The notes: generated by a model not told the origin, from the letters alone. A stretch of DNA of 64,000 nt from an uncultured Ruminococcus sp. (GCA_947176415.1 CAMWQJ010000003.1:4131-68130); one strand, 5' to 3'. Counted from the stretch's first letter, positions 1 to 64,000 are shown. Made by a program: numbers and translations.

Positions 1-1520
1 ACCTTGGCGGTGCAGTGGATAATCTCGTGTATAGCGGTTCTGCCTCTGTAGCCTGTGTTGTTGCACTCGGGACAGCCACAGGGGTCGTATATCTCGATAG
101 ACTCCTCAATTCCCATAAGTTCGTTTTCTTCCTCGGTCGAGTACCTTGGGGTCTTGCAAGCAGGACAGAGAACTTTTATAAGTCGCTGTGCGATAACGCC
201 GATAAGGGAAGTTGCAACCATGTATGCGGCAACGCCCATGTCGATGAGACGGACAACGGTTGAAGCAGCGTCATTTGTATGGAGTGTTGATAGAACAAGG
301 TGACCTGTGATAGCGGCACGTATACCGATGTCGGCTGTTTCGGTATCACGCATCTCACCTATCATAACGATATCAGGGTCCTGACGAAGAATTGAACGGA
401 GTGCGGCAGCAAATGTCATACCTGCCTTTGTGTTTACCTGACACTGATTTATACCGTCAATTGCTTTTTCGACAGGGTCTTCAACTGTGATAACGTTTAC
501 ATTAGGCTTTGCAAGTTCGCCCAGTGCGGCGTAAAGGGTAGTTGTTTTACCTGAACCTGTAGGACCTGTTACAAGGATAACGCCGTGCGGTACACGGAGC
601 ATAGACTCGAAAAGCTGATAGTTATAGTCCGACATACCAAGGTCTGTAATCTTACGCAGTGCAATCTGTCCTGTTGAAAGAATACGTATAACTATCTTTT
701 CGCCGTTTACCATAGGGAGCGACGAAACACGGACGTCAAGCGTAGTGCCGTCAACAACCTGTGTAAAACGTCCGTCCTGTGGTACTCTCTTTTCGGCAAT
801 GTTCATACCGCTTATAAGCTTGAGACGTGTGGTCAATGCACTGTGTACAGCACTTGAAACGTTCATAAGTTCAACAAGGTCGCCGTTTACACGGATACGT
901 ATTCTTGTATATGTCTTGAAAGGCTCTATATGAATATCGGTTGCGTCTGCACGATACGCATTCTCAATAATTGTAGTTGCGAGTTTTACGATAGGCGCAC
1001 TCTCAACTCTGTCCTTTGCCTCCTCGTCCTCTTTTATGTCGTTTGCACTCATGGCTGCGATACTGTCAACAACGCTGTCAACATTCTGCATTGAATAGTT
1101 TTTGCCTATAGCCTTGTTGATAGCCGACGTTGTGGCAAGTACAGGCACGCAGTCCATACCCGTCTGCACCTTGATATCCTCAAGGACTATGAAGTTTACA
1201 GGGTCGTTTGTAGCAACGGTAAGTCGCTTGCCTGCAATTGATATAGCAATTACCGTATGCTTTCTCGCCAGCGTTTCGGGGACTTTGTTTACAGCCTCCG
1301 AACTGATTTCCGCAGAATCAAGGTCAACATACTTTACCCTTAGCTTTCCTGCGAGTGCCTTTGTGAAATTCACTTCTGACATCATGCCGAGCTCGACAAC
1401 AATATCACCGAATTTCTTCGTGCCGTTTGATTCCTTCTGTTTTTCAAGAACTTCCATCAACTGCTCCTGCGTGATATGTCCCTGACTTACTAAGTAATCG
1501 CCGATTCTCTCGTTTCTCAT
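1..1520 (-). CDS. pilB: Type IV pilus assembly ATPase PilB (GspE/PulE family), 3' end runs off the left edge
   Basis: Manual translation of the minus strand: ATG at 1520 with GGAGGT SD, MRNERIGDYLVSQGHITQEQL...; Walker A GPTGSGKTTTLY near 540-570, then ITVEDPVE and LRQDPDIVMIGEMRD. Not in the ORF track because it is open at the edge. Confidence 0.93.
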   Translation of the reverse strand, partial: MRNERIGDYLVSQGHITQEQLMEVLEKQKESNGTKKFGDIVVELGMMSEVNFTKALAGKLRVKYVDLDSAEISSEAVNKVPETLARKHTVIAISIAGKRLTVATNDPVNFIVLEDIKVQTGMDCVPVLATTSAINKAIGKNYSMQNVDSVVDSIAAMSANDIKEDEEAKDRVESAPIVKLATTIIENAYRADATDIHIEPFKTYTRIRIRVNGDLVELMNVSSAVHSALTTRLKLISGMNIAEKRVPQDGRFTQVVDGTTLDVRVSSLPMVNGEKIVIRILSTGQIALRKITDLGMSDYNYQLFESMLRVPHGVILVTGPTGSGKTTTLYAALGELAKPNVNVITVEDPVEKAIDGINQCQVNTKAGMTFAAALRSILRQDPDIVMIGEMRDTETADIGIRAAITGHLVLSTLHTNDAASTVVRLIDMGVAAYMVATSLIGVIAQRLIKVLCPACKTPRYSTEEENELMGIEESIEIYDPCGCPECNNTGYRGRTAIHEIIHCTAK

Positions 1521-1592
1521 AAAAAACCTCCGCTCTTTATTTCAAAGTCTGTCCATAATATTTTAATTTTCAGACAAACTTTTAAATTTTAC

Positions 1593-1620
1593 TTGAATTT
1601 TTATTAATTTGTGCTATAAT
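1593..1620 (+). promoter_or_regulatory. Putative sigma-A promoter for pilD
   Basis: TTGAAT-16 nt-TATAAT with extended -10 TG, upstream of an AAGGAGGAG SD. Confidence 0.55.
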
Positions 1621-1661
1621 TTAATTATGCCACTATTTTAATGTAAAGGAGGAGTAAAACA

Positions 1662-2504
1662 ATGGGTGATTTTAAAAATATGCTTCACGACGAATTTGTT
1701 TCGCCTGCATTTCTTGTCTCGTTTTACACCATATTATTCCTGTTCGGTATAAGTATAGGAAGTTTCCTGAATGTTGTTATTCTTAGACTTCCACGCAACG
1801 AATCGCTTATAAAGAGGTCTTCACACTGCATGACGTGCGGTGCAAAGATAAGGGCGGTCGACCTTATACCCGTATTCAGCTGGCTTGCCCTTAAAGGAAA
1901 ATGCCATAACTGCGGTGAAAGAATCTCACCGAGATATCCTGTAGTGGAAAGTCTCAACGGTATTCTTTTTGTACTTACATTTTTTGTGCTTGACCTCAAT
2001 GCTGATGCCATAACAACCTGCGTTCTCATGTCGCTTCTTGTCGTTGTGGGTTTCATGGACTGGGATACAATGGAAATTGACGAAAGAGTGCTTGCAATTA
2101 TTGCACTGCTTTGTATTCCGTCACAGGTTTTCACAGACCGTACCACAATAGAAGAAAGAATCGTAGGAGCGTTGATAATAAGCTTACCGTTTTTCATAAT
2201 CGGTGAAGTGAGCCGTATTTTCATAAGAAAGAAATATGGCGAGGATTTCCGTGCAATAGAACTCGGAGACACACTTCTTATGATTGGCGGAGGAGCTTAT
2301 CTCGGAACAAAGGCTGTTATCGTTTCGGCATTGTTCGGAATCGTAATAGCTGCTGTTGTCGGACTGATTAATAAAATCATTTCAGGAGAGTCAAAATTTG
2401 CTTTCGGACCTTTTCTGTCAATAGGAATAGCTATAGGAGCTTTGTGGGGAAATCAGATTGCAGAGTGGTATATAAATCTTCTCATAGCTCCGATTGTCCA
2501 GTAA
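1662..2504 (+). CDS. pilD: Prepilin peptidase (A24 family)
   Basis: GSFLNVVILRLP, two CxxC pairs (CMTC, CHNC), ISPRYPVVE, GDTLLM, FAFGPFL; multi-pass TM; inside the pilus locus. Confidence 0.95.
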   Translation: MGDFKNMLHDEFVSPAFLVSFYTILFLFGISIGSFLNVVILRLPRNESLIKRSSHCMTCGAKIRAVDLIPVFSWLALKGKCHNCGERISPRYPVVESLNGILFVLTFFVLDLNADAITTCVLMSLLVVVGFMDWDTMEIDERVLAIIALLCIPSQVFTDRTTIEERIVGALIISLPFFIIGEVSRIFIRKKYGEDFRAIELGDTLLMIGGGAYLGTKAVIVSALFGIVIAAVVGLINKIISGESKFAFGPFLSIGIAIGALWGNQIAEWYINLLIAPIVQ

Positions 2505-2516
2505 AAAACAATAATT

Positions 2517-2554
2517 ACAGGCAGCAGTATTTTTTACTACTGCCTGTTTTTTTT
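2517..2554. terminator. Intrinsic terminator between convergent pilD and minor pilin
   Basis: acaggcagcagta / tactactgcctgt stem followed by a T8 run. Confidence 0.8.
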
Positions 2555-2558
2555 GTGC

Positions 2559-3629
2559 TTATTCTGGAAGTGTGTAGACTATGTAAATGTTGTTTCCACC
2601 TGCTATATTATTGCTGTCATAAACTCGTGCGTACGTCACCGCACCGTCGGGCATTTTTTCATAATCCCACTTTAAATCTGCGTTGTCGTCAACCATATCT
2701 GTAGGATTATAGCCGTTTCCGTCACGCCTTACGGGATAATAGTCAAGGTTTGAACGGTAACTTCCGCCATATGCCGAATTGATATTAAGAAGTGCGAGAG
2801 AAGCGTTAGCCGACGAATAAGGCGAGCCGAAAATATGCTTTCCGTCAATTTCGTGATGATATATTTTTGTGCCGTTCTGATTCTTGTATGTTGTGAAAGT
2901 AAATGCAAAGTCACTCGGCGAGAATATGGCATTTCCCAATGCGTCAGCCTTTTCGGGAACTATCTGACCGAAATACTGCTTATCTTCCACAGGTGTGGGC
3001 AATGCTATTCCTGCCTCTACAGCCTGCATTGTGTTGTAGCCGAGAGATACAAAAATCGAATAATTCTCATAGTAGACATCATTTATAACAGGCTGGTCGA
3101 AGCTGACAAGGCTTACGTTTGCCGGTCTTGTCTGTTCAATATCCCAGTTTGAAGTTGCGGGATTCCACTGCTTGTATTTATAGCCTGCGTCAAATGAAAA
3201 TACGCTTTCCGTGATTCTGCCCTGATTGTCGTTGTCAATCTTCATGACATAGGCTGTTCCGTTTGTTATAGGCGTATCTGATTCATCAACCCTGTTTATG
3301 AAAACATTGTCAACAAGAGCTTGAACAGCTTCTTTCTGACGGTCTTCCTCACTGCCTCCAATTACGGTCGGCATTCCGCCTGTTGCGTAATACTTAAGGT
3401 CGCCGTTATGAACGTAAACCGCATTGGCATAACGCAGAGTACCTTCAAAATAACGCTTGATATTGTCGACCGTAGCCGTATTTGATTCCTGAATGGAAGC
3501 ACTCTTCATCATTCTGTTTACAGGGTCGAGCAGTCGCAGAGCACCGAGCATTATAAGACCGAAAACCGCCATTACAACGATAAGTTCGACGAGGGTAAAG
3601 CCCTTTATATTCCTTTTAGATTTATTCAT
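2559..3629 (-). CDS. Minor type IV pilin (PilW-like), prepilin N-terminal cleavage/methylation motif
   Basis: MNKSKRNIK-GF-TLVELIVVMAVFGLI class III signal; start moved to ATG 3629 (GGAGG SD). Confidence 0.85.
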   Translation of the reverse strand: MNKSKRNIKGFTLVELIVVMAVFGLIMLGALRLLDPVNRMMKSASIQESNTATVDNIKRYFEGTLRYANAVYVHNGDLKYYATGGMPTVIGGSEEDRQKEAVQALVDNVFINRVDESDTPITNGTAYVMKIDNDNQGRITESVFSFDAGYKYKQWNPATSNWDIEQTRPANVSLVSFDQPVINDVYYENYSIFVSLGYNTMQAVEAGIALPTPVEDKQYFGQIVPEKADALGNAIFSPSDFAFTFTTYKNQNGTKIYHHEIDGKHIFGSPYSSANASLALLNINSAYGGSYRSNLDYYPVRRDGNGYNPTDMVDDNADLKWDYEKMPDGAVTYARVYDSNNIAGGNNIYIVYTLPE

Positions 3630-3646
3630 GCTTTTTCCTCCTGATG

Positions 3647-4072
3647 TCACGGACTTACAGACGGGTCGATATAGACAAACATGAAATGTCCTGTCGTATT
3701 GCCGTCATATATTTCCACGCCGTCCGCATCGGTTGCACCCGTCCCCGTAAGCTCGTCACTCGTGCTGTAAAGTTTTCCGTCTATTTCAACAGAGCCTGAG
3801 ACAGCGGGGCTTACTGTGATTTTAAAGTCTTCGTCAATCAGTTTGCCCATATTTGAGGCTGTCGGTGTATCTCTCTGCTGAAGCTCCGCCGCAGGACCTT
3901 CAAAGGCTATTTTTGTGTTTCTTGCGTTTGTGTCTCTTCTGTATCTGTCAATCGTCATGCCGATAGTTGTAAGCATAAGAGCAAGCACAGCCATAATAGC
4001 AATTGATATTATAACCTCAGCGAGCGTCATACCACGCTTTTTACGGGATTTTCTGATTTTTTCTTCTTTCAT
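3647..4072 (-). CDS. Minor type IV pilin (PilV-like)
   Basis: RKKR-GM-TLAEVIISIAIMAVLALML class III signal peptide. Confidence 0.85.
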   Translation of the reverse strand: MKEEKIRKSRKKRGMTLAEVIISIAIMAVLALMLTTIGMTIDRYRRDTNARNTKIAFEGPAAELQQRDTPTASNMGKLIDEDFKITVSPAVSGSVEIDGKLYSTSDELTGTGATDADGVEIYDGNTTGHFMFVYIDPSVSP

Positions 4073-4084
4073 ACTGCACCTCCG

Positions 4085-6829
4085 TTAAAAGCCTTCATAG
4101 TATGTGATTACGTAGCTGTTGTCTCCGCCACCGGGTGGTGTTATAGGCGGTGTTCCTGATGTATCGGGAGTATAATAGAATGTCCAGTTATTCTGTCCCT
4201 CTGCCTCTGCAACGTTGAGAACTCCGATAACGCCTACATTGTCAAGACCGCCCGGCTTGGTATTTGTTTCAATACCATTATAAATCATTCCGGGTACTGA
4301 TGATGCCGTTGCGAGATAGAATTTAAGTGATGGTGCTTCAATATTTGCGGTTACCATTGAATTGTTGTAAAGACTGAGTTCAGGTCTGTAGATAACATTT
4401 CCGCTTCCGTCCGTCTGCTCTGGTTCTGCCTGAATAGTAATCTTCGGACTTCCTGCCTTTGTTATGCCACTGACAAAAAGGTCGTCATTCGTTGCAACCT
4501 GAAACTGCTGTCCGCTTTGAATAAGGTCGTAATAACTCTTTGTGATGATTTTGCCCTTATTGAGTGATGCACTGCCCTCAATAAAGATTATCAGCTTGCC
4601 ACAGTTTGCTACTGAATCATCATAGAATATGCCATAGTCGTCAAAGTCCTTTGCTTCCATTCCGAAATTCTTCAGCTTTATGTATATCGGGCTTGAACTT
4701 CCCTTTACATAGATTGTCTTGTTAAATCCGCCTCCCTCGAGAGTACAGCTTCCTGTAATTTCGTCGGGAACGTCCCACGCACTGTATACGTTTGACTCAA
4801 CATCATATAAATAGTCGTCGGGAATTGAAGTCTGATACCTGTCTGTTGAAGTAAAGTTATAGTCACGCTCGATGTCGTCAATTGTTTTAATAACCTGTGA
4901 ATCTTCAAGAGAAGTACCGTCGCCGATTTCCTCCAGACCGAGTATAACAGCCTTTTCAGCTTTTTTCGGGAAAAGTTCATGTCCGTGAGTATCTGCATAT
5001 AAATCGGGCGTGCCTATTACGCTTCCTTTATACTTGAAAACGCCTGATGATTCAAGAGTATCATTAATATCTGTCGTTTCTGTGCCGTCTTCTCTGTTTA
5101 CCCACTTTGTATCAACAGAAAATTCCTTTGTTATTGTATCAGGATTTGGAATATAGTATTCTTCATTGACAAAAAGTCCTGCGTCAATAACTCCGCCACC
5201 GAAATCAACAACATTTCCGTCAACAATTCCGTCGCCGTCGCTGTCGGTAAGACCATATAAGCCTATTGCATCAGGTTTCAGCCATGCATAATCATAGTGC
5301 TGATTACCACCCCAGCTTTGCGGAACATTTACGTCCTTTGCAAGTACACAGTAAGTAATATCATCGATTCTTTCATAGAGTTCCTGTGTGCCGTCAATTG
5401 TCATCTTCGGAACTGCACCCTCATTTGTTATGTCAATGCCCTCCGCATAGCCTGCATAAAAGCCATTGCCAGCATTCATAGTACCACTCTCTACTTTGAG
5501 ATTGCCTTTTACAACAATACTTCCGCCTGTAGTGAGGTTACCTCTTATTGTAAGGTCGCCTTCAACAACAAGGTCGCCACTTATATCAGCACCGTTGCCG
5601 TTTATTATAACATTGCCCTTTGAATAGAAGTTACCTGAAGAACATGAACCAAGGAAGCTGTCTGTTCCGTTAAGAACCGAGTTGCTCCACGCATTGAGAG
5701 CTGTGTTTGTATTGCCTATTATAGAAGTTTTGTCTGAGTCCTGACAATAAACATTTGCATAAAGATTAACTCCGTTCTGCTGTGCATTCATAGAACCGCA
5801 GAAAATATTCAGAGGAAGATTTGCGTCGCCTATCGTCTGATTGTTGAATTTAAGCTGTGAGTCAACAAACAGATAAGGAATATCTTTGAACATCTTTATT
5901 TCCTGATTGAACTGCACTGCTGTGGTGTTGTTGACAGTTTCGGAATATAACAGAAAACTGCTGTTCTGTACGTCCATATTTCCCCATACTGCCATGCCTG
6001 AGCCTTTTGTAGGGAAAGTAACCTGTGTCTGTGTGTTTACGATAAGGTTACCGTTTACAACAAACGGAGCTTCAATTGTCTGGTCGTTACCTGTGTAGTA
6101 TGATTTTATAAGGTTATAATTGTCCTCGGGAGAACATACCGGAATGCCGTTTTCGTCAACAGGAAGAGTTGTAAAATCCACGCCGTCCTCAAAGTTGAGA
6201 TAGAGTTTGTTTTCAAGGTCGACAGGTCCCCACGGTGAATTTTGGTATATTCTGCTTCCCGAGCCACCGCCTACGCCGAGATATGTACCGCCCATTGAGT
6301 TTGTATGGTTTGCTATTCCCGCATCGCCGAGAGTTACGAAACCACCGCCACCGCCTGGATTTATGCCAGTCGGGGGATTTTTAAGAACATATGCCGTAAC
6401 GGTCTTTGTCTCTCCGCCATAAACAACGTCCGCTGAAATTGAAATAAGGTCTTTGTCTTCCCATTTGCTTTCAGTTACATTATAATAAGGCTGAGAACCG
6501 ACGTATTCAACTCTTGCCTTTTCAACCCGTCCCATACCTGCCGATGTCGATTCCATCGTTACGTCAATATCAAATCCGCCGCCGCTTGATGTTATACCTG
6601 CCAAAGCACTTGCGAAATTTTCGTCCTTGGCGGCAGCCGCAAGAATACTGTCTATAGCAGTTCTTGCGGTATAATTTGCCTGTGAGGAGGAATAGGATTT
6701 GTGTGCCCTGTTATTTGCAGCTGTTGCGAGTACAAGCGTACTCGTAAGGAAAACTATCAGAAGTGACATTACTGATACAACTGTAAGCAGTACCGCACCT
6801 TTGAAACTTCGTTTTTTCTCAGTTTTCAT
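4085..6829 (-). CDS. Large PilX/GspK-like minor pilin, probable pilus-tip adhesin (~914 aa)
   Basis: KRSFK-GA-VLLTVVSVMSLL (no Glu5), SSQANYTARTAI as in the PilX N-terminus; long Gly/Asn-rich beta-repeat C-terminal region; start at ATG 6829. Confidence 0.75.
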   Translation of the reverse strand: MKTEKKRSFKGAVLLTVVSVMSLLIVFLTSTLVLATAANNRAHKSYSSSQANYTARTAIDSILAAAAKDENFASALAGITSSGGGFDIDVTMESTSAGMGRVEKARVEYVGSQPYYNVTESKWEDKDLISISADVVYGGETKTVTAYVLKNPPTGINPGGGGGFVTLGDAGIANHTNSMGGTYLGVGGGSGSRIYQNSPWGPVDLENKLYLNFEDGVDFTTLPVDENGIPVCSPEDNYNLIKSYYTGNDQTIEAPFVVNGNLIVNTQTQVTFPTKGSGMAVWGNMDVQNSSFLLYSETVNNTTAVQFNQEIKMFKDIPYLFVDSQLKFNNQTIGDANLPLNIFCGSMNAQQNGVNLYANVYCQDSDKTSIIGNTNTALNAWSNSVLNGTDSFLGSCSSGNFYSKGNVIINGNGADISGDLVVEGDLTIRGNLTTGGSIVVKGNLKVESGTMNAGNGFYAGYAEGIDITNEGAVPKMTIDGTQELYERIDDITYCVLAKDVNVPQSWGGNQHYDYAWLKPDAIGLYGLTDSDGDGIVDGNVVDFGGGVIDAGLFVNEEYYIPNPDTITKEFSVDTKWVNREDGTETTDINDTLESSGVFKYKGSVIGTPDLYADTHGHELFPKKAEKAVILGLEEIGDGTSLEDSQVIKTIDDIERDYNFTSTDRYQTSIPDDYLYDVESNVYSAWDVPDEITGSCTLEGGGFNKTIYVKGSSSPIYIKLKNFGMEAKDFDDYGIFYDDSVANCGKLIIFIEGSASLNKGKIITKSYYDLIQSGQQFQVATNDDLFVSGITKAGSPKITIQAEPEQTDGSGNVIYRPELSLYNNSMVTANIEAPSLKFYLATASSVPGMIYNGIETNTKPGGLDNVGVIGVLNVAEAEGQNNWTFYYTPDTSGTPPITPPGGGDNSYVITYYEGF

Positions 6830-6864
6830 TTTTTTACCGCCTTTCAATAACGCACCGAGTGTAA

Positions 6865-7737
6865 TTACTCTTCTTCGATATCGGGCTTCTGCATATCATA
6901 AACTGAATATAAGCTCATTACAATTTCCACTGAAGATGTATCTGAATTGCTGATTGTAATCGGTGCAGGAGCTTCAGCAGGAGCGGGAACTTCGGGATTT
7001 TCACCCTCTGCCGGATTCTCTGCTTCTGCACCTTCATCTGTAGGCTCACCTGCTTCCTCAGGAGTTTCAGCTGGTTCAGATGCGGTATCCTCAACTGTAT
7101 TTGCACCGAAAGAATAGTCAGCAATGTCAACTTCGTCTATGAGTATGGATTTTTTGAGGTCTTCAATAGTCTTCATATATTTCCATACTGCCTCTCTCGT
7201 TCCCGTAACTCTTATGCCGTACTGTGTCTGTATAAGAGTCTCGGCTGTTCTGTCCTTAAGTGCATTCTGCTCTGCCATAAGGCTGTCATATGCTAACGAA
7301 TACATACCGTTAAGGTCTGCGGATTCACGCATATTTGAAATTAAATCCTCATACTCAAGATAGTAGTATTTAAGAACTTTTTCCTTTGGATATGCAACGT
7401 TGAGTTCGTCAATGCGGACACCGCATTCTTCTGCATATTCACGGAGGAATTTGTCGAGCTTTTCGGTAGAACTTATATCCTCAATGTCTACGAAATCCTC
7501 TGTCATCTTTGCTGTTTCCTCATAAGTTTCCTCAATGCTTTTTTTAAGGGGTTCAATTCTTGCTATTTTCGTTTCAAGTTCTGCCTGTTCTGTCTGTTTT
7601 GCCTTTAAAGTTTCCTCATCTGTCTTTATCTCTTCATTCTTCGGCTTAATCATAAATACGAAACCAAGAACAGCAATTACAATTGCAAGAATTATGCCGA
7701 GTATTACTTTATCCCTGTAATTCAATTTCATTGTCAA
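6865..7737 (-). CDS. pilO: PilO-like pilus alignment protein
   Basis: N-terminal TM (RDKVILGIILAIVIAVLGFVFMIKP), coiled coil, downstream of pilM; start is 7737 (TTG) or 7731 (ATG). Confidence 0.6.
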   Translation of the reverse strand: MTMKLNYRDKVILGIILAIVIAVLGFVFMIKPKNEEIKTDEETLKAKQTEQAELETKIARIEPLKKSIEETYEETAKMTEDFVDIEDISSTEKLDKFLREYAEECGVRIDELNVAYPKEKVLKYYYLEYEDLISNMRESADLNGMYSLAYDSLMAEQNALKDRTAETLIQTQYGIRVTGTREAVWKYMKTIEDLKKSILIDEVDIADYSFGANTVEDTASEPAETPEEAGEPTDEGAEAENPAEGENPEVPAPAEAPAPITISNSDTSSVEIVMSLYSVYDMQKPDIEEE

Positions 7738-7747
7738 TCAGCCTCCT

Positions 7748-9340
7748 TTATTCTGCCGTACTGTCTGCGTTTTCAGCATCATCGGCTTCTTCTACGGGGT
7801 GGTAAGCACTCTGTTCACCCTTTACCCTCATAGCAACTTCAAATTGCACTATTCTTTCAGCCGGACTATCCTTGTCAATCTGACGTTCAATAACCTCATA
7901 TTTTTCATATACAGCATTGTCAAAGATATCTTCCTCAAGAAGATTTGCGACGAAGTCAGCAGGAAGTTCCTGATAAGCACCGCCATTATAGTCGCACTCA
8001 ATCTTGAAAGAGAGTACGCCCTCAAGATATTTCGGCTCAAGTACCTTTGCATTTGTAACGCTGAGTGTTTCGGCTGTTTCAGCGAGTACACTCTCAACAC
8101 GGTCAATCTTTTCACCATCAATTACGGGCTGTGAGTGGAAAGCGTCATAGGCATTCGTCATGGTGATATTGTAGGTGTCAACTTTTGATTTTACGCCGTC
8201 AAGCTTTTTAAGATATTCAATCTTCTTTTTTGTCTGCGGACTTTCTATAAAGTCGTTGCAAACCTGAATATCGTCCTTTATGCCGTTATCCTTTACAGCC
8301 AGAACACCGTATATTGCTCCGACGGCAACAACAGCAACAGCCAATGCACCAATCATGAAATAGTCGCCTGCTTTTTCATTTACTCCGCCCTTGCTTCTTA
8401 CTGCGGAAGCAAAGTCAGCGTCAAGCAGATTGATTTTTTCTGTTTCCTTGTTTCTCTTGAACATAGCACCTATTGCGTTTGCATAGAGTGAAAATTCAAG
8501 ATTTTCATGACCGTGAATCTGCGGAGGTACGTTGATTAGACTTGTGCTGAGGTCGAGTTTTTCGAGTTCGTCCGTAAGTCTTACGTAGTCATGCGTATCG
8601 CCGTAGAAGATGATATTTTCGATTACTTCGCCTGTGTTACGGCTTCTGTGGAACTGCAACATACGGAATATGTTTTCATTTACAGCTTCAAAAACATAGT
8701 CCGCAGAATATTCATAATCGGCAGGGTCGATTGAGGCAAAACGTGAGAATGAAAGCTGTCCTGCTTCATAGAGGTTAAGCGAAATGAAGTTGTTGTCAAT
8801 CTGAACGGCAAGCAACGGCATTTTCGACTTGATTTTTGTATCTGCGAGAAGTACCTTTGTAATACAGTTACAGCCAATCATAACGGATTTCAACGAAATA
8901 CCGAGGAGCTTGAACATCTCCCTGTAGCTGTTTACGATTTCATAAGGACAAGCTGTTGCAAGGACTTTATATGTATCGCCCTCGCCGTCTCCTACTATAA
9001 TGTATGAAACGCTGTATGTATCGTCAAGATTAAGTTCGCTGAGCATCTGCTGTTTTACAGTCTTCTGCATATCAGCCGGCTTTACTTTCTGAACGTCAAG
9101 TTCCTTGAATATTGTAAGGTTTGACGAAATGCTGACGATAGCTTCCTTGTCGGGCATTCTCTCCTTTTTGATGACTCCGTTTACAAGCGTTGCCACATTC
9201 GGCACGTCCTTTATGTGACCATTTACGATAAGCTCTTCGTCGATTGCAAGTGTAGCAGCGGAAGTTACTTTTATTTTTCCGTTGCTCTCAACGCCCTTTA
9301 CAACACGTATGTTTCTGTCGGTAATATCAAATGAAAGCAT
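7748..9340 (-). CDS. pilM: PilM actin-like protein fused to a PilN-like TM/extracellular domain
   Basis: MLSFDITDRNIRVV N-terminus, actin-fold motifs, INLL motif then TM (YFMIGALAVAVVAVGAIYGVL) and a C-terminal domain; no separate pilN between pilM and pilO. Confidence 0.8.
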   Translation of the reverse strand: MLSFDITDRNIRVVKGVESNGKIKVTSAATLAIDEELIVNGHIKDVPNVATLVNGVIKKERMPDKEAIVSISSNLTIFKELDVQKVKPADMQKTVKQQMLSELNLDDTYSVSYIIVGDGEGDTYKVLATACPYEIVNSYREMFKLLGISLKSVMIGCNCITKVLLADTKIKSKMPLLAVQIDNNFISLNLYEAGQLSFSRFASIDPADYEYSADYVFEAVNENIFRMLQFHRSRNTGEVIENIIFYGDTHDYVRLTDELEKLDLSTSLINVPPQIHGHENLEFSLYANAIGAMFKRNKETEKINLLDADFASAVRSKGGVNEKAGDYFMIGALAVAVVAVGAIYGVLAVKDNGIKDDIQVCNDFIESPQTKKKIEYLKKLDGVKSKVDTYNITMTNAYDAFHSQPVIDGEKIDRVESVLAETAETLSVTNAKVLEPKYLEGVLSFKIECDYNGGAYQELPADFVANLLEEDIFDNAVYEKYEVIERQIDKDSPAERIVQFEVAMRVKGEQSAYHPVEEADDAENADSTAE

Positions 9341-9362
9341 TTATCTTTCCACCTTTCGTTAA

Positions 9363-10562
9363 TTATTCGTTTTCGATAGATTCCATCGAACCGTAGAGTG
9401 CGGGGTAGATACCACAAACAACAAGACCGATGATAACAGCCATGAAGATAAGGAGCAGAGGTTCTACCATGCTGACGAGACGCTGTACTGCCGCATCTGA
9501 TTCTTCTTCATAGTATTCCGAAGTCTTTTCAAGAATTGAATCCAATGCACCTGATTCTTCACCTACATAGAGAATCGAACAGAACATACCCTCGAAAATT
9601 TCCGTTCTTGTGATAGCGTTTGAAAGAGTTTCGCCCTGTTTTACCTCGTCAACAACTTCAATGAATTTTTCGTCAATGTAGGAATTTCCGAGAACGGCGG
9701 AAGCTCTCTCGAGACATTCAACCATAGGTATACCGCTTGAATACAGCGACGAAAGAGTACGTGAAAAACGTCCTGTATAGATTTTTGTCACAAGAGGACC
9801 AAAGCCCGGACCTTTTATAATAAGACGGTCGAATTTCAGTCGCACGCTCGGAACTTTCAGGGCGTATCTTACACCGAAGAAAAGACCGAAAGCCACGGCG
9901 ATAAGTATGTACCACTTATGCTGAATAAAGTCCGAAATAGCAGCCATCATCTTTGTGAGGGCGGGCATCTGCGACGGGTCTTCATACATTCCGATAAACG
10001 TCGGCATGATGAATGCGAAGAGGAAAATAACGATAACGACACAGAGAACGAGAAGTATAATAGGATAAATCATAGCACTCTTTATCGTGTTTGCAAGTTT
10101 TCCCTCTTTGTTGTAATGGTCAGCCATACGGGTCATGATTACGTCAAGCGAACCGCTCGCCTCGCCCGCACTTACCATCGAGATAAGGAAGTCGGGAAAT
10201 GAGCCTGCGTGCATTTCCAGAGCCGACGAGAAGGATTCACCTTTCTGAACATTTTCATAAATGTCCTGCCATATGACTTTTGCCTTTTCGTTTTCCTGTT
10301 CTCTTGTGAGGATATCGATTGCCTTTACAAGTGTAAGACCTGAAGTAAGCATGGCACTCAGCTGACGGCAGTTGAATGTAAGCTCCTTGGTTTTAAACTT
10401 GTAGATTGATTTTCTTTCGGTTGAATCGCCTTCCTTAAAGTCCTTGATGTAGAGACCTCTTTCCTTGGCCTTTTCAAGAAATTCCTGCTCGTTTTCTGCA
10501 TTCATGACACCTTTCTGCTGTCTGCCTCTTGCGTCCTGAGCTATGTAGGAAAAACTCTTCAT
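9363..10562 (-). CDS. pilC: Type IV pilus platform protein PilC (T2SS F family)
   Basis: RQLSAMLTSGLTL, AGEASGSLD, SAMIYP, VGEESGALD, LVSMVEP motifs. Confidence 0.95.
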   Translation of the reverse strand: MKSFSYIAQDARGRQQKGVMNAENEQEFLEKAKERGLYIKDFKEGDSTERKSIYKFKTKELTFNCRQLSAMLTSGLTLVKAIDILTREQENEKAKVIWQDIYENVQKGESFSSALEMHAGSFPDFLISMVSAGEASGSLDVIMTRMADHYNKEGKLANTIKSAMIYPIILLVLCVVIVIFLFAFIMPTFIGMYEDPSQMPALTKMMAAISDFIQHKWYILIAVAFGLFFGVRYALKVPSVRLKFDRLIIKGPGFGPLVTKIYTGRFSRTLSSLYSSGIPMVECLERASAVLGNSYIDEKFIEVVDEVKQGETLSNAITRTEIFEGMFCSILYVGEESGALDSILEKTSEYYEEESDAAVQRLVSMVEPLLLIFMAVIIGLVVCGIYPALYGSMESIENE

Positions 10563-10622
10563 AAAACCACCTCCATTGAATTTTATTAGTCGGGGATATC
10601 TTATGCCACCTTAATAATAACA

Positions 10623-10651
10623 ATTATAACATTTTAATAGTTAATTTGCAA
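10623..10651 (-). promoter_or_regulatory. Proximal sigma-A promoter of the pilC operon
   Basis: Minus strand TTGCAA-17 nt-TATAAT with extended TG. Confidence 0.65.
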
Positions 10652-10835
10652 TCGTTTTTTTGCCATAAATAATCAGTCATTTTTTATTAATATTCACCAA
10701 TTTTTATACAAAGCGTAATATATTAAGCAATAAACGATAATTATTCTACAAAAAATCAATATCAAAGGTAACACTTCGCAACAAAATATGAAGTGTGTAC
10801 AGGCAAACACTCCACATTGTTAAACTTATACAAAT

Positions 10836-10864
10836 ATTATATCACATATTCTTTTAAATTGCAA
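10836..10864 (-). promoter_or_regulatory. Distal sigma-A promoter upstream of pilC
   Basis: Minus strand TTGCAA-17 nt-TATAAT with extended TG; same hexamers as the proximal promoter. Confidence 0.6.
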
Positions 10865-10961
10865 TATTTTTGCGAAATTTTTATATATTTTTTTATATAA
10901 ATGTAAATCACGACAATTTTTTTACTATTTATCCGCCGATTTCTTTAAAAATCAGAATTTT

Positions 10962-11876
10962 TTAAAGCGTAATCTTTTCGCCGTCGTGTGAGATAACTAC
11001 ATTTCCGAAAATCGCAGACAGTTCTTCATTATATATGCAGGGGTCTGTTTCGGCAGGACTGTAATGCGTAAGCCATAGCCTTTTTGCCTGTGCCTTTTCC
11101 GCAAGTCTGCACGCATCTTGCATAAGCATATGCCCCTTTTCGTTCATGGACTGCTTTTTCTCCATGTCGCCATACATTCCCTCGCAAATCATCAAATCAG
11201 CACCGCTGGAAAAGTCCGCTATGCTGTCAAGCGAAAGACTGTCGGTTGTATAGGTTACGACAACGGGCGGACGTTGTTTGCCCGTAACGTCCGAGGAAAA
11301 TATTTTCCGTCCGTCGTCAAGCGTAACAGATTCACCGCTGTGAAGTTTTTTCCAGTAGTTTACAGGAATATTCAGTTCCTTTGCTTTTTCAGGTTCAAAG
11401 ACGGGTTTTCTCGAAAGAGTGAGTTTGTAGCCTATACATTCAACGCTGTGCGAAAGCGGAATTGTCGAAATCATCAGCATAGGGTCTATGCGGTCTGCCG
11501 TGAACGCCGTCGGACTTCTGTCAGGGAGTACATGGATTTTCACTTCATATGGAAGTTTTCCGCATACTGCCATAAGGCTTCTCACGGTTTTTTCTGCACT
11601 CTCAGGCATATAAATATCAAGCGGTTCTGTGCGTGAACAGTTTCCGATTGAGAGAAGCAGACCAGGAAGTCCTGTAACGTGGTCTGCATGGCTGTGCGTA
11701 ATAAGTATCGTCTCTATACGGCTCATTTTAAGACCGTGTTCCGCAACGGCAACCTGTGTACCCTCTCCGCAGTCTATGAGAATGGCTTTTCCGTTGTATT
11801 CAGCATAAAGACTTGTTAAATATCTGTTTTTAAGCGGAAGCATTCCGCCTGTTCCTAAAAGACAAATTTCAGGCAT
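10962..11876 (-). CDS. rnz: Ribonuclease Z
   Basis: CLLGTGG, LIDCGEGTQ, THSHADHVTGLPG, LTHYS; start moved to ATG 11876 (AAGGAG SD). Confidence 0.93.
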   Translation of the reverse strand: MPEICLLGTGGMLPLKNRYLTSLYAEYNGKAILIDCGEGTQVAVAEHGLKMSRIETILITHSHADHVTGLPGLLLSIGNCSRTEPLDIYMPESAEKTVRSLMAVCGKLPYEVKIHVLPDRSPTAFTADRIDPMLMISTIPLSHSVECIGYKLTLSRKPVFEPEKAKELNIPVNYWKKLHSGESVTLDDGRKIFSSDVTGKQRPPVVVTYTTDSLSLDSIADFSSGADLMICEGMYGDMEKKQSMNEKGHMLMQDACRLAEKAQAKRLWLTHYSPAETDPCIYNEELSAIFGNVVISHDGEKITL

Positions 11877-12002
11877 TTTTTTAACTCCTTTATAATAATT
11901 TTTTTCTATTCTATTAATTATATCACATTTTTTAACTGTTTTCAAGTGAAATATCTGCACATTTTTCCTAATATTGACATTACAAAATTATACTATAAAT
12001 AC

Positions 12003-12033
12003 AAAAAACGACCGCAGAAAAGCAGTCGTTTTT
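12003..12033 (-). terminator. Intrinsic terminator after CAP-dockerin gene 1
   Basis: aaaaaacgac / gtcgttttt inverted repeat. Confidence 0.7.
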
Positions 12034-12042
12034 ATAAATTTT

Positions 12043-12849
12043 TTAAAATAAATATGCTGGGAGTTCGTTTATTTCGCCGAATATGTACTTTTTGAGATAG
12101 AAAGCGTCAAGATATGAGACTGCACCGTCATAAAGAATATCCGCTGACTCCATCTGAACCGAAGTAAAAGTTATTTCTTTTAATAAAAATCTTCTCAGCA
12201 GAACGAGGTCGAAAGAATCAATAATCCCGTCTCCGTTTATATCTCCTGTCCTGTACGAAGTCGGTTGGTATACGCTGTACTGTCCGTCAAGAACAAAATT
12301 TCCGTTGTCATCGGTTTGCCAGCCGAGATAGTCGCACCAGTCAGTGTCAAGATTCACAAAAGTAAGTTGCCAGTACCATTTGTATTCGGAATCGGGGTCG
12401 TGAGCAACACCGACACCCATGTGTGTCATGCTCTCGTTTGTCATTATATTATAGTGTACAGGTGAATCAAGTATCTGTTTAAAAGTCCTGTCCACCTTTT
12501 CGTTGCCACAGATGATAAGTTCACCGTTAAGGCTGTACGGCACGATTTCGTCATCTATCACCGTATTCCACTTTTCGCCGTCCGGTCTTTCGTGAACGAA
12601 TGAAACGGTAATTTCCTTCGCACGTGTTTCCGCAACCTCGTTGAGATACGGCACGACGTAAACAGGTTCTATCCCCTTGTCCGCCCTTTCCGCATTGACG
12701 AGTACAGCAAGCTCGCTAATCATTTCTTCCAGTTCGTCAATCTCAGTAAGTTCCGCATTTGCTGTCTCCATGGGCATTACGACAACGGAAACAACAATTG
12801 CCGAAAACACACAAAGAATTTTTTCAAAAAATTTCAATATATTTTTCAT
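12043..12849 (-). CDS. Secreted CAP (SCP) domain protein with C-terminal dockerin
   Basis: Signal peptide; LVNAERADKG, HERPDG, SPVHYNIM, THMGVGV; GDINGDGIIDSFDLVLL...ADILYDGAVSYLD dockerin duplication. Confidence 0.88.
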   Translation of the reverse strand: MKNILKFFEKILCVFSAIVVSVVVMPMETANAELTEIDELEEMISELAVLVNAERADKGIEPVYVVPYLNEVAETRAKEITVSFVHERPDGEKWNTVIDDEIVPYSLNGELIICGNEKVDRTFKQILDSPVHYNIMTNESMTHMGVGVAHDPDSEYKWYWQLTFVNLDTDWCDYLGWQTDDNGNFVLDGQYSVYQPTSYRTGDINGDGIIDSFDLVLLRRFLLKEITFTSVQMESADILYDGAVSYLDAFYLKKYIFGEINELPAYLF

Positions 12850-12908
12850 TTTAAAAAACCTCCTTTAAGGACAGAAATGCGAATAATTGTTTTAAGGACA
12901 GGTATGGC

Positions 12909-12940
12909 AAAAACGACTGCACGAAAAACAGCCGTTTTTT
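12909..12940 (-). terminator. Terminator-like hairpin between the two CAP-dockerin genes
   Basis: aaaaacgactg / cagccgttttt; resembles the 12003 hairpin. Confidence 0.6.
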
Positions 12941-12968
12941 ATGTGAACACACTTTTTTAATTTAACTT

Positions 12969-13853
12969 CTACCAAAGCCTTACGGGCAGTGAATCATATT
13001 TTCCTAATATAAATCCCCTCAGTATGCCTAAATCAGAATAGGAAACAACGCCGTCATACATTACATCGGCTGCCTCCACCTGCAAAGGATTAAGAGTAGT
13101 CTGCTTTGTAAGATACTGTCTTAATATAACGAGGTCGAAAGAATCAATAACCCCATCGCCGTTGAGGTCTCCGCACTCCGTAGGCTTTACCTGATACATT
13201 TCAGGCATATATTGTCCCTCAAAAGCAACATTGCCCTTTTCGTCAAAACAAGTCCAGCCGAGATATTCTCTTGCATAATACGGGTCATCATCTGCCTTTA
13301 TAAATATCTGAGTCCAGTACCAGTGTGCCGTTGCATAACCCTCGGGTTCGCTTGCTGACGGCGGACGTGAATCTGGCTCATATACAACGCCGACACCGAG
13401 GTGCGTCACCTGAGGGTCAAGAATATTTGCCCAATGCTGAGGGGAATTTTTCCACTGATTAAAAGTAGCTTCTGCCGTACGCATGGTATTTGCTATATTT
13501 TCCTTTCCAGCAAGCCATGGAAAATTTTCGTCAAACATATCGCTGAATTTATAATATATTCCTTTTGCAGGGTCTTTCAAGCCGAGATAATGGCGGTCAT
13601 GCGAAAAATCAGTAAGGCATTCCCTGCAACGTGCCGTTGCAACTTCATTCAGATAAGGTACCATATAAACAGGGTTAAGTCCTGCCTGAGTTCTTGCCTC
13701 GTTCACAAGATATCCTATCTGGTCGGCGAGTTCCTGAAAATTTATCTCTTCCGTATCGCCAGCCGACTTTACGGGGAATTGCACATACATCACCATAATT
13801 AAAAACACCGTAAAAAAAGAAAATATTCTTTTTATAAACACAATATTTTTCAT
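12969..13853 (-). CDS. Secreted CAP (SCP) domain protein with C-terminal dockerin (paralog)
   Basis: Signal peptide; LVNEARTQAGL, WKNSPQHWANIL, THLGVGV; GDLNGDGVIDSFDLVIL dockerin. Confidence 0.88.
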   Translation of the reverse strand: MKNIVFIKRIFSFFTVFLIMVMYVQFPVKSAGDTEEINFQELADQIGYLVNEARTQAGLNPVYMVPYLNEVATARCRECLTDFSHDRHYLGLKDPAKGIYYKFSDMFDENFPWLAGKENIANTMRTAEATFNQWKNSPQHWANILDPQVTHLGVGVVYEPDSRPPSASEPEGYATAHWYWTQIFIKADDDPYYAREYLGWTCFDEKGNVAFEGQYMPEMYQVKPTECGDLNGDGVIDSFDLVILRQYLTKQTTLNPLQVEAADVMYDGVVSYSDLGILRGFILGKYDSLPVRLW

Positions 13854-14032
13854 AACTCCACACCGCCATAAAATTTCCCAAAATATCTCTTACTATATAT
13901 CATATCATATATTAACTAAAAATTAAAGTCTTTTTTTGAATTTTAGTCAATATTACCAATAATTTTGTATAATTTGTACAAAGAAATAATTACGCTTCGT
14001 ATAAACAGAAATGTTTTATCCCATTGTAAAAT

Positions 14033-14060
14033 AAAAACGGACGGGTTTTATACCGTCCGT
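14033..14060 (-). terminator. Terminator after the acyl-CoA synthetase fusion
   Basis: acggacgg / ccgtccgt stem with adjacent A run on + (U run on -). Confidence 0.65.
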
Positions 14061-14068
14061 AATAAACA

Positions 14069-16375
14069 TCAGCCTTTTAACTCAACACGTCTTATTTTTC
14101 CGCTGATAGTCTTTGGAAGTTCGTCCCTGAACTCAACTATTCTCGGATATTTATAAGGAGCTGTGTGTTTTTTAACGTAATTCTGAATCTCCTTTTTGAG
14201 TTCGTCAGTGCCGACAGTTCCCTTTGTGAGAACGATAGAAGCCTTTACAACCTGACCACGTACAGGGTCGGGAGCGGCACTTACTCCGCACTCAAGAACG
14301 TACGGGAGTTCCATAATAACGCTTTCAATCTCAAAAGGTCCTATTCTGTAGCCTGACGACTTGATAACGTCGTCAACACGTCCGACATACCAGTAATAAC
14401 CGTCCTCGTCTTTCCATGCGGTGTCGCCTGTATGGTACATACCATCATGCCATACTTCCTTTGTCTTTTCAGCGTCACGGAAATATTCCATAAAGAGTCC
14501 GCAAGGTGCTTTTTCGCCGACTTTAATTACAATCTCGCCCGTTTCGCCAGTCTTTACACTGTTTCCGTCAGGGTCAACAATATCTATATCATACAGCACG
14601 CTCGGCTTGCCCATAGAACCGGGTTTAGCAGTCATGCCGACGAAATTTCCGATAGCAAGTGTTGTTTCGGTCTGTCCGAAACCTTCCATCAGCTTTATGC
14701 CCGTTGCCTTGAGGAACTGATTATAAACCTCGGGATTGAGTGCCTCGCCCGCAACCGTTGCATACTTTATTGAAGATAAATCAAACTTCGACAAATCTTC
14801 TTTTATGAAGAATCTGTACATAGTAGGCGGAGCACAGAAAGTTGTTATGTTATATTTTTTGAACATCGGAAGAATCTTGTTTGCATCGAATCTGTTAAAA
14901 TCATAAACAAATACAGCTGTTTCACTCATCCACTGACCGTACAGCTTACCCCAGAGAGCTTTTCCCCAGCCTGTGTCGGAGATTGTAAAATGAATGCCGT
15001 CGGGGTCGACGTTATGCCAGTAGCGTGCAGTAATGAAATGTCCGAGTGCATATTTATGGCTGTGCATAGCTATTTTCGGATAGCCTGTAGTTCCTGATGT
15101 AAAGAACATAAGCATCGGCTCGCTTCCGCATGAGAGAAGCTCGGAGTCTGTAGGTCTTTCAAAAACATCACTGCATTCATACATTTCCTTGTCGAATGAA
15201 TCCCAGCCCTCACGCTCGCCGTTTGCCATAATGGTCTTTATTTTCATTCCGCACTCTTCTATTGCGAGTTCCGCCTGATGTGCAGCATCGTCCTCGCCCG
15301 TGCAGACAATAGCCTTAACATCGGCAGCCTTGAAACGATAAGTAAAATCGTGCTGTACAAGCTGGTGCGTTGCGGGAATTACAATAGCACCGATTTTGTG
15401 AAGTGCTATTATCGAGAACCAGAACTGATAATGTCTTTTAAGTACGAGCATTACAGTATCGCCCTTTCTGATTCCTTTGGACAGAAAATAATTAGCCGTC
15501 ATGTTGGAATACTTCTTCATATCGGCAAAAGTAAAAGTTTTTTCTTCCATATTGTCGGAAACATATACAAGTGCCGTCTTGTCGGGACATTTTTCAGCGA
15601 GTTTGTCCACGATATCAAAACCGAAGTTAAAAGTTTCTTCATTGGTAAAAGTTATTTTGCTTAACGCACCGTTTTCATCTGTTTCGGTCTGCACAAATTT
15701 TTCAATAACAGGTTTTTCGACGTTTGCAAGGTCAAAATTGGTAACACCTGGGAGAATAACGGGGTCGAGATTCTGCAATGCACTATGTGGTTGATTTACG
15801 CCGAAAACAACCGCATAAAATTTACACTCTTTACCGCCGACTGCCCATTCGTCGTGCGGTTCTCCGCTGTCGTAGTAGATAGAATCGCCCTCGCTGAGTA
15901 TTTCTTCATTGTCGCCTATACGCACCTTTAACTGTCCGCTTACGACAATATCCAGCTCCTGTCCCTCGTGCGTGTGCGGGTGCGGTACTCTGTACTGCTC
16001 ATCAACATAGGGAATAGTAACCATAAACGGCTCGCCTATCTTGTTTCTGAATTTCGGTGCAAGACGCATATATGTCATACCCTTGCGACGTACTATCGGA
16101 AGACCGCCTCCCTTTCTGGTAATGTCGTAGCTGTAGATTTTCGGACTCTCACCTTCCATAAGGTCAGTTATTTCAACACCCGTAGCGTTTGCGAATTTAT
16201 AGATAAAAGTAAAGCTGAAGTCTTTAGCTCCGCCCTCATAGGCAAGATACTCATAAACAGATACGCCTGTTTTTTCTGCCATTTCCTCGGCGGTCAGACC
16301 TACCGACTCACGAACGGCTTTAATTCGTTCTGCCACCTCTCTTATCTTAAATTCGGGATTAATTGAGTTACTCAC
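14069..16375 (-). CDS. XRE HTH + cupin + AMP-binding acyl-CoA synthetase fusion (768 aa)
   Basis: RIKAVRESVGLTAEEMA HTH; HTHEGQELDIVVSG...GDSIYYDSGEPH cupin; FFTSGTTGYPK, EGFGQTET, YHTGD, PKTISGKIRR adenylate-forming motifs, all in one uninterrupted frame. Confidence 0.9.
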   Translation of the reverse strand: MSNSINPEFKIREVAERIKAVRESVGLTAEEMAEKTGVSVYEYLAYEGGAKDFSFTFIYKFANATGVEITDLMEGESPKIYSYDITRKGGGLPIVRRKGMTYMRLAPKFRNKIGEPFMVTIPYVDEQYRVPHPHTHEGQELDIVVSGQLKVRIGDNEEILSEGDSIYYDSGEPHDEWAVGGKECKFYAVVFGVNQPHSALQNLDPVILPGVTNFDLANVEKPVIEKFVQTETDENGALSKITFTNEETFNFGFDIVDKLAEKCPDKTALVYVSDNMEEKTFTFADMKKYSNMTANYFLSKGIRKGDTVMLVLKRHYQFWFSIIALHKIGAIVIPATHQLVQHDFTYRFKAADVKAIVCTGEDDAAHQAELAIEECGMKIKTIMANGEREGWDSFDKEMYECSDVFERPTDSELLSCGSEPMLMFFTSGTTGYPKIAMHSHKYALGHFITARYWHNVDPDGIHFTISDTGWGKALWGKLYGQWMSETAVFVYDFNRFDANKILPMFKKYNITTFCAPPTMYRFFIKEDLSKFDLSSIKYATVAGEALNPEVYNQFLKATGIKLMEGFGQTETTLAIGNFVGMTAKPGSMGKPSVLYDIDIVDPDGNSVKTGETGEIVIKVGEKAPCGLFMEYFRDAEKTKEVWHDGMYHTGDTAWKDEDGYYWYVGRVDDVIKSSGYRIGPFEIESVIMELPYVLECGVSAAPDPVRGQVVKASIVLTKGTVGTDELKKEIQNYVKKHTAPYKYPRIVEFRDELPKTISGKIRRVELKG

Positions 16376-16486
16376 AGCAAGCCTGCTCCTTTCGTTTTAA
16401 AAATTACAAGTATACTTATTATAACACTGTATAATCATTTTGTCAATAACAAATATAAATTTTATGGTTTACTGTGAGTTTTTTAT

Positions 16487-18304
16487 TTATATAAGTTTTA
16501 TGTTATATTTTTTAAACCAGTAGTCAAGCTGTACAAACCAGGCAATAATCTGCGGAAGATTCATAAGCTGTCCGTACCACTGTATATTATCCTCATGCCT
16601 TGCTAGCCTTTCGAGCGAACTGCGTTTCACTATCTCAAAAATCGGACTGTCTTTTTCTGCCAGTATTTCATTGAGTTTTTCTGTAACGGCTTTCAGGAAT
16701 GCAGGGTTGTGGGTTTTCGGATACGGAGACTTTTTCCGCCAGAGTATCTCATAGGGAAGCCAGTCTTTCATTGCCTCACGCAAAAGCCCTTTTTCCCGCC
16801 CTTTGTAGTCCTTGTACTCCCACGGGACATTGTACATATATTCCGCAATCCTGTAGTCGCAGAACGGCACACGCACTTCGAGTCCGCTGTACATACTCAT
16901 TCTGTCTTTGCGTTCAAGAAGATTCTGCATAAACCAGTCAAAATTAAGCTGTGTCATCTCTCTCATTCTGTATTCAAGCGGACTGTCTCCGTCAAGTTTT
17001 TCCGCAAAATCAGCTGTATTCCTGTATGCACTGTATACATATTCCTCCGCATTGATTTTTTCCGCATAATAATCACTTAAAAAACTCTTTCTGTAGGCTG
17101 TACTCTGAGCCCACGGAAATCCGTCCGTCTCTCTTATATCCTTATCCCTGTACCAAGGATAACCGCCGAATATTTCGTCTGCACACTCTCCCGACAAGGC
17201 AACAGTACAGTGATTTTTGATTTCACGGCAGAAAAGCAAAAGCGAGGCATCAACGTCCGCCATGCAGGGAAGTCCCCTCGCCTCAGTTGCGGAATACAAG
17301 GCGTTTACAAGTTCAGGAGTATCAACTATTGTCCAGTGATGATTCGTACCGAGATAGTCCGCCATGATTTTTATATACTCGGGGTCGCTGTTCGGCTGAA
17401 AACGGCTTTTCTGAAAATACTTGTCATTGTCCTGATAATCTATTGAAAAAGTATCCAGTATTTTACCACATTTTTTCATTTCACTGCTCGCCACTGATGA
17501 TATTATGCTTGAATCAAGTCCGCCCGAAAGAAAAGTGCAGACAGGCACATCAGAGACAAGCTGTCGTCTTATCGAATCAAGAACGATTTCCCTTACGTGT
17601 TCCTTTGTCTGTTCAAATGTTTCATGCAGTTCATAAGCTCTAAGTCTCCAGTATTCGTGTAGGGAAAGACCCTTTTCAGTGTAATATCCGCACCAGCCTG
17701 ATTTTACTTCGTTTATGCCCTTTATTACTCCGCAGGAAAGAGTACGTGACGGGGATAATAAAATTAATTCCGCAACGCCTTTTTCGTCTATTTCATGCGG
17801 TATATCGGGGTGCTGAAGAAGTGCGGGAATCTCCGACGAAAATATAAGTTTATTTCCGTTATCGTAATAAAACAAGGGCTTTACGCCTATTCTGTCCCTC
17901 GCAAGAAAAAGCCTGTGTTTTTTTTCCTCCCATATCGCAAACGCAAATATGCCGTTGAATTTTTCAAGGCACTTTTCCCCCCATTTAATATAGCTTTTAA
18001 GTACAACTTCCGTATCGGAATGAGTCTCAAAGTCAAATTCACCCTCAAGTTCTTTCCTTATGTCATCGGTGTTATAAAGTTCGCCGTTATATACTATCGT
18101 ACTGCCGTTAAAAGACATCGGCTGTCTGCCTTTTTCCACGTCAATAACCGCAAGTCTCGTGTGTATCAATGCACACTCTTCCGTCAGCATAATCCCCCTC
18201 TGGTCAGGTCCTCTCCTTAAAAGTGACTTCTGTATTTTTTCACAGATTTTCATTTCCGCCCTCATATCCTCTTTAAAGCTGATAACGCCTGCTATTCCGC
18301 ACAT
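16487..18304 (-). CDS. asnB: Asparagine synthase (glutamine-hydrolysing)
   Basis: MCGIAG N-terminus (ATG 18304), RRGPD, ARDRIGVKPLFY, LSGGLDSS, LSGECADEIFGGY. Confidence 0.93.
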   Translation of the reverse strand: MCGIAGVISFKEDMRAEMKICEKIQKSLLRRGPDQRGIMLTEECALIHTRLAVIDVEKGRQPMSFNGSTIVYNGELYNTDDIRKELEGEFDFETHSDTEVVLKSYIKWGEKCLEKFNGIFAFAIWEEKKHRLFLARDRIGVKPLFYYDNGNKLIFSSEIPALLQHPDIPHEIDEKGVAELILLSPSRTLSCGVIKGINEVKSGWCGYYTEKGLSLHEYWRLRAYELHETFEQTKEHVREIVLDSIRRQLVSDVPVCTFLSGGLDSSIISSVASSEMKKCGKILDTFSIDYQDNDKYFQKSRFQPNSDPEYIKIMADYLGTNHHWTIVDTPELVNALYSATEARGLPCMADVDASLLLFCREIKNHCTVALSGECADEIFGGYPWYRDKDIRETDGFPWAQSTAYRKSFLSDYYAEKINAEEYVYSAYRNTADFAEKLDGDSPLEYRMREMTQLNFDWFMQNLLERKDRMSMYSGLEVRVPFCDYRIAEYMYNVPWEYKDYKGREKGLLREAMKDWLPYEILWRKKSPYPKTHNPAFLKAVTEKLNEILAEKDSPIFEIVKRSSLERLARHEDNIQWYGQLMNLPQIIAWFVQLDYWFKKYNIKLI

Positions 18305-18365
18305 AAAAAACAACCTCCTTTTAAAGTCTGCATTATTATATGCGGAAATTATCTTCCGTGATACA

Positions 18366-19154
18366 TTATCCGACTGACTTTAATTCCGCAACTGCAACAT
18401 AATGCTGAATTTCAAAATTATCAGGTGCAATTTCTGAAAGTAACTTTATATGTTCGCATTCCCATGCGGAAATTTCACTTTCTGTAAGAGATGCTCCGAT
18501 ACCACGACAGGATTTCATTCTGCCGTTCCAGCTTTTACGGGTAAAAGGCACTTTCAAATAATATTCTTCATGATAAACAAGATTAAACTTTTCTCTGTAG
18601 CATTCCGGTATGAATACAGGGTGAAGCGTTTCGCCTGCTCCGTTCCATTCAGGATTATATTTCAGCACAAGTTTTTCACTTGCTCCGGCTATTTTATCCT
18701 CATACGGCAACCACGCCATATATAATATCAGAATACTTCCGTCGGGTTTTAATATATTGTAAAGTTCAGGCATAATTCTTTCATGGTCAAAATACCAGAA
18801 ACACTGACAGGCAGTAACAACGTCAAACGAATCACACGGAAAATTTATATCCTCCACTGCCTGTGCATAATATTTAATATTCATGCCCCCTGAAAGTATT
18901 TTTGCCTGTTCTATCTGATTTTCAGAAATATCTATTCCTGTCCATTCAGCACCGTAACGGTACATATTTCTTGGAATAACTCCCGTGCCTGTGCCTAAAT
19001 CCAATACTCTCTGTCCTTTTATACAAAGATTTCTTTTCAATATGCTGTTGTAAAACTCCTGAGGGTAAATGTCACGGAATTTCGCATAGTCCTTTGAAGT
19101 CCTCCCGAAATCAAAAGCCTTTCCGCCATCTATACTCTTATTTTCAATATACAT
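18366..19154 (-). CDS. Class I SAM-dependent methyltransferase
   Basis: VLDLGTGTG motif I, FDVVTACQCFWYF. Confidence 0.88.
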   Translation of the reverse strand: MYIENKSIDGGKAFDFGRTSKDYAKFRDIYPQEFYNSILKRNLCIKGQRVLDLGTGTGVIPRNMYRYGAEWTGIDISENQIEQAKILSGGMNIKYYAQAVEDINFPCDSFDVVTACQCFWYFDHERIMPELYNILKPDGSILILYMAWLPYEDKIAGASEKLVLKYNPEWNGAGETLHPVFIPECYREKFNLVYHEEYYLKVPFTRKSWNGRMKSCRGIGASLTESEISAWECEHIKLLSEIAPDNFEIQHYVAVAELKSVG

Positions 19155-19191
19155 TTTTATACTCCTTGTTACAGATAAATTTAAAAGACTG

Positions 19192-19227
19192 AAAAACAGT
19201 CTCCTTAAAAAATCAGAGACTGTTTTT
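19192..19227 (-). terminator. Terminator after nadC
   Basis: aaaaacagtctc / gagactgttttt perfect stem. Confidence 0.8.
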
Positions 19228-19233
19228 GATAAA

Positions 19234-20073
19234 TTACTTGTTGATTTTCATTGATATGTCAAAACACTTTACAGAATGTGTCAATGCACCGAGAGAAATT
19301 ATATCAACGCCTGTTTCCGCAACGGAACGTATATTCTCGGATGTGACATTTCCCGAAGCCTCGAGAAGTGCCTTTCCGTCCGTAATCTCAACAGCTTTTT
19401 TCATTTCGTCGTTTGTCATGTTGTCAAGCATGATTATTTCAACTTTATTGTCAAGTGCCTCCCGAAGTTCGTCGAGAGTACGGACTTCAACTTCAATCTT
19501 TAAGGTGTGTCCGATTTTTTCACGCAGAGCCGTAACAGCCCCAGTTATACCGCCGTATGCGTCAATGTGATTGTCTTTCAGCATGGCACAGTCCGAAAGA
19601 TTAAAGCGGTGGTTTTTTCCTCCGCCCACAGTAACGGCGTATTTCTGTAACGCACGAAGTCCGGGGAGAGTCTTTCTTGTATCGGTTACACTCGCCTTAG
19701 TTCCTGCCACAAGTTCAACGCATTTATTCGTAGCCGTTGCAATTCCTGACATATGCTGTAAAAGATTGAGGGCTGTTCTTTCACCCTTAAGAAGTGTAAG
19801 CGTACTGCCTTCCATTTCGGCTATTATATCGCCTTTTTCAACCTTTGTGCCGTCCTGAATGAGTATCCTGAAATCAACATCACTGCCGACAAGTTCAAAT
19901 ACTCTTCTGGCAACTTCTATTCCGCAGACAATACCGCTGTCCTTTGCGACGTAATAAGCGGAGCTTTTATGTTCAGGCGGAATAAGATTGTCCGCAGCAG
20001 CATCAATATAATTGATGTCCTCTGTGAGAGCGGTTGTTATAATATTGTCAACATAGCACTGTAAAAGTTTCAT
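19234..20073 (-). CDS. nadC: Nicotinate-nucleotide pyrophosphorylase (carboxylating)
   Basis: GERTALNLLQHMSGIAT, DTRKTLPGLR, KDNHI, IEVEV, LDNM, EASGNV; ATG 20073 with GAGGTG SD. Confidence 0.96.
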   Translation of the reverse strand: MKLLQCYVDNIITTALTEDINYIDAAADNLIPPEHKSSAYYVAKDSGIVCGIEVARRVFELVGSDVDFRILIQDGTKVEKGDIIAEMEGSTLTLLKGERTALNLLQHMSGIATATNKCVELVAGTKASVTDTRKTLPGLRALQKYAVTVGGGKNHRFNLSDCAMLKDNHIDAYGGITGAVTALREKIGHTLKIEVEVRTLDELREALDNKVEIIMLDNMTNDEMKKAVEITDGKALLEASGNVTSENIRSVAETGVDIISLGALTHSVKCFDISMKINK

Positions 20074-20100
20074 AAATATCACCTCTTGATTAAATTAAAA

Positions 20101-21555
20101 TTACTGTATTACCTCGCTGAGAATTATATAAGCCACAGTTACAATGGACTTTGCAAGAACATAGTCCGTATCAACCACATAACCGCTGTTGAGAAGATTA
20201 TCTCTCATCTCGCTTATCTTCCTGAATCCCTCGCCTGCTTCTTTCTTGTCGGGTATTACAAAGTGGCTTTTCTGCATAATACGCCTTGTTTCCGTGCGGA
20301 ATCCTTTAGGCATATGCTGACCGTCAAGGTGAGCGTCAAATTCGGCTGTCTCAAAATCTTTCGGCACGCTGTCAAGTCTTGACTCTATGCACTTTGAGGC
20401 ATGGCGAGAAAATACAAGTGCCTCAAGAAGAGAATTACTCGCAAGTCTGTTGCTACCGTGTACGCCCGTATGCGAACACTCACCGCAGGCAAAAAGATTC
20501 GGCAGGCTTGTCTCTGAATTATTGTCAACGTCTATACCGCCCATGAGATAATGCTGGCACGGGAATATCGGCACTGGCTCTTTAGTCAGGTCAAATCCCT
20601 GTTTAAGAAGATTTTCATATATCATCGGAAAACGCTTTTTGAGAAATTCGTTGTCTTTGTAGCTTATGTCAAGGAAAAATTCCGTTGAGTTCTGTTTTCT
20701 CGATTCGAGGACTATAGAATGCGAAACAACGTCTCTCGGTGCTAATTCAAGTCTCTCGTCGTAATTGTGCATAAAACGCTCCTTGTGGCAGTTAAGCAGA
20801 TAAGCCCCCTCGCCCCTGACAGCCTCCGAAATAAGAAAACATTCCCTTGTTGCTCTGTTGTTGAATGCAGTAGGGTGAAACTGAACATAGCTGAGATTTT
20901 TAATCTTTGCTCCCATTTCATAGGCGAATGTTATTCCGTCGCCTGTTGCAATAGCGGAGTTTGTCGTAAACTCATAAACCCGTCCTATACCGCCTGTAGC
21001 AAGTATCATAAAATGGCAGTTGTAAGTCTCGTAGCCGTTTTCATTCTTCATGAATGCCGAATAGCCTGTAGAAGTCTTTTTAGTACCGCATATAATGGTA
21101 TTTTCCATTATGGTGACGTTTTCAAGATTCTTTACGTTTTCAAGAAGTGTTGAAGTAATCTCCTTGCCTGTTGCGTCTGCATGGTGAAAAATTCTGTGGT
21201 GGCTGTGTCCGCCCTCTAAAGTGCGGTGATACGTTCCGTCCGGATTCCTGTCAAAATCAACTCCGAGCTTAATAATATTCTCCAAATCATGCGATGCCTC
21301 GCTTACAAGCGTATGAACAGTGTCAACATTATTCTTGAATCCCCCTGCAATAAGCGTATCATTGAGATGATACTGAATATTGTCCGTCGGCGAGTTGTAA
21401 ACTCCTGCTATTCCTCCCTGTGCGAGTGAAGAATTGCAAAGGCTTAGTTCACGCTTGCACACGATAAGGATACGGAGCGATGAGGGAAGATTTATAGCCG
21501 AATAAAGCCCCGCAGCCCCGCACCCTGCAATAATAACATCATAATTAAGACTCAT
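20101..21555 (-). CDS. nadB: L-aspartate oxidase
   Basis: GCGAAG FAD motif, SSLAQGGIA, EGGHS, QFHPT, SEAVRGEGA, RLASNSLLE. Confidence 0.95.
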   Translation of the reverse strand: MSLNYDVIIAGCGAAGLYSAINLPSSLRILIVCKRELSLCNSSLAQGGIAGVYNSPTDNIQYHLNDTLIAGGFKNNVDTVHTLVSEASHDLENIIKLGVDFDRNPDGTYHRTLEGGHSHHRIFHHADATGKEITSTLLENVKNLENVTIMENTIICGTKKTSTGYSAFMKNENGYETYNCHFMILATGGIGRVYEFTTNSAIATGDGITFAYEMGAKIKNLSYVQFHPTAFNNRATRECFLISEAVRGEGAYLLNCHKERFMHNYDERLELAPRDVVSHSIVLESRKQNSTEFFLDISYKDNEFLKKRFPMIYENLLKQGFDLTKEPVPIFPCQHYLMGGIDVDNNSETSLPNLFACGECSHTGVHGSNRLASNSLLEALVFSRHASKCIESRLDSVPKDFETAEFDAHLDGQHMPKGFRTETRRIMQKSHFVIPDKKEAGEGFRKISEMRDNLLNSGYVVDTDYVLAKSIVTVAYIILSEVIQ

Positions 21556-21703
21556 GTCTGAACACGTCCTTTTTTTAAGATATAGTTTTACACAAACTTA
21601 TTATATCATAATTTTTCCGATATGTCACTACCAAAAGCACAAATATAAAAAAGATATATATTTTAATATATCTGGTTATAAAATAAATATTTTCCGTAAA
21701 TCC

Positions 21704-21732
21704 TTGACAAATAAGAACTAATGTTCTATAAT
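21704..21732 (+). promoter_or_regulatory. Consensus sigma-A promoter of the uvrC run
   Basis: TTGACA-17 nt-TATAAT. Confidence 0.85.
21715..21726. promoter_or_regulatory. LexA (Firmicutes SOS) box 1
   Basis: GAAC-TAAT-GTTC in the promoter spacer. Confidence 0.85.
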
Positions 21733-21745
21733 TATAAGCATAAAA

Positions 21746-21757
21746 GAACATCTGTTC
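21746..21757. promoter_or_regulatory. LexA (Firmicutes SOS) box 2
   Basis: GAAC-ATCT-GTTC just downstream of the predicted start site. Confidence 0.85.
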
Positions 21758-21787
21758 TTATTTTGTAACAAACGGAGGTAATTAAAA

Positions 21788-22084
21788 ATGTCAAGACGTG
21801 AGAGATATTCGGACACTTTTACAGGAAAGGAAGACAGGAATATAAAAGCACTTATCGAGTCCGACAGCGAGAACGACACGATAATAAAGCTGAAAAAAGT
21901 CCTGTTAAATGTTATAAATAATGGGCTTACACCGAGACAAAAGGAAATTATTATGTTATACTATTTCAAGGGGATTGATACGGTCGAGATAGCCAAAAAG
22001 CTCGGAATAACTCCGCAGGCGGTTTCGGCTGTGCTGTCACGTGCAAGAATAAGAATATACAACATAATGAAACATTACTTTTAA
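21788..22084 (+). CDS. Small sigma-70 region 4 / LuxR-type HTH protein
   Basis: LTPRQKEIIMLYYFKGIDTVEIAKKLGITPQAVSAVLSRAR; GGAGGT SD. Confidence 0.75.
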   Translation: MSRRERYSDTFTGKEDRNIKALIESDSENDTIIKLKKVLLNVINNGLTPRQKEIIMLYYFKGIDTVEIAKKLGITPQAVSAVLSRARIRIYNIMKHYF

Positions 22085-22096
22085 AGGAGATATAAA

Positions 22097-23920
22097 ATGA
22101 ATCAGCGAATTGAATATTTAAGGGAAAAAACCACAAAGCTAACCACTTCGGCAGGAGTATATATAATGAAGAACAGCGAGGGAGATATTATATATATCGG
22201 CAAGGCAAAGAATCTACGCAGACGAGTAGGCAGTTATTTCAGAGAAAATCCTGACCATACACCGAAAGTTTCCGCAATGGTTGAGAATGTATTTGACTAT
22301 GATTTTATAGCCGTTACAAGCGAATATGAAGCCTTATTGCTTGAATGCAGTCTGATAAAACAGCACAAGCCGAAGTATAATATTCTTCTGAAAGACGACA
22401 AGGGCTATAATTATATAAGGGTTTCGGCGGAAGAGTTTCCAAGGATAACCGCTGAAAAAAATAAAAACAAATCGGGAAAATATGTAGGTGTATATACAAG
22501 CGGAACAATAGCAAGGGAGACGGTAAATGAAGTAAACAGAGTATTCATGTTGCCGACCTGCAACAAGGTTTTTCCGAGGGATTTCAGAAAAAACCGCCCC
22601 TGTCTCAACTATCACATAAAGCAGTGTATGGGATTATGCACGGGAAAAACATCAAAAAGCGACTATAATAATATAATAAGTCAGGCTGTGGATTTTATAA
22701 AAAAGGGCAGTACGGAGTATATTTCGCACATGGAAAATGAAATGGAAAAAGCCTCGGAAAATCTTGACTTTGAGAGGGCTTTAATTCTCAGAGACAGAAT
22801 AGAAGCCGTAAAAAAGTCCTCAGCAAAACAGAATGTAATAGAAAGCAGTATAAAATCGGCGGATATTATCGGAAGTGTTGAATCTGATAATATAGTTTAT
22901 ATTTCCGTGCTGATTTATCGTGACGGTCGGCTTTACGACAAAGTTGTTTTTGAAATCGAAAACGACGGCACTTCTGAGGATATTTCAGGGACATTCATGA
23001 TGCAGTTTTATTACAAAAAAAGCGATATTCCCGAATTAATCATAACAGACCATATGCCGACGGACTGTCAGCTTATCGAAGAAATGCTGAATAGTCAATC
23101 AGGCAAAAAAGTTAAAATCAGCATTCCGCAGAAAGGCAGACAATATGAACTTTTAAGGCTTGCAATAAATAACAGTGCGGAGTATGCCTCGATAAAGACA
23201 AACCGCACAGGCAAGGAAATTATCGCACTGGAACAGCTGGGACAAATACTGGGTCTTAAAAGTCCTCCCGAATATATAGAAGCATATGATATTTCAAATC
23301 TCGCTTCTGAATCGATAGTTGCGGGAATGGTTGTCTTTGAAAACGGTCGACCGCTGAAAAAAGCGTACAAGCGTTTTACCGTAAAGCAGTCCGCACAGCA
23401 GAATGACTATGCAAGTATGTATGAAGTTATAAAACGCCGTCTTATGCACATTGTAAATCAGGACGGAGACGAATATTTCAGGCGTACGCCCGACCTCATT
23501 TTGCTTGACGGCGGAAAGGGTCATGTAAACACAATAACTCCGCTTGTCAGGGAAATGGGGCTTGATATAGCGGTTTTCGGAATGGTTAAAAACAGCAGAC
23601 ACCGCACACGTGCCATTGCGTCGGGAGGGCGTGAAATACAGATAAACAATCTGCAATCGGCTTTTAATCTGATAACGCAGATTCAGGACGAAGTACACAG
23701 ATATTCAGTCAGCTATATGCACAGAAAACACAAGGAAAAAACTTATTTTTCGGAGTTAAGGACAGTTAAGGGCATAGGCGAAAAAAAGTCCGAAAAAATT
23801 CTTTTAAAATACAAGACAAAAGACAGTTTAAAAAATGCCACTCCTGAAGAACTCGCCGAAACGGCAGGGGTAAATCCTGATAAGGCAAAAGAATTATGGG
23901 AAGTAATTCAGAATATGTGA
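22097..23920 (+). CDS. uvrC: Excinuclease ABC subunit C
   Basis: GIY-YIG (GVYIM...IYIGKAKNLRRRV), IEAYDISN, LILLDGGKG, QDEVHR, HhH GIGEK. Confidence 0.97.
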   Translation: MNQRIEYLREKTTKLTTSAGVYIMKNSEGDIIYIGKAKNLRRRVGSYFRENPDHTPKVSAMVENVFDYDFIAVTSEYEALLLECSLIKQHKPKYNILLKDDKGYNYIRVSAEEFPRITAEKNKNKSGKYVGVYTSGTIARETVNEVNRVFMLPTCNKVFPRDFRKNRPCLNYHIKQCMGLCTGKTSKSDYNNIISQAVDFIKKGSTEYISHMENEMEKASENLDFERALILRDRIEAVKKSSAKQNVIESSIKSADIIGSVESDNIVYISVLIYRDGRLYDKVVFEIENDGTSEDISGTFMMQFYYKKSDIPELIITDHMPTDCQLIEEMLNSQSGKKVKISIPQKGRQYELLRLAINNSAEYASIKTNRTGKEIIALEQLGQILGLKSPPEYIEAYDISNLASESIVAGMVVFENGRPLKKAYKRFTVKQSAQQNDYASMYEVIKRRLMHIVNQDGDEYFRRTPDLILLDGGKGHVNTITPLVREMGLDIAVFGMVKNSRHRTRAIASGGREIQINNLQSAFNLITQIQDEVHRYSVSYMHRKHKEKTYFSELRTVKGIGEKKSEKILLKYKTKDSLKNATPEELAETAGVNPDKAKELWEVIQNM

Positions 23921-23931
23921 GGTGAAAAAAT

Positions 23932-25260
23932 TTGAACACACCTGTATATGATTTTCTTGAAAAATATTCGCAATCCGACACGCTCCGCTGTCATATGCCG
24001 GGGCATAAGGGAAAATCGTTTTTCCCCGAACTCTCCGCACTTTATTCGCTTGATATAACCGAAATAAAAGGGGCGGACAGTCTTTTTGAAGCGGACGGAA
24101 TAATTGCACATAGCGAGAAAAATTCCTCATGGCTCTATGGCTCGGCAGGAACTGTATTTTCCACCGGTGGCTCTACGCTCTGCATTCAGACTATGCTTGC
24201 CGTAATAAAGTCCGAAAAAAGACGTTTAATCGCCGTGAGAAATGTACACCGTGCTTTTCTGAATGCCGTTGCACTGCTTGACATTGACGTTGAATGGATT
24301 ATCCCCGAATATTCGGGCGGAATCCTGTCAGGCAACATAAATCTCAGCGACGTTGAAAAGGCTTTTGAAAAAAACAATACGCCCTCCGCACTATACGTCA
24401 CATCGCCCGACTATACGGGAAAAACTGCCGATATAAAGGCTCTTGCGGAGATATGCCACCGCCATAACGCAAGGCTTATCGTTGACAATGCCCATGGGTC
24501 GCACCTGAAATTTTTAAAGCCTGATATTCACCCGATAAGTCTGGGAGCGGATATGTGCTGTGACTCCGCCCACAAAATGCTCCCCGCCCTCACAGGCTCG
24601 GCAATGCTTCATACTTCCGTTGCGGAATATGTGCCGATTTTAAAGCAAAAAATGACTATGTTTGCGTCAACAAGTCCGTCCTATCTTATCATGCTGTCGC
24701 TTGATTTGTGCAACAGATACATTGTCGAAAATATAACTCACGATATAGAAAAAAATCTTGCATATATCGAAAAATTCCGCAACGATTTTTCAGAAAAAAT
24801 AATCTTTTCGGACAGCGAACCGTTTCATATAACCATACAGGCGGAAAAAAGCGGTTACTGCGGAAATCAGCTTGCGGAGCTTATGCGGATTAATGGCGTT
24901 GAATGCGAATATTCCGATAGTTCGCTTTTAATACTTCTTATGTCTCCGATGTGCGAAAAGTCCGACTACGAAAGACTTTCGCTGTCCCTTGACTTTGCTT
25001 TGAAAAACGCCGGAAAAAAATCCCCCCGTTATAATGATTTTAATATTGAACTTCCTGAAAAAGCAATGACGGTACGTGAGGCGGTGTTTTCGGAATGCGA
25101 GGAAATAGCCGTTGAAGAGGCTCTGGGCAGAATATGTGCCTCCGTAAAAGTACCCTGTCCGCCTGCCGTGCCAATTGTTGCAAGCGGAGAACGCATTGAC
25201 ATAAAAAGCATAAATATTTTCAGAAAGTATGGAATTTCAAGCGTGATTGTGGTAAAATAA
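23932..25260 (+). CDS. Orn/Lys/Arg decarboxylase family PLP enzyme (YaaO-like)
   Basis: HMPGHKG, DITEI, DNAHG, SAHKMLP, STSPSY, CPPAVP; TTG start. Confidence 0.88.
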   Translation: MNTPVYDFLEKYSQSDTLRCHMPGHKGKSFFPELSALYSLDITEIKGADSLFEADGIIAHSEKNSSWLYGSAGTVFSTGGSTLCIQTMLAVIKSEKRRLIAVRNVHRAFLNAVALLDIDVEWIIPEYSGGILSGNINLSDVEKAFEKNNTPSALYVTSPDYTGKTADIKALAEICHRHNARLIVDNAHGSHLKFLKPDIHPISLGADMCCDSAHKMLPALTGSAMLHTSVAEYVPILKQKMTMFASTSPSYLIMLSLDLCNRYIVENITHDIEKNLAYIEKFRNDFSEKIIFSDSEPFHITIQAEKSGYCGNQLAELMRINGVECEYSDSSLLILLMSPMCEKSDYERLSLSLDFALKNAGKKSPRYNDFNIELPEKAMTVREAVFSECEEIAVEEALGRICASVKVPCPPAVPIVASGERIDIKSINIFRKYGISSVIVVK

Positions 25261-25288
25261 AATATAGAAATAAAAAGGCGGTGAAGAT

Positions 25289-26272
25289 ATGAAAAAAATC
25301 CACGGAAATGAAGTTCTCATTTCAACACTCTGCAATATGGCTAAAAGCGGTCGGACAGCCCATACAGTGTTGTTTTACGGCGAAAAGGGTACAGGAAGAA
25401 AACTTATTGCAGACTTTTATGCAAGCCTTTTATTGTGTTCAAATCCCGTTGACAATATGCCGTGTGGTATCTGCACATCATGCCGTAACGTCGAAAAAAA
25501 GACTCACCCCGATGTTATATATGCCGAGACTTCAGGAAAATTAGGCGGTTATTCGGTAGATACGGCAAGGAAAATCTCAGCGGACGCTTTTATCAAGCCG
25601 AATAACAACAGCGGACGGAAAATTTATATATTCCGTGACTGTCACAATATGGATATACGCACACAGAATACACTGCTGAAAATTATTGAAGAGCCTCCCG
25701 ACTATGCTTATTTTATTTTTACGGCGGAATCAAAGTCCGATTTTCTGCCTACGATAATTTCAAGATGTGTGTGCCTTGCAACTTCGCCGTGCAGTCAGGC
25801 AGAAACAGAAAAGGCACTTGCGGAACAGGGGTATGAATCAAACGAAATTAAAAAGTCAGTTGAATGTTTTCATGGTAATATCGGCATGTGCATAGAGTAT
25901 ATGAAAAATGAAAATCTGCAAAAACAGGTTGATTTGACAAAAAGGCTCGCCGATAGTATAATTAAAAAAGACGAATATTCACTTGATACGGCTTTGTTTT
26001 CGCTCGGCAAGGAAAGAAATGATGTCAGGAACGTTCTTTCAATGCTTGACAAACTCATGCGTGATGCCTCGGTGCTTTTGCAGAATCCGCAGGCGGAAAC
26101 CATAGGTGTATTTCGTGATGGTGCGGAAAAACTCTCACGTGTAATCACTTCACGCATGGCGGAAAAAATTCACATAAGCATTGAAAAGGCATGGTATACA
26201 ATAGAAAGGAATGTTACAATTCCGCTTGCACTTTCTGCACTCTGTGCGGAAATAGCTGAAATTACAGAATAA
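25289..26272 (+). CDS. holB: DNA polymerase III delta-prime subunit
   Basis: LFYGEKGTGR, PCGICTSC, HPDV, NTLLKIIEEPP, PTIISRC. Confidence 0.9.
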   Translation: MKKIHGNEVLISTLCNMAKSGRTAHTVLFYGEKGTGRKLIADFYASLLLCSNPVDNMPCGICTSCRNVEKKTHPDVIYAETSGKLGGYSVDTARKISADAFIKPNNNSGRKIYIFRDCHNMDIRTQNTLLKIIEEPPDYAYFIFTAESKSDFLPTIISRCVCLATSPCSQAETEKALAEQGYESNEIKKSVECFHGNIGMCIEYMKNENLQKQVDLTKRLADSIIKKDEYSLDTALFSLGKERNDVRNVLSMLDKLMRDASVLLQNPQAETIGVFRDGAEKLSRVITSRMAEKIHISIEKAWYTIERNVTIPLALSALCAEIAEITE

Positions 26273-26288
26273 TTATTAGGAGAATGAT

Positions 26289-27155
26289 ATGAAAGAAATT
26301 ATAGGAGTACGTTTTAAAAAAGGCGGTAAGATATATTATTTTTCCCCCGAAGGCATTACGGCAGAAAAAGGCGACATGATTGTTGTGGAGACGGTAAGCG
26401 GTCAGGAATGCGGAGAAGTTGCCATAGCAAACAGAAATATCAACGACAGCGATTTTTCGTCGCCTTTAAAGCCTGTTATAAGGCTTGCAAATGAAAACGA
26501 TTTAAAAATCCTTGCACGCAACAGAAAAAAAGAACAAGACGCTTTTAAAATCTGCGAGGAAAAAATAAAACTCCGCAGACTGAAAATGAATCTCGTTGAC
26601 GTTGAATGCACTTTTGACAACAGCAAACTGCTTTTTTATTTCACAGCGGAAAGCCGTGTTGATTTCCGTGAACTTGTAAAGGATTTGGCAGGGATTTTCA
26701 GAACACGTATAGAGTTAAGACAGATTGGCGTGCGGGACGAAGCCAAAATCCTCGGCGGTCTCGGAATATGCGGACGTGAGTTCTGCTGTAAAAGCTATAT
26801 CGGCGATTTTCAGCCCGTTTCAATAAAAATGGCAAAGGAACAGGGACTTTCACTGAATCCTACGAAAATTTCAGGCACTTGCGGACGGCTTATGTGCTGT
26901 CTTAAAAACGAACAGAATGCCTATGAGTCTCTTCTGAAAATCACTCCTAAAGTGGGAGCATTGGTTGTCACTCCTGATGGAGACAAGGGACGTGTTGAGG
27001 ACGCTAATATTATAACAGGAAAACTCCGCATAAAGACTGATAAGTCCGAAGTGCCTGTGGTTCTCGACAGGAACGAAGTCAAACTTCTGAAAGATGCGGA
27101 AATAAAATTAAACCGTGACGAAATAAAGGCACTTAAAAATCTTGAGGGAAAATAA
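26289..27155 (+). CDS. ricT: PSP1-domain protein RicT/YaaT
   Basis: GVRFK, RVDFRELVKDLA, RIELRQIGVRDEAK, GGLGICGREFCC, KISGTCGRLMCCL. Confidence 0.92.
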   Translation: MKEIIGVRFKKGGKIYYFSPEGITAEKGDMIVVETVSGQECGEVAIANRNINDSDFSSPLKPVIRLANENDLKILARNRKKEQDAFKICEEKIKLRRLKMNLVDVECTFDNSKLLFYFTAESRVDFRELVKDLAGIFRTRIELRQIGVRDEAKILGGLGICGREFCCKSYIGDFQPVSIKMAKEQGLSLNPTKISGTCGRLMCCLKNEQNAYESLLKITPKVGALVVTPDGDKGRVEDANIITGKLRIKTDKSEVPVVLDRNEVKLLKDAEIKLNRDEIKALKNLEGK

Positions 27156-27788
27156 ATGGCAAAAACAAATTACGGAAAAATCCTTGACGGGAAATTAAAA
27201 GATATTTCGGAAAAATGCGAAAAACCCTCTCTCCTGCTCCATGCGTGCTGTGCGCCGTGCAGTAGCCATACACTTGACTTTCTTAATGATTATTTTGATA
27301 TTTTACTGTATTTCTGCAATCCCAATATCTCACCGGAAAGTGAGTTTATTTACCGTCTTGACGAACTGAAAAGACTTGTTGCGGAAATGGATTTCAATAT
27401 TCCCGTTGAAGTTGAGGAGTACAAACCTGAAATTTTCTACTCGCTCGCAAAGGGACTTGAAAATCTTCCTGAACGCAGTGAACGGTGTCGCAAATGTATA
27501 AGATACCGCCTTGAAATGTCGGGGCAGAAGGCAAAAATGCTCGGCTGTGATTACTTCACAACAACGCTTACAATAAGTCCGCACAAAGACAGCGGATTTA
27601 TAAATGAATACGGTGCGGAAGTTGCGGAAAAATACGGCGTTGAATATCTTTTCTCCGACTTCAAAAAACACGACGGCTACAGGCATTCCATAGAATTATC
27701 AAAGAAATACAACCTCTACAGGCAAAATTACTGTGGCTGTATCTACAGTAAAATAAATTCGGAAAAGGACAGATTAAAAAATGGCTAA
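27156..27788 (+). CDS. queH: Epoxyqueuosine reductase QueH
   Basis: LLHACCAPCS, NPNI, ERCRKC, TTTLTISPHK, YRQNYCGC. Confidence 0.92.
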   Translation: MAKTNYGKILDGKLKDISEKCEKPSLLLHACCAPCSSHTLDFLNDYFDILLYFCNPNISPESEFIYRLDELKRLVAEMDFNIPVEVEEYKPEIFYSLAKGLENLPERSERCRKCIRYRLEMSGQKAKMLGCDYFTTTLTISPHKDSGFINEYGAEVAEKYGVEYLFSDFKKHDGYRHSIELSKKYNLYRQNYCGCIYSKINSEKDRLKNG

Positions 27789-28257
27789 GGAACTTAAAAC
27801 TAATGCAATGCGTTTTCTTGACAAAAAGAAGATTGACTATACTGTACAGACTTATCAGTGGGACGAATTTATAGACGGCGTTCATTGTGCAGAGGCTCTC
27901 GGACAGCCTTTGGAAGAGACTTTCAAAACCCTTGTTGCACACGGAAAATCAGGAAATTATTATTGTTTTCTGCTCCCCGTTGCCAGCGAGCTTGATTTAA
28001 AAAAATCGGCAAAAAGCGTCGGCGAAAAATCAGTTGAACTAATCCACGTAAAAGATATAACCGCCATAACGGGCTATGTGCGTGGCGGTTGTACGTGCAT
28101 AGGCATGAAAAAACAGTTTAAGACAGTAATACATAAAAGTGCTGAAAATCTGCCGTTGTTTTATATAAGCGGAGGACGTATAGGCACACAGATACATCTT
28201 TCGCCAACCGCCCTCGCAAAAACTATAAATGCGGACTTTGCGGAAATAATTTTGTAA
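27781..28257 (+). CDS. ybaK: Cys-tRNA(Pro) deacylase YbaK/EbsC
   Basis: KTNAMRFLD, FKTLV, TGYVRGGCT, SGGRIG. Confidence 0.9.
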   Translation: MAKELKTNAMRFLDKKKIDYTVQTYQWDEFIDGVHCAEALGQPLEETFKTLVAHGKSGNYYCFLLPVASELDLKKSAKSVGEKSVELIHVKDITAITGYVRGGCTCIGMKKQFKTVIHKSAENLPLFYISGGRIGTQIHLSPTALAKTINADFAEIIL

Positions 28258-28267
28258 GGAAAAAATC

Positions 28268-28801
28268 ATGGACAGGAAAAAAATTTTAGTTTACATAGTT
28301 GCACTGATTATTGTTGTGGCAGGGGTTATATTTTTCCCTGACGATGACGAAGCAACGGAAAATAACTTTTCGGCTGATACATCTGTTTCGGATATTTCCG
28401 AAGACCTGACAGAATCCGAAACGGAATCAGAAGAAACAACGGATTTTCCTGAAATATCGGAGATTATCGAAACGGTAACCGAAGAAGAGACGGAAATATT
28501 TCATGACGAGGAAAATTATGTTGAATATCATTTCAGAAGTGCAAAACTTTTAAATGAACACTTTGAAAAGCACGGCGGAGAATTTGTCGCTGACTTTGGC
28601 TATCAAACGGCAGAAGAGTATGAAAAAGGTGCTTGCGACGTTATAAATAATCCTGATGCACTTTTTAAATACGAGGCGGAGGACGTCGACGGAGTTTATT
28701 ATATAGAGAATACAAATGAATTTGTTGTGCTTTCCACCGACGGCTATATCAGGACGTATTTCAGACCGACGGGAAAAATTGACTATTTCAACAGGCAATA
28801 G
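28268..28801 (+). CDS. Membrane-anchored protein with acidic linker and toxin-like C-terminal domain
   Basis: N-terminal TM, E/D/T/S-rich stalk, then HFEKHGGEF...EEY...A...YIENTNEFVVL..DG.IRTYFRP...YF..Q. Confidence 0.7.
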   Translation: MDRKKILVYIVALIIVVAGVIFFPDDDEATENNFSADTSVSDISEDLTESETESEETTDFPEISEIIETVTEEETEIFHDEENYVEYHFRSAKLLNEHFEKHGGEFVADFGYQTAEEYEKGACDVINNPDALFKYEAEDVDGVYYIENTNEFVVLSTDGYIRTYFRPTGKIDYFNRQ

Positions 28802-28963
28802 GCAAAAATAATCCGTCAAAATCAACAGTCGGAAAAAGTATTTTTTGTTGGTTTTTACCTATTTTTATAAAAAAATATAGACAAATAAATCAGAATAAGG
28901 TATAATGAATATTATATAAATCGGTCTCCGTATACCGTAAATGCGGAAAAACGGAGCTAATAT

Positions 28964-29518
28964 ATGAGAGTTATAACAGGTATTGCAAGGGGCAGAAGAC
29001 TTTCCGCTCCTGAGGGTCTCGATGTAAGACCCACAACAGATAAAGTAAAAGAGGGCATTTTCTCGGCTGTGCAGTTTGAGACAGAGGGTACATATGTCCT
29101 CGACCTTTTCGCAGGAAGCGGACAGATGGGCATTGAAGCACTCAGCAGAGGGGCAGAACGTGCCGTATTTGTGGACAGTTCTCACAGGGCTGTGCGTTGC
29201 ATAAACGAAAATTTACGTAACACGGGATTTGAAAGAAAATCCGAAGTAGTCAGCCGTGACAGCTATGATTATATAAAGCTGACAAGAAATAAGTTTGATA
29301 TTATTATCCTTGACCCACCTTATCGCCGTAATCATATTGACAATATACTGCCGTTTGCAGTGGAAAAGCTGAATGACGGCGGTCTTGTGATATGCGAATA
29401 TGAATCGGAGGCAGGAGAGCTGAATTATCCCGAGTGCCTCAGACTGCGTAAGACATATCATTATGGAAAAATAAATGTATCTATCTTCTGTAAAGACGTT
29501 TCGGAGGTGGAAGAGTAA
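28964..29518 (+). CDS. rsmD: 16S rRNA m2G966 methyltransferase
   Basis: MRVITGIARGRRL, RPTTDKVKE, LDLFAGSGQMGIEALSRGA, DPPY. Confidence 0.95.
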   Translation: MRVITGIARGRRLSAPEGLDVRPTTDKVKEGIFSAVQFETEGTYVLDLFAGSGQMGIEALSRGAERAVFVDSSHRAVRCINENLRNTGFERKSEVVSRDSYDYIKLTRNKFDIIILDPPYRRNHIDNILPFAVEKLNDGGLVICEYESEAGELNYPECLRLRKTYHYGKINVSIFCKDVSEVEE

Positions 29519-30021
29519 TGAGAAGAATAGCGGTCTGTCCAGGTAGTTTCGACCCTGTAACACTCGGTCATCTTGATATAATAACAAGGGCTTCAAAACT
29601 TTTCGATAAGGTTATTGTGCTTATTTCGTGCAATGCGGGGAAGTCCAAGCCAAGTTTCACGGCAACTGAAAGAATGCTGATGATTGAGTCCGTCACGCAT
29701 AATATTGACAATGTGGTTATCGATATTCTCGACGGTCTCCTTGCCGACTATGTGCGGAGCGTCGGTGCGGTTGCAATTGTAAAAGGTCTCCGTGCCGTAA
29801 GCGACTTTGAATACGAGTTCCAGATGGCTCTTGCAAACAAAAAACTTTATGCGGACGCTGAAACTGTGTTCCTTACAACTTCCGCTGAAAATATGTATCT
29901 CAGTTCAAGCGTTGTAAAGCAGATTGCCTGCTTCGGCGGTGATATAAGCCACTTTGTCCCCGAAACCATTCTTGACGACATACAGCAGAGACTTATTAAA
30001 AGAAAGGTGGATATTCTATGA
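29518..30021 (+). CDS. coaD: Phosphopantetheine adenylyltransferase
   Basis: PGSFDPVTLGHLDII, KGLRAVSDFEYE, SSSVVK. Confidence 0.97.
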   Translation: MRRIAVCPGSFDPVTLGHLDIITRASKLFDKVIVLISCNAGKSKPSFTATERMLMIESVTHNIDNVVIDILDGLLADYVRSVGAVAIVKGLRAVSDFEYEFQMALANKKLYADAETVFLTTSAENMYLSSSVVKQIACFGGDISHFVPETILDDIQQRLIKRKVDIL

Positions 30022-30515
30022 ATATTGAAGAAATTCTTGACGAAATAGACGAACTGCTCGACAATGCCCCGTCTGTGCCTTTCGTACAGCACAAGAAAGT
30101 CATAGACGGCGAGCGTATCCGTGAACTTATAAACGACGTACGACTGAATCTTCCTCAGGAACTCAAAGAGGCAAAGAAAATTGAAGGCGAAAGTCAGCGT
30201 ATATTAAACTCGGCAAAGTCAAGTGCGGAAGATATTATAAGGCGTGCGGAAGACAGGGCAGAGCAGATTGTATCAAAAGAAGCAATCGTCCTTGAAGCAA
30301 GAAAAAAAGCGGTTGACATACTTTCAAAATCGCAGACGGCATCAAAGAATATCCAGCAGAACGCCGCAATGTCGATAGCAAAAATGCTTAACGATACAGA
30401 AGAATATTATACAAGAAATCTACAGAATATAAAGACAGTAAAATCAAAGATAAGCGGTACTTTGAAAGCGTCCACAAAATACCGCAGTGATATGGATAAT
30501 AATGATGATAATTAA
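30018..30515 (+). CDS. Conserved coiled-coil hypothetical protein following coaD
   Basis: Overlaps the coaD stop; ELINDVRLNLPQELKEAKKI helical pattern typical of the gene after coaD in Clostridia. Confidence 0.7.
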   Translation: MNIEEILDEIDELLDNAPSVPFVQHKKVIDGERIRELINDVRLNLPQELKEAKKIEGESQRILNSAKSSAEDIIRRAEDRAEQIVSKEAIVLEARKKAVDILSKSQTASKNIQQNAAMSIAKMLNDTEEYYTRNLQNIKTVKSKISGTLKASTKYRSDMDNNDDN

Positions 30516-30521
30516 AAATAC

Positions 30522-30553
30522 AAACGGTACTCCGCAGAGAGTACCGTTTTTTT
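30522..30553. terminator. Bidirectional terminator
   Basis: aaacggtactc / gagtaccgttttttt. Confidence 0.85.
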
Positions 30554-30554
30554 G

Positions 30555-30953
30555 TTATAATTTTCTGTATTCTAAATTAAAGACTTTTTGTCCGTTGCAG
30601 TAGGCAGTTGTTATATACTGACCGTTATAATATATTTCATGAACAGGTTTTTCACCGTAAAAAAGCGACGATTCGCATTTGATTCCGACACCCGTTATTT
30701 CGGGAATAAAAGGATAGCCGTTGTTGAAGTCCTCGCCCTTGCATATGAAACTTCCGTGCGGATATGGAACGTTCATATGCTTATCGGGAAATTTTCCCAT
30801 GCACATCATTGACGGATAGCCGTTGTTTCTGTTTTCGTCGCATACGAGAAAATTTATTCCGTACGGTTTTTTAAAAGAAATATCGGGAAATTCCGCAAGT
30901 TCCGCTATTCTCGGATAACCGCCGTTTTTTCCGTCCTCTATGCAGAAACTCAT
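30555..30953 (-). CDS. Phage-tail-like small hypothetical protein with NxGYP repeats
   Basis: ATG 30953 with GGAGG SD right after the upstream stop; three N(G/N)GYP repeats; C-terminal YGEKPVHEIYYNG..ITTAYCNGQKVF. Confidence 0.6.
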   Translation of the reverse strand: MSFCIEDGKNGGYPRIAELAEFPDISFKKPYGINFLVCDENRNNGYPSMMCMGKFPDKHMNVPYPHGSFICKGEDFNNGYPFIPEITGVGIKCESSLFYGEKPVHEIYYNGQYITTAYCNGQKVFNLEYRKL

Positions 30954-30957
30954 AAAA

Positions 30958-31926
30958 TCAGCCCTCCATGCAGTCAAAATTGACGGACTGCAAATACTCC
31001 GCACTCTTGCATTGCTCGGTTGTGAGTGCAAGCATATTTTTTGCATTCATTGAGGTGCTGGAATTGTTTGTTTCTATCCTTGCATTGGCAATATATTTTT
31101 TCAGTTCCTCCGAATCATAGAAACAAGGCGTGGCGAGAGTTCCTCTCCAGTAAGTAACCGCAATACCTGAAACAGGCACAAAAACCATATAGAAACGACT
31201 GAAAATGCAGTCCGATGACGAAACGCTGTAATTGCTTGACGCTGAATTGTTCCGCCTTTCGAGAGTTCCGAAAAAATAGGAATCGGCAAAATCAACTCCC
31301 GAAAAAAGTGCGTTGTAAGCGTCGTCGGTCAGTGCAAAATCATACGTTGACATATCGGCTTTTATCTGAGTATGGGAAATACTGTCTCCTGAAAAAAACG
31401 GGTGTGTCTTTGAAAAATCGACGTTGACAGCAAAAGTGCAGTAGTCAGCAGTAACTGATATATTCGTATCATGAATAATGCAGTTCCTCATGCCCTCAGT
31501 GTTTTTCGCCTCCGTAAGATAGCATATCTCATTGAGATTAAAAGTGCAGTATTCAAAATTTATAACATACTTCTTTTTGTCCCACGAAGCAAAAAGATAA
31601 ACATCGTTGCCGATAAGACGGATATTTTCAAGCATGAGTCCGTGAACATTCACAACGCTTTCTTCCTCATCGTTTTTTATCCAGAACATAAGTGCGTGTC
31701 CGCCGACGACGTTAAGATTCACATTGCGTATTATGTGATTGTTTCCGTCGAAATCAAGGCATTTAAGAACTATCGGCATAAACATATCCGCATACTTTGA
31801 AGTATTCATATCAATGTCCGCACCGAGTCTGAAATAACTTTCGTCCGTGCCAATATCCCCGATAGAATAAAGGTCGTCCGCCGTCATGATGATATACGGA
31901 CTTTCCTGTGTTCCTGCTCCATTCAT
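30958..31926 (-). CDS. Hypothetical protein with GLUG/ZmpA-type N-terminal motif
   Basis: MNGAGTQESPYIIMTADDLYSI...YFRLGADID...FDGNNHIIRN; beta-repeat character. Confidence 0.65.
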   Translation of the reverse strand: MNGAGTQESPYIIMTADDLYSIGDIGTDESYFRLGADIDMNTSKYADMFMPIVLKCLDFDGNNHIIRNVNLNVVGGHALMFWIKNDEEESVVNVHGLMLENIRLIGNDVYLFASWDKKKYVINFEYCTFNLNEICYLTEAKNTEGMRNCIIHDTNISVTADYCTFAVNVDFSKTHPFFSGDSISHTQIKADMSTYDFALTDDAYNALFSGVDFADSYFFGTLERRNNSASSNYSVSSSDCIFSRFYMVFVPVSGIAVTYWRGTLATPCFYDSEELKKYIANARIETNNSSTSMNAKNMLALTTEQCKSAEYLQSVNFDCMEG

Positions 31927-31932
31927 AAAAAA

Positions 31933-32556
31933 TCATTCCTCCCTTATAATCACGTAAAGCGAGCCGTTTTTGTGTTCTGTGCTATCATACTCTTCTTTTG
32001 TCAGTGCTATAACTTCAGGACGTGCAAGATATATTGCCGTATCATTCTCCATTTTGTCAAGTCTTGCATTCGTTTCATCAAGGCTGAAATCGTCCATTTT
32101 CTCCTGTAGCGAAATAAGTCCCTGTTCGGTTGCTTCGACAATGCTTCCTAAAAGCTGTTCAGCCGTATCAGGAACAAAGCCGTTTTTTCCGTTCGTCGTC
32201 GGTCTGACGTAAACAGGTGGCATAATGTATTTCAGTATATTTTTTGTCTCTCCGTCAACGACGTTGTAGGCACGAAGTTCAAGATTAAGTTTTCCGCTGT
32301 TTGCCGTGAAGTCCTCAGAGACTTTCCATGTCAGAGTTATCTTGTCACTGCCTGTGCGTTTCGTTGACATGGACTGGTTTACCTCCCAGCCGTCCGCCGT
32401 AAGTCCAGCCATAAGAAATTTGTAGTCTGCCAAATCAATATCCCCGTAGAATCTTCCGACAACGATATTTATACTGTCAGCCATTTTCTCTCCTTGTGTG
32501 AAGAGATTAGCAAACTGATATGTGGGAATGTTCTTCCCGTCCGCAATCACCTGCAA
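31933..32556 (-). CDS. BppU-like phage baseplate upper protein with tail-fibre-type C-terminal motif
   Basis: TQGEKMADSI...RFYGDIDL, ITLTWKV....T..SGKL.LELRA; C-terminal IALTKEEYDSTEHKNGSLYVI; TTG 32556 has a well spaced AAGGAAG SD. Confidence 0.6.
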   Translation of the reverse strand: MQVIADGKNIPTYQFANLFTQGEKMADSINIVVGRFYGDIDLADYKFLMAGLTADGWEVNQSMSTKRTGSDKITLTWKVSEDFTANSGKLNLELRAYNVVDGETKNILKYIMPPVYVRPTTNGKNGFVPDTAEQLLGSIVEATEQGLISLQEKMDDFSLDETNARLDKMENDTAIYLARPEVIALTKEEYDSTEHKNGSLYVIIREE

Positions 32557-32616
32557 AATATGCACTTCCTTTACAAAAATTTTCCGGAGACTCCGCAGTG
32601 TCTCTTATAAGGGGGC

Positions 32617-32658
32617 AAAAAAATAGCCCTGTTCAACGATAAACCATTGAATAGGGCT
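32617..32658 (-). terminator. Intrinsic terminator upstream of the BppU-like operon
   Basis: Minus strand agccctattcaat / gttgaacagggct followed by a U7 run. Confidence 0.75.
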
Positions 32659-32777
32659 GAAAATTAACAAAAAGTTCAAAAAAGATAAAAGGAAAATTTT
32701 ATGAAAAAAAGAGTTGGAACAAGCAAATCAAAAAACAAATATATATTTTCTTTAACTGACTTTTTATTACATATATA

Positions 32778-32805
32778 TTATATCAAAAAATTCCGCATTT
32801 GTCAA
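32778..32805 (-). promoter_or_regulatory. Consensus sigma-A promoter
   Basis: Minus strand TTGACA-17 nt-TATAAT. Confidence 0.8.
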
Positions 32806-32829
32806 TAGAAAATAGTAATTTTTTTCAAA

Positions 32830-33924
32830 TTATCTTTTAAAGTCAGGATTCTCGGTCTTTGTGATATTCTGTCTGCGTTCTTCGCCGTCGTCTTTTTCGT
32901 TCTCAAAAGCCCTTGCGGACTCAGGCTCGTATTTAAGAATGAGATTTTTTATCTGCTCGTCCTGTGTCATGCAATATGTGATTTTAAGTGCTTTAAGTGC
33001 ATTCGGAATATCATTATCCGCAAGATAGTGTGCAGAAAGTTCAGAGGCAACATGAATTACTTCCCTGTTGAATCCCATTGTAATTTCATACTTGTCAAAA
33101 ACCCCTTTAAGCTGATTATAGTTATAAGTTTTCAGCGGAGTGCCTTTAAGATGTGCAAGATTACGCATTTCGTGCGGAATTGCGGGGTGCGGATACATCA
33201 TAACGCTTGCTGTGTAAAATGCGGCTGCGTCGTCATATTCGTATATGTCCGTAAGTGCATAGCCGATATTTGCATAACACCTTGCAAGTGCAACGGGCGA
33301 GGAAGCAACTTTTATAGTTTCTCTTGTGATTTCAAGCAGACGCTTTTTGTTCTGGAGAAGTTTATAAACCTCGGCAAGCTCGAATTTCGGACCGCAGTCA
33401 ACAGGGTTAAACTCAATCGCCTGTTTGAGAACTGGTATTGCATCAAACGGCGAGCCTGTCTCGGTTATGATGTAGGCATAAGTTGTCAGATAGGTTGCAA
33501 AATCAAAAGGCGTGCGTGTGAGTGTCTTGGACTGCTTGAAAAGAATCTGACAGAGATTGTCTTCAAAGGGATTTCTCATTGAAACAAATTTAGTCTTTTC
33601 GGTCTCCTTGAACTCAACCATAATTTTCTTGTAAAGCCTTTCTGCTATAGGCTTTGCCTCGATTGCACTGTGTTTGTCTATCATTTCAACTATCTGTCCG
33701 TGCATTATGTCAAGCCTCACACCGTCAACGTGCGTTATACGCTTTATTTCCTCTTTTTCAGATTCAGGCATATTTTCGAGGAGAAGTTCCGAAACAGCCC
33801 TTACACCCTCCATATTTTTTTCCCTTGAGAATTTTTCCGCCTCTGCCCTCAGCATTGTGTCATTGTCTTTTACCGAGTCGCCGAGCTTTGAACGGAGTTC
33901 CTTTATTATTTCGTCATGTGACAT
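32830..33924 (-). CDS. TPR-repeat hypothetical protein
   Basis: AIPVLKQAIEFNP, FELAEVY, ALARCYANIGYAL...AAAFYTAS TPR-like helices. Confidence 0.7.
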   Translation of the reverse strand: MSHDEIIKELRSKLGDSVKDNDTMLRAEAEKFSREKNMEGVRAVSELLLENMPESEKEEIKRITHVDGVRLDIMHGQIVEMIDKHSAIEAKPIAERLYKKIMVEFKETEKTKFVSMRNPFEDNLCQILFKQSKTLTRTPFDFATYLTTYAYIITETGSPFDAIPVLKQAIEFNPVDCGPKFELAEVYKLLQNKKRLLEITRETIKVASSPVALARCYANIGYALTDIYEYDDAAAFYTASVMMYPHPAIPHEMRNLAHLKGTPLKTYNYNQLKGVFDKYEITMGFNREVIHVASELSAHYLADNDIPNALKALKITYCMTQDEQIKNLILKYEPESARAFENEKDDGEERRQNITKTENPDFKR

Positions 33925-33970
33925 AATTATTTCCTCATTTCGTGGTTATAATGTTTTTAAAAAGACTTTA

Positions 33971-36373
33971 TCAGAAACCTTTTTTTGCAAGGTCTTTTCT
34001 GAATTTTGCGTCAATTTTTTCCTGTTTCTTCTTTTCCTTGAGTTCTGCCTTTGAAAGCGGTCTTGCGGGTTCGGCTGACTTTTTCTGCTGTACTGATGAA
34101 GAGGGTCTTACGGGTGCTGACGGAGTTTTATATTCCTCATATACAGGAACGTTCTTTTTCATTGCCTCCTGTCTCTGACGTTTTTCCTTTTCGGAATTAT
34201 CGCCCATTGAGGATAATATATCCTCTATTGAATTGAGAACAGGCATTCTCGACTGCATTCCCTGTGTTTCGGTAAGGCTCTTATTTGCATATTCCTTGGA
34301 CTCGGCAATTGCATTTATAAATGCCTGAGAAGTGGAACGGCTGTGTTCGTGTACGGAAATTTTTGAAATATTTGAAGCGTTCGCCGGCATACCGCCGTTT
34401 GCCGCTGCTGCCGCTGCAATTTTCTGTCCGGGGGTAAGGGGTTCGTTTTCAGGTCTCGGCGGTACAGGCGGTTTCTTAGGCACACGTGAAACCCTCTGCT
34501 GTGGCTGAGTTGACGGCTGTGTCGGCTGTGTTTGCTGTGGCATCATGTACTGCTGTTGCATTGCTGGCTGTGTAAATGGTATATAAATTGGCTGACCGTG
34601 TTCGTTATATCCCGTAACCTGCATCTGCACATACATATATATAGGCTGTCCGCTCGGGTCTAAACCGCTGTATTGCGGAACGCTTACAACCTGTCCAATC
34701 TGCATCATTGGCTGTTGCATCATAGGTTGTTGCATCATAGGTTGTTGCATTGTCGGCTGTTGCGGTATATACGGCTGTTGCTGAGGTGCAGAAGATACAG
34801 GCTGTTGCATTATCGGCTCTTCTTCGTACACTTCTTCCGTTTCTTCAGAAGTCTCTTCTTCTGAAATTTCCTCTTCTTCCGATTCTTCTTCAACGTATTC
34901 GTCATACTCTTCCGGTTCTTCATATTCTTCTTCGTCTGTTGCTTCTTCGTTTATTGATTCTTCTTCGTCGAATGACTCTTCCGTTGCGGTTTCCTCTTCG
35001 GAAATTTCGTTTTCAAGTTCTTCCTGAAGTCGCATTATATCGTCGAGCGACGGCAAACCTATACTGTTAATTTCTGGGGACTCTTCGGCTTTTTCTTCAA
35101 TAGCGGGTGTTGACAGCGGAATCTGTATATCGTCAAGTAAAGGTGCTGTTATTTCAGGAAGTTCCGCCCTTGATGACTTCTGAACAGGTGCTATCTCGTC
35201 AAGCACGGGCAGACCTATATCGTCAAGTATCGGTGTGGAAACTTCGGGTTTTTCGTACTTCGGGGGCTGATTTGAAAATGTTATGTCGTCAAGCGTGGGC
35301 AGACCTATATCATCAGGCACTACGGACTTGATTTCGGATAACTCCGCAGGCTCGCCGATTCCCGTATATGCCGTGTTGAGTTCTGCCATTTCTTCGGAAA
35401 TTTCCTCTTCTGCTTGTACTGTATCGCCAGCCCCGAAAAGCTGATTTGCCACAGAATCCCAGTCGGAATTTTCCGAAATCTCGCTTATATCAGGCTCGTC
35501 GTCAACATCTATCGGCTCAGGTCTGTAAACAGGTTCTTCTTCGACTGTTGTGCTGTATTTATACGCACTTTCCGTCTCGACGGGCGGAGACTGTACGGAA
35601 GATGCTTTCATTATGTCGCCGAAAGCAAACATCTTCATCAAATCGTCGTCGTCGATTATTCCTACAGGGTTTTCAGCTTCATTTTTATCAGGATTTTCAA
35701 CAGGTTCTTCATATGCCGACAGCGGTGGATTTATTGCAGTAAAGTCTATTGATTCTTCCGTTTTTTCTTCAATTTCCTTTGTGCTTGCTTTCGGTTCTTC
35801 ACTCTGTTTTGTCGGGTCTATGGCAAACTGTGCTAAGAAATCGTCATTTACACTGCTTTCAACAGGCTTTGGCTTTTCAGGCTCGGAAGGCTTTTTCTCC
35901 TGTTCAGGCTGATTCGGATTTATTGCAAACTGTGCCAGACTGCTGTCGATAGCAACATTAGTCCCCGGTATAGTCTGCTTCGGTGGCTCGGGACGTTTTT
36001 TCGGATTAGGATTTCTCACAAAAGGCACTACAGGCTCTGGTTCATTTTTTTCAGGCGTATCAACTTTTGTTATCTTCGCAACAGTTCCGCCGAGTGGTAC
36101 AATTCCCTCGTCTGCCATTCCAAGCTTTTCACGCTGTTTTTCTTCTTTCAGCAGACGTGCCATTTCTCTTTTATCCGCCTTAATCATCTTTCTTGCAAAG
36201 GCATTCTTACATCTTTCACAGGTTATTTCCTTTAAGTCAGCAGTATGTTTTCCCCTGCGGTATTTTGTTACATTATCACCTTTCTGAAGATTTATTCCAC
36301 AACCTGTCTTTTTTTCGTTTTCAGTTCCGTGAATTTCTTCATTCATTATAGAAGTCACAAGTATAATTTCCAT
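33971..36373 (-). CDS. Large low-complexity (Glu/Pro/Gln-rich) hypothetical protein
   Basis: 800-codon ORF, AAGGAGG SD before ATG 36373; Cys-containing N-terminus, P-x-LDDI repeats, acidic tract, QQPMM repeats. Confidence 0.75.
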   Translation of the reverse strand: MEIILVTSIMNEEIHGTENEKKTGCGINLQKGDNVTKYRRGKHTADLKEITCERCKNAFARKMIKADKREMARLLKEEKQREKLGMADEGIVPLGGTVAKITKVDTPEKNEPEPVVPFVRNPNPKKRPEPPKQTIPGTNVAIDSSLAQFAINPNQPEQEKKPSEPEKPKPVESSVNDDFLAQFAIDPTKQSEEPKASTKEIEEKTEESIDFTAINPPLSAYEEPVENPDKNEAENPVGIIDDDDLMKMFAFGDIMKASSVQSPPVETESAYKYSTTVEEEPVYRPEPIDVDDEPDISEISENSDWDSVANQLFGAGDTVQAEEEISEEMAELNTAYTGIGEPAELSEIKSVVPDDIGLPTLDDITFSNQPPKYEKPEVSTPILDDIGLPVLDEIAPVQKSSRAELPEITAPLLDDIQIPLSTPAIEEKAEESPEINSIGLPSLDDIMRLQEELENEISEEETATEESFDEEESINEEATDEEEYEEPEEYDEYVEEESEEEEISEEETSEETEEVYEEEPIMQQPVSSAPQQQPYIPQQPTMQQPMMQQPMMQQPMMQIGQVVSVPQYSGLDPSGQPIYMYVQMQVTGYNEHGQPIYIPFTQPAMQQQYMMPQQTQPTQPSTQPQQRVSRVPKKPPVPPRPENEPLTPGQKIAAAAAANGGMPANASNISKISVHEHSRSTSQAFINAIAESKEYANKSLTETQGMQSRMPVLNSIEDILSSMGDNSEKEKRQRQEAMKKNVPVYEEYKTPSAPVRPSSSVQQKKSAEPARPLSKAELKEKKKQEKIDAKFRKDLAKKGF

Positions 36374-36775
36374 AGGCACTCCTCCTTATTGTATTTATAT
36401 ACAGTTTCACTTTACGGCAGTGAAAGCCGATTTTCCCTGACGTATGACTGTCACTTTCTTCAACAGTCAACACAAATCATAATACATATACATTATACAA
36501 TAGAAGTCAGAAAAAATCAACACTTTCTGAAAAATTCGCACTATTAATTATACGAATTTTAAAATTTTCGGCAGAATCAACAAAATGTTATTGATTTTTT
36601 TGTCAGAAAATACCGTAAGAGTTTAAAAATATTCCCGATAATGACGGCGGTATATAATAAAAAAATTTATATAAAATCAAAAAATTATAAAATATCTTAT
36701 TTTACTCTTGCATTATCGGCTGATTTGTTGTATTATTATATGTGTATTACTAAAATGTCAGGGGGAGTTATTTAA

Positions 36776-37747
36776 ATGAAACTCGTTTCGGTTGTTGTTC
36801 CGTGCTACAATGAACAGGAAGTTCTGCCGATGTTCTATGATGAGATAACCAAAGTAACAGACAAGATGTCGGCTGATTATCCAGAACTTGAATTTGAATT
36901 TCTTTTCATAAACGACGGTTCAAAGGACAGAACACTGCAATTATTAAGAGAACTTGCCGACAGGGACAAGAGAGTAAGATATATATCTTTTTCCCGAAAT
37001 TTCGGTAAGGAATCAGGAATGTATGCAGGACTAAAAAACGCAAAGGGCGATTATGTCGTCGTAATGGACGCTGATTTACAGCACCCGCCGTCATTTCTTC
37101 CCGAAATGTACAGCTATGTAAAGGACGGAGAGTATGACTGTGCCACAACACGACGTGTAAACCGCAAGGGCGAATCAAAAGTCCGTTCATGGTTTGCCAT
37201 GCAGTTCTACAAAATAATGAACAAAATCTCACAGACGGAAATTGTCGACGGTGCACAGGATTTCAGATTCATGACAAGACAGATGGTTGACGCAATACTT
37301 GATATGTCAGAGTATAACAGATTTTCAAAGGGCATATTCAGCTGGGTAGGATTCAATGTCAGATATATTCCATATGAAAATGTAGAGCGACCAGCAGGCA
37401 CAACTTCATGGTCTTTCTGGGGACTCTTCAAATATTCCCTTGAGGGAATAATGGCTTTTTCAACTGCTCCGCTTGCTGTATCGTCGTTCCTCGGCATACT
37501 CAGCTGTATTATCTCTTTCATACTGATTATAATTACTGTAATCAAGACCCTTGCTTTCGGTGAAAGTGTAGACGGCTATCCTACAACTATATGTGTGATT
37601 TTCATGCTCAGCGGTCTGCAACTGTTCTGCACGGGTATTCTCGGACAGTATCTTTCAAAAACTTATCTCGAAACAAAAAAACGTCCTATCTACATTGCAA
37701 AGGAAACGGACGAGCTTTACAGAAACAGGAAAAAAGAAAAGTCCTGA
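36776..37747 (+). CDS. GT2 polyisoprenyl-phosphate glycosyltransferase (GtrB/CsbB-like)
   Basis: VVPCYNE, NDGSKD, SFSRNFGKE, MDADLQHPP, two C-terminal TMs, ETKKRPIYI. Confidence 0.92.
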   Translation: MKLVSVVVPCYNEQEVLPMFYDEITKVTDKMSADYPELEFEFLFINDGSKDRTLQLLRELADRDKRVRYISFSRNFGKESGMYAGLKNAKGDYVVVMDADLQHPPSFLPEMYSYVKDGEYDCATTRRVNRKGESKVRSWFAMQFYKIMNKISQTEIVDGAQDFRFMTRQMVDAILDMSEYNRFSKGIFSWVGFNVRYIPYENVERPAGTTSWSFWGLFKYSLEGIMAFSTAPLAVSSFLGILSCIISFILIIITVIKTLAFGESVDGYPTTICVIFMLSGLQLFCTGILGQYLSKTYLETKKRPIYIAKETDELYRNRKKEKS

Positions 37748-37775
37748 AACGGCTTGAAACAGGGGGTGCGGACTT

Positions 37776-38849
37776 ATCAACAGAAGAACTATATTTATTG
37801 TATCTGCACTTTTGGTTGTCATAATTCTGCTCGCCATATCTATAACGGGATTCTATTCCGATACGTCGGTGATTACAGGAAATGACGGATTCCGTGCCGA
37901 TATGGTGAGCAATATAGATAAAGACAGTTCGGATAACGTTATTTTCAGGGACAATAACGGGCTTTTCGGAATAATCGACAGCACGGACAGAATTATAGTC
38001 GCTCCCGAATGGGAGGATTTGAAATTCACAAAAAACAATAGTCTGTGCATAGCAAAACAGCGTATAGACGGAAATCTTCTCATGGGCTGTATAGACTATG
38101 AGGGAAATATAACAGTGCCTTTTATATATCAGAATATAGAATATCATGAATATAACAGCTTTTCTTTCTACATTGCCGAGCCAGCCGACGATAATTCATG
38201 CGTGATTTATGATGAGAGATTTGTGCCGTATTTCAGACGTTCATGGGACAGTTATACCCTTGAGGACGATGTAATGATTTTCAGGACGGAAAACGGTACA
38301 TATAAATATCTGATAAACGACGACGGATTTCATCTGCGGTCTGCCGAGGTAATCGGAAAAAGTATGGACAGAAGCTATCTTATCAGCATAGGGAGCAGAA
38401 TACTGTTATCAAAGCTGAGTGTGCCTATGATTGAAAAAATAGCCGAGGACACGGGAAAATATATAGAATTTGCCTATACGGGAAATGACGATATACTTTC
38501 AGATATAACAACGGGTGGACGCTCGGGATTTATAAGGCTTTTTCCCGACGACCACAGTATATTGTCAAAGAAATTACTCAATATTTCCGAAATATATATG
38601 TACTCTGTGCGTTCTGACGATACTGTACCGCACTATGCCGTGTCTGTCACGGCAGAAACGGAGATAGAATATTCCGACGAAAAAACAGGACACAGCACCC
38701 TGAAAGACAAGTACACCGCCGTAATTGAGTTCAGCGGACGTTCCGAAAACGACCTGACAGCCGTTTCGGGAAGTTTTGAACAGGAAAAACCCGAATATCC
38801 TGTTATTGAAGATGTGACAGAAAACAGGACAGAAGAAAATCAGACATAA
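37776..38849 (+). CDS. Membrane-anchored hypothetical protein with WG-like repeats
   Basis: TM then GLFGIIDSTDRIIVAPEWE and GCIDYEGNITVPFIY repeats; frame is open from 37758, SD-spaced start looks like ATC 37776 (ORF track uses TTG 37812). Confidence 0.65.
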   Translation: MNRRTIFIVSALLVVIILLAISITGFYSDTSVITGNDGFRADMVSNIDKDSSDNVIFRDNNGLFGIIDSTDRIIVAPEWEDLKFTKNNSLCIAKQRIDGNLLMGCIDYEGNITVPFIYQNIEYHEYNSFSFYIAEPADDNSCVIYDERFVPYFRRSWDSYTLEDDVMIFRTENGTYKYLINDDGFHLRSAEVIGKSMDRSYLISIGSRILLSKLSVPMIEKIAEDTGKYIEFAYTGNDDILSDITTGGRSGFIRLFPDDHSILSKKLLNISEIYMYSVRSDDTVPHYAVSVTAETEIEYSDEKTGHSTLKDKYTAVIEFSGRSENDLTAVSGSFEQEKPEYPVIEDVTENRTEENQT

Positions 38850-38891
38850 TAAAAAAACCGCTTTATAATGCGGAGTAAGGAGTTAATAAAT

Positions 38892-39392
38892 ATGTCAAAA
38901 AAAGTTGCGGTTATAATGGGAAGCAACAGCGATTTTCCCGTTGTGAAGTCGGCAATTGCCGAACTCAAGAAATACAGCGTTGAATACGAGTGCCGTGTTA
39001 TGTCGGCACACAGAACACCCGAAGAGGCTTGCGGGTTTGCGAGAAATGCCAAGGAAAACGGATTCGGCGTTATCATATGTGCGGCAGGTATGGCGGCACA
39101 CCTCGCAGGAGTTATTGCAGGACACACAACCCTCCCCGTTATCGCCATTCCCATGAAGTCGGCAGTTTTAGAGGGCATGGACGCTCTCTTATCGTCCGTA
39201 ATGATGCCCCCCGGAGTTCCTGTTGCAACGGTCGGCATAAACGGTGCAAAGAATGCGGGTATACTTGCGGTACAGATGCTTGCAATCTCTGACGAAGAAC
39301 TCGCACAGAAGTTAGCAGACGAAAAAATCAAAATGGCTGAGGGCGTACGACAGAAAGATATTGAATTACAGGAGGAATTGAAAAATGTTTGA
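38892..39392 (+). CDS. purE: N5-CAIR mutase
   Basis: VIMGSNSD, SAHRTP, AGMAAHL, MPPGVPVATVG. Confidence 0.97.
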   Translation: MSKKVAVIMGSNSDFPVVKSAIAELKKYSVEYECRVMSAHRTPEEACGFARNAKENGFGVIICAAGMAAHLAGVIAGHTTLPVIAIPMKSAVLEGMDALLSSVMMPPGVPVATVGINGAKNAGILAVQMLAISDEELAQKLADEKIKMAEGVRQKDIELQEELKNV

Positions 39393-39582
39393 CAAAAAGG
39401 AAAAGAAATCAAAGCGTTTTGTTGTCAAAGAAGAACAGAATCTCGGTATATGTGCAATACAGATTATTGTTGATACTGTTACAGGTGTTAATTATTTAAA
39501 TACCGTCGGTACATCAATGGCAGGACTTACTCCCCTGCTTGACGACAAGGGAAATGTAATAATTGACAAAACAAATAAATAA
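39385..39582 (+). CDS. Small hypothetical protein (DUF6440-like)
   Basis: KRF...[13 protein letters not shown]....GLTPLLD..G pattern; GGAGG SD inside the purE 3' end. Confidence 0.65.
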
Positions 39583-39646
39583 AACTGCTTTACCTGTTCA
39601 CAAAGATGTGAACTTGTATACATATTTCACAGGAGGTTTTTTTAAA

Positions 39647-40366
39647 ATGGAAAACATTGTTAAACTGGAACAGCTTTACGAGGGTAAAGCAAAAAAGGTA
39701 TATGCAACAAACGACCCTGACATCGTAATTGTTGACTACAAGGACGACGCAACAGCTTTCAACGGCGAAAAAAAGGGTACAATCTCGGGCAAGGGAGTTG
39801 TCAACAACAGAATGACTAACTTCATGTTCAAGATGCTTGAAAAGGAGGGCGTTCCCACACATCTCGTTGAAGAAATCAGCGACCGTGAAACTATTGTAAA
39901 GAAAGTTTCAATCGTTCCGCTTGAGGTTATTGTAAGAAACGTTGCAGCAGGTTCATTCTCAAAGAGAATGGGCGTTGAAGAGGGCAGACAGCTTCTTACT
40001 CCTATTCTTGAGTTCAGCTATAAGAACGACGACCTCGGCGACCCTTTTATAAATGACTACTATGCTCTCGCTCTCGGTCTCGCAACAAAGGAAGAACTCG
40101 ACACAATCGCAGAATATGCGTTCAAGGTAAACGCATTCATGCTTGACTTCTTTAAAGGTCTTAATATCGACCTTATTGATTTCAAGATAGAGTTTGGCAA
40201 GACTTCCGACGGAACTATAATTCTTGCCGACGAAATCTCGCCCGATACCTGTCGTTTCTGGGATAGCACAACTCACGAAAAACTTGATAAAGACCGTTTC
40301 CGTCGTGATATGGGCGGTGTTGAAGAAGCATATCAGGAAATCATGAAAAGACTGATGGGAGAATAA
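39647..40366 (+). CDS. purC: SAICAR synthetase
   Basis: [49 protein letters not shown]. Confidence 0.97.
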
Positions 40367-40370
40367 TTCT

Positions 40371-41795
40371 ATGGGCGGATTTTTTGGTGCAGTTTCAAAA
40401 AACGACTGCGTGACGGACGTATTTTTCGGAACAGACTACCATTCACATTTAGGCACTCGCCGTGGAGGCATGACATCTTATTCCGAAGAACTCGGTTTCC
40501 AGCGTAATATCCACAGCATCGAAAACTCACCTTTCAGAACTAAATTTGAAGATGATGTTGTCAAAATGCGTGGCAAACTCTGTATAGGAAGTATAAGCGA
40601 TACAGACCCACAGCCTATCCTTGTACGTTCAAAACTCGGTCTCTATGCCGTCTGTTCGGTCGGAATAATCAGAAACGCAGATACACTTGTGAATGAACTT
40701 CTTGAAAACGGCTGTGCAAACTTCGAGACAATGAGTAGCGGAAACATAAACTCAGGCGGTCTTATCGGTGCATTAATCGCACAGAAAGACTCTTTTGTGG
40801 AGGGAATACGCTATGCACAGGAAAAAATCGAAGGCACTATGTCGCTGATTATCCTGACAAAAGATTCAATCATTGCTTCAAGGGACAAATATGGCAGACT
40901 TCCTATTATCATAGGAAAAAGAAGTGACGGCTTCTGTCTTTCAACGGAGTCATTCGCATTTCAGAAACTCGGCTATAATACTTATAAGGAACTCACTGCG
41001 GGCGAAATAGTAAAGATAGATTCTGACAAGTGCGAAACACTCAGCGAAGGCGACCCCTCGAAAATGAAGATATGCACTTTTCTGTGGACTTATTACGGAT
41101 ATCCGACGGCAGTATATGAGGGTGTCAACGTTGAGGCAATGCGTACACGCAACGGTGAGATAATGGCGGAAAATGACATAAAGGCAGGTAAGCTCCCCGA
41201 GGTTGACTATGTTTGTGGTATACCTGATTCGGGAACTCCGCACGCTATCGGTTATGCGAACAGGAGCGGTATACCTTTTGCAAGACCTTTTATCAAGTAT
41301 ACTCCAACATGGCCGAGAAGTTTTATGCCAACAAATCAAAGTATGCGTAATCAGGTTGCAAAAATGAAACTCATTCCCGTACATGAACTTATAGAGGGAA
41401 AAAGACTTCTCTTTGTCGATGACAGCATAGTGCGTGGTACGCAGATGAGAGAGACGGTTGAATTTCTTTATGAAAACGGTGCAAAGGAAGTTCATATGCG
41501 TTCAGCCTGTCCGCCGATAATGTACGGCTGTAAATATCTCAACTTCTCACGCAGTCATTCCGAACTTGAACTTATCGCAAGGCAGATTATAGACGAGTTC
41601 GAGGGTGCGGAGGGCGTAAAGTACCTTGCGGAATACAGCGATACAAATACCGAAAGGGGCAGGCGTATGCGTGACGAGATATGCAGAAGACTCAAGCTGA
41701 CTTCCCTTGAATTTCAGTCGCTCGAAGGCAAGATTAATGCGGTAGGTCTGCCACAGTGCAATCTCTGCACTTACTGCTGGAGCGGTGAAGAATAA
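40371..41795 (+). CDS. purF: Amidophosphoribosyltransferase (variant without N-terminal Cys)
   Basis: [34 protein letters not shown]; N-terminus is MGGFFG. Confidence 0.9.
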
Positions 41796-41875
41796 TAAAA
41801 TCATTCCGACAGACAGAACCTGTTTTCATATTTGCGGAGGCAGGTTCTGCAAAATATAAGGAGGTTTTTAAACCA

Positions 41876-42913
41876 ATGAATAACAGTTTTTCAAAGAGCT
41901 ACGAAAAGGCGGGCGTGGACGTTACGGCAGGTTACAAGGCTGTTGAACTCATGAAGAAGCATATAGCAAGGACAATGACGGCGGGGGCAATATCAGGAAT
42001 CGGCGGATTCGGCGGTCTTTTTGAGCTTGATATGACAGGTATAAAAAAGCCCGTACTTGTTTCGGGAACGGACGGCGTCGGAACTAAAATAAAAATAGCT
42101 TTTATCATGGACAAACACGATACAGTCGGAATAGACTGCGTGGCTATGTGTGTGAATGACATAATCTGTTGCGGAGCAAAACCGCAGTTTTTCCTTGACT
42201 ATATCGCCTGCGGAAAGAATTATCCCGAAAAGATAGCCGAGATTGTTTCAGGCGTTGCTGAAGGCTGTGTGCAGGCAGAGTGTTCATTGATAGGCGGAGA
42301 AACAGCAGAACACCCCGGACTTATGCCCCTTGATGAGTACGATTTAGCAGGATTTTCAGTAGGCGTTGTTGACAAGGATAAAATCCTCCGCCCAGAAACG
42401 CAGAAGGCAGGCGACGTACTTATTGCGATAAAGTCAAGCGGTGTGCATTCAAACGGCTTTTCACTCGTGAGAAAAGTTTTTGACGTAAACGAAAAAAATC
42501 TTGCCGTACATTTTGACGACCTCGGCAAAACTCTTGGCGAGTGTCTGCTTACCCCGACAAGAATTTATGTAAAGGCAATAACCAGACTTATCGACAGTGT
42601 TGAAGTAAAAGCCATATCCCATATAACAGGAGGCGGATTCTATGAGAATATCCCACGTGTGCTTCCGCAGGGTATTTCCGCAAAGATAGAGAGAAACGCT
42701 GTACAGGTACTTCCGATTTTCGACTTAATCAAACGTTCAGGCGATATTCCCGAAAGAGATATGTTCAATACTTTCAATATGGGTGTAGGCATGATGGTTT
42801 CAGTTGACAAAAACGACGCTGACAAGGCGGTTGAAGTTCTCAAATCCGCTGGCGAAGAGGCTTATATTCTCGGAGAACTCGTTGAATCCGAAGAGGGCGT
42901 TATCATCTGCTGA
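41876..42913 (+). CDS. purM: AIR synthetase
   Basis: [51 protein letters not shown]. Confidence 0.97.
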
Positions 42914-43051
42914 TAAAATTTGCAGAGACGATATATATACAAATCAAAGCGAATAAAATAAAATATATCTGCGGTAGTGCTTATGCGGTATTCTGATTTT
43001 TAATAAGTACCGCATACGCCACCGTCAGTCGTAATATAAGGAGTGATTATA

Positions 43052-43585
43052 ATGAAATGTCCATATTGTGGCGGAGAAACCACAGCCAGAAAATGCGAAT
43101 ACTGCAACTCAGATTTAAGCGAATATTATGTAAACAACGGTACATTAGGCGGTACTGTTTCAGGAATAATAAGCAATATGGGACAAAGTATTGTCAACAG
43201 CATAGGCGGTAACAACAATCCGCCGTCAAATACTCCGAACATAAACACAGGCATAAGTCAGAATACAACAAACGTTACACAGAATATAATAGTCGGACAG
43301 TCGGTTGATTTTCAGAACAACAATATGAACGCAAATATGATGCAGATGAATGCTAATGTAAATATACCCGTCGAGTCACGGAAAAGCAAGGTCCTTGCTA
43401 TTATCCTGTGCATAATAGGATTTTTCGGTTTCGGCGGTCTCCACAGATTATACACGGGTAAATACATCTCAGGCATTATATGGCTTTTTACATACGGTCT
43501 TTTTGGTATAGGAACAGTTGTAGACCTTATTCTTCTTCTGACGGGAAAATTTTACGACAAAGACGACAAGCCATTGTTGAGATAG
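43052..43585 (+). CDS. Zn-ribbon + TM2 domain protein
   Basis: MKCPYCGG...KCEYC; Asn/Gln-rich linker; KSKVLAIILC..GFFGFGGLHRLYTGK...GIIWLFT.GLFGIG...D TM2 motif. Confidence 0.85.
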   Translation: MKCPYCGGETTARKCEYCNSDLSEYYVNNGTLGGTVSGIISNMGQSIVNSIGGNNNPPSNTPNINTGISQNTTNVTQNIIVGQSVDFQNNNMNANMMQMNANVNIPVESRKSKVLAIILCIIGFFGFGGLHRLYTGKYISGIIWLFTYGLFGIGTVVDLILLLTGKFYDKDDKPLLR

Positions 43586-43598
43586 CGGAGGGGTAAAT

Positions 43599-44222
43599 AT
43601 GAAAAATATAGTTGTGCTTGTTTCGGGCGGTGGAACTAATCTTCAGGCACTGATAGATGCCGAAAAATCCGGAAATATAAAGGGTGGAAAAATAACCTGT
43701 GTTATTTCCTCAAACCCTGAAGCATATGCACTTGAAAGAGCAAAGAATAATAACATTCCAACAATGGTTATACCACGGAAGAAATATTCCGACAGTATTG
43801 CATACAGCCATGCAATACTTGACGAACTCAACAATCTGAAAGCAGATTTGATTGTGCTGGCAGGTTTCATGACGATTCTTGACGAATGCGTTACAAAAGC
43901 TTATCCATATAAAATCATAAACGTTCACCCCGCACTTATTCCGTCATTCTGCGGTGAGGGATTCTATGGACTCAAAGTCCACGAAAAAGCCCTTGAATAC
44001 GGTGTAAAAATATCAGGTGCAACGATACATTTCGTCAACGAAAAGGCAGACGCAGGTGCAATAATATTACAGGGAACTGTAAACGTAGAAAACAATGACA
44101 CACCCGAAATTTTACAACGTCGCATTATGGAAAACGTCGAGTGGAAATTACTACCCGAAGCCGTATCGCTGTTCTGTCAGGACAGAATCGAAATTATCAA
44201 TGGAAAGGCTTATATAAAATGA
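43599..44222 (+). CDS. purN: Phosphoribosylglycinamide formyltransferase
   Basis: VSGGGTNLQAL, LAGFM, INVHPALIPSF, GATIHFV. Confidence 0.96.
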   Translation: MKNIVVLVSGGGTNLQALIDAEKSGNIKGGKITCVISSNPEAYALERAKNNNIPTMVIPRKKYSDSIAYSHAILDELNNLKADLIVLAGFMTILDECVTKAYPYKIINVHPALIPSFCGEGFYGLKVHEKALEYGVKISGATIHFVNEKADAGAIILQGTVNVENNDTPEILQRRIMENVEWKLLPEAVSLFCQDRIEIINGKAYIK

Positions 44223-44710
44223 TTACAGACATCAGAAAAACAGAAATAGGCATTGAGGGAAAATTATACTCAGAAGTATTCAATACTGAAATTGATGTCC
44301 ATATTGACGAGGAATGCAGTATTGAATATGCACAGAAATGTGCCGAACATTTCAACAGTTTAAACAGTGAACTTGTTGAAACTATTTGCAGAGGTGCAAA
44401 AGCTTATTGTCTTGACTTCATGGAGATTGCAGGCGGTGACTGGGACGAGGAGCTGACAATTCCCGTAACTGCTGAAACTCCGCCACTTGAAATGCTGAAA
44501 TGTTTCAAGCCGACTGTTTTTATAGTCGAAAAACCCGAAGACAAAAACAAAATAGGCTATCAGCTTGAATGTTGTTGCGACTGGGAAATTGAACATGGTA
44601 TGGAAATTGATATACTTGACAACAAAGTTGTGTATCTCAGTTCATTCAATGATTATTCGCCATGGTATGAATACGACACCGACGAATACAATTATATAAA
44701 TCAGATATAA
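44219..44710 (+). CDS. Acidic hypothetical protein (DUF6985-like)
   Basis: ATG overlaps the purN stop (ATGA); LECCCDWEIEHGMEI...NKVVYL motif. Confidence 0.65.
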   Translation: MITDIRKTEIGIEGKLYSEVFNTEIDVHIDEECSIEYAQKCAEHFNSLNSELVETICRGAKAYCLDFMEIAGGDWDEELTIPVTAETPPLEMLKCFKPTVFIVEKPEDKNKIGYQLECCCDWEIEHGMEIDILDNKVVYLSSFNDYSPWYEYDTDEYNYINQI

Positions 44711-44724
44711 AGGAGAAGTTTATC

Positions 44725-45438
44725 ATGGAAAAACTTGATATTGCAAAAGAACTCAGTTCAAACGCATACCCTGGAAGAGGTATAATAATAGGAAGATGTG
44801 AGTGCGGTAAGTACGCCGTTACTGCATACTTCATCATGGGCAGAAGTGAAAACAGTCGTAACCGTGTTTTTGTCGAGGAGGGCAGAGGCATAAGAACACA
44901 GGCTTTTGACCCGTCCAAACTTACAGACCCACATCTTATTATATATGCACCCGTGCGTGTTCTTGGCAACAAGCTCATCGTTACAAACGGCGACCAGACA
45001 GATACTATATATGAACTCATGGACAAGCAGTATACATTTGAACAGTCACTCCGCACAAGAGAATTTGAAGACGATGCTCCGAACTACACGCCGAGAATTT
45101 CTGGCATACTTCACTTTGAGAACGGCGGTTTCAACTATGCAATGTCTATTCTCAAGAGTGCAGACGGAAACCCTGATTCGTGCCTGAGACATACTTTCAC
45201 ATACAGCAATCCCGTTGCAGGCGAGGGACATTTTATTCATACCTATATGGGCGATGGAAATCCGCTTCCGAGTTTCACGGGCGAGCCGAAAAAAGTCGCT
45301 ATAAAGGGCGGTATAGACGAGTTTACGGAAACTATCTGGAATAACCTTAACGAAGATAACAAGGTATCACTGTTTGTGCGATATGTAAATCTTGAGGACG
45401 GTTCTGAGGAGACAAGAATAGTCAACAAAAACAAGTGA
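44725..45438 (+). CDS. Stand-alone IMP cyclohydrolase (PurO-like)
   Basis: YPGRGIIIG, AYFIMGRSENSRNR, HLIIY, TNGDQTD, EDDAPNYTPRISG. Confidence 0.88.
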   Translation: MEKLDIAKELSSNAYPGRGIIIGRCECGKYAVTAYFIMGRSENSRNRVFVEEGRGIRTQAFDPSKLTDPHLIIYAPVRVLGNKLIVTNGDQTDTIYELMDKQYTFEQSLRTREFEDDAPNYTPRISGILHFENGGFNYAMSILKSADGNPDSCLRHTFTYSNPVAGEGHFIHTYMGDGNPLPSFTGEPKKVAIKGGIDEFTETIWNNLNEDNKVSLFVRYVNLEDGSEETRIVNKNK

Positions 45439-46226
45439 AAAAGCTGATTTTCATACTGCTTTGTGCTGTATGCCTTGTATCATGCAGTGATACTTCTGTA
45501 AGTGAGGAGATTTCTTCTTCTGAAGAAGTCTCTGTCACTGAAACTGTCACAACGACGGTATCTGAAAATAAGAATGAAACAGCTGATATAGAAATACCAA
45601 AAAATGCAGAGTACAAGCAGACTGCAACAATTTACAACAGTCACGGATTTTTCGAAAAAATAGTAAATATTTTTGATGAAAATGATAATGTGCTTATAAA
45701 TCTTGTGTATATTTCCGAAAATGGAGAACCGCCGACAAGCTGGACAATTTATACTTATGATACAGACAACAGGCTTATTAAAGAGGATTTTTATTGTAAC
45801 AACAGATTACTTAATTATACTGAATACGAATACGACGAAAACGGTATCATAATTTCAGATACAGAATATTATAACATTAATAATGATGAAGTTCAGGAAA
45901 TAAGAACAGAGTATATTTATAATGATAATGGCATATTATCCGCAAAACAGACATATCAGCAGAACGGAAATAAATCATATAGTTATCATTATGAATATGA
46001 CGAGCAGAACAGATTGATAAAAGAGAATTTTAATGGCAGAATAAATTCCTGTTGTTCTTACTCATATGACGAAAACGGCAATATTTCAGAAAAAACAGAC
46101 AACGGTGAATATGGTATCACAGTAGCATATTATACTTATGATGACAATAACCGTTTAATAAGTGCAGAAGAATATAACGACGATGAACTTATTCACACTT
46201 ATGAATACGAATACGAAAAATTATGA
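45435..46226 (+). CDS. Lipoprotein with YD/RHS-like beta-hairpin repeats
   Basis: Lipobox LVS-C; repeats YTYDTDNRLIKE, YEYDENG, YEYDEQNRLIKE, YSYDENGN, YTYDDNNRL. Confidence 0.75.
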   Translation: MKKLIFILLCAVCLVSCSDTSVSEEISSSEEVSVTETVTTTVSENKNETADIEIPKNAEYKQTATIYNSHGFFEKIVNIFDENDNVLINLVYISENGEPPTSWTIYTYDTDNRLIKEDFYCNNRLLNYTEYEYDENGIIISDTEYYNINNDEVQEIRTEYIYNDNGILSAKQTYQQNGNKSYSYHYEYDEQNRLIKENFNGRINSCCSYSYDENGNISEKTDNGEYGITVAYYTYDDNNRLISAEEYNDDELIHTYEYEYEKL

Positions 46227-46324
46227 TTGTTTCTTTTGATTTGAACGAGACTTTATTTGTGAATCCTGAAAAAGTTTCGGCGGAAAACAAACTCAATTTT
46301 TCGCCGGACTTCCGCAACGGATAG
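46223..46324 (+). pseudogene. HAD-gene 5' remnant 1 (33 codons)
   Basis: MIVSFDLNETLFVNPEKVSAENKLNFSPDFRNG*; aligns with ITVSFDLDETLFINPEKVSAEKSLKFPLD of 47448..47942. Confidence 0.8.
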
Positions 46325-46350
46325 CAACAATATAAAGGAGACGACTACAT

Positions 46351-46809
46351 ATGGCTGAAATTTTAAAATGCCCTAATTGCAATGCACCAATTCACATAAC
46401 TGAAAATATGAATACAGCAAAATGTGAATATTGTGATACCGAAATTATCCTTAACGAATACAGACCATATTTCGAAAACACTATAACAAAACATGAAATA
46501 AATTATTCGAAACTCAGAAAAAAATGGAATAAATCAATAATAACAACTGATATTATTCAGATAGCAATATCATTTTCATTTGTTATTTTAATGAACTCGC
46601 ATTCAGATATCCTGAACGGTATTGGTATATTGGTACTTTTTGTATCAGCGGTTTACTCTGTGGCACTGCCCGTACATCTGGCACACAAAAGACCCGTAAA
46701 TCCGAACGCTAAAAATCCGTCAAAATTCTCCACAGGACTTATGCTGTATGGTCTTTTCCTTATATCATTCGCTGTTACAGCATTTATCACCATTCCCGCT
46801 ACTATATGA
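46351..46809 (+). CDS. Zn-ribbon membrane protein, paralog 1
   Basis: CPNC...CEYC N-terminus, KKW motif, three hydrophobic segments. Confidence 0.8.
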   Translation: MAEILKCPNCNAPIHITENMNTAKCEYCDTEIILNEYRPYFENTITKHEINYSKLRKKWNKSIITTDIIQIAISFSFVILMNSHSDILNGIGILVLFVSAVYSVALPVHLAHKRPVNPNAKNPSKFSTGLMLYGLFLISFAVTAFITIPATI

Positions 46810-46907
46810 TTTTTTCATTCAGTCGTGACAAAACGCTTTTTATAAATCCCGAAAAAGTTTCGGCTGAAAACAAACTCAATTTTCCGCCGGACTTCTGCAA
46901 CGGATAG
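46806..46907 (+). pseudogene. HAD-gene 5' remnant 2 (33 codons)
   Basis: MIFSFSRDKTLFINPEKVSAENKLNFPPDFCNG*; DNA nearly identical to the HAD gene over aaacgctttttataaatcccgaaaaagtttcggctgaaaa. Confidence 0.8.
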
Positions 46908-46933
46908 CAACAATATAAAGGAGATGACATATT

Positions 46934-47443
46934 ATGACTGAAATTTTAAGATGTCCGAACTGCAATGCACAGATTCATGTAGTTTCAGGCAGAAACATTC
47001 TGAAATGCGAATACTGCGATACAGAAGTAATTATAAATAATAATATTCAGAACTTTTCCTCACAGACAAACGGCTTTCCGCAACAGATAAATGGATTTCC
47101 TCAACAGATGAATAGATTCCTAAATCAATATGTCCATACGAGAAATTATGCGGAAGAGATGAAAAAATGGAAAAAATCATTTCACAGGCGTCTCATAATA
47201 CAAGCTATGCTTACGGCTTTTTTCGCAATACTAATGGAAGAGGATTTTGCAGATATCGGTGCAATTGTATTTTTGTTTGCCGTTGTCTACTCTTTAGTTA
47301 TGACGTTTTATCTTATAAAGAACAAACCTCTTTCACCACTGCCACAGGACAATAACAAGTTTCTTGACTTCATGAAGATTTATCCACTATTTGCAGGAAC
47401 ATTCTGGGGTGGTATGATACTTATGGGAATTATCCTTTACTAA
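46934..47443 (+). CDS. Zn-ribbon membrane protein, paralog 2
   Basis: CPNC...CEYC, YAEEMKKWKK, three hydrophobic segments. Confidence 0.8.
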   Translation: MTEILRCPNCNAQIHVVSGRNILKCEYCDTEVIINNNIQNFSSQTNGFPQQINGFPQQMNRFLNQYVHTRNYAEEMKKWKKSFHRRLIIQAMLTAFFAILMEEDFADIGAIVFLFAVVYSLVMTFYLIKNKPLSPLPQDNNKFLDFMKIYPLFAGTFWGGMILMGIILY

Positions 47444-47447
47444 ATCC

Positions 47448-47942
47448 GTGAAACTCAAACAATATATAACGGTTTCTTTCGATTTGGACGAAACGCTTTT
47501 TATAAATCCCGAAAAAGTTTCGGCTGAAAAATCACTGAAATTTCCGCTTGACAGGATTTACAGGGACAGACTCAGAAAAGGTACTCCCGAACTCCTGCAA
47601 TGGATAAACCGCAATAATATAAATCTTTGGATTTATACAACGTCATGCCGTTCAGAAAGGTATATAAAAAATATTTTCAGACATTACGGTGTTAAAATTG
47701 ACAATATCATAAACGGAAAACGTCATGCGGAAGAAGTTCAGAAAAATAACACTGAAATATTGCCGTCAAAATATCCCTCAAAGTATCACATAGACCTGCA
47801 CGTTGACGACGAAATTTCAGTTTATCTGAACGGCATTGCATATGGTTTTCGTGTGTATCTCCTGACAGAAAACGATACAGACTGGACGGATAATATCAAA
47901 AATGAAATAATCCGCATAAGGAGAAACTTACATGAAAAATAA
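47448..47942 (+). CDS. HAD-family hydrolase
   Basis: SFDLDETLF (DxD), WIYTTS, LHVDDE; GTG start with weak SD. Confidence 0.8.
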   Translation: MKLKQYITVSFDLDETLFINPEKVSAEKSLKFPLDRIYRDRLRKGTPELLQWINRNNINLWIYTTSCRSERYIKNIFRHYGVKIDNIINGKRHAEEVQKNNTEILPSKYPSKYHIDLHVDDEISVYLNGIAYGFRVYLLTENDTDWTDNIKNEIIRIRRNLHEK

Positions 47943-48044
47943 TAAAAAAATCAAAGAAAAGATTTCTGAATCCGAACTGAATAATATTGAAATTCCGCTG
48001 GACTTCTGCAACGGATAGCAACAATATAAAGGAGATGACATATT

Positions 48045-48596
48045 ATGGCTGAAATTTTAAAATGTCCTAACTGCAATGCACAGATTCATGTAGTTTCGGG
48101 CAGAAACGTTCTGAAATGCGAATACTGCGATACAGAAGTAATTATAGACAACAACATTCAGGTAACTTCCGCACCGTCAAATAATAATGTAAATTCTCAA
48201 AATCATCTCTGTGAGGGAGATTTGTTTCGTAAAGTAAATTATGTAAATCCTGAAGACTATCCCGAAGAGATGAAAAAATGGAAGAAAAAATGTTATAAAA
48301 CAATGATAGTTCAGGCTGTACTTTCAGTACTTTCAGTACTTTCAGCATTTATCATCAATACATATGAAGCAGGTTTAGTAGAAGGAACTATTACATTAAT
48401 TATGATTTTTGCTCCACTTCTTTACGGTACATTTGCATCATTACTTCTTTCAAATAAAAAACCTTGTTTACCAGATGTGCAGATAACAGATATACGGAAA
48501 TACACCGCTTGTAACAGCAGAAATAATCCGATATTTTTGTGTGGTGCCTTTGTTACTATGATAATTATGCTTATTATTCCTATCTTGGCTGAATAA
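48045..48596 (+). CDS. Zn-ribbon membrane protein, paralog 3
   Basis: CPNC...CEYC, YPEEMKKWKK, three hydrophobic segments. Confidence 0.8.
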   Translation: MAEILKCPNCNAQIHVVSGRNVLKCEYCDTEVIIDNNIQVTSAPSNNNVNSQNHLCEGDLFRKVNYVNPEDYPEEMKKWKKKCYKTMIVQAVLSVLSVLSAFIINTYEAGLVEGTITLIMIFAPLLYGTFASLLLSNKKPCLPDVQITDIRKYTACNSRNNPIFLCGAFVTMIIMLIIPILAE

Positions 48597-48634
48597 TCAA
48601 TAAAAAAATTAAAAATATAAGGAGGACATTAATC

Positions 48635-49816
48635 ATGTCAAACGAAATGCAGTTAAAATACGGCTGTAATCCCAATCAGAAGCCATCAAGGGTTTATATG
48701 GCGGACGGCTCGGAACTTCCTATAGAAGTTCTTTGCGGTAAACCTGGTTATATAAACCTCCTCGACGCTCTCAACGGCTGGCAATTGGTAAAGGAGTTGA
48801 AGACAGCCACAGGTGTTTGTGCGGCAACTTCTTTCAAGCACGTTTCTCCTGCTGGTGCAGCAATCGGCAGACCTCTTTCCGATGATTTGAAGAAAATCTA
48901 CTGGGTTGATGACCTTGGCGAACTCTCTCCGCTCGCCTGTGCATACGCAAGGGCAAGAGGTGCGGACAGAATGTCATCTTACGGCGACTTTATCGCACTT
49001 TCCGACAAAGTTGATGTATGCACAGCAAAGATGATTCAGCGTGAAGTTTCGGACGGCGTTATTGCCCCTGATTACGACGAAGAAGCACTTGAAATTCTCA
49101 AGTCCAAGAGAAAAGGCACTTACTGCATTCTCAAAATAGACGAAAATTACAAGCCTGCTCCGATTGAGACAAAACAGGTTTACGGCGTATCTTTTGAACA
49201 GGGCAGAAACGAACTTGAAATTAACAGGGAACTTCTTGCAAACGTAGTTACAGAAAACAAGGACATTCCTGCCGACAAGCTCGACGACCTTATGATTTCA
49301 CTTATAACACTCAAATACACACAGTCAAATTCCGTCTGCTATGTAAAGGACGGACAGGCTATCGGCATCGGTGCAGGACAGCAGTCAAGAATCCACTGCA
49401 CACGCCTTGCTGGACAGAAAGCTGATAACTGGTGGCTGAGACAGTCCCCTAAGGTTATGGGACTTGATTTTGTTGACGGTATCCGCCGTGCAGACCGTGA
49501 CAACGCTATTGACGTTTATATCGGCGACGAATACGAAGACGTTCTCCGTGACGGCGAGTGGCAGAAAATTTTCAAGACAAAACCCGAAGTTTTCACAGCC
49601 GAAGAAAAAAAATCATGGCTTGCAAAGAATACAGGCGTTTGCTTAGGTTCTGACGCATTCTTCCCATTCGGTGACAATATCGAACGTGCCAAGAAGTCAG
49701 GCGTTGAGTATATCGCTGAACCTGGTGGCTCTATCCGTGACGACAATGTTATTGAGACCTGCAACAAGTACAATATCGCTATGGCGTTCACAGGAATAAG
49801 ACTTTTCCACCACTAA
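48635..49816 (+). CDS. purH: AICAR transformylase (PurH lacking the IMP cyclohydrolase domain)
   Basis: LKYGCNPNQ, GYINLLDALN, SFKHVSPAG, KYTQSNS, GAGQQSRIHC, SDAFFPF, GIRLFHH; 393 aa. Confidence 0.92.
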   Translation: MSNEMQLKYGCNPNQKPSRVYMADGSELPIEVLCGKPGYINLLDALNGWQLVKELKTATGVCAATSFKHVSPAGAAIGRPLSDDLKKIYWVDDLGELSPLACAYARARGADRMSSYGDFIALSDKVDVCTAKMIQREVSDGVIAPDYDEEALEILKSKRKGTYCILKIDENYKPAPIETKQVYGVSFEQGRNELEINRELLANVVTENKDIPADKLDDLMISLITLKYTQSNSVCYVKDGQAIGIGAGQQSRIHCTRLAGQKADNWWLRQSPKVMGLDFVDGIRRADRDNAIDVYIGDEYEDVLRDGEWQKIFKTKPEVFTAEEKKSWLAKNTGVCLGSDAFFPFGDNIERAKKSGVEYIAEPGGSIRDDNVIETCNKYNIAMAFTGIRLFHH

Positions 49817-49819
49817 TCC

Positions 49820-50134
49820 ATGAAAACGGAAAAAATAAAAAAATCTAAAGGAAGAACTGTACTGAAAATTATCATTGCAGTTCTCCTGATATGGATTTTG
49901 ATTGTTTTAATAGATACTGTACGTTTTTTTACTTCTGACAAGCCGATTTCACCGCTTATATGTATTGAAAGTAATGGATGTGGCTGTTTTGAATGGCGTG
50001 AAAAAGTAGGCATAGGATATTTATTTGAATACAACTATAACAGTATTGAATCTTATGATGCTAAGAAACCCGACCGTGCTGTATATAAATTCTATCTTAT
50101 CGATGAGGACAAAATGCAATATGAAAGAAAATAA
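49820..50134 (+). CDS. Small membrane-anchored hypothetical protein
   Basis: Basic N-terminus plus TM (IIIAVLLIWILIVLI), GCGC motif; fills the purH-purD gap; no obvious SD. Confidence 0.55.
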   Translation: MKTEKIKKSKGRTVLKIIIAVLLIWILIVLIDTVRFFTSDKPISPLICIESNGCGCFEWREKVGIGYLFEYNYNSIESYDAKKPDRAVYKFYLIDEDKMQYERK

Positions 50135-50147
50135 TGAGGTGATAAAA

Positions 50148-51434
50148 ATGAAGAATGTTTTAGTAGTAGGCGGTGGCGGACGTGAACACGCCATTATTAT
50201 GAAACTCGCCGAAAGTAAACACGTAGACAAACTTTACTGCACCCCTGGGAATGCAGGTATTTCAAAGTACGCTGAATGTTTCAATGTTTCCGCAACAGAC
50301 ATTGACGGCGTTGTTGCACTTGCAAAGGAAATAAAGCCCGATATGGTAGTAGTAGCACCTGACGACCCGCTTGTAATGGGAATGGTTGACGCTTTACAGG
50401 CTGAAGGTTTCATGACTTTCGGACCAAAGGCAAACGCCGCAATTATTGAGGGTTCCAAAGTGTTTTCTAAGGAACTTATGAAGAAATACAATATTCCTAC
50501 AGCTTTCTATGAAGTTTTCACAGAAAGTGAAAAGGCTATTGCGTACCTTAAAAAGCAGAACAGCTACCCCGCTGTTATCAAGGCAGACGGTCTTGCACTC
50601 GGCAAAGGTGTTATAATTGCCCAGAACGAAGAAGAAGCCGTGCAGGCTGTACATGAAATGATAGACAATCTAAAATTCGGAAAGAGTTCAGCAAGGATTG
50701 TTATTGAAGAATTTCTCACAGGTCCTGAAGTGTCTGTACTTTCGTTTACGGACGGAAAAACAATTGTACCTATGATTTCGTCCATGGACCATAAGCGTGC
50801 ATTGGACGGCGACAAGGGACTTAATACAGGCGGAATGGGTACGCTCTCCCCTAATCCCTACTATACGGAAGAAGTCGCAAAAGAGTGTATGGAGAAGATT
50901 TTCATTCCGACTATGAACGCCATGAACGACGAGGGAAGAACTTTTGAAGGCTGTCTCTATTTTGGACTTATGCTTACACCAAAGGGTGCAAAGGTTATTG
51001 AGTATAACTGCCGTTTCGGAGACCCTGAAACACAGGTTGTACTGCCAATGCTTGATGCCGATTTGTATGAAATTTTTGAGGCTGTATATAATCACGAGCT
51101 TGACAAAGTTGATATAAAGTGGCATGACGGAAGCTGTGCGTGTGTTGTAATGGCAAGCGGTGGCTATCCTGAAAGTTATCCGAAAGGCATTGAAATGAAC
51201 GGTTTCGACGAAAAAGGACAGGTCGAGGGCTGTTTTGTATACCACGCAGGCACTAAACTTTCGGAGGACGGAAAATTTCTCACCAACGGCGGACGTGTTA
51301 TCGGAGTTACGGCAAAGGGCGAAACTTTACAGAAAGCTCTTGACAACGCATATGGCGGAGTTTCAAAAATCCATTTTGACAATGCACACTACAGAAAAGA
51401 TATCGGACAAAGAGCCCTGAAAGCACTTGACTGA
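50148..51434 (+). CDS. purD: Phosphoribosylamine-glycine ligase
   Basis: VGGGGREHA, EGSKVFSK, KADGLALGKGV, NTGGMG, EYNCRFGDPETQ; ATG 50148 with GAGGTG SD. Confidence 0.97.
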   Translation: MKNVLVVGGGGREHAIIMKLAESKHVDKLYCTPGNAGISKYAECFNVSATDIDGVVALAKEIKPDMVVVAPDDPLVMGMVDALQAEGFMTFGPKANAAIIEGSKVFSKELMKKYNIPTAFYEVFTESEKAIAYLKKQNSYPAVIKADGLALGKGVIIAQNEEEAVQAVHEMIDNLKFGKSSARIVIEEFLTGPEVSVLSFTDGKTIVPMISSMDHKRALDGDKGLNTGGMGTLSPNPYYTEEVAKECMEKIFIPTMNAMNDEGRTFEGCLYFGLMLTPKGAKVIEYNCRFGDPETQVVLPMLDADLYEIFEAVYNHELDKVDIKWHDGSCACVVMASGGYPESYPKGIEMNGFDEKGQVEGCFVYHAGTKLSEDGKFLTNGGRVIGVTAKGETLQKALDNAYGGVSKIHFDNAHYRKDIGQRALKALD

Positions 51435-52063
51435 TGGAAGAAACACATAAAAAACTCGGAAAAGGTCTTACTCTCGGACTTGTCGGAAATTCTCTTTTTG
51501 TTGCATTCAGCGTAGTATGCTATATCTACTATCTTGTATATAAGCCTAACAATGCTTTTTCAAAGTTTCTTGAAATAACTGCCTATACGCTGGAATTTTC
51601 GGGGTTTGTATCGCTTATTGTCTCGGATATACTTATAAGCAGAACTGCACGCATGAGAGACTGGCTTAAAACAGCCTTTTCGGTCTATATAGTGGCGGAA
51701 GCTGTCATGATGATTCTTGAATTAAATTCATACCGTCTTGATTTCTATAAACCCTATTCGCTTGCCCTCGCAATAATTCATTCTGTATTTTCGGCGGTGG
51801 TATGCTTTTCGTTCCTGACTCTCGACCCCGACAAAAAGCAATTTGAAGTTATAGTTATAATCTGCATTGGAATAATTCTCGGCGGTATGATGGGAAATGT
51901 AATAGGCATTAGAGTTTATTTCAGTATTTTTACAAACAATATTTCTTTTGTGGTACTTTTCGGAGCAATAAAATTTCTTCTTAAACGTGAAGTAATCGAA
52001 ATAGACTGTTACGGAGACAAGGCGACTGTTACGGAATACAAAAGCACTTTTTTTGAAGAATAA
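51434..52063 (+). CDS. Multi-pass membrane hypothetical protein
   Basis: About six hydrophobic segments; ATG overlaps the purD stop. Confidence 0.7.
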   Translation: MEETHKKLGKGLTLGLVGNSLFVAFSVVCYIYYLVYKPNNAFSKFLEITAYTLEFSGFVSLIVSDILISRTARMRDWLKTAFSVYIVAEAVMMILELNSYRLDFYKPYSLALAIIHSVFSAVVCFSFLTLDPDKKQFEVIVIICIGIILGGMMGNVIGIRVYFSIFTNNISFVVLFGAIKFLLKREVIEIDCYGDKATVTEYKSTFFEE

Positions 52064-52071
52064 ATTACCAT

Positions 52072-52099
52072 GGGCGGAATATTTTCATTCCGCCTTTTT
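52072..52099 (+). terminator. Terminator ending the pur operon
   Basis: ggcggaat / attccgcc stem followed by a T5 run. Confidence 0.8.
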
Positions 52100-52128
52100 C
52101 TGACATTTTGCTAATCCGTGAATATAAT
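52100..52128 (+). promoter_or_regulatory. Putative sigma-A promoter of hsp20
   Basis: CTGACA-17 nt-TATAAT. Confidence 0.55.
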
Positions 52129-52192
52129 AGATAACAGTGCAGACAATATAAACGGCAACTGCCATAAATTCAGAAACGGAGGTATTTTTTCC

Positions 52193-52618
52193 ATGTACAG
52201 AGTCACTCCCTTTTCTTCAAGTCCTTTCAGCCTTTTCAATGTTTTCAACGAACTTGACAAGGACTTTTTCAGCGACACAATGCAGATAAATTCATGCCGT
52301 ACGGATATACGTGACAAAGGCGAAAAATACGTTATGGAGTCCGAACTCCCCGGCTTTGAAAAGAACGACATAAACATTGATATAAAAGACTCTTATCTTG
52401 TCATATCGGCTGAACGCCATTGCGAGAATGACAAAACATCAGAAAATGACAGGTATATCCGCCGTGAACGCTCGTGCAGTTCTTATAAGCGGAGCTTTGA
52501 CATCTCGGACGTTGATTCCGAAAAAATAAATGCGGAGTACAAAAACGGCATTCTGACAATAGACCTTCCGAAAAAGAAACACGAAGAGCCTGTTACAAAA
52601 CGTCTTGAAATAAAATAA
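52193..52618 (+). CDS. Hsp20/alpha-crystallin small heat shock protein
   Basis: RTDIRD, ELPGFEKNDINID, YIRRER...YKRSF, AEYKNGILTIDLPK; ATG 52193 with GGAGGT SD. Confidence 0.92.
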   Translation: MYRVTPFSSSPFSLFNVFNELDKDFFSDTMQINSCRTDIRDKGEKYVMESELPGFEKNDINIDIKDSYLVISAERHCENDKTSENDRYIRRERSCSSYKRSFDISDVDSEKINAEYKNGILTIDLPKKKHEEPVTKRLEIK

Positions 52619-52624
52619 TCTGCA

Positions 52625-52657
52625 AAAAAGGAACTGTTTTTTTACAGTTCCTTTTTG
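52625..52657. terminator. Bidirectional terminator
   Basis: aaaaaggaactgt / acagttccttttt. Confidence 0.85.
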
Positions 52658-53601
52658 CTTTTACTAATTTTAACAATAACCAGTGCTATACCGACAGCAA
52701 GTATAACAGAAGTAAAAATACTTCCCTCTATGCCGAAAGCTCCTCCGCTGAGCCAGCTTTGCGAAGTAATCGGGGACGTACGGAAAACGGATTCTGTATT
52801 GCCTGTACCGCTTACACTTATGCCATAGAAATTGCCTTGCATGAAATTCCAGATTGAATGGATTCCACATACTCCCCATATATTATCAGTGCAAATCATA
52901 AAAAGCGAGGCAAAAACTCCGAATAAAATCAGATTCACACACGAAAGAAAATTAAACCCTGGGTTTGCTATATGTGCGAGTGAAAAAGCAAGCGAATTGA
53001 TTCCGACCGCAAGCCATGCAGAGTGATGTCCGCCAACTGATGTCATAAGATAACCCCTGAAAATAAATTCCTCACTCATTCCCTGCACCAGAAATCCGAG
53101 CAGATAGAGCAGAATAATTCCCGTATTAAATCCGCCCGTCAGCGATAACGAGTTGACTTTAAATGCAACACTTAACAGGACTATAGCCGTCATCATGGCT
53201 GTTCCAGTGAGAAGTCCGCATATATAGTGCGGAAAAAATTTTTTCTTCCTGATTCCCATTGAACTCAACGGGCGTACTTCTATATTACGGCAGTATATTA
53301 TGCTTGTAAGCGTGCCGAAAACAGTTGACAGCAACGACGGAATCATTATTTTCGGCGATGCGGAAATCATAGTTGCAATCGCCATTGAATTTTTTAAATT
53401 TATCGCCCTGCTTCCGTCCAACATTCCCTGCGACTCCATTTCCTGCATCATAGGAGATATTGAAATTACAGACGGAACGATTGCCTCCAGAATATAAATT
53501 ATAAAAAAAACTATAATAAAAGAAAAAATCTGTGCATAGATTTTCGGCGAGGAAAGCGATTCCGACGACTCTTCAAACATCTGAGATTTTAATTTAATCA
53601 A
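52642..53601 (-). CDS. CPBP (Abi/CAAX) intramembrane metalloprotease
   Basis: EEFIFRG, FSLAH, HSIWN motifs; multi-pass TM. Confidence 0.9.
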   Translation of the reverse strand: MIKLKSQMFEESSESLSSPKIYAQIFSFIIVFFIIYILEAIVPSVISISPMMQEMESQGMLDGSRAINLKNSMAIATMISASPKIMIPSLLSTVFGTLTSIIYCRNIEVRPLSSMGIRKKKFFPHYICGLLTGTAMMTAIVLLSVAFKVNSLSLTGGFNTGIILLYLLGFLVQGMSEEFIFRGYLMTSVGGHHSAWLAVGINSLAFSLAHIANPGFNFLSCVNLILFGVFASLFMICTDNIWGVCGIHSIWNFMQGNFYGISVSGTGNTESVFRTSPITSQSWLSGGAFGIEGSIFTSVILAVGIALVIVKISKSKKEL

Positions 53602-53672
53602 AAAAACACACCTCCGTTTAAAATAATTTTACTTTAAACAGAGGTATTTGTCAATAGTTTTCGGGATTTTTT

Positions 53673-54527
53673 TCAGGCAATCGCACTGATAAACATTGTT
53701 ATGCCAATCATTGAGACAAGCAACAGAGAAAGAGTTATAAGCATAATTAATATTATATTCATGGGCTTTACTCCGCCGAGAGCCGTAACAATATCAGGGT
53801 TGAGACCTTTTCCGCCACTGTACAGTTTTATGCGTTTAAGATTTTTAAGAACGAATTTAAAATAAATCCTGTTTGCAAAAAGGCATATAAGCACCCTGAA
53901 AATCCAAGACCCCCAGCCACACATGATTTGTAGCTGTTCAATAAGCGTCTGATTATCGTATATCACACTGAGCATATTTTCAGTAAATACGCCCTGCTCA
54001 GCCATAATTACAAGGCTTGTCGGCAGTTCAAGTATAACGCTTACGATTGCGGAAATTATCGCCCATAGCCACATACGGCGGTTTGCAAAATAGAAAGACG
54101 GAAAAATACAGCACGAAAGATTAAAAGATATTTTCGTGCCTATATCTTTCATTCTCTTGAAAATCGGTATATAGTAAAAAGTATTCGTGCCTACAAACAT
54201 TGACATTTCCCTGAGAGTAGCTCCGCCCATGTCCTCATCGGGATTAAGTACCCTGCTGTAGTCTCTTATGAAATTTTCGCCCGCCAAGGAATTTATATTC
54301 TCCTGCTCCGCTGTTTCAAGGGGTTTTTCTTCCGTTTCGGGTTTTATATTTTTTATCTGACTTTTCCACTTTTCTCCCGAACTGTGCATATCGGAATTAG
54401 CACACCTGTTTTCCTTTCTGTAGCACTCCCTGTGATGCGGTGAGCCACATTCCGGACAAACAACAACGTCGTCATCTTCCGTGAAAACTGCATTGCAGTA
54501 TACGCATTTTTCGCCTGTAAAGTTCAT
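53673..54527 (-). CDS. Prokaryotic RING-finger protein with DUF2628-like membrane domain
   Basis: CVYC...VVVCPECGSPHHRECY....C; FVGTNTFYY, FN...FP..YFANRRMW, LFANRIY. Confidence 0.75.
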   Translation of the reverse strand: MNFTGEKCVYCNAVFTEDDDVVVCPECGSPHHRECYRKENRCANSDMHSSGEKWKSQIKNIKPETEEKPLETAEQENINSLAGENFIRDYSRVLNPDEDMGGATLREMSMFVGTNTFYYIPIFKRMKDIGTKISFNLSCCIFPSFYFANRRMWLWAIISAIVSVILELPTSLVIMAEQGVFTENMLSVIYDNQTLIEQLQIMCGWGSWIFRVLICLFANRIYFKFVLKNLKRIKLYSGGKGLNPDIVTALGGVKPMNIILIMLITLSLLLVSMIGITMFISAIA

Positions 54528-54732
54528 AAAAATACAACCTCCTTTTTATTATTCCCTGTATTCAGATTATATTATAACACGTTATGGTATATAAAATCAA
54601 GTATTTTCACGATTTTCATTTGTGTAATTACGGTGATAATTTCAGATTTGCATTGACAATCATAAAAAAATGAAGTATAATATTATTAATATGTAAATAA
54701 TATTTTTTCCGTATTGAAGAAAGAGGGTATTA

Positions 54733-55443
54733 ATGATGACAAGTGAAAAAAGCCTGAAAGTTCTTATCGTGGACGATGATAAAAATATATGCGACCTTCT
54801 GAGACTGTACCTTGAAAAAGACGGCTACGGAGTTATTCTGTCGCATGACGGTGCGGAAGCCGTAGTTAAATTCAACGCACTGAAACCTGATATTGTACTG
54901 CTTGACATAATGTTGCCGAGCATGGACGGCTGGCAGGTATGCCGTGAAATAAGAAAGAAGTCAAACGTGCCGATTATTATGATTACGGCAAAGGGCGAAA
55001 CTATAGACAAGATTATCGGTCTCGACCTCGGTGCAGATGACTATATTGTCAAGCCGTTTGACGCAAAGGAAGTTATCGCACGTATCAACGCCGTTACAAG
55101 ACGTGTAAGCAGTACAAACAGCGAACCCGAAATAAGACAGGTGCATTATGACAGACTTTCCGTAAATATGACACGCTATGAGCTGAAAGTTGACGGAAAG
55201 ACAGTTGACACACCGCCGAAAGAGCTTGAACTTCTTTATTATCTTGCCTCTAATCCGAACAGGGTCTATACCCGTGACCAGCTTCTTGACGAGGTGTGGG
55301 GCTTTGAGTATTACGGCGATTCTCGCACGATTGACGTGCATATAAAAAGACTTCGTGAAAAGCTCGAGGGCGTTTCTGAAAAATGGTCTCTTAAAACAGT
55401 TTGGGGAGTCGGCTATAAATTTGAAGTCGAGGAGGACGAATAA
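54733..55443 (+). CDS. OmpR/PhoB-family response regulator
   Basis: IVDDD, LLDIMLP, ITAK, GADDYIVKPF, wHTH TIDVHIKRLREK, VWGVGYKF. Confidence 0.96.
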   Translation: MMTSEKSLKVLIVDDDKNICDLLRLYLEKDGYGVILSHDGAEAVVKFNALKPDIVLLDIMLPSMDGWQVCREIRKKSNVPIIMITAKGETIDKIIGLDLGADDYIVKPFDAKEVIARINAVTRRVSSTNSEPEIRQVHYDRLSVNMTRYELKVDGKTVDTPPKELELLYYLASNPNRVYTRDQLLDEVWGFEYYGDSRTIDVHIKRLREKLEGVSEKWSLKTVWGVGYKFEVEEDE

Positions 55444-55497
55444 TTAAAAAAGGGGACTATGCCTGTCCCCTGTTTTGTTATGCGAGGTGATAAAACG

Positions 55498-56919
55498 TTG
55501 CAGAAAAAAGATTCCTATAATAATTTTTTCCGTTTAGCAATGATAACGATAACGTCGGCAATTATACTTATCGGAGTAATTATAATAAATTTCAGCTCCG
55601 ATATATACAAAAACAAACAGCTTGAAAATCTGCGTACAGTCGGAAATCTTTTCATAAACTGTATAAGCGAAAATTACAGCAATACAGGCAATATAAAAAA
55701 CGCATTCCCGTCTGAAATATACAGGGAACTTTCAGGAGAAAACAAAATAATAATATATATCTACGACGAAGAGGGGAAATATATATTATCCGACAACAGT
55801 AACACGTATATGCCGGAAAATATCAGAAACATTATTGACAAAAAACCTTATCTTGACGTTGACAGCAATACTAATATATCCAAAGAAGCTCCCTTGTTGC
55901 TTTACGGCACTTCATTCAATGTAAAATACAAAGATACTCCGCAACAGAAAATTTATATCCTTGTATACAAAAGCACTTCCGACATAAGCACATTTACTAT
56001 GGATATTTTTCTTTGCTATTCGTTTTTTGCAGTGGTTGCCATTCTTGTTTCTTTCCTGATTCTGCGGAAAAAGTCGAAAAATTATACAGCTTGCACAGAA
56101 GATATGCTCAGGATTATAAAGCAGTATTCAAAAGGGGATTTCTCCGAAAAACTGAAAACAGATACCGCAGGGCATTTTGAAGAGACTGCAAAATATATCA
56201 ACACTCTTGCCATGAACGTTGAGAAAAGCGAGGAGACGAGCAAGACTTTTATTGCCAATGTTTCTCACGAACTCCGCACGCCGATTACAACAATAGGCGG
56301 TTTTGTGGACGGCATTCTTGACGGCACTATCCCGAAAAACCGTCGGAACGAATATCTCATACTTGTCTCAAACGAAATACAGAGACTGCGTATACTTATA
56401 AGTTCAATGCTTAACATGAGCCGTTACGAGTCGGGTACGCTGACACCGCATTTCAGAGAAACAAATCTTACCGACCTCGTTATAAAGACTGTTTTCATGT
56501 TTGAAAAGCGTATTGAAGACAAAAATATTGAAATTGAAGAACTTGACAGCGAGCGTCTTGTGGCGGTTATAGACCCCGACCTTATACAGCAGGTTATATA
56601 TAATATAATAGAAAATGCCGTGAAGTTCGTGAACGAGGGCGGAAAAATTTCGTTTAAATTTGAAAAAGAGGACAATATGTGCATAATCGGCATAAAGAAT
56701 ACAGGCGACGGACTCAGGGACGAAGAGATTCCGCAGGTTTTTGACAGGTTTTATAAAACAGATTCCTCACGTGGAAAGGACATAACAGGTCTCGGACTGG
56801 GTCTTTCCATTTCACGCCGTCTTATCCATATAAATAACGGTCATATAGTCGTGCGGAGCGTTTACGGCGAGTACACGGAATTTCAGATACAAGTACCTGA
56901 AAAACAGAACACGGAATAA
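55498..56919 (+). CDS. HAMP-domain sensor histidine kinase
   Basis: Two TMs, ANVSHELRTP H-box, NIIENAVKF, NTGDG, FDRFYK, GLGLGLSI; TTG 55498 with GAGGTG SD. Confidence 0.94.
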   Translation: MQKKDSYNNFFRLAMITITSAIILIGVIIINFSSDIYKNKQLENLRTVGNLFINCISENYSNTGNIKNAFPSEIYRELSGENKIIIYIYDEEGKYILSDNSNTYMPENIRNIIDKKPYLDVDSNTNISKEAPLLLYGTSFNVKYKDTPQQKIYILVYKSTSDISTFTMDIFLCYSFFAVVAILVSFLILRKKSKNYTACTEDMLRIIKQYSKGDFSEKLKTDTAGHFEETAKYINTLAMNVEKSEETSKTFIANVSHELRTPITTIGGFVDGILDGTIPKNRRNEYLILVSNEIQRLRILISSMLNMSRYESGTLTPHFRETNLTDLVIKTVFMFEKRIEDKNIEIEELDSERLVAVIDPDLIQQVIYNIIENAVKFVNEGGKISFKFEKEDNMCIIGIKNTGDGLRDEEIPQVFDRFYKTDSSRGKDITGLGLGLSISRRLIHINNGHIVVRSVYGEYTEFQIQVPEKQNTE

Positions 56920-56935
56920 TCGGAAAGGAGAAAAA

Positions 56936-58315
56936 ATGGACGACATAGAGAATTACAACCCGACGGGCGATTTAAAGGAAAATTCCTCCTATACCCCGAA
57001 GCACGAAAAGACGGAAGAAGACTATCGGCACGAGGAAGAGGAAAACAAGGCACAGTACAATAATTTTTACTATAATTCGGCAGGATTTGAAAACTATCAG
57101 AATAATTTTTTTGAAGAACCCGAAAATATAAGAACAAGAAAAAGTACAGGGGGCGAAAAATTTATAATTTTTCTTTTCGTGCTTATTGTACTCCTATGTG
57201 CAGGATTTGCGGTATACGGCATAGCAAACGACATCTACAGGAGCAATAACTTTCTGTCGCAGTTCAAGTCCACGCAACAGGTTATATTTTACAGGGAATC
57301 AAAGCCGGAGGGGGCAAACGATCCTGAAAATTTCATTGACGAAAACGGCAGGTTCACAATCGAAGGTGCTTCTGCATACGTCAAAGACTCAATAGTTGAA
57401 ATTTACACCTACAGCGACTCAGCAAAAACAGTCCTCGCAGGAACGGGGTCGGGCGTGGTTGTTTCAGACGACGGATATATTGTGACAAATGCCCATGTAC
57501 TCAATTCGGAAGGTTATCACATCGTAAAGACAACCGACGAAAAGACATTTGATGCAGAAGTAATCGGACGAGACGTAAAGACCGATATTGCGGTTATAAA
57601 AGTCAACAGCAGAAAATTAAAGCCCGCTGTTCTCGGAAACTCCGATGAGGCGGTAGTCGGCGAAAGGGTTATAGCGGTCGGAAATCCCGCAGGTCTTTCA
57701 AATACGGTTACAGACGGAATTATTTCCGCTGTAAACCGAAAAATCCGCAGTGACTCGACAGGCTTTGAAATGGACTGCATTCAGACAAACGCCGACATAA
57801 GCCCTGGAAACTCAGGCGGTGCATTGGTTAATATGTACGGTCAGGTAATCGGAATAACTTCCTCCAAATATGTCAGTTCGAGCTTTGAGGGTCTCGGATT
57901 TGCGATAACAATAAATGAAGCCTTGCCCATAATTGAAGAACTTATGAATAACGGCTATATTTCCGGACGTTTCAGAATAGGCATTCAGCTTATTGATATG
58001 GCAAGCGAAGATAAAGTACTTCTCATTGAAGGCGAACTCGGTTTTAAACTTCCTGACGATTTCACAGGGGTATATATTGAATCGATAAGCGAGGACTGCG
58101 ACATCGCAAACACCGACCTAAAACAAGGTGATTTTATAACCGAAATAAACGGCGTTCACGTGCAGACGTATGACGAACTTTACGACACGATAAGCAGAGA
58201 TTTTAAGGCTGGCGATAAAGTTCCTGCCAAATGTGCGAGCGTTGACAAAAACGGAAAAGTAAAATATTATGACATAGAATTTAAACTTATGGAAGATACT
58301 TCGGGCAATTACTGA
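56936..58315 (+). CDS. htrA: HtrA/DegP-type serine protease with PDZ domain
   Basis: GSGVV, TNAHV, DIAVIK, ISPGNSGGALVN catalytic triad; TM anchor; PDZ. Confidence 0.93.
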   Translation: MDDIENYNPTGDLKENSSYTPKHEKTEEDYRHEEEENKAQYNNFYYNSAGFENYQNNFFEEPENIRTRKSTGGEKFIIFLFVLIVLLCAGFAVYGIANDIYRSNNFLSQFKSTQQVIFYRESKPEGANDPENFIDENGRFTIEGASAYVKDSIVEIYTYSDSAKTVLAGTGSGVVVSDDGYIVTNAHVLNSEGYHIVKTTDEKTFDAEVIGRDVKTDIAVIKVNSRKLKPAVLGNSDEAVVGERVIAVGNPAGLSNTVTDGIISAVNRKIRSDSTGFEMDCIQTNADISPGNSGGALVNMYGQVIGITSSKYVSSSFEGLGFAITINEALPIIEELMNNGYISGRFRIGIQLIDMASEDKVLLIEGELGFKLPDDFTGVYIESISEDCDIANTDLKQGDFITEINGVHVQTYDELYDTISRDFKAGDKVPAKCASVDKNGKVKYYDIEFKLMEDTSGNY

Positions 58316-58338
58316 TTAATAAAAGGAGGTTGCTGAAT

Positions 58339-58650
58339 ATGAAAAAATTACAGATGTTAATTCTTATAATTACTGTTTTGCTTGGTATAACCGCTTTCTG
58401 CATTTTACCTGATAACATGGCTGTACAGTGGAATGCTGACGGTGCAAGCAACTATCTGCCAAAAATAGCAACCATTCCTGTTTCTGTTGTCGTAAGCATT
58501 TTTGGTATAATATCATGGAAATATTCTGCTGTACGTTAAAGACAGTATATTGAAACGTCAAAAATCATTAAGACGTTTCATACATCTGCATTTGGCATAA
58601 TTTCATGCATGGGAATAATACTGAATGCCATATTTATAATAATGAACTGA
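58339..58650 (+). pseudogene. DUF1648-like small membrane protein with in-frame TAA at 58537-58539
   Basis: LPDNMAVQWN..G..NYLPK motif; frame continues past TAA for 36 codons ending in TM-like FGIISCMGIILNAIFIIMN*. Confidence 0.6.
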
Positions 58651-58656
58651 AAACCG

Positions 58657-59055
58657 TCATTCCATGAAGTTTTTAGGACGCTTCGAATTAACTCCCGTAA
58701 CTCCCCCTGCTCCGCCAGACAGCACAAGCAGGAGGAGTTTTTTTACGCCCGTAAACTCCCCTAAAAAAATCACTCCGCATATGGCTGTGACAGTATACAG
58801 CACCACTCCACAGATTATCCCCTCGGCAAGTCCGTGCTTACGGCGGAATTTTCCGCAAAGGTACGTACCGCAGAAAGTGCCTGCACAAAGGGCAATAACC
58901 GAAAAAATAACCGAAACTTTCATGTCGCCGAGAACATAATACATCACGGCAGACAGCAAAACGGCAAGAAGAAATATAAATGCCGTTCCCGTCAGGACGG
59001 AAAGTGTTATACTCAAAAGACTGTTTGTCCATACGCTTTTTCGGTTACGTCGCAT
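58657..59055 (-). CDS. TIGR04086-like membrane protein
   Basis: Four TMs, GKFRRKHGLAEG, GGAGGVTGVN; ATG 59055 with GGAGG SD. Confidence 0.7.
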   Translation of the reverse strand: MRRNRKSVWTNSLLSITLSVLTGTAFIFLLAVLLSAVMYYVLGDMKVSVIFSVIALCAGTFCGTYLCGKFRRKHGLAEGIICGVVLYTVTAICGVIFLGEFTGVKKLLLLVLSGGAGGVTGVNSKRPKNFME

Positions 59056-59111
59056 AAAAAAACCTCCGCAAAAAGAATTATTCACACAATTCTATGCGGA
59101 GATATATAATG

Positions 59112-59672
59112 TTATTCCTCTTCGTCTTCAGACTTTTTTGTTTTCTTTAATTTTTTTGCTGTTTTAGGTTTTTCGTCGTCGTCTTCAACAATGCCAGCCG
59201 ATGCAAGACCGTTTTCTGCTTTTTTTGCGGGTGCAGAAGTCTTGTTTTTAGCGTCTTTCATACGCTCCTGTGCCGTAACGTTTTCAGTTATAGCCCATGT
59301 CTTTATTCTGAGTTTGTGCCTTGCTCCGCCCGTCTCAATAACAACGGTGTCCTCGCCTGTTGATACCACTATTCCAACGATTCCTCCGCCCGTTACAATC
59401 TCGTCGCCGACCTGCAAAGTCTCCTGCATGGTTTTGAGTTCGTTTTCACGCTTTTTCTGCGGCCTTATTGCAACAAAATAAAGCAGTACAAACATTATTA
59501 CAAGCGGAAATACAAGTGTCCAGAAAACCGAGCCGGTCTCGACCTGCTGTCCTGTTGCAGCCGTCGTAACAGCACCATCACCATCTTCCGCAAACGCTGA
59601 TATGGCGGTAAGAGTTCCCGAATACACCACGGCAGACACCGCAGTAAAAAATCCCGTGAGTTTCTTTTTCAT
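59112..59672 (-). CDS. yajC: Preprotein translocase subunit YajC with N- and C-terminal extensions
   Basis: YFVAIRPQKKR, LQVGDEIVTGGGIVG, GEDTVVIE; start is 59672 or 59678. Confidence 0.88.
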   Translation of the reverse strand: MKKKLTGFFTAVSAVVYSGTLTAISAFAEDGDGAVTTAATGQQVETGSVFWTLVFPLVIMFVLLYFVAIRPQKKRENELKTMQETLQVGDEIVTGGGIVGIVVSTGEDTVVIETGGARHKLRIKTWAITENVTAQERMKDAKNKTSAPAKKAENGLASAGIVEDDDEKPKTAKKLKKTKKSEDEEE

Positions 59673-59884
59673 ATACATTCTCCTATTCTGCCGTATTATT
59701 ACGGCGTTCCATAAATATAAATGTTATTATACCATATTTTTACTTTGATTTCAAGTGCTTTTGCTTATTTTTCACATAAAGGATTTTTACTGCAAATCAT
59801 TATTGCTAACTGCTGTATTTTTTAAACATTTTTATAATTTAACTGTATATATCGCCGTTTTTTATGAAAATTCAGCGAATACAC

Positions 59885-59912
59885 TTGATTTATTGAAAAA
59901 AGGTGGTAAAAT
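59885..59912 (+). promoter_or_regulatory. Putative sigma-A promoter of groESL
   Basis: TTGATT-16 nt-TAAAAT with extended TG. Confidence 0.5.
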
Positions 59913-59916
59913 ATAA

Positions 59917-60248
<332 letters not shown>

Positions 60249-60276
60249 TTTCCGTTTATTTCTGAAAGGAGAATGA

Positions 60277-61905
<1,629 letters not shown>

Positions 61906-61923
61906 TTCCAAATATAAAACATT

Positions 61924-61952
61924 AAACGTCCTGAGAAATCAGGGCGTTTTTT
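61924..61952 (+). terminator. groESL terminator
   Basis: aaacgtcctga / tcagggcgtttttt. Confidence 0.85.
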
Positions 61953-61953
61953 A

Positions 61954-61982
61954 TTGACTTTTTCAAAATTTATTGATATAAT
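61954..61982 (+). promoter_or_regulatory. Putative sigma-A promoter
   Basis: TTGACT-17 nt-TATAAT. Confidence 0.7.
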
Positions 61983-62007
61983 TATAGTAATAAAAGGAGG
62001 TATCAGC

Positions 62008-62517
62008 ATGAAAAAATTTGAATTAACTCAAACATCAGATTTCATATGTTCAACAGTAATGGTAATTTCTGTTTTCTGGGTATTCCTAATGCTTGGAGTA
62101 TTTATTCAATTTCCGAATATTGCCACTATCGTGTTGATGTTAATTGTACCGATATTTCTTATAGCAGTCATCATCTATTGTATGGGCAAAAAAACTATAG
62201 TTGAATATAATGTGGAAAAAATTCAATGGAAATGGTTGCGGTTTACACGTACAGTCAGATTCAATGAAATGCAGTATGTATATTATACCATAATTGACAA
62301 ATCATCACGTTACGGGCATATTCGCCGTCTTGAAATAGTTTTCACTATGAATAATGGGGAAAAATTAAAACTTACTGATAATCTTACAACAGAAGATATT
62401 GAAAATGCTGTAAACGGCTCTTCAAAAAATATACAGCTTATGCAGTTATACAGATTCATTGAAAATATTTATTCTGAAAAATGTTCAGGATTTGTAAAGG
62501 CTAACGATATATATTAA
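62008..62517 (+). CDS. Two-TM hypothetical protein with soluble (PH-like) C-terminal domain
   Basis: AAGGAGGT SD before ATG 62008; two hydrophobic segments; AT-rich. Confidence 0.65.
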   Translation: MKKFELTQTSDFICSTVMVISVFWVFLMLGVFIQFPNIATIVLMLIVPIFLIAVIIYCMGKKTIVEYNVEKIQWKWLRFTRTVRFNEMQYVYYTIIDKSSRYGHIRRLEIVFTMNNGEKLKLTDNLTTEDIENAVNGSSKNIQLMQLYRFIENIYSEKCSGFVKANDIY

Positions 62518-62530
62518 TGGAAGTGTTGAC

Positions 62531-62998
62531 ATGAAAAAAATTATAATTATTTTTTCAGTTATTTCAGCTTTGATATTACCGCTGTATGCAATATCTGAAC
62601 ATAGTATTAAAGGTAAAATAAGTTCAATTAATTCATCTGCAATGATTCATTACAAGTCTTTTACTAATGGCTTGATAGAACTTGACAAATATCCTGATAT
62701 TAATGTGGACGGAGAAAATTATATTTCAGGAGAATGCCGAGACTTTTTTAATTATAGTGCTTATAAAGGAGACAGTGTAAAATCTGATATTTTAATATAT
62801 GGAGAAGAAAAAGAAAAAGCAAACGGATACTGGGCAGTAAAAATTATTGACGGAGAAGTCAAGGAAACATGGGCATCAAATTATCCGTTAAAAAAAGAAC
62901 AGCTTACTGAAAAACAAACCAGTTTAAACCCATTGGAAACAATTTTAACTTCACTGAAAATTTATAAACCACAATTTGTCGGATATTATAAAGAATAA
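62531..62998 (+). CDS. Secreted or membrane-anchored hypothetical protein
   Basis: MKKIIIIFSVISALILP signal-like N-terminus; AT-rich. Confidence 0.65.
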   Translation: MKKIIIIFSVISALILPLYAISEHSIKGKISSINSSAMIHYKSFTNGLIELDKYPDINVDGENYISGECRDFFNYSAYKGDSVKSDILIYGEEKEKANGYWAVKIIDGEVKETWASNYPLKKEQLTEKQTSLNPLETILTSLKIYKPQFVGYYKE

Positions 62999-63054
62999 AT
63001 TTTAAGGTGCATACTTTACAGCCTGCATCTTTTTTGTATTAACTGAAAAAACGC

Positions 63055-63093
63055 AAAAAACCGTTCTCCCGAAAGAGAACGGCTTGTTTTTTT
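63055..63093 (-). terminator. Terminator of the rpoA-rplQ operon
   Basis: ccgttctc / gagaacgg stem with flanking A and T runs. Confidence 0.8.
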
Positions 63094-63117
63094 ATATGTT
63101 ATATATAAATCCTCTGA

Positions 63118-63459
63118 TTAAACGAGCTTGATAATAGCCATTTCAGCAGAGTCGCCACGGCGAGGACCGATTTTTACAATCTGTGTGTAACCGCCGTTTC
63201 TGTCGGCATACTTCGGTGAAATCTCATCGAAAAGCTTCTTTGCGACAGATTCCTTTGTTACATATGCAAATACCTGACGCTTGGAGTGCAGGTCATTATT
63301 CTTACCGATAGTAATCATCTTTTCTGCCACAGCACGTACTTCCTTTGCTCTTGTAACGGTTGTTTCAATCTGACCGTTTTCGAGAAGGAAAGTAACCATG
63401 CCTCTGAGCATTGCTTTTCTATGGTCAGTTGTTCTGCCCAGCTTTCTTGTACCCGGCAT
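63118..63459 (-). CDS. rplQ: 50S ribosomal protein L17
   Basis: [40 protein letters not shown]; ATG 63459. Confidence 0.98.
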
Positions 63460-63504
63460 GTAATTCACTCCTTTTCATACAGTGCAAAACGCACTTTTTA
63501 TGGT

Positions 63505-64000
63505 TTATTCCTCTTCGGAGGAAAGGTCAAAGCCAAGTGACTGTAGCTTTTCCTTAACCTCATCAAAGGATTTTTTTCCAAGGTTTCTAACCTTCATCAT
63601 TTCTTCCTCAGACTTGTTTATCAAGTCATCAACGGTATTTATTCCGGCACGTTTCAGACAATTGAAAGAACGCACCGATAAGTCAAGGTCCTCAATGGTC
63701 ATCTCAAGGATTTTTTCCTTGCCCTTTTCATCCTTTGTAACAAGGGTTTCGGGAATAACGCCCTCTTCCGAGAGGTCGACGAACAGTTTCAGATGCTCGT
63801 TGAGGAGATTGGCTGCCTGCGACAATGCTTCCTTTGCGGAGATAGTACCGTCTGTCCATACTTCCATAGTCAGCTTGTCATAGTCGGTAACCTGACCGAG
63901 ACGTGTATCCTCCACGGTATAGTTTACCTTGAGAACAGGAGTATAAATGCTGTCAATGGCTATCACGTCGACGGGCATATTACTGAGTTGCTTTTTATTG
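63505..64000 (-). CDS. rpoA: RNA polymerase alpha subunit, C-terminal part (5' end beyond the right edge)
   Basis: [46 protein letters not shown]. Confidence 0.98.

Follow-up and report, generated by a model that had tools for sequence, protein, structure and literature searches.

Heritable passenger-gene slots as a probable feature of the purine operon in the Ruminococcus flavefaciens genus

Introduction

An operon is usually taken to be a functional unit, and annotation through "guilt by association" rests on that reading. Where gene content does vary between conserved core genes, as in hotspots of horizontal gene transfer (HGT) and regions of genome plasticity, the variable part is AT-richer. 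Polymorphic toxin systems have orphan immunity genes and polyimmunity arrays, which are small, fast-diverging and patchily distributed genes found in sets of tandem paralogs. The genus of R. flavefaciens contains important fibre degraders of the rumen. Modification of operons by insertion, and the ORFan-native operon pairs that are associated with it, were described by Price, Arkin & Alm in 2006 ("The Life-Cycle of Operons", PMC1480536). Additions at operon ends far outnumber insertions within pre-existing operons in E. coli and B. subtilis, and some operons evolve much faster than others (PMC1480536).

The purine operon analyzed here resembles the ORFan-native pairs (PMC1480536) in having lineage-restricted genes that lie co-directionally beside native genes and would use the native promoter. 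Compact outgroup operons lack the passenger genes, and the passengers are co-oriented and without terminators; that they lack promoters we infer from spacing. Unlike in those pairs, internal junctions are the main sites here, with up to 6 filled and 8.8 kb per operon, the slots appear to be heritable and family-specific throughout the genus, and several housekeeping operons are affected.

The locus also shares traits with other kinds of array. As in integron cassette arrays, co-oriented, apparently promoter-less single-ORF units would depend on an upstream promoter, and content varies between relatives; unlike in integrons, the units lie between essential genes at several sites, in site-specific families that are mostly inherited vertically. 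An integron cassette array was rejected: the 21 ORFs at 36.7-52.1 kb encode no IntI-type recombinase and no other recombinase, transposase or integrase domain (Pfam), and a repeat search of passenger boundaries found no recurrent inverted repeat (no attC-like element). As in HGT hotspots, variable and AT-richer content is flanked by conserved core genes, but here it is intra-operonic, 0.3-3 kb in size and strictly co-oriented, with a vertical signal and duplication in situ. A hotspot or genomic islet was likewise rejected, since the array has no mobility genes or flanking direct repeats and the window has no RNA gene. Finally, the passengers are small, fast-diverging and patchy and include tandem paralogs, as in polyimmunity arrays, but they are mostly membrane proteins or lipoproteins. 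A polyimmunity locus was rejected because Pfam, NCBIfam and PADLOC searches of the window passengers found no immunity, toxin or defence family, and the model predicted for the DUF6985 protein (pLDDT 82) had no match at E ≤ 0.001 in a fold search against the PDB.

Results

The window is the whole stretch of 64,000 nucleotides that was analyzed, from an uncultured Ruminococcus sp. Plain ORF calls and Pfam matches place nine pur genes and 11 non-purine genes on one strand between 38892 and 52063, in the order purE-purC-purF'-purM-purN-purO-purH-purD-mTM (mTM, multi-TM protein) when the passengers are left aside. The contiguous, co-oriented pathway genes identify the locus as a de novo purine biosynthesis operon. 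The interleaving of pur and unrelated genes reported in the original prediction is real; all genes are co-oriented, and gaps across the array range from -8 to +138 nt. The claim that almost every gap is filled holds for 5 of the 7 pur|pur junctions and for the 3' end, but purC|purF (4 nt) and purF|purM (80 nt) are empty of passengers.

All of the following features are on the + strand. The true start of purE (AIRC; 38892-39392; PF00731, 201 bits) is the ATG at 38892, behind an AGGAG ribosome-binding site. Its end overlaps by 8 nt a 65-aa DUF6440 passenger (39385-39582; PF20037, 63.7 bits), which is followed by purC (39647-40366; PF01259, 308 bits). Four nt after purC is a purF-like paralog (40371-41795) with weak GATase_7 and PRTase matches. 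Its product is atypical, beginning MGGFFG without an N-terminal Cys, and a canonical purF was found on another contig (C9). Next are purM (41876-42913; PF00586 and PF02769), a passenger membrane protein with a Zn-ribbon, a TM2 domain and two hydrophobic segments (43052-43585; PF05154), and purN (43599-44222; PF00551). The purN stop overlaps the start (ATGA) of a DUF6985 passenger (44219-44710; PF22481), which precedes a gene for a PurO-type IMP cyclohydrolase (44725-45438; PF07826, 236.6 bits) that was missing from the predicted list of pur genes. The GTG start of a YD/RHS-repeat lipoprotein passenger (45435-46226; PF05593, TIGR01643) overlaps the purO stop.

The passengers between purO and purH, listed earlier as YD, three Zn-ribbons and HAD, are in the order YD, Zn1, Zn2, HAD, Zn3. 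Zn1 (46351-46809) and Zn3 (48045-48596) were recognized as Zn-ribbon, 3-TM paralogs from their ORFs and hydrophobic segments, and Zn2 (46934-47443) as a Zn-ribbon membrane paralog from its ORF and a paralog search. The small HAD-like phosphatase (47448-47942) begins 4 nt after Zn2 and has a DxDxT motif; its NIF and HAD-IIIC matches are weak, below the Pfam/NCBIfam cut-off. Downstream, purH (48635-49816) matches the AICARFT domain only (PF01808, profile positions 75-311), and 3 nt after it lies a gene for a 104-aa, 1-TM passenger (49820-50134) that has no ribosome-binding site and no match in a Pfam search. purD (50148-51434) encodes GARS_N, GARS_A and GARS_C domains, and its stop overlaps the start of mTM (51434-52063), which also had no Pfam match. 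The matches of purE, C, M, N, O, H and D are all above Pfam cut-offs.

The passengers differ from the pur genes in composition and character. GC content over 45.4-48.6 kb is 0.29-0.39, compared to 0.42-0.47 in pur genes, which bears out the AT-richness noticed by eye. Passenger genes fall in the 2nd-17th percentile of genome ORF GC and pur genes in the 48th-99th, except for purN (22nd). The prediction that most of the cargo is membrane-associated or immunity-like was right in its first part, with at least one hydrophobic segment in 8 of the 11 window passengers, but no immunity domain was matched. Overall, a hydrophobic segment is present in 74% of passengers vs 33% of genome ORFs of ≤350 aa. 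A genome search for the window passenger families found no paralogs elsewhere, except for one weak DUF6985 match.

The largest passenger block of the window is the product of local duplication. A remnant of the 5' end of a HAD-like gene lies ahead of Zn1 (46220-46309; repeat D2, 77%), at a tandem-duplication joint; it matches the HAD-like gene in tblastn (57% over 35 aa) and was also aligned with it. A second such remnant, identified by repeat search, tblastn and alignment, lies ahead of Zn2 (46803-46892). The tandem units consist of a HAD-5' remnant, a 45-nt leader and a Zn gene, joined at TTCCGCYKGAC. Remnant plus leader is the sole recurrent junction sequence in the array, and it recurs because of duplication. 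Zn2 as query is 45% identical to Zn3. The Zn-ribbon array has therefore expanded through local tandem duplication.

We compared 16 loci of the R. flavefaciens genus that are complete from purE to purD (16 species) with 25 from other genera; the relatives are mostly metagenome-assembled genomes. In the synteny check proposed earlier, all 16 genus loci keep the pur order, which is also conserved in many other genera. In these 16, non-pur DNA fills 3-6 junctions and totals 3.2-8.8 kb, whereas in the 25 from other genera it fills 0-3 junctions and totals 0.13-3.7 kb. In sister genera, for example L024, L025, L082 and L090, purE-purD is compact, with a total spacer of 127-294 bp. Every one of the 23 passenger families that have two or more members is restricted to a single junction, and families are common to up to 15 species. 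For example, the YD lipoprotein family (F3) is at purO|purH in all 11 loci that have it. Six loci have the small HAD family (F6), at purO|purH, and it also occurs in one other genus (L085). A HAD_2 family (F5) is at purE|purC in 10 loci, and two other genera have homologs in their pur loci, one of them (L086) at the same junction. All families are patchy except mTM, which follows purD throughout the genus (47-77% identity in congeners) as well as in L025, L085 and L096, and which alone combines a fixed position with host-like composition. Passenger presence is patchy even among species with 94% identical pur proteins, and each slot of the window differs in content from its counterparts in L001, L002 and L013 (pur proteins 91-94% identical). 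Singletons make up 78 of the 221 gap ORFs, and the purH|purD slot has at least five families and many singletons. On the pur strand are 144 of 152 passenger ORFs of ≥100 aa; the other eight are antisense shadows of + strand family members, and co-orientation is 100% once they are discounted.

Pairwise identities of passengers and pur proteins are correlated in families F0, F1, F2, F4, F5 and F6 (Spearman 0.33-0.84, from non-independent pairs), at 33-75% identity for the passengers vs ~88-90% for pur. The YD lipoprotein family shows no correlation with pur divergence (rho 0.05, ~32% identity). Between the window and L002, dN is 0.02-0.08 for pur genes and 0.10-0.59 for passengers, and ω is 0.10-0.66, below 1, although these values are rough because dS is saturated (above 1). 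Slot and passenger GC follows host (core) GC across loci over the range 0.39-0.57.

Other operons are affected. Among congeners, 29 of 34 have more than 250 bp between hisA and hisF, vs 2 of 43 other genera, and the his operon of this genome has 6 foreign ORFs inside. The region from atpA to atpD has 250-1230 bp extra in 14 of 36 congeners, and in this genome an orphan HsdS gene lies between atpG and atpD. Passengers in atp and his operons include HsdS, R2K ATP-grasp, GNAT and DUF7832 proteins. Since these operons are interleaved alike, the trait is one of genome organization in the genus and not of purine genes.

The spacing of the genes suggests that the passengers lack promoters of their own and that purE to mTM would be co-transcribed, with internal promoters possible within coding sequence. 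Six passengers begin -8 to +4 nt from the upstream stop; the distance from a passenger to the next pur gene is 13-14 nt for purN, purO and purD and 38 nt for purH; the four larger gaps are 102-138 nt. The intrinsic terminator at 52072-52095 (a 9-bp stem with 5 GC pairs, then a T-run) is the best on the + strand in 36-53 kb. As predicted, it is the first clear one, the other + strand matches from purE to 52072 being weaker, all within coding sequence, and none convincing. Isolate 007c of R. flavefaciens (L015) shares this layout, and its first strong terminator is after mTM. Promoter-like matches number 63 vs 46 ± 5.7 in shuffled sequence, and weak ones are in gaps at 38841-38869 and 42936-42964.

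Two genes on the same strand lie upstream of purE. One, in synteny with the pur operon and in the same orientation throughout the genus, encodes a GT2 glycosyltransferase (36776-37747; PF00535, 127 bits). The other encodes a WG-repeat protein (37812-38849; PF14903) with one N-terminal hydrophobic segment and 37-63% identity in congeners; 42 nt separate its end from purE. Since no terminator intervenes, the unit may start at ~36.7 kb, and the pur operon is probably transcribed with both genes. The whole unit might start from a promoter-like sequence (TTGCAT-17-TATTAT, 36709-36737) in the AT-rich divergent region 5' of the GT2 gene (GC 0.28). In the window, an Rfam search gave no match (purine riboswitch) and PurBox-like matches were not above chance; no PurBox-like match upstream of purE is shared among congeners.

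Discussion

We propose, with a probability of about 0.7, that this pur operon, from a bacterium of the R. flavefaciens group, contains heritable, family-specific passenger slots whose contents are for the most part inherited vertically and evolve fast, and that this architecture is a trait of the whole genus. The restriction of families to single junctions, the divergence and GC that track the host, and the local duplication together argue for slots that are old, heritable and turning over, and not for recent random capture. We infer the age of the slots, their co-transcription with the pur genes and a filter against polar insertions. Five internal junctions would serve as heritable slots for genes unrelated to purine synthesis. 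The slots would have been filled by the early radiation of the genus at the latest, and each would then have kept its own families, mostly of small membrane, lipoprotein or secreted proteins with largely vertical inheritance. Passengers would evolve from several-fold to ~25-fold faster than pur genes, under purifying selection that is relaxed but real, and they could be duplicated in place, decay, be lost and sometimes be replaced. Many appear to leave no room for a promoter of their own and would be expressed by read-through from the operon transcript, often with translational coupling, and downstream pur genes would be expressible only through passengers. Only co-oriented, terminator-free insertions are seen, perhaps because of selection against polarity on essential downstream genes.

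The original prediction was that the operon is a landing strip, on which HGT has repeatedly, and recently, brought in foreign genes without promoters, producing a species-specific, random cargo. We now consider this unlikely, although part of it stands. The compact outgroup operons, the patchiness, and the location of DUF6440 elsewhere in other genera (not on the pur contig in any other genus of the family that yielded both) indicate that passengers are foreign to the ancestral operon, and they are co-oriented, tightly coupled and without terminators. Their place in the low tail of genome GC, the many singletons, and the differences at every slot between close relatives are also expected from capture, and being consistently AT-richer than the core could reflect a foreign origin. 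The many families at purH|purD are more readily explained by replacement or exchange than by vertical descent alone. However, recent capture does not fit families that are strictly slot-specific in up to 15 species, divergence that follows the host in most of them, GC that follows host GC, or a largest block made by local duplication. Nor does it fit the lack of mobility genes, flanking repeats and, one weak match aside, paralogs elsewhere. Moreover, mTM is fixed in the genus, and pur is not special, his and atp operons being interleaved also.

It is less probable still that some or all of the passengers are partners in purine metabolism, such as HAD nucleotidases or transporters of purines or precursors, and that the operon is a true enlarged unit. 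The recurrence of HAD-type hydrolases (F5 and F6), the F5 homologs in pur loci of other genera, and the constant place of mTM are what such partners would show. But every family bar mTM is patchy, the passengers evolve fast, and DUF6440 and pur are unlinked in those other genera of the family that gave both. Nothing known ties YD lipoproteins, Zn-ribbon membrane proteins, TM2 or DUF6985 to nucleotides, and unrelated passengers occupy the atp and his operons. That the locus is not one operon, but a close packing of units in which internal promoters drive passengers and downstream pur genes, is highly improbable: the excess of promoter-like matches and the four gaps of 102-138 nt could accommodate promoters, but the tight spacing on both sides of passengers, the lack of a convincing + strand terminator before 52072 (or, in L015, before the end of mTM) and the complete co-orientation argue against it.

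Junctions in many housekeeping operons of the genus (pur, his and atp among them) might constitute a distributed, heritable accessory genome, in which fixed slots keep, duplicate and swap fast-evolving envelope and other passenger genes on essential transcripts. We offer this tentatively and think it somewhat less likely than its opposite. If true, it implies a genus-specific cause that has not yet been described. Candidates are an unrecognised mechanism of insertion or recombination, an unusual tolerance of long polycistrons, or selection for linking genes of competition and of the cell surface to transcripts that cannot be turned off. Because the genus and its sister genera differ so sharply at hisA|hisF, the cause can be tested.

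A whole genus departs from the rule that an operon is a functional unit, in his and atp operons too, and foreign coding DNA in a core biosynthetic operon amounts to up to two thirds of the pathway DNA. If the passengers are co-transcribed, then context-based prediction of function would be misleading in these genomes, and expression of essential genes would have to cross kilobases of fast-evolving membrane-protein genes. Part of the accessory genome would then be hidden in "core" synteny blocks that pangenome methods hold to be invariant.

Anatomy of the purine array

ORF listing and Pfam scans resolve a one-strand array that runs purE, DUF6440, purC, a purF-like gene, purM, a Zn-ribbon/TM2 gene, purN, DUF6985 and PurO, and then a YD/RHS lipoprotein gene, two Zn-ribbon membrane paralogs (Zn1 and Zn2), a small HAD-like gene, a third paralog (Zn3), purH, a 104-aa single-TM gene, purD and a 209-aa multi-TM gene (mTM). 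The true start of purE, preceded by an AGGAG site, is at 38892 (+), and the array is closed at 52072-52095 (+) by the strongest plus-strand terminator of the region, as had been proposed. The original prediction of co-oriented cargo interleaved with pur genes is right as a description: the non-purine genes, here called passengers, fill five of the seven pur|pur junctions, and only purC|purF (4 nt) and purF|purM (80 nt) are empty. Its gene inventory is correct in the interleaving but did not name PurO, a PurO-type IMP cyclohydrolase (44725-45438, +; PF07826, 236 bits). Six passengers start between -8 and +4 nt from the preceding stop codon, and after a passenger the next pur gene follows at 13-14 nt (purN, purO and purD) or 38 nt (purH). 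Because spacing is tight and terminators are missing, the most economical reading of the sequence is that passengers would ride on expression of the operon.

Two features of the pur genes themselves deserve mention. The final two purine steps are divided between the PurO-type cyclohydrolase and an AICARFT-only PurH (48635-49816, +), and 3.2 kb of passengers lie between their genes here. The purF-like gene (40371-41795) has weak GATase_7 and PRTase scores and begins MGGFFG, with no N-terminal Cys of the catalytic kind that Ntn amidotransferases have. Another contig of the assembly (C9:34153-35565) carries a canonical purF that shares 60% identity with the canonical type of outgroup loci, and in some relatives both types are adjacent in the operon.

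The unit may extend upstream of purE. A GT2 glycosyltransferase gene and a WG-repeat gene precede purE on the same strand, the latter stopping 42 nt short of purE and leaving no terminator in the gap. Together with a promoter-like TTGCAT-17-TATTAT at 36709-36737, this arrangement suggests that transcription may start at about 36.7 kb, ahead of GT2. No Rfam riboswitch or leader RNA family was found within the window. A PurBox scan gave 71 matches where 62 were expected, none of those upstream of purE being conserved among 19 congeners; the PurBox-like palindrome ATATTTCCGAAATAT at 38581-38595, inside the WG-repeat gene and approximately 300 nt 5' of purE, likewise lacks conservation in congeners and probably matches by chance.

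Comparison with relatives

Relatives were collected by anchoring on PurO, and 80 loci were fetched with 10-kb flanks, searched by tblastn with the window proteins and then mined for ORFs in the gaps. The window falls within the Ruminococcus flavefaciens group, in which locus L015 represents strain 007c. In the synteny check that had been suggested for the array, the order GT2-WG-purE-C-F-M-N-O-H-D-mTM is kept in all 16 loci of the genus that span purE to purD in full, but the passengers are not fixed, and each family is bound to one junction. The 16 complete loci carry 3.2-8.8 kb of non-pur DNA across 3-6 junctions, compared to 0.13-3.7 kb across 0-3 junctions in other genera (25 loci, 20 of them from family-level genomes). 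Several loci outside the genus are fully compact (including L024, L025, L082 and L090), and purC|purF (6-33 nt) and purD|mTM are free of passengers in every locus.

Passengers differ from the pur genes in composition. In a genome with a GC content of 0.418, they lie at the 2nd-17th GC percentile of ORFs versus the 48th-99th for pur genes (purN, at the 22nd, excepted), which bears out the claim that the cargo is AT-richer than the pur genes. Slot GC tracks core GC across 0.39-0.57 in the loci compared, usually up to about 0.1 below it. A hydrophobic segment is present in 74% of passengers versus 33% of genome ORFs of at most 350 aa (odds ratio 5.9, with ORFs that are non-independent). Among passenger ORFs of at least 100 aa, 144 are on the plus strand and 8 on the minus strand; all 8 are antisense shadows of plus-strand family members, and passengers of this size are thus effectively all co-oriented with the pur genes.

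Slot fidelity and descent of the passengers

When the 221 gap ORFs were clustered, each of the 23 families that had more than one member was restricted to a single junction. DUF3592-like TM proteins (F0) and a secreted protein of 280-330 aa (F2) occupy purM|purN; a PF06541 multi-TM protein (F1) and DUF6985 (F10) occupy purN|purO; YD lipoproteins (F3), Zn-ribbon membrane proteins (F4) and the small HAD (F6) occupy purO|purH; and a HAD_2 hydrolase (F5) and DUF6440 occupy purE|purC. A few other genera also have homologs of F5, F0 and F6 in their pur loci, mostly at identical junctions, which suggests that some of the slots predate the genus.

Most families for which descent could be followed appear to have diverged along with their hosts. 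Pairwise passenger identity correlates with pur identity in F0, F1, F2, F4, F5 and F6 (Spearman 0.33-0.84), with passengers 33-75% identical and pur proteins about 88-90%. No such correlation is seen in the YD family. Between the window and L002, one of its two closest relatives, dN is 0.02-0.08 for pur genes versus 0.10-0.59 for passengers, and passenger ω is 0.10-0.66, a rough figure given that dS is saturated. The DUF6985 homologs of L002 (9491-9904) and of the other closest relative, L001 (418-831), align only to about residue 137 and lack approximately 25 C-terminal residues, a shortening that may reflect passenger decay.

Other origins for the passengers fare less well. Three independent captures of the Zn genes are excluded by shared duplication joints. 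Zn1 and Zn2 are each preceded by 90 nt (46220-46309 and 46803-46892) left over from the HAD-like gene's 5' end. At TTCCGCYKGAC each of these relics runs into a conserved, roughly 45-nt leader with a ribosome-binding site. Zn3 too is preceded by this core and leader, which there lie just after the intact HAD gene (joint 47993-48044). Tandem duplication at a short repeat therefore produced the three-paralog block. The HAD relics may themselves still be translated, as short ORFs. Multi-copy "hopping" genes are ruled out, since, one weak DUF6985 match on contig C1 aside, the window's passengers lack paralogs in the rest of the 1.94-Mb assembly. DUF6440 is found in 36 other genera of the family, on a different contig wherever the pur operon was also located, and it is therefore not a partner in the purine pathway. 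Signatures of mobile elements are missing from the array, which has no flanking repeats and no recombinase, and, unlike in integrons, the defining integrase and attC are both absent. The suggestion that some of the cargo is immunity-like drew no support from the searches run: PADLOC and NCBIfam gave nothing over cut-off for defence or immunity, a PDB sequence search gave no match for DUF6985 or DUF6440, and the AlphaFold model of DUF6985 (pLDDT 82) had no fold match in the PDB.

Interleaving in other operons

The his operon of the same genome (C37:5527-11424, -) reads hisH, hisA, a 162-aa gene, an R2K ATP-grasp gene, a 158-aa gene, DUF7832, hisF, a 131-aa TM gene, a GNAT gene, hisI and hisE, with four foreign ORFs at hisA|hisF and two at hisF|hisI. 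The spacing between the hisA and hisF domains exceeds 250 bp in 29 of 34 genus species (range 50-4609 bp); outside the genus, 40 of 43 genera of the family have 35-99 bp, the exceptions being 172, 281 and 559 bp. In the F-type atp operon, a gene for an orphan HsdS, the specificity subunit of type I restriction-modification systems (C2:19008-20132, +; 374 aa, PF01420), lies between atpG and atpD, separated from its neighbours by 6 and 11 nt, and within the genus the atpA-atpD interval is enlarged by 250-1230 bp in 14 of 36 congeners. V-type A|B spacing is constant (855-858 bp). In this F-type operon atpH and atpA form a single fused ORF of 675 aa. The trp operon (trpC-F-B-A) is compact; three small genes adjoin it (C82:714-2622, +), which, going by their first residues, we presume might be immunity-like (SUKH/SMI1).

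ORFans have been shown to join native operons and use native promoters, and in the same study insertion inside pre-existing operons was much rarer than addition at their ends (Price et al. 2006, PMC1480536). The array described here takes that pattern to an extreme, in a form that is internal, affects several operons and extends across the genus. Our literature search turned up no paper about these DUFs or about operon interleaving in Ruminococcus.

Implications for genome organisation

The original prediction saw the operon as a landing strip for acquired cargo. Its observation is confirmed and its interpretation partly supported: the interleaving stands, but recent capture is not supported, since the slots are family-specific and largely inherited with the host. 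We infer that the slots are old. Passengers would for the most part be passed down with the host while evolving rapidly under relaxed purifying selection. Their turnover would proceed by duplication, decay, loss and some replacement, and replacement shows most clearly in the YD family and at purH|purD. Selection would filter out polar insertions in the operon, which could explain both the perfect co-orientation of passengers and the absence of terminators among them. Because the his and atp operons are interleaved too, interleaving is a trait of genome organisation in the genus and not of its purine genes.
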